64,000 bases of DNA from the human T2T-CHM13v2.0 reference genome, Homo sapiens. The translations under genes and the position numbers were made by a program. The stretch is taken from positions 29,920,001 to 29,984,000 of the forward strand of contig CP068257.2 in the NCBI GenBank assembly GCA_009914755.4. Reading direction: 5' to 3'. The notes beneath the pieces were generated by a model. It saw only the letters and a list, made by a program, of their open reading frames with translations. It did no database searches and had not been told where the DNA came from. Positions 1 to 64,000 of the stretch are shown here, piece after piece (position 1 is the first letter of the stretch; every line of letters starts with the position of its first letter).

Positions 1-278
<278 letters not shown>

Positions 279-472
279 TGAGTCGAAGTATCTGCATGAA
301 ATAAAAATATAATTTATGTCAGAAAAAATATTAAACTAGATCATTACTACTGAGTAAAATTGTGAATTAAGTGTGATTTAAGCAAAACCAACTCAAGTTT
401 GATAGACAAAAACTGCGTCCCTACTACAAAGGTAGCTGAGAGATGTAGGCTGGATCCTTAACAAGAAACCTC

Positions 473-842
<370 letters not shown>

Positions 843-3800
843 TCAAAACTCTGCCATGGCAAGAATGAGCATCCAAATACCTTAATAACTCTGGAATCCA
901 AAGAAAATTTCAGGTGAAAGGAAGTGCACGTGGCACCGCCTTCATCTCTCCACCAACAAGCACAGCCGACCCCAGTTAGAACACACTTTGAAACCAAAAG
1001 GCAGATGCTGCTAACCACTAGAACAAAGCAGAATCTGCCATCAGAACAGTACTAGATAGAGTTATTTAAAACATACTCAGAGTTACAGCTGGGACACTTG
1101 GGACACAGGATTCTGAGAGACCAAAGTGGGTCATTTTTGAGCATGTCAGGTGGTAGAATTAATAATGACACCAGGCAACAGGCATGAGGAGGAGTGTCCT
1201 GGGGTACCCCACGGAGCTTGGGGCCTTAGCAGTGTGGAGATGCACCCTGTGGTTATCAGTACCCAGGTAGCCCATATTATGCTAAAGAACTTGCCCTCCA
1301 AATTATCACTTTCCAAAGATATCCTGTGTCCTGTGAGGAGATGGAGATGCACATTCTGCAAGAAGGAAAGAACTTACACTTTACTCCAGTTGGTTGGGTG
1401 AGGGTCCTGTTAAGTTTCAAACAAAACAAAACCCACAGAAGGTCATGGCAAGAATAAACCCCGTGGTTCTGAGCCTCTGAAAACACTGCCCAAAGAGTGA
1501 GTGGGAACGAGCTCATGAGACCCTCCTGGACTTTCCTGCAAGAAATTATCATTTGCCTGGAATGCGGCCACCCAGCCCAGGTGATGGCCAAAAGAGGGTT
1601 GGGTTGATAGAGATCTTGCCCCAGGATCTGAAGAAGCCCTGGAAGGTGAGGCCTGGGGCTGCAATCTTTCCCAACAGACAATGGAGGCCTCCAACAAGGC
1701 TCAGAGGAGAGGTTTTGCAGGTCAGACCCTCACCCCTACCTCAAGGCCCCTCAACAAGCAGACGTCACTATTGTCCCGATCCCACCTTCCCTCCTGAGCA
1801 AGCAATGGGTAGCAAATCCTGTTCACCCCATTTCCATGGTCCTGACATCTCCCCTTCCCCTAGCGAAGAGGATTCCAAGACCCACTCCTCATCGTGACCT
1901 CCCCCTGCCCCCAGATGACGCGGTGGCTTTCTGGGGCTCATTATTACCCCTGCAGAGTGGGCAGAGGAAACCAAGAGCAGGAACTAGGATTGATGGATTG
2001 ACCTATGTTTACAAGGTTAGCAGCTCTCAGGCAAGGTGGGAGGGACAGTGGAAGGGAGGCAGGAGAACGCTCCTTTGGAAACAGGCTTTGCAAAGCCAGG
2101 ATTTTTTGGCAGGATATCCTGTCTTCCTCATGGTCACAGAGAAGCGTGTTTTGGGTCTTTAAGGAAAAGCAACTGAATCCTCATAGCCCAATCTCCAATC
2201 AGTTTCTCCACCCATTCCAAGCTTGGACACTCAGCCCCACTGCCTCCCAATTATATCTTTTTCCCAGCACAACTGCATTAGAGTCCTTTGCTCTTTAATA
2301 AAATCATACTCTAGCGGGGCAGAAGCTGGAATAAATAATACAGGTGTTATTTTCTTAAAACCAAAGACACTTCCCCCTCCCTTTCATCTTTCTTTCATGA
2401 ATTCAAAGTGGTCCCAAACAGAAAACATCCATATTATACTTCAGTTTTGCTAGGTTCCAAAAGGCTAGGATGCCCCCACTCCAACTACACCCAAGTCTTC
2501 CTTTAAGGAAAGAAATACTTGGTGACAGGACCAAGCCTCAAAGGGCCCTGGGCCCATTCTGAAACTGAGATTGTGCTCAGCTGAAAGAAACTTCCTCCCA
2601 CAGAGTTCTTCGATGAATCATCACTCTTTGTTTAACATCCTCTGAAAGCAGACAATTGATCGGCTCTCAGATCATGCCTGCGTAGTACCCCCACCCCCTC
2701 CACCTCTGCAATCCTTTCAGTGAGCTGAGACCCCACTCCAGGGCTCCGTGGTAGGATGCAGTCTCCCAGCTCTGCCTCAGCCCAGAGGGAGAAGAACCTC
2801 TTCACCTAGTGAAAGAGCTTCAAGGTCTTCTAGAAGAATCTCACACACGCACTGGAGGAATCTCTGCGGCTTCCCATGCCCACAGTCTAGGCCCTTATGA
2901 ATTTCTTAATGAGGTCCCTGGAGACCACAGGAACAGGGAAGGTCTTATGCTGGAGGGTGTGGAGGACGGTGCCAGAGGCTGGGAAGGGAATGGAAGGGGA
3001 AAACTCCACCTAACTATTAATATCGTGTACCCTTTTACACTAGAACATTGTTTTATTTTAAAAAACACTCTGTTCCTTGCTGAGTACTGCTTTATTTCTG
3101 AATGTCTCTTTTATTATTTTTTTAATAAATGATTTGGCCTACAATGATGATGAGAGAGAATTTGTTCTTTTTTTTTTTTTTTACACAGGAGTTATAGCTT
3201 ATATAAAATGGAGTACTTAGAGATGAAAAGACCTGAAGTTTGGAATTGGGAAAAACAGAAACGTTTACTAGAGCCCTGCTAATCTGATTTTTCTGGTCCA
3301 GAATTGAGGGAAAAACAAAAGGAGAGTTACCCTTAGAAACATACCTTCTACCTGTTTGCTTAATTTAGAAAGAAAATGTACATGTAAATATACATGTGTG
3401 TATATAACATACACACACACATCCCCAGTGAAAGTGTGTTTTTGATACAGAAGACCAAATGACTGGAGATCGTAAAACGAGGCTCTTTCTTAACCACGAG
3501 CCTGAGTCCGTGGTGTTCAGCACTTTCATGAGAATCTGTAACCTGGCCCAGAGGAACAGAATTTTCTTCCTGGCTTCTCACTCCCACTCCTCTGCCCTCC
3601 TCAAGCAGACAGAAGCCCCCTCTCCCGGCACAGATTTCTAGGCAAGGCTTTGATGTGGTTCCCATGCTCTCACCTGCCTTCCTCATTTGGAAAAACCAGA
3701 GGCTTCTACTGCACATCTATGAAAGTGTTGTCTCACAAAACGTGTTTCTCCTTTAGACAGTATGATCCTTGCAGAAATCGCAGAAGTGTTAATACATGCA

Positions 3801-5434
3801 CCTAGTAGGCCCTCAGCAAACTCTCCCAAGGAATTCCTGCTCAGGGCTCCAGGGTTTCAGTCGGCACACTAGAACTGCAGGAATCTGGGGGGAAGGAGAC
3901 AGGCCCAACGCTGCTTTTCCTTTCTGGTTTAGAGGGGGAGGGGAGAAGAGAGGAGCAAGGAGAAAGAACTGCAAAGGGAAAGGAGAGGAAGTCTTTGTCC
4001 GGGCTCTTTGGACGAGCATTAGAGTGGAGTTAAATTGTCAGCTAATGAGATTTCCTAACCACGTGCTCCCTTTTAAGTCTAGGCCCCCAACTGATTTGAT
4101 CCCCACACAACAGCAGGGGGGAAAGAGGCCTTCAGCATCCCTAAGGGCGCGAGAATTCCCAGAACAAGTACAAGAAGGATGAGAATCATTTCTGAGAGTT
4201 CAACTTTAAATAGGTTATCATATTTATTAATTGACATCTAGCAACAATGCTACTGGCCGCGTTCCACATCAACAGCCGAATAGGGGTTCACGGGAGTCAG
4301 ATTCCACTCGGGGTAACTGAGGCAGGCCCAGGGGAACGGAAGAGACAGAGCGCAATCCTGAGGGCTTCTCCAACCACTGGACAGCCTACAAGTCGAGTTT
4401 ATGTTTGTTTGTTTGCCTGTTTTGGCTGGCAAAGGCCCCTGGGGCCTACATTCAAAGAATGTGTTGTTGGACCCAATAATTTATTCCAACAGGCAAAAGG
4501 GTGTTAAAACAGGAAGTTTTTTTTTTTCAATAAAATCTTTGTCGTTAAGCCTGAGATCATCTGATCTGATTATGGACTGTTATTATTTTGTGTTGTTTAT
4601 TTCTATATGAAACTGATTTCTCTTTTTGCCTAAAGAAAAGTAGCAGTGCAGAGCTAGTGGAGGAAAAACAACTCAAAACACATTCACAACATTTTGAAGA
4701 TATTCAATGAAATTGATTCTCTTCTACCTTCCCTGCTTAGTCAACAGCCTCTTCCTTAAGTTTTATTTCTCCTCTATTCAAAGATAATTACTTAGCAACG
4801 TCGGTGTTTACCACGCAAAGGCATCCACCCTCCCTAGCCCAGCTTTTTACCTTGAGATACAAAAAAGCATATGCTGGAAACCAACAATTTACCAAACTTC
4901 TTCAGCTACAAGGCATAGCTTAAATTTCATCTCTCCTAGAAAGTGTTCCCTCCTAACCTCCAGACATCTCTTTGTTCAAACCTCCCTCCTTCCTGGACTT
5001 AATCACTTTCCACAGCAGTCCTTGGTTCACTGGCAACTGCTTTCCACCTGGAAGGGTTTTTCCTTCTCCAAACCCAGGTCTGGGTCCCAGCAGAATCTTG
5101 AAGAAGAAAGAAGAAACAACTAAAACCTAATGGAAATTCAAACACATTTTTAAAAGGGCTGCAAGCGATTAGATAAATCTAATTAAACCTAAGGCCAAGT
5201 AAAACAAGTCCTGTTTGAAGCTGAGAACAGCAGTCCTTCATGCCTTTTATAATAAAAAGAAATTGGGGCTGGGGGAGTGAAGAACGCAGAAAAGGAAAGC
5301 GACAAGGGGCCATCCTCTATTACAGATTTCCTCTAACACAGAATCAACAGGACTCTAATATTTCATACGTGGCTGTCACTGTGCTTTGAGGTTAATCTAT
5401 ATGGTCGTTTAAGCCCCGCCCCCCTAGAGGTTAT

Positions 5435-5590
5435 TCCTTATCCCCACTTTACAGATGCGCAAACTGAGACAAAGGAAGATAGAATAGCTCGGCCGGGATC
5501 ACCCAGCTTGTGAGTGACACCGAGCAGGTACTGGAACCCGGGTTTGTTTGACCTCAGCGCACAGGCTCTAAACCTCTGCTCCAACTCAAA
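5435..5590 (-). mobile_element. MIR SINE fragment, antisense
   Basis: 'ccccactttacagatgcgcaaactgagacaaagg...gatcacccagcttgtgagtgac...ggaacccgggtttg' matches reverse-complement MIR core ('ccccattttacagatgaggaaactgaggcacagag...'). Confidence 0.5.
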
Positions 5591-7720
5591 GTATGCGCCA
5601 AGTCAGCGTGCATGGGTAACCCGATCCGGACGGCTCTGACTCGGGATGCGGCACAGCTGCCCTGCGGGGCCGCGCGGGTGTCACCGAGGCGGGCACAGAC
5701 TGCACAGTGTCCCCAAGGGCTCGCGCACGTCCTTCAAGACCTGCCAGCGCGCGGGAAAAGGCAGGCTCCGAGTCAACCAGGGCTGACCCGGGGGCAAGAC
5801 CAGGAGACGCGACGACTGGAACCGGGTGAGTGTGGCCGAGTCGGCGCCCCGAGGGCCGCCAGCCTGGACCCCAGGCTGGGACACGGGCGCCCCCGGGTGC
5901 AGGGGACCTAGAGGCGCCGTGCGCGGCGGGGGCTGGGCGCGAAGGCGCCGAGACGGCATCTTTCCCCTGCAGCATCCCGCCCCGCGGCCGGGGGGAGGGG
6001 GCGTCACCTGACAGCGCGCAACAACTTCTCCAGGTTTCGAGGGGGCAAGCGGCAGCCGCCGGGGCTGGGGGGCGCACGGCGCGCTGCTCTCGCCCAATGG
6101 CGAGGTCTGTAAACAAAAGCGGGCCCCACGCGGGTCCCCAGCCGGGTGGCGAGGGGCGCGGCGCAGCAGCATCGCAGCGGCAGAGCTGGTGAGAGGGCGA
6201 GGCGGGGACGGGATAGGGCGCGGGGACCCAGGGCACAGTCCCCGGGACCCGACCGCCCGGATGAGGCATTGTCTGCGCACCCGCAGGATTCCGCTTTTAA
6301 TGCCCCCCTCCGGGGGTTCGTCGCGGGTCCCCAGCTCCGTGCGCCGGCCCCCGGGCTTTCCGCCCGGTGAGCCCGGCCCCGAGGGCGGCACGGATCGCCA
6401 AGGTGAGCGCCCAGGACGCGTCGCCGAAAAGCCAGGCCCGGAGGTGCCTAAGTCAGGGACCGAGACGCAAACATAGACACAAGGATGCACAAGCACGCCC
6501 TCCCCGAAGTTGACAAAAATCAGCCGATAAAATACAAAGTGCCGCGGCCGCCGCAGGTCAGCGCTGACCTCCTGCTGCCGAGAGGACCGAATGCCGACGT
6601 CCGGACGCTGTCATTTCCATCCAGCGAAGGCACCTGGGCTGCACGGTCTCGTCTCCCTCCTTCGCGCGAGGGATGCCTCCTCCTGCCTCTCCTCCCCGCA
6701 TCTCCCCACCTCCCAAGTGTGTGAACACGAAAACAATACGTGGAAAGCCCGATCGGGGGGAGCTAGGACCCGCCGGGAGCCCCAGTGTGCGGGAGACGGG
6801 GGTCAGAACGTGCCCGGCACGGGCACCGAGGCTCCGGGCATCCTCGCCGCCGTCTCCCGGGGCGGCTCCGGCCGGACGCCCGCGCACCCCAGGCCCGCGG
6901 TACTCACCCGCGACGGTCGTCCGGGATCTCCGCGACGGGGCCGGGCACGATGCGGGGCAGCCGTGCCCCTGGGGCTGCGGGCGCCAAGGCGTCCGCGGAG
7001 CTGCAGAGCTGCGCGCCCGACGGCGGCGGCGCTGCTCTGCCGGCCGCGCTCGAACCCGCTCGTGGTCTGCCAATCGGAGCTGTCAGGGCCCCTCCGCCTG
7101 CGGCCTCGGGGGCCGGGCCGCGGGAGCCCGTGGGAAACCGAGCTCCGATTGGGCCGCCTGACAATCGCTCCGCCTCCGGCCAGCCAATCCGAGGCGGTGG
7201 ATGCAGGAGCGGGGCGTTCGGAGTTGGGCTGTAGAGCGACTATGGGCGCACGCCGGGTATCCGCGCCGCAGCCAGGCTCGGAGCGCGCGGCTGGAGGGGC
7301 GCGGGCGGCGCGCGCTCCAGAGATGCCTTCCTGCGAGGCTCCGTCAGCGCGGCCCGGGGAGATCGCCCGCAGGCAGCGGAGGCGCGGCGGGCCGGGGGAC
7401 GACCAGGGAGCCCCTAACAAAGCAGCTTTGGGAGGGCCGGAGGCCTCTGCCTCCCTCGGCGATAGGTCCGCGAAGCTGCCTGTCATCTCGCATAGGTGGA
7501 GGTGGCCAATGGCGTGCACAGACGGAGCTCTAGTTGGCGCGCGCGCGCGGCTCGGCATCGGTGGGATTGGTCGGAGGTAAAGGATTTTCCTGCCACCTAA
7601 GGCGGAGAGGAAGGGGGATCGAAACGGGGGAGGCGAAGAGTCAAAAAATGTTGTGCCTGGGACAAGTGGTCTGGCGCGGGAGGCGTGTGCCTGGCTCTAG
7701 GGGGAGACAGGAACTTTTTT
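5590..7720. promoter_or_regulatory. CpG island (~2.1 kb), promoter-associated; probably bidirectional
   Basis: Abrupt shift to very high G+C with dense CpG (e.g. 11 CpG in 7501-7560, runs 'gcgcgcgcgcgcgg'), many GGGCGG/CCGCCC (Sp1-like) motifs, no TATA box; flanks are AT-richer, CpG-depleted repeat-laden DNA. Confidence 0.8.
7066..7570. promoter_or_regulatory. Cluster of CCAAT boxes (NF-Y-type) in both orientations
   Basis: CCAAT at ~7070 ('ctgccaatcgg'), ATTGG at ~7147, CCAAT ~7186 ('cagccaatccg'), ~7508 ('gtggccaatggcg'), ATTGG ~7565; also 'cgcccaatggcg' at ~6095. 'gccaatcggagct' (7068-7080) and 'agctccgattggc' (7141-7153) are exact reverse complements. Confidence 0.45.
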
Positions 7721-9239
7721 ACGAGAGAAAAAAATCCTAACGCAATCCCTTCCCGTGGATGCTAGAGGATGTTAGACCCTGAGCAGCCTCCAGGTAGGGC
7801 ATGGTGGCCTTCACCAGAGTCCAGGACTCCCAGGGTTCACTTACCGTGCCCAGCAAGCGAACTTGGAATAACAGCGTGGGGTTTGGGCCTTACGCTTACC
7901 TGCTGGGCAGAGTAAGTGACTCGGGCAGGGTTCACGCAGACCTCCTGGGCTCCTCTGTAAAATCCGGAAACTACAGTTGCAGTTTACCTCTCGCAAGGTT
8001 GTGGAGAACGCGGAAACGGAGACGCTGGCGGTACAGCCTCGAGCGAAACCTTTCCCTACACGAGGCCGGAGCTTCCTCCTCTCCTGAAGAGCTCTAGACT
8101 TCCCCATTTACAACAAAGGCTGGGATGTATGTTCCTTACACCTTGATTCCATACACACGTGTTCGCCCCGGGAGCTGGGAAGGTCTGCGCTCCCGGGGTG
8201 ATCTTGTTGAAAACAAAAAGAATTGCCCACGCTGTGGAAGATAAACCTAAACCGGAAAATTGAAAGTCATCCCTGATTCCTCCTTCTTCTTAACCCTCTC
8301 CCATCCATTTTTGTTAACCTCCCAAACCCATTCCTCCCATCCTGTCTCACCTGGACCTCAGTAAAGGGCTCCCATCGTCCTTCTGTCCCAGGCCTTGCCC
8401 CCTGAAATCTGTTCTCCACTTTGCAGAATGATCCTTCTAAGCAGAAAAATCTCATTTTGCGCTCCCAACTCTGGGTCTCTTTTCTTTCCCCAGAACACGT
8501 CAACCCCCAGCCCCTCCCTTCACTTCACTAATTCCTACCCTTCTTCAGATCCCAGCTTGGCCGCCAAGGCATCCATGCAGTAGGCATTGCTGAACTACTG
8601 CTCTTACAGACCCCGGGAAGCCTCCTGTACCCTGTCAAGGTTAGATGCCACATTTCCACTTCCAGTGCTTCCACCCCCTGTGCTCCCCTCACAGGCCTGT
8701 ATGACACGGGGCTGAAGTTGCCTGTTGCACTGCAGCCTTCCATGGAAGCCGGAATCTTATCTATCTTCCCTGCTGGATCCCAGTCCTAGCACAGTGTTTG
8801 GCACATTTGGGGCACTGAAAAAACATGGAATCCATGAATTATAGAGGAGCTATAATTATAGGCAAGAGCTTTAAGGATTTGAAGTGCTTCTAAAACATCA
8901 GTTTGAGAAGAATGGGTAGCATGGTAGCTCTTGAACGGATGCGTCCACCAGGTTCCATGATCAGTATTACAGGGAGGTTTTTGAGTCAAGTTTGAGAGAT
9001 TTTCCAAAGACACCCCTTCCAAAACCAGCCTCGTTTCAGCCAACAGCTTGGAATGGAGAATAATTCCCTTGAGAAGCTTTTCATCCCAGGACAAAGAGCC
9101 ATTTCTTTACCTGTTACAAGCCACCATCTAGGGGAAATACATATATTTGAAAATGAGTAGAGGGTTTTTCCCTAAGGAAGTTTAGAAGTACATCTGGCCA
9201 TCCTTAAAAGAACAGACCCTGGAGTGAGGCTGCCTAATT

Positions 9240-9391
9240 TCAGGCCCGGTTCCTTTCTAGCTGTTACCTAGGGCAAGTTACTTCAGGCCTCCGTGCCTCG
9301 GTTTCCCCATTTATATAAATGAGATAACAATAGTGCTTCATACCACATACAGTTGGTACGAGGATGAATGAGTTAATATTAACAATGTGCT
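9240..9391 (+). mobile_element. MIR SINE (5' two-thirds), interrupted by Alu
   Basis: 'ctagggcaagttacttcaggcctccgtgcctcggtttccccatttatataaatgagataacaatagtgc...gaggatgaatgagttaata' matches MIR core. Confidence 0.55.
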
Positions 9392-9716
9392 GGCCAGGCG
9401 CGGTGGCTCACTCCTGTAATCCTAGCACTTTGGGAGGCCAAGATGGGCAGATTGCCTGAGCTCAGGAGTTTGAGACCAGCCTGGGCAACACGGTGAAACC
9501 CCGTCTCTACTAAAAATACAAAAAATTAGCCGGGCATGGCGGTGTACTCCTGTGGTCCCAGCTACTCAGGAGGCTGAGGGCAGGAGAATTGCTTGAACCC
9601 AGAAGGCAGTGGTTGCAGTAAGCCGAGATTGCGCCACTGCACTCCAGCCTGGGCAACAGAACGAGACTCCGTCTCCAAAAAAAAAATAAATAAAAAACAA
9701 CAATTTAAAAAAAAAA
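9392..9716 (+). mobile_element. Alu SINE inserted into MIR
   Basis: 'ggccaggcgcggtggctcactcctgtaatcctagcactttgggaggcc...' to A-rich tail; TSD-like 'aa(c/a)aatgtg' on both sides. Confidence 0.9.
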
Positions 9717-9780
9717 TGTGTTTAGAAGAGTACCTGGCACATAGTAGCATTTAATAATGTTTACTGAATAAATAAACAGC
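9717..9780 (+). mobile_element. MIR 3' end (continuation after Alu)
   Basis: 'gagtacctggcacatagtagcatttaataatgtttactgaataaataaa' ~ MIR 3' end 'cagtgcctggcacatagtaagcgctcaataaatg'. Confidence 0.5.
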
Positions 9781-10019
9781 TTCCACTGGACATGTGTGTG
9801 ATGGGTAGGGAGTCCTCATGAGTGAGTGGCGGGTTACTAGAGGCTTCCCTGAAGGTGAGTAATGGGATCTCTCTTCCCTGCCTCATCTGAGGGCTGCTGC
9901 CTTAGGGTCTCCTGTTAAGGAGGTGACATTATTGTAAGGAGAACCTCAGATGAATCATCACAGCAGCCATCTGATTGCCTTGTGCCTAAGACGTCTGAAA
10001 AGCACTTTGAGATGCAGAA

Positions 10020-10210
10020 TCCTGGCGGTAGGTTGGCTGGGTTGAATCTCAGCTCTACCACCTACCAGCTCTGTAGCCTTGAGAAGGTTACTTAATCTTT
10101 CTTAAGCCTCAGTTTATTGATCTCTGAAATAAGGGTAGTAACACCTAACCCGTAAGGATACGGAGACAGTTAAAAAGAGGTCACGCGTAGCATATGGTAC
10201 AAACTCATCA
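10020..10210 (+). mobile_element. MIR SINE
   Basis: 'gaatctcagctctaccacctaccagctctgtagccttgagaaggttacttaatctttcttaagcctcagtttattgatctctgaaataagggtagtaacacc' matches MIR consensus. Confidence 0.55.
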
Positions 10211-10290
10211 AAGTTGGTGATCGGGTTCAGCTAAGTTAGTGAAAAACAGGATAATAACATTCCATTAAATGGTTGAAAAACCTGGATGAG

Positions 10291-10571
10291 GCCGGGTGTG
10301 GTGGCTCACCCCTGTAATCTCAGCACTTTTTGAGGCCAAGGCATGTGGATCACTTGAGGCCAGGAGTTAGAGATAAGCCTGGCCAACATGGTGAAATCCC
10401 TTCTCTACTAAAAATACAAAAATTAGCCAGGCGTGATGGTGCATACCTGTAATCCCAGCTACTCGGGAGGCTGGAGGCAGCAGATGCAGTGAGCCGAGAT
10501 CCAGCCACGGCACTCCAACCTGGGCAACAGAGTGAGACTGTCTCAAAAAAAAAAAAAAGAAAGAAAGAAAG
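10291..10571 (+). mobile_element. Alu SINE with internal deletion
   Basis: Alu consensus start to A/GAAA tail; perfect 16-bp TSD 'gaaaaacctggatgag' at 10275-10290 and 10572-10587. Confidence 0.9.
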
Positions 10572-10634
10572 AAAAACCTGGATGAGACAATGCAGGAGAA
10601 ATACTCACTGCCCATAGGGGAGATAGATACATAG

Positions 10635-11142
<508 letters not shown>

Positions 11143-11639
11143 TGGGTATCTTTCTTGACCTCGCAAACCTAAAAAGCTACTGCAGGCTTCAGTGCTGTTT
11201 CTTGTCTCCGCCCTACACGGTACATCGCTACTTCACACTGGCAAAGAGAATGGGGCATTTTGATTAAAATACAGACAAATGCCATCTGGCCGAGTATTCT
11301 GACATCTTATCTCCTGAGGGCACTGTTGACATCTAAAGAGAACATGGAATTGGCATTAAAGGAAAAAATGGGGTGGTCAAAGGCAGAATCAAGGTTTAGG
11401 GCAGGAGAATGAGCACAAGTTACATTTCTAGTACATGACCCTAGCTGCAACTAAGAGTCAACATTTTCTTCCCCACTGGTTATTGAAAGGCTGACTAAAC
11501 AATCGTAGCTGAGTTACAACAAATGGTCTTCCCCAGTACGAAGATACCTACACATGCGCTCTGGGCAGCCCTGCCTCACTTGTGTTCCTGAGCTGGTCTT
11601 TCTCTCTAACAGATGCTCCCTCAGGGTTAGACTTTGGCC

Positions 11640-11725
11640 TGTTTAATTCACTGCTCTATTCATAAAGTGTCTCGAACAGTGCCAAGCACATAGTATGTGC
11701 TCAATAAATATCTATTGGATGAATG
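11640..11725 (+). mobile_element. MIR 3' fragment
   Basis: 'gaacagtgccaagcacatagtatgtgctcaataaatatctattggatgaatgaa' ~ MIR 3' end. Confidence 0.45.
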
Positions 11726-11847
11726 AAGTTTAGCCTTCCGCACTCTACGAGGAGTTTGGCACTGAATTATTTTCTTTTCTGTCATCTATTTGTGGATGCC
11801 CTCTTTAAAGAAAGGACAGGAGGCAGCTTATACAAAAATAGATCTTG

Positions 11848-12651
<804 letters not shown>

Positions 12652-13260
12652 TTAATGCATACCCCACTGACACTGAAAAGTATGCTGACTTCTTTCTGAG
12701 TCATAAACTTTCACTGACTGTCTTTCAGGGGTACATTTTAGCCGGTATGTTGCAGTCTGTAGCCAGTTCTTACAACCTCTGTATTGCACCCTCTAATGAA
12801 AAAGGACAACCCCAGTATAAGGAGTCTCCCTCCCTTCTCCCAAACACCTTGTAACAGACTCCAGAACACTCCCAACTTTGTTGATGTGACTTCCCCCATC
12901 ATCAGTCTTCACATTTGGCTTCCAAGAAGCCTTTATCAAATTATTTCAGTCTTAATTTTGGTTGACATTTTATATATATATATATACGTACGTGTATGTC
13001 TTCTGTTGGTTCTGTTTTTTTTTTTTTTTTTTTGGAGAACCCTAATGCACATCCCAATAGTTTTTCCCATAACCATTCAATATTCCTCTGCAGACTTGCT
13101 ACCCAAAGTGTAGTCTGCGGATCAGCAGCAGTGGCATCGCCTGGTGTCAGAAACACAATCCCAGACACCAAGCCAGACACTTAACTCAAATCTACGTCTT
13201 AACACTCAGGTGATATATCTGTGTATAAAGTTTGAGAAGTACCTCATAACTTCTTTGGGG

Positions 13261-13970
<710 letters not shown>

Positions 13971-15119
13971 TAATCAAGGCTTTCTTACCTGAGGACAGAT
14001 TTTTGGGAGTCGGGTGAAAGGACCTAGAAAAGAAATCAAGAAGTCAGGATATTTTCCCAGCAATGATAGGTCTTCAATTATAAAGAAGAGAGCAAGGAAG
14101 CCTCAATATGCAAACTAGCATATCCAACTAATACAGATAAACTCAAGGTCAGAGAGGCAGGACTGGGCAAATCAGGCCACACTACATTCACAGAGCTAAG
14201 CAGTGCCCCCTCTTTGTAATTTGCTTTATTGCATTTTATTTTCTGTGTTTTCACTGAAATGGCAGTTTATGGAGAAACTCTCCCACTTGGCTGTGAACAG
14301 GCTCTAAGCAACAGCAACACTTCTGCAGAATTGGCAGGGACAGTGCTATGGAATATTTCACAAACTTCAAGGCAAAGGGACAAACAAACAACCAAAAAAA
14401 AAAAAAAAAACACCCTCAAAATGTATTTTCAGAGGAAAGAACTTTCACTGGGAAGGGACCCATGGATCTCCAAAAGAAAACCAATTTGGTTTCATTTTTT
14501 TCTGCTTCTGCACTCCAGCCTGATGATTAATTCATCAGCATGGGACAGAACAAAAGCTCCTCTTAAACTGTAACTACTACATGGGGTGGGTTTCTATGAT
14601 GATGTTGCAGATCTTGGCCTAATGGGCTTTCTCTTCACTGACACACAAGGTTCAATATTCCTGCCCCACCCACCATGAGGTGAGAGTTGAAGCTGCCCCC
14701 TTTCCCACCTCCTCCAGCGCCCGGACAAGGCACGATGCAGGGACACGCAGGGCACGTGCCTGCAACTCCACCTGCCTCAAACCATGTGTTTACTCTCTAT
14801 CCTGTAGAAGTGTCATCGCTCCCCCAGCCTAACAGAATGACATGGAAAAGGCTGGAATGTAGCCACACTGCCTCAGCAAAACAATCCCTAGGCTTAGAGA
14901 CGCTGCTGTCCACAGGCAAGCAAACTGGGACAGTGGAGCCACAGAAATGTGCCTCTCTTCTTGGGGGTAGGGTGACAGCTTCAGTTTCTATCTATATGGA
15001 GTTATTGCCCTTTCTCTGTCTCTCTCTCTCTCTCCCCCACCTCTCTCCTTCTCTCCCTCTCCCTAAAGAGGCAGTAGTTAAAGGCAAAGAGCCTGGTGAT
15101 TAAAAAGCAGACTCTGCCC

Positions 15120-15640
<521 letters not shown>

Positions 15641-15678
15641 CTACAAAAAGCCAGACTCACTATCCAAAGGCATAGTAA

Positions 15679-16150
<472 letters not shown>

Positions 16151-16304
16151 CAGGCTGGAAGAATGGGAGGCAGCTTTGACTTAACCTCCCCCTTTACCTT
16201 TCATCTGATAAATGCTGAAGCAGTTTCTGGATCTCTCTTCAGAATGACTCTGGACCCCATTTCTCCACAGGCCTCTGCTGCTCCCTGAGCCTCCTTTATT
16301 TTAG

Positions 16305-16603
<299 letters not shown>

Positions 16604-16874
16604 CTTTAGAAGGTACAGAATGTGCACTGATTAGAGATGTGTGGTGATTTAACAAACATTTAAAACTGCCTGTTTTGTGCAATGTAACAGACCGGGGCTG
16701 AAGGAAAGGAGAAATACAGAGACACACTACAGACACACATAGTGATAGAGGAGGGTCAGCAGGGAAAGCAAGAACCAACATACTGCCAGGCCAGGCAGCT
16801 CAGCGCTGTGCAGGGGCTGATGTGGTGAGCACTTGCTTCAGTTTCCCACATCAGCAATGTCCTCCCGATGATGG

Positions 16875-17055
16875 TGCCCAACAGCAGGGTCCTTAGATAG
16901 TAAGGCTAAGAACTGCCTGCCTGGGAAACCAAAGAAGAGATCAGTGGGATTTGTTTGTTCTCGTTTGGGGAATGGGGTGGGGTGGATATGAGATGACGGA
17001 CAGGTTGATTTCAGGAGATTTTTGGGGGGCTCTAGGAAGAGAATCCTAGTATGCC
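16875..17055 (-). repeat. Right arm of inverted repeat (partner 15975-16150)
   Basis: 'ccttagatagtaaggctaagaactgcctgcctggg...gggaatggggtggggtggatatgagatgacggacaggttgatttcaggagatttttggggggctctag' = reverse complement of left arm. Confidence 0.8.
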
Positions 17056-17436
17056 TTTTAATTTTATTTTTTTTTTAGACTGAATCTCACTCTGTTGAGG
17101 TTTGAGTTTACTAATTAAGTACTACATTACTTGCTGCAGGCCACCATAACAGAATACCTTAGACCGCGTGGCTTAAACAGCAGACATTCACTGTCTCCCA
17201 GTTCTGGAGACTAGAAGTTCAAGATCAAGGTGCCAGCAGATTTGGTTTCTCCCAAGGCCTCTCTTCTTGCCAGCCAAGAAGAGAGGCCTTCTTGCCTTCT
17301 CGCTGTGTCCTCACGTGGCCAGGTGTCTCTCTATGTCCAAACTTCCTCTTCTTATAAGGACACCAGTCAGATTGGATTAGGGCCCACCATCATGGCCTCA
17401 TTTTCACTGAATCACCTCTTTAAAAGGCTTATCTCT

Positions 17437-17762
<326 letters not shown>

Positions 17763-17841
17763 TTAGGGCTTCAACGGATGAATTTTGAAGGGGCACAATT
17801 CAAGCCATAACAAGTACCCAACACCCCACCCGTGTCTTCTA

Positions 17842-18626
<785 letters not shown>

Positions 18627-19298
18627 TCATGGAAAAAGTGTCCTCTCTTCTCAGAGGCGTTTCTTTAAAAAAAAAAAAAAAAAGAATGGGAAAATACATT
18701 ATTGAGATTTCCAAGGGTTTCATTTAAAAGCCTGTGAGTAAAGGAGAACAATGGTTATGAAGATTCGTATCAAAAAAGAGAAGGGCCCAAGGCAGGGTGC
18801 AGGAGCGCAGTGCCTGGAGCCTCAGGGCAGAGACCTCCTCTGCTTGGGAAAGGAGCCCTTTCTGACTGCCCTCCACATATCCCGCATTAATCCATGGCTG
18901 TGACTCCACTACCGTCTATAGGTGCCCTTCAATAGCTACATTATTCATTCCTTTCAGCATGTAAGTTAATTTTTCCCCGTCTAAAACAAGTGCTGCTTTT
19001 ATCCTCTCAAAACTCATGGTATGTAAGAAGCAACATTCCAGGCCCTGTTATTGCAAATGATCAGTCAAGCCTCAGTATTCTAACGTATAAGCTGGTAGCT
19101 GAAAAGTGTAGCAAACCACAGCTAGCCAGACATTTTCCCCTGTATTTACTTCTCATTCCTGTGTCATTTCTCTGGCCAGCTGATGGAAATCTAAAAGATG
19201 AGTGACTTTTCCTTCCCCTCATTCATTACTCCAAGATAATTCCTGACTGAAAATGCAGAACTTGGACATTATTGTAATTCATTTTTAATAGCCAGCTA

Positions 19299-19606
19299 GA
19301 CCGGGTGTGGTGGTTCACGTCTGCAATCCCTGCAGCTGGAGAGGCTGGGGTGGGAGGATCACTTGAGCTCAAGAATTCGACACCAGCCTGGGCAACAGAG
19401 CGAAACCCCATCTCTGCAAAAAAATACAAAAATGAACTCAGCATGGTGGTGCATGCCTGTAGTCCTAGCTAATCAGGAGGCTGAGGCAGGAGGATCAGAT
19501 GAGCCCAGGATTCAAGGCTGCAGTGATCTAGGATTGTACCACTGCATTCCAGCCTGGGTGACAGAATAAGACCCTATCTTTCAAAAAAAAAAAAAAAAAA
19601 AAAAAA
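19299..19606 (+). mobile_element. Alu SINE (diverged)
   Basis: Alu consensus with long poly-A (19583-19606); TSD 'agccagcta' before and after. Confidence 0.9.
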
Positions 19607-19648
19607 GGAGCCAGCTAATACAGGACAAAATAATTATCTCTCTCTCTC

Positions 19649-19956
19649 TTTTTTTTTTTTTTTTTTTTTTTGAGAAGGACTCTGTCTGTGTCACCCAGGC
19701 TGGAGTGCAGTAGTGTGATTTCGGCTCAGTGCAACCTGCAACCTCTGCCTCCCGGGTTCAAGCGATTCTCCCACCTCAGCCTCTCGAGTATTGGGATTAC
19801 AGGCACCTGTCACCACATCCAGCTAATTTTTGTATTTTTAGTAGAGACTGGGTTTCATCATGTTGGTTGGTCAGGCTGGTCTTGAACCCCTGACCTCAGG
19901 TGATCCGCCTGCCTCAGCACCCCCAAAGTGCTAGGATTACAGGAATGAGCCACTGC
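19649..19956 (-). mobile_element. Alu SINE antisense
   Basis: 22-nt poly-T then reverse-complement Alu to 'gagccactgcgccctgccc'; TSD 'aaaataat'. Confidence 0.9.
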
Positions 19957-20408
19957 GCCCTGCCCAAAATAATCCTTTCTGTCGAAAAAAAAAAGTGTTT
20001 CATGTAATAAACACTGGTTCTAATCCTAAGAGAAAATATATAGAAAACAGAACTCACAGGTGTTTCTTGAAAGTAGGTCACATGGCACCAAGTGGCTGAG
20101 CACAGAACACTACACTTATCTTGATTGTCTGATAAATAGTATTTTGAATTTTGTTTCTACTTGACCGATCTACTGTCTTTGCTTCCTATTGCTGCTGTAA
20201 CTAGTGACTACAGTAGTGGCTGAAAACAACACAAATACACCACCTTAAAGTTCTGGAAGCCACAAGTCCAAAATGAGTGTTCCACGCTAAAATCAGGGAG
20301 TCAGCCAGGATGCGTTCTTCTGGAGTTACCTAGCCCCTGTGTTCATCTTCTGGGCAACCAAAAGATTTTGACTAATATTCAATTATTTGAGCATGGCTAC
20401 TAAGTTAA

Positions 20409-20819
<411 letters not shown>

Positions 20820-21871
20820 TAGTGAATATGAATTTGAAAATGAGGAGAAATCCAATGCAATATACCCCATCCAGCACAGCCACTGTGTAACTGGCGCTGG
20901 TAAACATTTGTAAAGAAACCAACTTCAGTGACATTTGTGACATTTTAAAGAGTAATTGGATGTTTGTTATGAATCTGAGTCTTTAATATGAACCAACCAT
21001 AAGAAATGTCAGTTTAAAATCATTACTCTTTTTGCTAGAGAGCACTATATCTGCAAACCCAAGCCATTCAAGTTTCACAAATAGGTGTTTTGATGCATCC
21101 CCTGGTGATTTATGTTGAAATATGATTTACTCCAAAGCTTAACAGTGTCAGTTTGATTCAGGCACATGAACCAATCAATGCAATGTGCAAATCCTTCAGT
21201 GTTGTTTGTCTCCACTGTGAGGAGGCTCACTGTTCAAGTGGTGTCCCTAACATAGATCAGTGGCTGTGAAAGACATTCTTGGTGGCTTCACTCTTTTTTC
21301 CATGCTAATGGAATGTGGATTTTGCTCAGGTGGTAATGTGCCCAATGCAGGCATATCCCCAAGGGATGAATCATGATTGGGCTAAGTCTGTCATGGATAT
21401 CACATTCCAACTTGATAGATAGTCACATTCCTGGCTTCCCTTGCAGCTACATTGACTGTTAACTAATAATGAACTAGTATCGTTACTAAGACAGGGGACA
21501 TCTACTGGAATGCTTCTGAAAAATATTATTTTCCCCTACTAAAAAGGAACAAGAAGAGAGTTTGCTGGCATCTCTCTCCTCTTTTCCGTAAGAGTTGTGG
21601 CAGCCATCATGAAGTTCTGAAGTGAAAATCCAACTAACCAGGAATAAAGTGAAAAAGAGAGTATGGATATGGGATAACATGGTCGATTACCAGACTATCT
21701 CTGGAAATGTTTACTTCCACCCTTTTTACTGAGAGAGAGGAATATATGTACACTATTCTCTAAGCTGGTTTTAATTATATTTCCTGTCATGAACAACTGA
21801 GAACATTCCTAATTGATAAAGAGTTTGGGGGAGCAAAATCCATTTAAAATAACAAAAAATAAGAGAATTCA

Positions 21872-22186
<315 letters not shown>

Positions 22187-22232
22187 CTACAATTTAGAAA
22201 AAGCTTTTCCTGTGTTAATAATAATATCTTCA

Positions 22233-22515
22233 GGCCAGGCTCAGTGGTTCACACCTGTAATCCCAACATTTCAGGAGGCCGAGGCGGGTAGATGCCTTAA
22301 GCTCAAGAGTTCAAGACCAGCCTGGGCAAGATGGCAAAACTCCATCTCTACAAAAAATTAGCCGCAGGTGGTGGTGTGTGCCTGTAGTCTGAGCTACTCG
22401 GGAGGCTGAGGTGGTAGGATCACCTAAACCCAGGAGGAGGTCAAGGCTGCAATGAGCCATGACCATATCACTGCACTCCATCCTGGGTGACAAAGTGAGA
22501 CACCGTCTTAAGAGA
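22233..22515 (+). mobile_element. Alu SINE (diverged, no A-tail)
   Basis: 'ggccaggctcagtggttcacacctgtaatcccaacatttcaggaggccgagg...ctgcactccatcctgggtgacaaagtgagacaccgtct'. Confidence 0.85.
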
Positions 22516-22543
22516 CAATAACAATAACCTCTTTCTTTAATAG

Positions 22544-22894
<351 letters not shown>

Positions 22895-23051
22895 TAAATG
22901 CACCCTTTCAACCCAAATCATATTTAATACATACTTCCTAGATTTTCTGAAGTATAGCAGAGTCTGAAGACTTAATGTTTATTTAGGTGGCAAATTGCGG
23001 ACTTCCTTCCATTCATTTTTAACCCAATGACTGGACAGTGCACTTTCAGAA

Positions 23052-23113
23052 TTTATTTATTTATTTGAGACGGAGTCTCGCTCTGTCACCCAGGCTGGAG
23101 TGTGGCGTGATCG
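23052..23113 (-). mobile_element. Alu fragment antisense (about 60 bp of right monomer)
   Basis: 'gagacggagtctcgctctgtcacccaggctggagtgtggcgtgatcgg' then breaks off. Confidence 0.7.
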
Positions 23114-23650
23114 GACGTGATAAGAGTTAGACCAAGGCAGATGTAACCCTAGCGAAGCGGCTACGTTTTCTGGGGTATATACCCTGGGGTTTGTTGTTGC
23201 GCGCCAGGAAAATTTAGGACACAGACACACACAAGGAGTTTAGGAGCGGAGGTTTAATAGGTAGAAGAGAAGAAAAAGAGAAACAGCTCCCTCCATAGAG
23301 GAAAGGGCCTCTGAGCAGAAAGGACTGAGCAGAAAAGGAGCAGCAGTGGTGAATGCCCCGAATTTTATAGTCCGGTTTGAGCAGGTGGTGTCTGATTTAC
23401 ATAGGGCTCATAGGCTGGTTCAATCAGGTACGACATTTACATAGTGAGTTGGGGAACGCTGGTCCCCCTACCCTAATCTTACGCAAATGGGCTTTCCAGT
23501 TGATGGCACCATCTTGTCTGCTCCTTACAATACGCATGACTGACAGAGAAGAGAAGATGGAGCCGCCATTTTGAAAAAGTCTAGTCCTTAGTTCCTCCCC
23601 ACATTCCCCCAGGCAAGCTCCCAGCTTGCTTGTCTATGTCTGCAGCTTGA
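23114..23650. other. Unclassified non-Alu sequence adjoining a truncated Alu; possibly LTR/ERV-derived repeat
   Basis: Unique-looking block 'tgataagagttagaccaaggcagatg...tggcaccatcttgtctgctccttacaatacgcatgactgacagagaagagaagatggagccgccattttg'; I cannot assign a family by eye. Confidence 0.2.
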
Positions 23651-23655
23651 CTTTA

Positions 23656-24014
<359 letters not shown>

Positions 24015-24067
24015 GAAAAGCTTTATGGAGGACTCCCGTGCCCTTACTAGCTGCCTAAGTAATTTCT

Positions 24068-24380
<313 letters not shown>

Positions 24381-25840
24381 TAACTCCTGTATCACTAGTT
24401 TGGGAGGAGGGGAGGAGGCAAGGAACAAGACAGAGAAGGTACAGTCGCCTACAGTTGTCATTGTTTTGTCCGCTTGGCACATATCTCCTCCCTTTCTTTT
24501 AGTATTAGGAACTCTCTTTCTCACGGAGAACCCATTAACCCATTCCCGTGTGATTTAGCTGGAGTTCTTCCAGCAGCATCATACAAGTGGGCACATGGCC
24601 AACCCTCCCAGGCCAATCAGAGTGCATGCCATTTTCCGGGTTACTGTGATGGGTTGAGAGGTGGGCTCAAAAGCTGTGAGTCAGAACCTGGCTGGGCCAG
24701 TCGGAATTGCTCCTCCAGTTTTCCTATGGAACTCTTGGGAGAATGACATGTTCTCTAGAGCAGAAGCCATGAAGAAAGCTAAGCTGAGAGCTGTCAGAGA
24801 TGATCTTGGCTTCCATGTGGAGCTATCTGGCCAGAGAATATGGCCCAAAGGAAAGCAGAAATGACAGAGAAGCAGGGGTACAGGAAAGGGGTCTAAATGG
24901 CATAATTTGGCTTCCTGAATCCAACTCTACCTGAAGCCATTCCCATTCCTTACTTATGCTGCCCAGATATGGGGAACTAATACATCTCTTTTTTTCCTTA
25001 CAGTGGTTTGAATTGCATTTATATCACAGGCAAAAACAAAAAACAAACAAACAAAAAAAACACCTTGACAAAGATGGAAAGTAAAGGAGAAAGATGGAGA
25101 CTGGGTTGGACAGGATGGGTGGTCTCTGAGGGCTCTAAATGCCAGGCAGAGAAGCTTGCCTTATTATGATACATAAATCCTTTCTGGAAAGAGGTGAGAA
25201 ATGCTGTTATCCACCTTTAGCTCTGACTCTTCCCTTCATGTGCTGAGGGGCACTAAGAAGACTCTTTCTTTTAACTGTAAGAAGAGGGTAACAGCCACAT
25301 TTCACTCCAAACCATTAATTTAATAAGTTTAGACAGAAGAGATTATTAGCCTCAGAAGGTGTTGCTTTCATTATCATTGAAATGTGCTTTTTCTGCTTTC
25401 TACTATGTTCTATTCTTCCCTCCCTGAATGCCCACATGCAAATTAGGGAATGTTGCAATGCCCAGAGCAGAGTTATAACATCCAGCTGTACTACAACAGC
25501 AGTTTTACATAAATGGCCATCCTCTAAACTGTGGACATTTGATAAAGTATGTGGGCTCTTCTCATAATTAAAAGCCCAAAAGGGAACCAAGGAAACACAG
25601 AGAACATTATTCTAGTGACTTATAAAACTGGGCTGGAGAAAATCTCCTATGTCTAGAGGTGGAAGAGAAAGGATAAAAAAGGAGAAGGAGTAGAACAGAA
25701 AATGCAAATGAGAAAAAGAGATGGCGGTGGAAAGAAGGGCTGCAGTAGAAGACAGGAGAGAATAGAGCAAGCAGAGGCAGGAAGCCAAGTACGAAAAGGA
25801 GGAGAGGAGTGGGGAGTGTTTAGATCAAGACTCTTCTCTT

Positions 25841-26137
25841 GGCTGGGCGCAGTGGCTCACACCTGTAATCCCAGCACTTTGGGCGGCCGAGGCGGGCGGA
25901 TCACCTGAGGTCAGGAGTTCGAGACTAGCCTGGCCAACATGGTGAAACCCCATCTCTACTAAAAATACAAAGATTAGCTGGGCATGGTGGCACACACCTG
26001 TAGTGCCAGCTATTTGGGGAGGCTGAGGCAGGAGAATCGCTTGAACCTGGGAGGCGGAGGTTGCGGTGAGCCAAGATCGTGCCACTGCAGTCCAGCGTGG
26101 GTAACAGAGGGAGACTCCATCTCAGAAAAAAAAAAAA
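25841..26137 (+). mobile_element. Alu SINE, unit 1 of head-to-tail triple array
   Basis: 'ggctgggcgcagtggctcacacctgtaatcccagc...gagactagcctggcc...aaagattagctgggcatggtggcacacacctgt' to poly-A. Confidence 0.9.
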
Positions 26138-26724
<587 letters not shown>

Positions 26725-27507
26725 TCAAGACCCTTCTCTTCTCTGGACCTCCATTTCCTCCTCTGGGGCATCCATAGGCAGAGCCAACTACATAATTTGC
26801 AGGGCCTGATACAAAATCGAAACGTGGAGCCCTTTGTTCAAAATGTACTCAAAATTTGGAGGCAGCAGCAGCACAGCATTAAACCAACTGTGGGGACCTG
26901 TGCAACCATGGAGGTCACATGCCCATGAAGCTGGCTCTAATAAATTAGATCAGGATTTTCAGAAGGTGTTCTGTAAACTCCAGATATTCCAAAAACAAAA
27001 GATTCCTTATTCTCATCTCTAGGAAGTGGGGCACATTTCCCCATCCCTTCATTGAAGATTCAAAATGCGCGTGAACTGCTCCAGAAAGCCCTGCTTGAAA
27101 GCAAGAAACGTGTGTGCCTTCATTTCAACCAGTTTCTCAAATGTATTTGACCATAGCAACATTTTTTCCCCAATTCTCCATATTAATACCCCATATAACC
27201 CATTTTGCAAAATGCTTGAAGTCGATGGTCTTGAGGTCCCTGGAGCTAGAAAAGGCATTAGCAGTCACCCACAGCAGCCCCTCCTGCCCTGAGATTGGAT
27301 GCTCACAAATCTGCTCTTCTTGGCCTTGATGATGACAGTGGTCTCTTTCTTCCAGATTTGATGAGTGTGGGGCATGGGAGGAGATTACTGGGGTTGCAAA
27401 ACCTGCAGCAGGTTCTCAAAGATGACATATCAACTCCCCTAAATGCCCCTCCACTCAGGCACCATGAAAGCCTTTGTTTTAATACACTCAAAATGTTGCC
27501 TCTTCAC

Positions 27508-27815
27508 GGCCGGGCACAGTGGCTTATGCCTATAATCCCAGCACTTCGGGAGGCTAAGGCGGGTGGATCATGAGGTCAAGAGATCGAGACCATCCTGACC
27601 AACATAGTGAAACCCTGTCTCTACTAAAAATACAAAAAAAAAATCAGCTGGGCGTGGTGGTGCATGCCTGTAGTCCCAGCTACTCAGGAGGCTGAGGCAG
27701 GAGAATCACTTAAACCCGGGAGGCAGAGGTTGCAGTGAGCCGAGATCACGCCACTGCACTCCAGCCTGGGTTACAGAGTTAGACTCCGTCTCAAAAAAAA
27801 AAAAAAAAAAAAAAA
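27508..27815 (+). mobile_element. Alu SINE
   Basis: Alu consensus with 28-nt poly-A; TSD 'gtt(g/a)cctcttcac' (27495-27507 and 27816-27828). Confidence 0.95.
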
Positions 27816-28189
27816 GTTACCTCTTCACTAATTTCTAATCTCCCCAGAAAATTTGTAAGGGGGTTTTGATACCATATGTAGGACAGGAATAAATACAATG
27901 TTTATAGAACTCTTGCATCTCAGATCATTGTATTCAATTCAAAGTGTGTAATTTTATTTGGGGAGGATTTATGCTGAGAACTATCAGTATCCCAGCGCCT
28001 TTGATCAGGAACCCAGGAACTCCTAAAGTGTAGACCATTATCCCCTATAGAGATTAGTTAACTTTCAATCTGGGTAAGAAGAATAAAGTTTTTTTGCAAA
28101 AGAAAGCCCAAATGCCATCTTTTTCCTTCTCCATAAACACTAGGATAAGAAGAGACTTATAAGTAGAAGCTTGAGGTTGAATCTCATCT

Positions 28190-28300
28190 CTATCTTTGTT
28201 GCACTGAACTAATCACTACATCCCCTCTCTGCCTTTGTTTTCTCATCTGTAAAGTGGGAATAATAATAGTAGCAAAGATTCTTCTAGCAATAAGATAAAT
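28190..28300 (+). mobile_element. MIR fragment
   Basis: 'cctctctgcctttgttttctcatctgtaaagtgggaataataatagtagc' ~ MIR core 'cctctctgagcctcagtttcctcatctgtaaaatggggataataatagtacc'. Confidence 0.5.
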
Positions 28301-28459
28301 GCATGAGAAAGCTGTCTAAAAATTGAACTGTAGCAAGCATGGCTAAAGCACTTCTTACCTATTACAAATGTCTAGAGCCAAATTTCCACAGTACGGCATG
28401 GACAGATGATTTTAAAATCAGAAAGAAAAAAACAGTTATAAAAATACTTAGTGAGATTT

Positions 28460-28762
28460 GGCCAGGCATGGTGGCTCACACCTGTAATCCCAGCACTCTG
28501 GGAGGCCAAGGCGGGCAGATCACAACGTCAGGAGATCCAGACCATCCTGGCCAACATGGTGAAACCCCGTCTCTACTAAAAATGCAAAAATTAGCCAGGT
28601 GTGGTGGCAAATGCCTGTAATCCCAGCTACTTGGGAGGCTGAGGCAGGAGAATCGCTTGAACCCAGAGGCGGAGGTTGCAGTGAGCTGAGATCGTGCCAC
28701 TGCACTCCAGCCTGGGTGACAGAGCGAGACTCCGTCTCAAAAAATAAATAAATAAATAAAAA
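28460..28762 (+). mobile_element. Alu SINE
   Basis: Alu consensus, (AAAT)n tail; TSD 'aaatacttagtgaga' (28442-28456 and 28763-28777). Confidence 0.95.
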
Positions 28763-29145
28763 TAAATACTTAGTGAGAGTCTCCCTCACTGGTCACTTTG
28801 CTTGGGGGTTCAAATTATAACCCAAAGCTATGGAATATGCTTACTTGGGAGATTCTTACAGCTCCTATACATCAATCTTTTTGAAACATATCAAGGGTCC
28901 TTAGAAATCTGATCTGGTGTGACTCTCAGAGCACTCTGATGACACCTGCTGGCTAGGCATGGTGTGACAAGTGTGTTCTAGTCTGGACAGACGGAGATGG
29001 TCTGGAACCCCTGAGTGGAGTACCTGGGAAGCTGAGGCTGGAGAGAAATCCTGACCTTCAATCTTGCTGTGCAAAGTGTGGTCCTAGGGCCTGCAGTATC
29101 GGGATCACTAGGAGCTTGTAAATGTGGGATCAGACTCTACATTTT

Positions 29146-29257
29146 TTTTTTTAGAGACCGGGTCTTGCTGTGTTACCCAGGCTGGTCTCAAACTCCTAAG
29201 CTCAAGCAATCCTCCTGCCTCAGCCTCCTGAGTTGCTGGGAATACAGGCACTGGCTC
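29146..29257 (-). mobile_element. Free left Alu monomer (FLAM-like), antisense
   Basis: poly-T then 'agagaccgggtcttgctgtgttacccaggctggtctcaaactcctaagctcaagcaatcctcctgcctcagcctcctgagttgctgggaatacaggcac'; TSD 'cagactctacatttt' both sides. Confidence 0.8.
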
Positions 29258-29378
29258 AGACTCTACATTTTCATGAGATCCTCCAAGTGATTCGTGTGTG
29301 CTTTAGCGTGAAAGAAACATGTTCTAGTGTTCTAGAGGACTTAATCTAGTGACTAAGCGTCTATGTCAAAGAAAAAAA

Positions 29379-29675
29379 TTTTTTCTTTTTTTGAGACAAG
29401 AATCTCACTCTGTCACCCAGACGGTAGTGTTATTGTGTCATCCCAGTTCACTACAACCTCCACCTCCCAGGCTCAAGCGATCTGCCCACCTCAGCCTACC
29501 AAGTAGCTGGGACCACAGGCACGAGCCACCACGCCTGGCTAATTTTTGTATTTTTTGTAGAGACAAGGTTTCACCATGTTACCCAGACTGGTCTTGAACT
29601 CCTGAGCTCAAGCAATCCACCCACATCAGCCTCCTGAAGTGCTGGGATTACAGGCATGAGCCATTGTGCCTGGCT
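29379..29675 (-). mobile_element. Alu SINE antisense
   Basis: Reverse-complement Alu to 'gagccattgtgcctggc'; TSD 'gaaaaaaa(a)tttt'. Confidence 0.9.
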
Positions 29676-30038
29676 GAAAAAAAAATTTTAGCTCCACATA
29701 GGGCTAGCAACTCACAGAAAGCTTGGCACTTCTGCTGTTTCTGGTCCAAGCCTTTCGTTACACCAGTGCATAAACAGGCCCATTGCCCCACAACAGTTTT
29801 TCTTATTTTCATTTTTATCCTGTTTTCTACTTATTCTATTGAAGACATTTTTCCTCCCAGAGGAATATTCCTACAATTCTGTAACAAAATGATAGGAAAA
29901 CAGGATTCCCATTACAGAAAATTTGCTTTAAGATCGTATTTTTCAAAATACAAAGGTTTCTTAGAAGTGTTTTTGTGCTTTTTTTAAATGTTCTGTGTAC
30001 TGGTCATACCTACAAATAACAAATAATAATAATAGCAC

Positions 30039-30352
30039 GGCCAGGCGCAGTGGCTCACTCCTGTAATCCTAACACTTTGGGAGGCCGAGGCAGGTGGATC
30101 ACGAAGTCAGGAGTTTGAGACCAGCCTGGCCAACAGTGAAACCCCATCTCTACTAAAAATACAAAAATTAGTTGGGCATGGTGGCACGCACCTGTAGTCC
30201 CAGCTACTCAGGAGGCTGAGGCAAGAGAATCACTTGAACCCGGGAGGCGGAGGTTGCAGTGAGCTGAATTTGCACCACTGTACTCCTGTCTGGGCCACAG
30301 AGCGAGAATCCATCTCAATAATAATAATAACAATAACAATAATAATAATAAC
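30039..30352 (+). mobile_element. Alu SINE with (AAT)n tail
   Basis: Alu consensus, then 'ataataataataacaataacaataataataata'; TSD 'aataataa(t/c)agcac'. Confidence 0.9.
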
Positions 30353-30877
30353 AGCACAAGGGAAGCAGGACTGGTGCTCTCCCCACAAACACCTGATACA
30401 TTCATTTCTGTTGCCTTGTTTGTAATAGAAATAGAGTCTAGGTAATATAAGCAAAAAAGAAATAAACAAAGGAAATGTATTAGATGGATATGGTGGTGGC
30501 TTATAGAAAAACAGTACAAGCTGAACAACGACATCTCACAAAGGACAGGAAACGGTATTAGGTGTCCAGGAAGCTGGTGTTTCCAGGGCAACACCTTTGG
30601 GACAATTGTTTTCAGCCCTGCCTGTGTCACTGATCAGTATACAAATTCTGGGGATAGAGAGTCTGTTAGGCCTCACTTGGTTCATGTCCAGCCTTTGGAT
30701 AAAGAAGGGCAGGACATTCTGATTTCAGGACTCCCCAAAAGTGTATCTGCGGAGGAAGGCAGGGTTGAGCATCCATTCTGGTTGGTTGAATGTGGTCATG
30801 CCCAAGCATTCCAGTTGTTGCAGATTTTGACTATCACCCTGAGAGAGGGGTAAATCCCCAGAGGTGAGGTTTTCAAC

Positions 30878-31272
<395 letters not shown>

Positions 31273-31883
31273 TTATAGCCTATTTACTCTAAAGCCCATG
31301 TATTATTATTATTCCAAACCCATTGATTATTATTATTCCAAAACATATCTATTTTTAACTGTTTAAGCACATTATTGGAACATGCACTGAGAGCTTGATG
31401 GTCTTTGATTCTTCAAGGCAAATCAACTTTCTACCACGTCATCGGAATAAAACAGAAATTAAACAGTTGAAAGGGCCTCTACTCTCCCAAGACCTCTGGT
31501 GTCCACCCCCATCTAATATTCTTATGTATTCATAGGCGATGTTAAATAAATGGCAAGAATCTCCTATTTCTTTTTTACATAAGAAGAAAGACTGCATAGC
31601 TATGAAAAATACACTCTGTCACCAGAGCCACGCAAGAGATCTTTAGAGGAATAAATAGCCGCAGTCTCATAGCAACATTCAGATGAACAATGCTGAGAGC
31701 TGAAAGATGTTCTTCGGTTAGAAATTCATGCCTACAAAAGAATACCATCCACGAAGTTCCTCACTGTTAATTACAGATAGTAAAGCCAGTCCACAGGCAA
31801 TGGAAATGAGGGTCCATCATGCAGCCGGCTTCTTGGGAAGGACTGACCAATATCCTCAGAAAGCTAAAATGAATGAATATGCT

Positions 31884-32711
<828 letters not shown>

Positions 32712-33001
32712 TAACCAGACCCGTAACCTCACAGAGGCTTCTTAAGTGTTTTCTTTTATATTCTGTGCCCTGGTCACACCTACAAATAACAAATAATAAT
32801 GATAACAGCACAAGGGAAACGAGGATGGTTTCCCTCTCCTACTTGCTACAGACCTACCTCCACAAATAGAGCTGATACATTCGTGGAGCCTATTTGAAGG
32901 CTTACTTCTCTGCTTAAAAACTCTTCCATAAAGTAAAATATCGACTTTTGTACTCTCTGGGGGATCTGGCATCCATGGCCCGAGTAGTTAGTAAATGCAC
33001 A

Positions 33002-52729: not shown

Positions 52730-52965
52730 TCAAAACAACAGTGAGGTGGTGGCGCCACCTGCTGGTCACTAAGACACAGTTCTGTGGCAACTGAGGCTTG
52801 ATCTCTTAGTGGTTGTGAGGAGGAGAAAATGAATGATGAATGATTTCCTTGTATTTTTGTACAACCAATCTTTCCAGGCCCTTTTGTGCTCAGCAGGTAG
52901 TAATAACATTGTTAGCAATTTTAACACACAAAGCAATTTCCGATGTCCACAAACGGGTAATTTTG
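52730..52965 (-). repeat. Right arm of inverted repeat (partner 51835-52045)
   Basis: Reverse complement reads 'cccgtttgtggacatcggaaattgctttgtgtgttaaaattgctaacaatgttattactac...cctggaaagattggttgtacaaaaatacaaggaaatcattcatcattc...agagatcaagcctcagttgccacag...tagtgaccagca'. Confidence 0.8.
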
Positions 52966-53277
52966 CACTTAGATGATACTAGGGAAAACACACAAGCCTT
53001 GTTTTCGTAGGACAGCCTGGTCGAAAGAAAATGGATTTTGTAGTTCATCCCAAGTTCTAATTCCAGCGCAGCCACTTGCCGGGTGGTCTTGGGTGAATTA
53101 CTTAACCACCCTTAGCCTTTTTTTCTCTGCTGTAGAGTGACTAACAGAGCCTTCGAACAGGGTCTGGGTAGACTTGGGGGCGGTGGAGAGTATCTCGAAG
53201 ACTTTCCAAAGGCTTCGAAAGCACATGGGTGGTTTTAAGAGAAGCAGTGTGCAGATTCCCAACCTCCACTTTCTCCC

Positions 53278-53634
53278 TGATACGGTTTGGAACTGTGATC
53301 TCACCCAAATCTCCTGTCGAATGGTAATCCCCAGTGTTGAAGGTGGGCCTGGTGGGAGGCGATGGGATCTTGGGGGTGGATTTCTCATCAGTGGCTTAGC
53401 TCCATCCCCTTGGTGCTGTTCTCCTGACGGTGAGTGTGTCCTTGCGAGACCTGGTCGTTTAAAAGTGTGTGGCGCATCCTCCTTCGCTTTCTGTCTTGCT
53501 TCTGCCATGTAAGACGAGCCTGCTCCCCCTTTGCATCCACTATGAGTAAAAGTTTCCTGAGGCCTCCCCAGAAGCAGAAGCTGCCATGCTTCCTGTACGG
53601 CCTGCAGAACTGTGGGCCACTTAAGCCTCTTCTC
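53278..53634 (+). mobile_element. MaLR LTR (THE1/MST-like), 3' end clipped by Alu
   Basis: 'tgatacggtttggaactgtgatctcacccaaatctcctgtcgaatggtaatccccagtgttgaaggtgggcctggtgggaggcgatgggatc...gccatgtaagacgagcctgctccc...tttcctgaggcctccccagaagcagaagctgccatgcttcctgtacggcctgcagaactgtgggccacttaagcctcttctc' ~ THE1/MST consensus ('tgatatggtttggctgtgtccccacccaaatctcatcttgaattgtag...gccatgtaagacgtg...ggaactgtgagtccattaaacctctttcc'). Confidence 0.7.
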
Positions 53635-53793
53635 TTTTTTTTTGAGACAGAGTTGCACTCTGTCGCCCAGGCTGGAGTGCAGTGGCAAGATCTTGGCTCA
53701 CCACAACCCCCCCTTCCTGGGTTCAAGAGATTCTCCTGCCTCAGCCTCTTGAGTAGCTAAGATTACAGGCGTGCGCCATGATGCCCTGCTAAT
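53635..53793 (-). mobile_element. Alu right monomer + linker, antisense (truncated)
   Basis: poly-T then 'gagacagagttgcactctgtcgcccaggctggagtgcagtggcaagatcttggctcaccacaacc...gattacaggcgtgcgccatgatgccctgctaattttt'. Confidence 0.8.
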
Positions 53794-54091
53794 TTTTTTT
53801 TCTTTTTTTGAGACAGAGTCTTGCTCTATCGCCCAGGCTAGAGTGCAGTGGTGTGATCTCGGCTCACTGAAACCTCTGCCTCCCAGGTTCGAGCAATTCT
53901 CCTGCCTCAGCCTCCCAAGTAGCTGGGATTACAGGCACCCGCCATTGCGCCTGGCTAATTTTTGTATTTTTAGTAGAGACGGGGTTTCACCATGTTGGCC
54001 AGACTGGTCTTGAACTCCTGACCTCAAGCGATCTGCCCACCTCGGCCTCCCAGAGTGCTGGGATTACAGGTGTGAGCCACCGCGTCCTGCC
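53789..54091 (-). mobile_element. Alu SINE antisense
   Basis: T-rich then reverse-complement Alu to 'gagccaccgcgtcctgcc'. Confidence 0.9.
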
Positions 54092-54690
54092 TCGAGCTGG
54101 TTTTTAGACTTCATGATCCTTCCTCCCCTTTACTGGAGGAACGCATGCCAGTCACTTGCTCTCAGTTTTACTAAAGTTCACTTTCTTCCCAGGTAACCCC
54201 TGGGGACTAAACAAAGGCACAAATGGAAATACCTGTGCAGGGGATGAAAATGTGAATGACTAATAATAGGGTAACAAGCCCTGATGAGTCATTTTATTTC
54301 CCAAGCATTGTTTTACCCCAAATTGAAGGAAGACCTAATTGAGTTTCCTACTATTTAAAGTATTGAAAGTTATTTCACTAAATGATTTCTGACATATAAT
54401 ACTGAAGGAATTCAAAGGATTGATTAACGTCACTGTAATAAGCCTCTTTCCAGACCATCTCTTGATTTACGACAGGCTGGTTTCTCAGAGCATACATCTT
54501 TTTAAAATTATTATTAAATAATTATAGATTCACTGGAAATTGCAAAGATAGACAGGACTGATGTACCCTTCACCTAGTTTTCTGCAATGACTAATCTTAT
54601 CAAAGGAGAATAGCAAAACCAGGAAATTGACATTGGTATGACATATGTGTGTAGTTCTGTGTCATTTGCTTACATGTGTAGATTCACATA

Positions 54691-54971
54691 AGGCATGGTG
54701 GCTCATGGCTGTAATCCCAGCACTTTGGGAGCCCAAGGCAGGCAGATCGCCCGAGGTCAGGAGTTCGAAATCAGCCCATGGTGAAACCCCGTCTGTACTA
54801 AAAATATGAATATTAGGTGGGCATGGTGGTGTGCGCCTGTAATCCAGCTACTCAGGAGGCTGAGGCAGGAGAATAGCTTGAACCCAGGAAGTGGAGGTTG
54901 CAGTGACCTGAGATCACGCCACTGCACTCCAGCCTAGGTGACAGAGCAAGACTCCATCTCAAAAAAAAAAA
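54691..54971 (+). mobile_element. Alu SINE (slightly 5'-truncated; short deletion in left monomer)
   Basis: 'aaggcatggtggctcatggctgtaatcccagcactttgggagcccaagg...ttcgaaatcagcccatggtgaaaccccgtctgtac...' to poly-A. Confidence 0.85.
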
Positions 54972-55144
54972 GAAGATATGGAATGATTTCATCTAAAAGA
55001 TCTCCCTCGTGGTGCCCCTTTATTGCCACACCCACCCCATGCCCCCACCATCCCTCACCCCTGGCAACTACTGATTTGTAATCCATCTCTATAATGTTGT
55101 CATTTCAAGGACATTATAAAAATAGAATTATACATATATGCAAC

Positions 55145-55431
55145 TTTTTTTTGAGACAGGGTCTCACTCTGTTGCCCAGGCTGGAGGGCATTGGAGCAAT
55201 CTTGGCTCACTGCAGCCTCCAACTCCTGGCCTCAAGCAATCCTCCTCCTTCAGCCTCCCAAGTAGCTGGAACTACAGGCACACGCCACCACGCCTGGCTA
55301 ATTATTTTATTTTTTGTAAAGATGGGGTCTTACTTTGTTGCCCAGGCTTGTCTTGAACTCATAGGCTCAAGTAGTCTCCTGCCTTGGCCTGCCAAAGTGC
55401 TGGGATTATAGCCATGAGCCACCCCACCACC
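55145..55431 (-). mobile_element. Alu SINE antisense (old, AluJ-like)
   Basis: 'ttttttttgagacagggtctcactctgttgcccaggctggagggcattggagcaatcttggctcactgcagcc...'; TSD 'tgcaacttttt'. Confidence 0.85.
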
Positions 55432-55576
55432 TGCAACTTTTTGAGATTGGCTTTTTTCAACCTTCATAATGCTCTTGAGATCCATCCAAGTTGTTGCAGG
55501 TATCTATGGTTCTTTTTTTATAATGCTGAGTAGCTTCTCACAGGGCATACCTCTTTATGTATAAAAAATGAGGATA

Positions 55577-56529
<953 letters not shown>

Positions 56530-56916
56530 TGAGTTGTCCCTCTTTTCTGGGCCAGACCAATGAATTCAATGAATTTCTTAAATGTATTTGATTGATGTCT
56601 CATGTCTCTCTAAAATGTATAAAACCAAGCTATGCCCCAACCGTCTTGGTCACATGTTCTGAGGACCTCCTGAGGGCTGTGTCACAGGCCACGGTCACTC
56701 ATATTTGGCTCAAAATAAATCTCTTCAAATATTTTACAGAGTTCGACTCTTTTCCTCGACAATAGTAAACACTGTAATATATTTTTGTTGTTTTAATCAA
56801 TTGTATACTACTGATTATAATTATAAATTCATTCAAATTAAAGGATCTTATAATTTTATAATCAAAGGAAATTGAAAATATTTAAATATACATATATAAT
56901 ATAAATGAATATTTGG

Positions 56917-56962
56917 CCAGGTGTGGTGGCTCGTGCCTGTAATCCCAGCACTTTGGGGGACA
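56917..56962 (+). mobile_element. Alu 5' fragment (~45 bp)
   Basis: 'ggccaggtgtggtggctcgtgcctgtaatcccagcactttggggg' then non-Alu. Confidence 0.7.
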
Positions 56963-57779
56963 GATTACCTGATATAAGTCATGAATCCTGGTCTTTATTT
57001 AAGGTATGTTTTTTGGATGAATTCATGTAGGTAGAGTGCTTAGAATAATAACTAGTAAAAAGCAGGTACGTGTTAGCTGATGTCTTAGGACAGCTTCTCC
57101 AGAAGCAGAGGCTGAGAGAGGGATTCTTGTTCCAGTGACTTACTGCAGGAGGATCTTGGGAGGAGGGGGTGAGGGAGCAGGCTGGGCAGGGGAGTGAGTT
57201 AACTGAGGAAGGCTGTGGTTTTAGCTGGAGACTGACTTCAGGCTGACCCCAGGGGGAGCCTGCACTGCAGAGGGGTTCCACTTCGAGGCAAGGGAGCCGG
57301 CCTTTTGCAAGCTGTGAGCTGCAGCTGACACTTGCTGCCCAAGTGACTAAGGCATCAACAGCATCTGCTACAGCTCATATAATTTTTTACTGGGGATGTG
57401 GAAATGAAGAGAAATAAGGAAGAGTTCCTGTATTCCATGTAGAAAGCTTATTTTCACTTGGGCATAAAAGGAGCAAATGATGCAATTACAGACTATTCGC
57501 CTATGGAGTGCTGCTGACCATCAAGACAGAAAGGCTCAGAGAGAAGAGGGCCCACCAGGCCAGCTCAAGGGCCTGGAGAAGGTGCTGGAAAAAATTACTC
57601 TTGGTCCCGAGACCAGCTCGGTCAGGGAGACCCTAACCCAGCGGCACTAGAGGAATTAAAGACACACACACAGAAATATAGAGGTGTGAAGTGGGAAATC
57701 AGGGGTCTCACAGCCTCCAGAGCTGAGAGCCCCGAACAGAGATTTACCCACGTATTTATTAACAGCAAAGCAGTCATTA

Positions 57780-58000
57780 GCATTGTTTCTATAGATATTA
57801 AATTAACTAAAATTTTCTAAATTTTAACTAAAATTAACTAACTAAATTAACTAAAAGTTTCTATAGATATTAAATTAACTAAAAGTATCCCTTATGAGAA
57901 ACGAAGGGATGGGCCGAATTAAAGGAATAGAATAGAATTAAAGGATAGAATAGAATTAAAGGAATAGAATAGAAGGGATGGGCCGAATTAAAGGGCTAGT
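57780..58000. repeat. Compound tandem-repeat block (nested direct repeats)
   Basis: 'tttctatagatattaaattaactaaaa' at 57787 and 57857 bracketing (t)aactaaa(a)tt units; 'aagggatgggccgaattaaagg' at ~57902 and ~57972 bracketing (gaatagaatagaattaaag)n. Confidence 0.8.
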
Positions 58001-58402
58001 TAACTGCAGCAGGAGGATGCCCTTAAGGCATAAATCGCTCATGCTATTGTTTGTGGCTTAAGAATGCCTTTAAGAGGTTTTCCTGCCCTGGGTGGGCCAG
58101 GTGTCCCTTGCCCTCATTCCCGTAAGCCCACAACCTTCCAGCTTGGGCATTAGGGCCATTACGAACGTGTCACAGTGCTGCAGAGATTTTGTTTGTGGCC
58201 AGTCTTGGGGCCAGTTTATGGCTGGATTTTGGGGGGCTTGCTCCCAACAACTTGGAATGGCACTTGAAGGGTTCCAGGAGCTTTGGATGATTGGCAGGGG
58301 AGAAGGGGGAAGGTAGGGTGGGTGCGGGGTAAATAAGAGAGGCAAAGAGCATCAGATGGAATCAACTCTGCCTGGGAGCTTGCCCTTAGTGGCTGGACCT
58401 GA

Positions 58403-58842
<440 letters not shown>

Positions 58843-58849
58843 TGAGACA

Positions 58850-58995
58850 CATCTGTTATTGCTATGTCACAGACTAGAACATTGAGGCACAGAGAGGTTA
58901 ACTTATTGCTCAAGGTTTCACAGCCGATAAGCAGTGGAGCAGAGAATAATTCAGGCCAGCCGGCTCTAGGGTTGCACTCTGAGCCCCCATCTTGT
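58850..58995 (-). mobile_element. MIR fragment antisense
   Basis: 'tgaggcacagagaggttaacttattgctcaaggtttcacagccgataagcagtggagcagagaataattcaggccagcc' ~ reverse-complement MIR. Confidence 0.55.
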
Positions 58996-59392
58996 ACTGG
59001 TACCACCTTAGAGTGTGGCAGGGGCAATGGAAGAGCAGCATGGCCCAGGCATGGGGGCTCTGAGCTGTGGGCAATGGTGTCAGGTGAGCGTGAGGCCAAG
59101 TGGGCCAAGCCAGTCCTGATACACAGGGCAGAGCCCCAGCTCCTACCTTTACCCAACATCAGGCAGGCATTGCCAAAACTTCAGCTAAGCCTTCTTCAGC
59201 TCTGCTGCAGCTCAAGGGATGAAAAGCTAGATTAGGCAACTGGGCTGGCAAGGTGAGGACAAGAGGAAGGAAAGGGAGAAGGAAGCCCAGAAGGTTGGAG
59301 CTGGGAAGCAGGGAGAAACCTGGGGCCTGGGAGGGCAAAAGAATGAAGGGCTTCAAAGGGGTGGTGAGATCAGATGACATCGCTGAAACCAT

Positions 59393-59766
59393 GTGATGTG
59401 GTTTGGCTGTGTCCCCACCCAAAATCTCAACTTGAATTATAATCTGAATTATAATCCCCATGTGTTGGGGGAAGGACCTGGTGGGAAGTGATTGGATCAT
59501 AAGGGCGGTTGCCTCATGCTGTTCTTGTGGCAGCGAGTTCTCGTGCGATGTGCTGGTTTTATAAGAGACCTTCCCCACTTCACTCTGCACTTCCCTCTCC
59601 TGCTGCCATGTGAAGAAGGACGTGTTTGCTTCCCCTTCCTCTATGATTGTAAGTTTCCTGAGGCTTCCCCAGCAATGCAGAACTGTGAGTCAATTAAGCC
59701 TCTTTCCTTTATACATTACCCAGTCTCAGGCAGTTGTTTAAAGCAGCGTGAGAATGAACTAATACG
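59393..59766 (+). mobile_element. MaLR LTR (THE1/MST family), near full length solo LTR
   Basis: 'tgtgatgtggtttggctgtgtccccacccaaaatctcaacttgaattataat...ccccatgtgttgggggaaggacctggtgggaagtgattggatcataagggcgg...tggttttataagagaccttcccc...gctgccatgtgaagaaggacgtgtttgcttcccc...gtaagtttcctgaggcttccccagcaatgcagaactgtgagtcaattaagcctctttcctttatacattacccagtctcaggcagttgtttaaagcagcgtgagaatgaactaatac' tracks the THE1/MST consensus end to end. Confidence 0.8.
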
Positions 59767-60275
59767 CTGTGGAAACCAAGTGAAATGATTTGAGCTCCCA
59801 AGGAGAGATGGCAGCAGGGATAGCCAAACCCTGGGGCAGTGCCCACTCTGAAGACAGAGCCCTGGCTGTGCCTCCCTATGGGAAGCAGCTAGGGAGGTTT
59901 TGTTTTAATTTTTTTTTTACTGTGGTAAGATACACACAACATAAAATTTACAAATTTAACTATTTTTAAGGGTACAAAGTATCATTAAATACCTTCACAT
60001 TGTTGTTCAGCCATCACCACAACCCATCTCCAGAACTTTCCATCATCCTAAGCTAAAACTCTGTACCCATTTAACAATAACCCAACATTTTCGTGCTCCT
60101 CCAGCTCCCAGAAACCTTTATTCTACTTTCTGTGTCTATAAATTTGCCTCCTCTAAGTGCCTTATGTAAGTGGAATCATAAAGTATTTGCCCTTCTGTGA
60201 CAGGCTTATGTCACTTAGCATAATGTCCGCAAGGTCCATCTATGTTGCAGCATGTGTCAGATTATAATTTTTTTT

Positions 60276-60854
<579 letters not shown>

Positions 60855-60864
60855 CTAAGTTAAC

Positions 60865-60958
60865 AATACAGATGACAGCCCACGATACAGATGACAGCCC
60901 ACAATACAGATGACAGCCCACAATACAGATGACAGCCCACAATACAGATGACAGCCCA
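60865..60958. repeat. Minisatellite: 19-bp unit 'aatacagatgacagcccac' x5
   Basis: 'acgatacagatgacagcccacaatacagatgacagcccacaatacagatgacagcccacaatacagatgacagcccac' near-perfect tandem copies. Confidence 0.9.
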
Positions 60959-61622
60959 CTTTAACCAGGACTTGCTGGAGGGTTGGGGCTGTCTCCTAAG
61001 CCGCTGGGCATAAGGGCTTTGAGCTTCTGTGAAGCGTGAATCACTGAGTGTGAGTCGCTGAGCTGATTATTCTCCGTGCCCTCCTTATGCTTTCTTCCTC
61101 CTTCCCAGCCCTGCTCTGCACCCTGTGGGCTTGACCTCTGTGGACACATTTTCTGAGTTTCTTTCCCCTTTGTCTTCCTGTGGGTTTGGCTAATGAGAGG
61201 CCCTGAGAAGAAGTCGGAGGGCAAGAGAAGCAGCTGGGGTCTTTCTTCCCCGTCCCTCCCTACTTCTTGTAGTGATGCTGCCTGTGGCTTGGGGCTCTTC
61301 CTCCCCAGATCCGGCTCTCACCCAGCTCAGTCACGCTCTCTCCTCCCCTGACCTCTACTACAGTGAGTGGTGCCGAGGGGCTTCACCGTCCCACTTTGTA
61401 AAAATTAGCCCCGCACGCTAGTTTGTAAACAAACGCTCTGTTGAATTCTTTCCAGAATTCCATTTGAGTGTGCCTAAGGGTGCCCTGCTTGAGCTATGAT
61501 GCTACAGATATCCCCATGAGAAATTTCTATCCGTGGGCAAGGGCAGCAAGGGGTCACGGGATCGTGGTGTGATTTCTCTGCCTTAAATTAGTTCCTAATA
61601 TGTTGTAATATTGTTGATGTCA

Positions 61623-62015
<393 letters not shown>

Positions 62016-62333
62016 TCATTCTTCTCTCCATCTGCTGAGCATATCAGGAAGATGGACTCACAGGAGGATGTTGAGCGTGGAGTAGAAATCCATTATTAAC
62101 CTGACAAACTCATCCAATCCAGGAGCAATGGTGGAATCAATCTTTTTATTTGTTGTTGAGAGTTCCTGACTCGGTGCCACCACTACTGGAATGCTTGTGA
62201 TCCACAAAGCCCCCGACAAGATCAGCAAACGTTTCATGCCTGATGGGCTTGGCATTCTGTCAGGCTGTAGCTGGTAATTGCAAATAGACTATAGATTTCC
62301 TCCTACATTTTTGTTTTTTAAAAGGATCAAGTG

Positions 62334-62613
62334 GCCGGGTACGGTGGCTCACACCTGTAATCCCAGCACTTTGGGAGGCCAAGGCGGACAGATCACTTGA
62401 GCCCAGGAGCTTGAGACCAGCTTGGCCAACATGGCAAAACCTTGCCTCTACTAAAAATACAAAAATTAGCCAGGCTCGGTGGCACACATCTGTAATCCCA
62501 GGTACTCAGGAGGCTGAGGCAGGAGAATCACTTGAACCTGGGAGGCAGAGGTTGGAGTGAGCTGAGAGATTGCACCACTGCACTCCAGCCTGGGCAACAG
62601 AGTGAGACCCTGT
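62334..62613 (+). mobile_element. Alu SINE
   Basis: 'ggccgggtacggtggctcacacctgtaatcccagc...' ending 'gagtgagaccctgtcaaag'. Confidence 0.9.
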
Positions 62614-62870
62614 CAAAGAAAAGAAATGAAGAAAAGAAAAGAAAAGAAAAAAGAGAAGAGAAGAGAAGAAAAGAAAAGAGAAGAGAAGAAAAGAAAAGAA
62701 AGGGAGGGGAGGGGAGGGAAGGGCAGGGGAATAGGGAGGGGAAGGGGAGGGGAATAGGGAGGGGAAGGGGAAGGGGGGAAGGGGAAAGGGAAGGGGAGGG
62801 GAAGGGGAGGGGAAGGGGAGGGGAAGGGGAGGGGAAGGGGAAAGGGAAGGGGAGGTGGGGGCAAGTTTCT
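62614..62870. repeat. ~255-bp purine tract: (GAAAA/GAGAA)n grading into G-rich (GGGGAA/GGGAAG)n
   Basis: 'aaaagaaatgaagaaaagaaaagaaaagaaaaaagagaagagaagagaag...gggaggggaggggagggaagggcaggggaatagggaggggaaggggaggggaatagggaggggaaggggaaggggggaaggggaaagggaaggggaggggaaggggaggggaagg...'. Confidence 0.9.
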
Positions 62871-62999
62871 TTAATAGTCTTTTTCTCTGCTCTTAGAGAT
62901 GAACAGATTGCTGTTTCTGTGTGTTGTTTTTCAGTTGAGCATCAGCTGAAGGAATTGCTTGGGTATACAGGGCCTCGTTGTATCAATAGTATGTCCTTA

Positions 63000-63605
<606 letters not shown>

Positions 63606-63924
63606 TTAAAAATACCTTTTTCTTTTTTGTTTTAAAAAAAGAAGAAGAAGAGGAATTCTCCTTGGGGACCTGGTCTGCAAACTCCACTTCTGTTCCCACT
63701 TCTAAAGGCACAGCTGTTGTCCATGGAGAGTTCCAAAGATGTGTCTTGATGACAATAATGGAAAGTAGTTGGTGTTTTTCTTCCTTCATTTGGATTTCAG
63801 TTTTGTATACTAAACAGAAGTAATTGCATTTGATGACAAAGGAAAAAGAATGAAATCAGCAAAGGGATCATTTGGGGTTTTTTGGCTCAGTGATTCCTGT
63901 GGCAGCCGTTGTGGTGGTTAATTT

Positions 63925-64000
63925 TCTGTGTCTATTTGCCTAGGCCATGGTACCCAGTTGTTTGGTCAGGTACCGGTCCAGATGTTGTAAAGGTATAGGT
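63925..64000 (+). mobile_element. 5' end of MaLR MLT1-type LTR (continues beyond window)
   Basis: 'tgtggtggttaattttctgtgtctatttgcctaggccatggtacccagttgtttggtcaggtaccggtccagatgttg' ~ MLT1 start 'tgtggtggttaattttatgtgtcaacttggctgggccatggtgcccagatatttggtcaaacat'. Confidence 0.6.

What the first reader, a model, noticed from the sequence alone, without database searches (positions are those of the whole stretch)
5590..7720. Large CpG island with bidirectional-promoter hallmarks; candidate first exons on both strands
- **Sharp boundaries.** The CpG-dense block ends an upstream MIR-containing AT-richer flank at ~5590 and gives way to ordinary sequence at ~7720.
- **Promoter hallmarks.** It has no TATA box, many GGGCGG/CCGCCC motifs and six or more CCAAT/ATTGG boxes in both orientations (6095, 7070, 7147, 7186, 7508, 7565). 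That arrangement is typical of NF-Y-dependent and often bidirectional promoters.
- **Plus-strand splice signals.** Consensus 5' splice donors: 'accgg|gtgagtg' at 5825/5826, 'ctg|gtgagag' at 6189, 'caag|gtgagcg' at 6401, and 'tcggag|gtaaagg' at 7576/7577. A good acceptor 'tctttcccctgcag|c' lies at ~5972.
- **Minus-strand splice signals.** 'cgcggg|gtgagtacc' (plus coordinates 6908/6907), and just outside the island 'cccagcag|gtaagcg' (~7900/7899) and 'cacg|gtaagtgaa' (~7848/7847).
- **Candidate minus-strand first exon.** An ATG-initiated minus-strand ORF of about 69 codons (8107 down to 7901) runs exactly into the 7900 donor.

The island very likely marks the 5' end of at least one gene. Which signals are used cannot be decided from sequence alone.
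Basis: partly seen in the sequence, partly recalled or inferred. Interest (0 to 1): 0.55.

Follow-up and report, generated by a model that had tools for sequence, protein, structure and literature searches.

The report
TIAM1 / TIAM1-AS1 CpG-island promoter
This is an ordinary, already annotated CpG-island promoter, conserved across mammals, from which the human TIAM1 gene and its antisense non-coding RNA TIAM1-AS1 appear to start in opposite directions.

Summary
**Observation: confirmed.**
- Window 5590-7720 has 71% G+C and CpG obs/exp 0.95, against 47% and 0.32 for the whole window. It is the only CpG island in the 64 kb.
- There is no TATA box.
- The six CCAAT/ATTGG boxes are real, enriched (6 against 2.0 expected) and conserved.
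- GC boxes are not enriched.

**Identity.**
- The plus-strand ORF in the island clusters with orangutan RefSeq "TIAM1-AS1".
- The minus-strand ORF clusters with chimpanzee, bonobo and gorilla models.
- A published table places the TSS of both TIAM1 and LOC150051 (= TIAM1-AS1) in one 2.5-kb CpG-dense region of chr21.

**Conservation.**
- Five non-primate mammalian orthologues keep the island, the boxes and these two donors.
- None of the ORFs is coding.

**Verdict.** The locus is already known and of low interest. Exact TSS positions remain undetermined.

The parts
5590..7720 (.). CpG island (core). By 200-bp criteria it runs about 5400-7799.
   Evidence: G+C 0.71 and CpG obs/exp 0.95. The orthologous 2.0-kb segment keeps G+C 0.67-0.72 and obs/exp 0.86-0.96 in orangutan and five more distant mammals.
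7900..8299 (.). Weaker CpG-rich shoulder. It may hold a distal, primate-specific minus-strand start.
   Evidence: G+C about 0.575 and obs/exp 0.63-0.85. Identity to distant orthologues is only 41-66%. The idea of a distal TSS here rests on my recollection of TIAM1 gene-end coordinates, and the registration was ambiguous.
6908..7558 (-). Minimum extent of the minus-strand first exon (TIAM1 side) in the chimpanzee models. It ends at donor cgcgg|gtgagtacc: last exon base 6908, GT at 6907-6906.
   Evidence: XP_063659762.1 (chimpanzee) aligns to 7558->6905 at 96% and leaves the genome at the donor. The bonobo and gorilla models share its length and near-identical sequence. The donor scores 6.0-6.3 in all six orthologues. 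The chimpanzee CDS range is 216 kb. The ORF itself is not coding.
7201..7576 (+). Minimum extent of TIAM1-AS1 exon 1 (plus strand). It ends at donor tcggag|gtaaagg, with GT at 7577-7578.
   Evidence: Orangutan XP_054398431.1 'TIAM1-AS1' aligns to 7233-7577 at 90%. The model is rebuilt exactly with one GT-AG intron. The donor and its surroundings (7550-7599) are 96% identical in distant orthologues.
7577..12728 (+). TIAM1-AS1 intron 1 (5.15 kb).
   Evidence: Inferred from the orangutan model. The CDS range is 5445 bp in L001, against 7201-12740 in the window.
12729..12744 (+). Start of TIAM1-AS1 exon 2, after the acceptor ctgtctttcag|GGGTACATTTTAG. The end of the exon is not determined; a gtatgt follows at 12745.
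   Evidence: This is the only place in the window that gives the model's C-terminal R-G-T-F-stop after an AG.
7070..7188 (.). Core cluster of three CCAAT boxes: 7070 (+), 7148 (ATTGG, i.e. minus) and 7184 (+). A CTGTCA follows the first box.
   Evidence: Boxes 7070 and 7184 are kept in all six orthologues; 7148 is kept in five. The surrounding 7100-7199 is 88-91% identical. Enrichment is shown.
7506..7570 (.). Second pair of boxes: CCAAT 7506 (+) and ATTGG 7566 (minus). A GC-rich GGCGCGCGCGCG stretch lies between them.
   Evidence: Both boxes are kept in all six orthologues.
6088..6135 (+). Conserved element in the left half of the island: CCAATGGCGAGGTCTGTAAACAAAAGCGGGCCCCACGCGGG. It combines a CCAAT box with a forkhead-like GTAAACA.
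   Evidence: Nearly invariant in all six orthologues. Reading GTAAACA as forkhead-like is from my own knowledge.
6700..6800 (.). Highly conserved non-coding block. It lies in the first intron of the minus-strand gene, just downstream of exon 1.
   Evidence: 88-94% identical to five distant orthologues. Function not tested.
5826..6403 (+). Plus-strand splice-like signals in the left half: donor 5825|5826, acceptor 5972|5973, donor 6402|6403. Whether they are used is unknown.
   Evidence: Donor 6403 scores 6.8 in all six orthologues. Donor 5826 is kept in five of six. The acceptor tract plus AG is kept in all. Donor 6189 is lost (GT->GC) outside apes. GC skew is positive over 5800-6300.
7901..8107 (-). 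It is not a coding exon.
   Evidence: 41-60% identity. Frameshifting indels in L002, L003 and L005. The donor is deleted or weak outside apes. The 88-aa ORF is absent from the protein collection.
5438..5542 (-). MIR element at the left edge of the island.

Best explanation
The segment is the CpG-island promoter at the 5' end of human TIAM1 (chromosome 21q22.11), shared head-to-head with the antisense long non-coding RNA TIAM1-AS1 (formerly LOC150051).

**Shown**
- It is a 2.1-kb, TATA-less CpG island.
- The island and its six CCAAT boxes are conserved across mammals.
- Ape gene models leave it in both directions.
  - On the minus strand, a non-coding first exon ends at the conserved donor 6908|6907. 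It is followed by a very long intron; the next exon lies outside the window.
  - On the plus strand, TIAM1-AS1 exon 1 ends at the conserved donor 7576|7577 and splices to 12729.

**Inferred, from established knowledge of CpG-island promoters**
- The island stays unmethylated and nucleosome-depleted.
- NF-Y binds the clustered CCAAT boxes, possibly together with TALE-class factors at the adjacent CTGTCA motifs. This sets up divergent RNA polymerase II initiation.
- The strong 5' splice sites close to the starts, and the absence of poly(A) hexamers for kilobases on either side, favour productive elongation in both directions.

**Other points**
- The long ORFs across the island are by-products of G+C-rich sequence, not genes.
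- Exact TSS positions are not determined. The minimum extents of the ape models overlap (7201-7558), which fits the '-AS' rather than '-DT' name of the RNA.
For: **Identity**
- An exact look-up put plus ORF 6591-7577 in a 90% cluster with XP_054398431.1 'uncharacterized protein TIAM1-AS1 [Pongo abelii]'. It put minus ORF 6806-7558 with Pan and Gorilla models.
- Mapping of these models places their exon ends at the two donors. The orangutan model is rebuilt exactly with a GT-AG intron.
- TIAM1-AS1 is NCBI Gene 150051, an ncRNA at 21q22.11 (PMC12779367). Gene 150051 was formerly LOC150051 (PMC5021030).
- PMC6357467 Table 1 lists chr21:31557558-31560049, 156 CpGs, with 'TIAM1 0.0 kb TSS / LOC150051 0.0 kb TSS'.

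**A long minus-strand gene**
- The chimpanzee CDS range is 216 kb.
- No coding exon is detectable elsewhere in the 64 kb.
- Left of the island the minus strand shows T>A by 0.063 and G>C by 0.051. There is no consistent asymmetry on the right.

**Promoter features**
- Composition.
- The sign of the GC skew changes near 7050-7100.
- CCAAT enrichment. Donor enrichment.
- There is no poly(A) hexamer on the plus strand between 5251 and 9685. On the minus strand there is none between 9000 and 6301.

**Conservation**
- Five orthologues at 77-83% identity and orangutan at 97% keep the island, the boxes and both donors.

**Experimental context**
- The TIAM1 promoter is a NIPBL-bound site conserved between human and mouse. 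80% of such sites carry the NFYA motif, and they coincide with NFYA/B, SP1 and PBX3 peaks (PMC3923681).
Against: - No transcript-start data (CAGE, ESTs) could be consulted, so no TSS is placed.
- The link to TIAM1 itself is indirect. It rests on the name of the antisense gene, on the published TSS table, and on ape models that NCBI labels LOC134809257 or 'collagen-like', not TIAM1.
- I could not register the published hg38 coordinates onto the window unambiguously.
- The published region lists 156 CpGs. A 2.49-kb span here holds about 270. Coverage filtering of CpGs in that study may explain the gap, but I have not shown that.
- Guessed human spliced ORFs were not found in the protein collection. 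This says little either way.
- Alu orientation is 42 plus to 21 minus across the whole window. That could hint at minus-strand transcription upstream of the island as well.
- NF-Y binding at these particular boxes is inferred, not shown.
Confidence: 0.85

Rival explanations
1. The island is an internal, alternative TIAM1 promoter rather than the 5'-most one. On this reading the 56 kb to its right would be TIAM1 intron, not upstream intergenic DNA.
For: TIAM1 has several 5' non-coding exons and alternative starts (my recollection). Alus are oriented 42 plus to 21 minus across the window, which is the bias expected inside a minus-strand gene. The published table gives only the distance to the nearest annotated TSS.
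Against: The transcription-type strand asymmetry is present left of the island and absent right of it. No TIAM1 coding gene was listed within the 216-kb range plus flanks of the chimpanzee model. That places the island more than 200 kb upstream of the coding region. My recollection of the TIAM1 gene-end coordinates (hg38 about 31,558,977 or 31,559,977) falls inside the published region.
Confidence: 0.08
2. The promoter is essentially unidirectional, for TIAM1. The plus-strand RNA would be promoter-upstream antisense noise that annotation pipelines have named, with no function of its own.
For: The donor at 7577 is weak by matrix score (2.9). The 'protein' of TIAM1-AS1 is an artefact. The only papers that mention TIAM1-AS1 are expression or methylation signature studies and gene lists.
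Against: The 7577 donor and its surroundings are the most conserved 50 bp of the island, at 96%. The RNA is spliced in the orangutan model. No poly(A) hexamer follows for 2.1 kb. Conservation there could, however, reflect factor binding rather than splicing.
Confidence: 0.3
3. The long ORFs in the island encode real proteins. These are the 329-aa plus ORF, the 251-aa minus ORF and the reader's 69-codon ORF. NCBI's automatic models name some of them 'uncharacterized protein TIAM1-AS1' and 'collagen alpha-1(I) chain-like'.
For: The ORFs are long. They are present in the protein collection and carry RefSeq XP accessions in apes.
Against: Every distant orthologue has indels that are not multiples of three inside each ORF. 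Substitutions are not concentrated at third codon positions: 0.24/0.21/0.18 for the plus ORF and 0.19/0.18/0.16 for the minus ORF. In 71% G+C sequence, stop codons are rare by chance. The ORFs on the two strands overlap each other.
Confidence: 0.02
4. It is an orphan or repeat-derived CpG-rich block with no promoter function.
For: None beyond the fact that no expression data could be consulted here.
Against: The block is single-copy in the window; it is not masked by the self-comparison. The island properties are conserved across mammals. Gene models start in it on both strands. The published annotation places TSSs in it.
Confidence: 0.01

Closest known systems
The annotated human TIAM1 / TIAM1-AS1 (LOC150051) promoter region, chr21q22.11
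   Same: The gene name comes through orangutan RefSeq. Models sit head-to-head on opposite strands. A published table describes a CpG-dense region of about 2.5 kb holding both TSSs. TIAM1 promoter methylation has been studied in colorectal cancer (PMC7285750). This region was also the top Wilson-disease liver DMR.
   Different: Nothing is shown to differ. This is most likely the same object. Exact coordinates could not be matched with these tools.
Mammalian bidirectional CpG-island promoters with CCAAT/NF-Y boxes, as described by Trinklein et al. 2004 and Lin et al. 2007 (my recollection)
   Same: TATA-less CpG island. CCAAT boxes in both orientations, enriched and conserved. GC skew changes sign at the centre. 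Divergent transcripts.
   Different: The minimum extents of the two first exons in the ape models overlap by about 350 bp (7201-7558). The classical definition has non-overlapping TSSs less than 1 kb apart. One partner is a lncRNA, not a protein-coding gene. GC boxes are not enriched.
NIPBL / NF-Y / SP1 / PBX3-bound CpG-island promoters (Zuin et al. 2014, PMC3923681)
   Same: That paper names the TIAM1 promoter as a NIPBL site conserved between human and mouse. The NFYA motif is present at 80% of such sites. Here there are six conserved CCAAT boxes and four CTGTCA/TGACAG motifs (TALE-class, PBX/MEIS-like), against 0.54 expected.
   Different: The paper gives no coordinates or primers that I could map. 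Binding of NF-Y or PBX3 to these particular boxes is therefore not shown. The CTGTCA enrichment was noticed post hoc.

Membership tests
CpG island (Gardiner-Garden & Frommer / Takai & Jones criteria) | Length > 500 bp, G+C >= 55%, CpG observed/expected >= 0.65 | tested here: met
   2131 bp, G+C 71%, obs/exp 0.95. Every 200-bp window from 5400 to 7799 passes 0.5/0.6.
CpG-island promoter | Transcription start sites of annotated genes lie inside the island | tested here: met
   The evidence is indirect. Ape RefSeq models have their first exons here on both strands. PMC6357467 lists the TIAM1 and LOC150051 TSSs at 0.0 kb from a 2.49-kb CpG-dense region. No CAGE or EST data were available.
CpG-island promoter | Unmethylated, H3K4me3-marked chromatin in expressing tissues | not testable with these tools
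   Only literature hints exist: a -37% methylation difference in Wilson-disease liver and promoter methylation studies in colorectal cancer.
Bidirectional promoter (head-to-head gene pair) | Two transcription units on opposite strands diverging from one island | tested here: met
   Minus-strand models end exon 1 at 6908. The plus-strand TIAM1-AS1 model ends exon 1 at 7576.
Bidirectional promoter (head-to-head gene pair) | TSSs less than 1 kb apart and not overlapping | tested here: inconclusive
   TSS positions are unknown. The minimum model extents overlap (7201-7558), which suggests overlapping head-to-head transcripts. Model 5' ends from unstranded data are unreliable.
NF-Y-dependent promoter | CCAAT boxes near the TSS, more frequent than chance and conserved | tested here: met
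   6 against 2.0 expected (P = 0.011). 5 against 0.47 in 7060-7580. Five boxes are kept in all six orthologues and the sixth in five.
NF-Y-dependent promoter | NF-Y occupancy, and loss of activity when the boxes are mutated | not testable with these tools
   There is only class-level evidence from PMC3923681.
   Frameshifting indels in all distant orthologues that cover them. No third-position excess.

The most novel reading that the evidence does not exclude
The left half of the island (about 5600-6440) lies inside the first intron of the minus-strand gene. It may be a second, separately conserved promoter module for a plus-strand (antisense) transcript. It has its own invariant CCAAT-plus-forkhead-like element (6088-6135) and positive GC skew. 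It also has plus-strand splice signals: donors 5826 (kept in five of six orthologues) and 6403, and acceptor 5972 (both kept in all six). If current annotation does not cover it, this would be an extra conserved antisense start within TIAM1 intron 1. It could equally be an intronic enhancer or an already annotated TIAM1-AS1 isoform.
Probability: 0.2. Interest if true: 0.2.

Novelty: already known. Interest (0 to 1): 0.1.

Why it matters
TIAM1 is a RAC1 exchange factor. It is implicated in tumour invasion and, when lost, in neurodevelopmental disorders (PMC10959942). Its promoter methylation has been used as a disease marker.

For this scan the value is confirmatory. A reader working from sequence alone located a real promoter and two splice donors that ape gene models use.

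Nothing here changes what is known about the locus. The conserved CCAAT/CTGTCA arrangement and the conserved left-half module are modest leads for anyone dissecting TIAM1 regulation.

Tried and rejected
1. **Rfam scan of the window.** It returned only Alu-type SRP matches.
2. **Bacterial promoter/terminator scan.** Irrelevant to this eukaryotic sequence, and nothing exceeded chance.
3. **Full-text search for 14-mers around the CCAAT boxes.** No paper prints them.
4. **Search for coding exons to name the gene.**
   - Codon-usage scoring was dominated by G+C-rich island ORFs and found nothing elsewhere.
   - A first exon finder with strict thresholds gave 3 weak candidates.
   - Inspection upstream of the best plus-strand donors found none that looked coding.
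   - A Pfam scan of 442 repeat-free open segments of >= 40 aa gave only three chance-level hits.
6. **Pooled 5000-aa homology query.** First over the length limit, then timed out.
7. **Pooled 813-aa query of ATG-to-donor peptides.** It found nothing.
8. **Exact look-up of guessed human spliced ORFs.** Not in the collection.
9. **Look-up of bonobo/chimpanzee model P0020.** Not on record.
10. **Supplementary files of two papers, searched for TIAM1 promoter primers.** None held.
11. **Registering the published hg38 region on the window by CpG positions.** Several registrations fit, so no TSS coordinate was transferred.
12. **A window start at a multiple of 64,000.** Considered and dropped: the region's start would fall on a CpG but its end would not.
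Full report
**1. The observation**

Composition:
- Window 5590-7720 has 71.0% G+C and CpG observed/expected 0.95, with 254 CpGs. The 64-kb window as a whole has 47% and 0.32. No other 1-kb bin exceeds 0.51.
- In 200-bp windows the usual criteria hold without a break from 5400 to 7799. A weaker shoulder runs 7900-8299.

Background:
- The window is primate-type DNA. A self-comparison masks 37% of it as about 65-70 Alu copies. Rfam reports only Alu-like SRP matches.

Motifs and signals:
One donor is misquoted by an extra g.
- There is no TATA box.
- CCAAT/ATTGG boxes number 6, against 2.0 expected in dinucleotide shuffles (P = 0.011). Five lie in 7060-7580, against 0.47 expected.
- The 'many' GC boxes number 6, against 8.9 expected, so they are not an enrichment.
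- Strong 5' splice sites are over-represented. By a simple matrix of my own, five score >= 6, against 0.29 expected.
- GC skew is positive over 5800-6300, negative over 6500-6800, near zero over 6800-7100, and positive over 7100-7800. I recall this as the pattern reported around divergent CpG-island promoters.

**2. What it is**

Attempts to name the gene through coding exons failed. Codon-usage scoring and a Pfam scan of 442 repeat-free open segments found no coding exon anywhere outside the island. This fits a locus made of non-coding first exons and very long introns.

The identification came from an exact look-up of the island's own ORFs:
- The plus ORF 6591-7577 sits in a 90% cluster with XP_054398431.1, 'uncharacterized protein TIAM1-AS1 [Pongo abelii]'.
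- The minus ORF 6806-7558 sits with chimpanzee LOC134809257 and with 'collagen-like' automatic models of bonobo and gorilla.

Mapping these models on the window:
The bonobo and gorilla models have the same length and nearly the same sequence.
- Their second exons are not in the window. The chimpanzee CDS range is 216 kb.
- The orangutan plus-strand model follows 7233-7576.
- The orangutan protein is rebuilt exactly from locus L001 with this single GT-AG intron.

Literature:
- TIAM1-AS1 is NCBI Gene 150051, an ncRNA at 21q22.11, formerly LOC150051.
- A whole-genome bisulfite study lists chr21:31557558-31560049 (156 CpGs) as lying at 0.0 kb from the TSS of both TIAM1 and LOC150051 (PMC6357467).
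- Because the RNA is antisense to TIAM1, TIAM1 is on the window's minus strand.

Strand asymmetry:
- Left of the island the minus strand shows T>A by 0.063 and G>C by 0.051. I recall this asymmetry as typical of transcribed human DNA.
- The right side shows no consistent asymmetry.

**3. Conservation**

- A homology search with the 329-aa ORF found translations of the same region in other mammals.
- Five of their contigs (L002-L006, species not identified) align colinearly to window 4.6-9.1 kb at 74-80% identity by BLAST, and 77-83% in the multiple alignment. Orangutan aligns at 96-97%.
- All of them keep a segment of about 2.0 kb with G+C 0.67-0.72 and CpG obs/exp 0.86-0.96.
- Identity to the distant set is 70-96% inside the island. 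Peaks are at 6700-6800, 7000-7050, 7100-7200 and 7500-7600. Identity falls to 41-66% from 7650 onward.
- Five CCAAT/ATTGG boxes are kept in all six orthologues and the sixth in five.
- The minus donor at 6907 and the plus donor at 7577 are kept in all six.
- Also kept are the plus donor at 6403, the acceptor at 5972, and a 48-bp element at 6088-6135.
- Not kept outside apes are the 6189 plus donor and the 7899 minus donor. The 7844 donor is kept in some orthologues.

**4. The ORFs are not genes**

- Every distant orthologue has indels that are not multiples of three inside the plus ORF (7242-7576) and the minus ORF (7558-6908).
- Substitutions show no third-position excess.
- The XP records are automatic translations of G+C-rich non-coding exons.

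**5. How it most likely works**

Shown: the island, the conserved boxes, the divergent spliced models, and the conserved donors.

Inferred from established knowledge:
- NF-Y bound at the CCAAT clusters (7070-7188 and 7506-7570) keeps the region open and directs divergent initiation.
- U1-type donors close to the starts favour elongation. So do the poly(A)-hexamer-free stretches: 5251-9685 on the plus strand and 9000-6301 on the minus strand.

Supporting context: the TIAM1 promoter is a NIPBL site conserved between human and mouse. 80% of NIPBL sites carry the NFYA motif and coincide with NFYA/B, SP1 and PBX3 binding (PMC3923681). Four CTGTCA/TGACAG motifs, against 0.54 expected, fit the PBX3 association, but I noticed them post hoc.

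**6. What stays open**

- TSS positions are not determined.
- The published coordinates could not be registered on the window unambiguously.
- From memory, TIAM1 ends at hg19 32,931,290, and in newer annotation 1 kb further upstream. Under the plausible registrations this would put one start at about 6940-7090 and a distal one at about 7940-8090. The distal one would use the ape-specific 7899 or 7844 donors. This is recollection plus inference, not a result.
- The 2:1 Alu orientation bias is unexplained.

**7. Verdict**

This is a known, annotated promoter. Interest is low.

Noticed in passing
window 6143-6156: A 10-bp deletion allele (CGGGTGGCGA or an equivalent shift) is present in public human-derived assemblies. 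Removing it from the window reproduces exactly a 192-aa ORF (P0025) that was seen on 31 contigs. Two close variants also exist.
   Followed up: partly
window, whole 64 kb: About 65-70 Alu copies make up 37% of the sequence. They are oriented 42 plus to 21 minus. This bias is stronger than I expected and is unexplained if the right-hand 56 kb is intergenic.
   Followed up: partly
window 6700-6800: A non-coding block is 88-94% identical to five distant mammalian orthologues. It lies just downstream of the minus-strand first exon. In three of those species it carries a strong minus-strand donor-like site at 6709 (score 7.2, against 3.7 in human).
   Followed up: partly
window 7070-7090, 7148-7165, 7478-7510, 6000, 6606: CTGTCA/TGACAG (TALE-class homeodomain) motifs sit next to the CCAAT boxes: 4 against 0.54 expected. 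The ones at 6000, 6606, 7081 and 7480 are conserved. This fits the reported NF-Y/PBX3 co-occupancy at NIPBL-bound promoters. It was noticed post hoc.
   Followed up: partly
window 7231-7232 versus L001: Orangutan has a 2-bp deletion that removes a stop and joins the ATG at 7201 to the downstream frame. This explains the longer N-terminus of its 'TIAM1-AS1 protein'. It is further evidence that the ORF is fortuitous.
   Followed up: yes
cluster members P0013 and P0030: Two ORFs in the protein collection end in DRKSVV. That is a translated Illumina adapter (GATCGGAAGAGCGTCGTG), so adapter-chimeric contigs are present in the public assemblies.
   Followed up: no
A pooled low-complexity query returned no hits, although 90-96% identical ape proteins are in the database.
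   Followed up: yes
window 43272-43414, 60863-60959, 12129-12228, 62615-62856: Tandem repeats: a 71-bp unit x2 (97% match), a 19-bp unit x5 (ACAATACAGATGACAGCCC), a (TA)n of about 100 bp, and a purine-rich GGGAG/AAAGA tract of about 240 bp.
   Followed up: no
window 3674-3970, minus strand: A long pyrimidine tract has several AG acceptors (3893-3970). About 220-300 nt downstream lies a good donor at 3673 (score 6.9). All frames carry stops. This may be a non-coding exon of the minus-strand gene, or chance.
   Followed up: no
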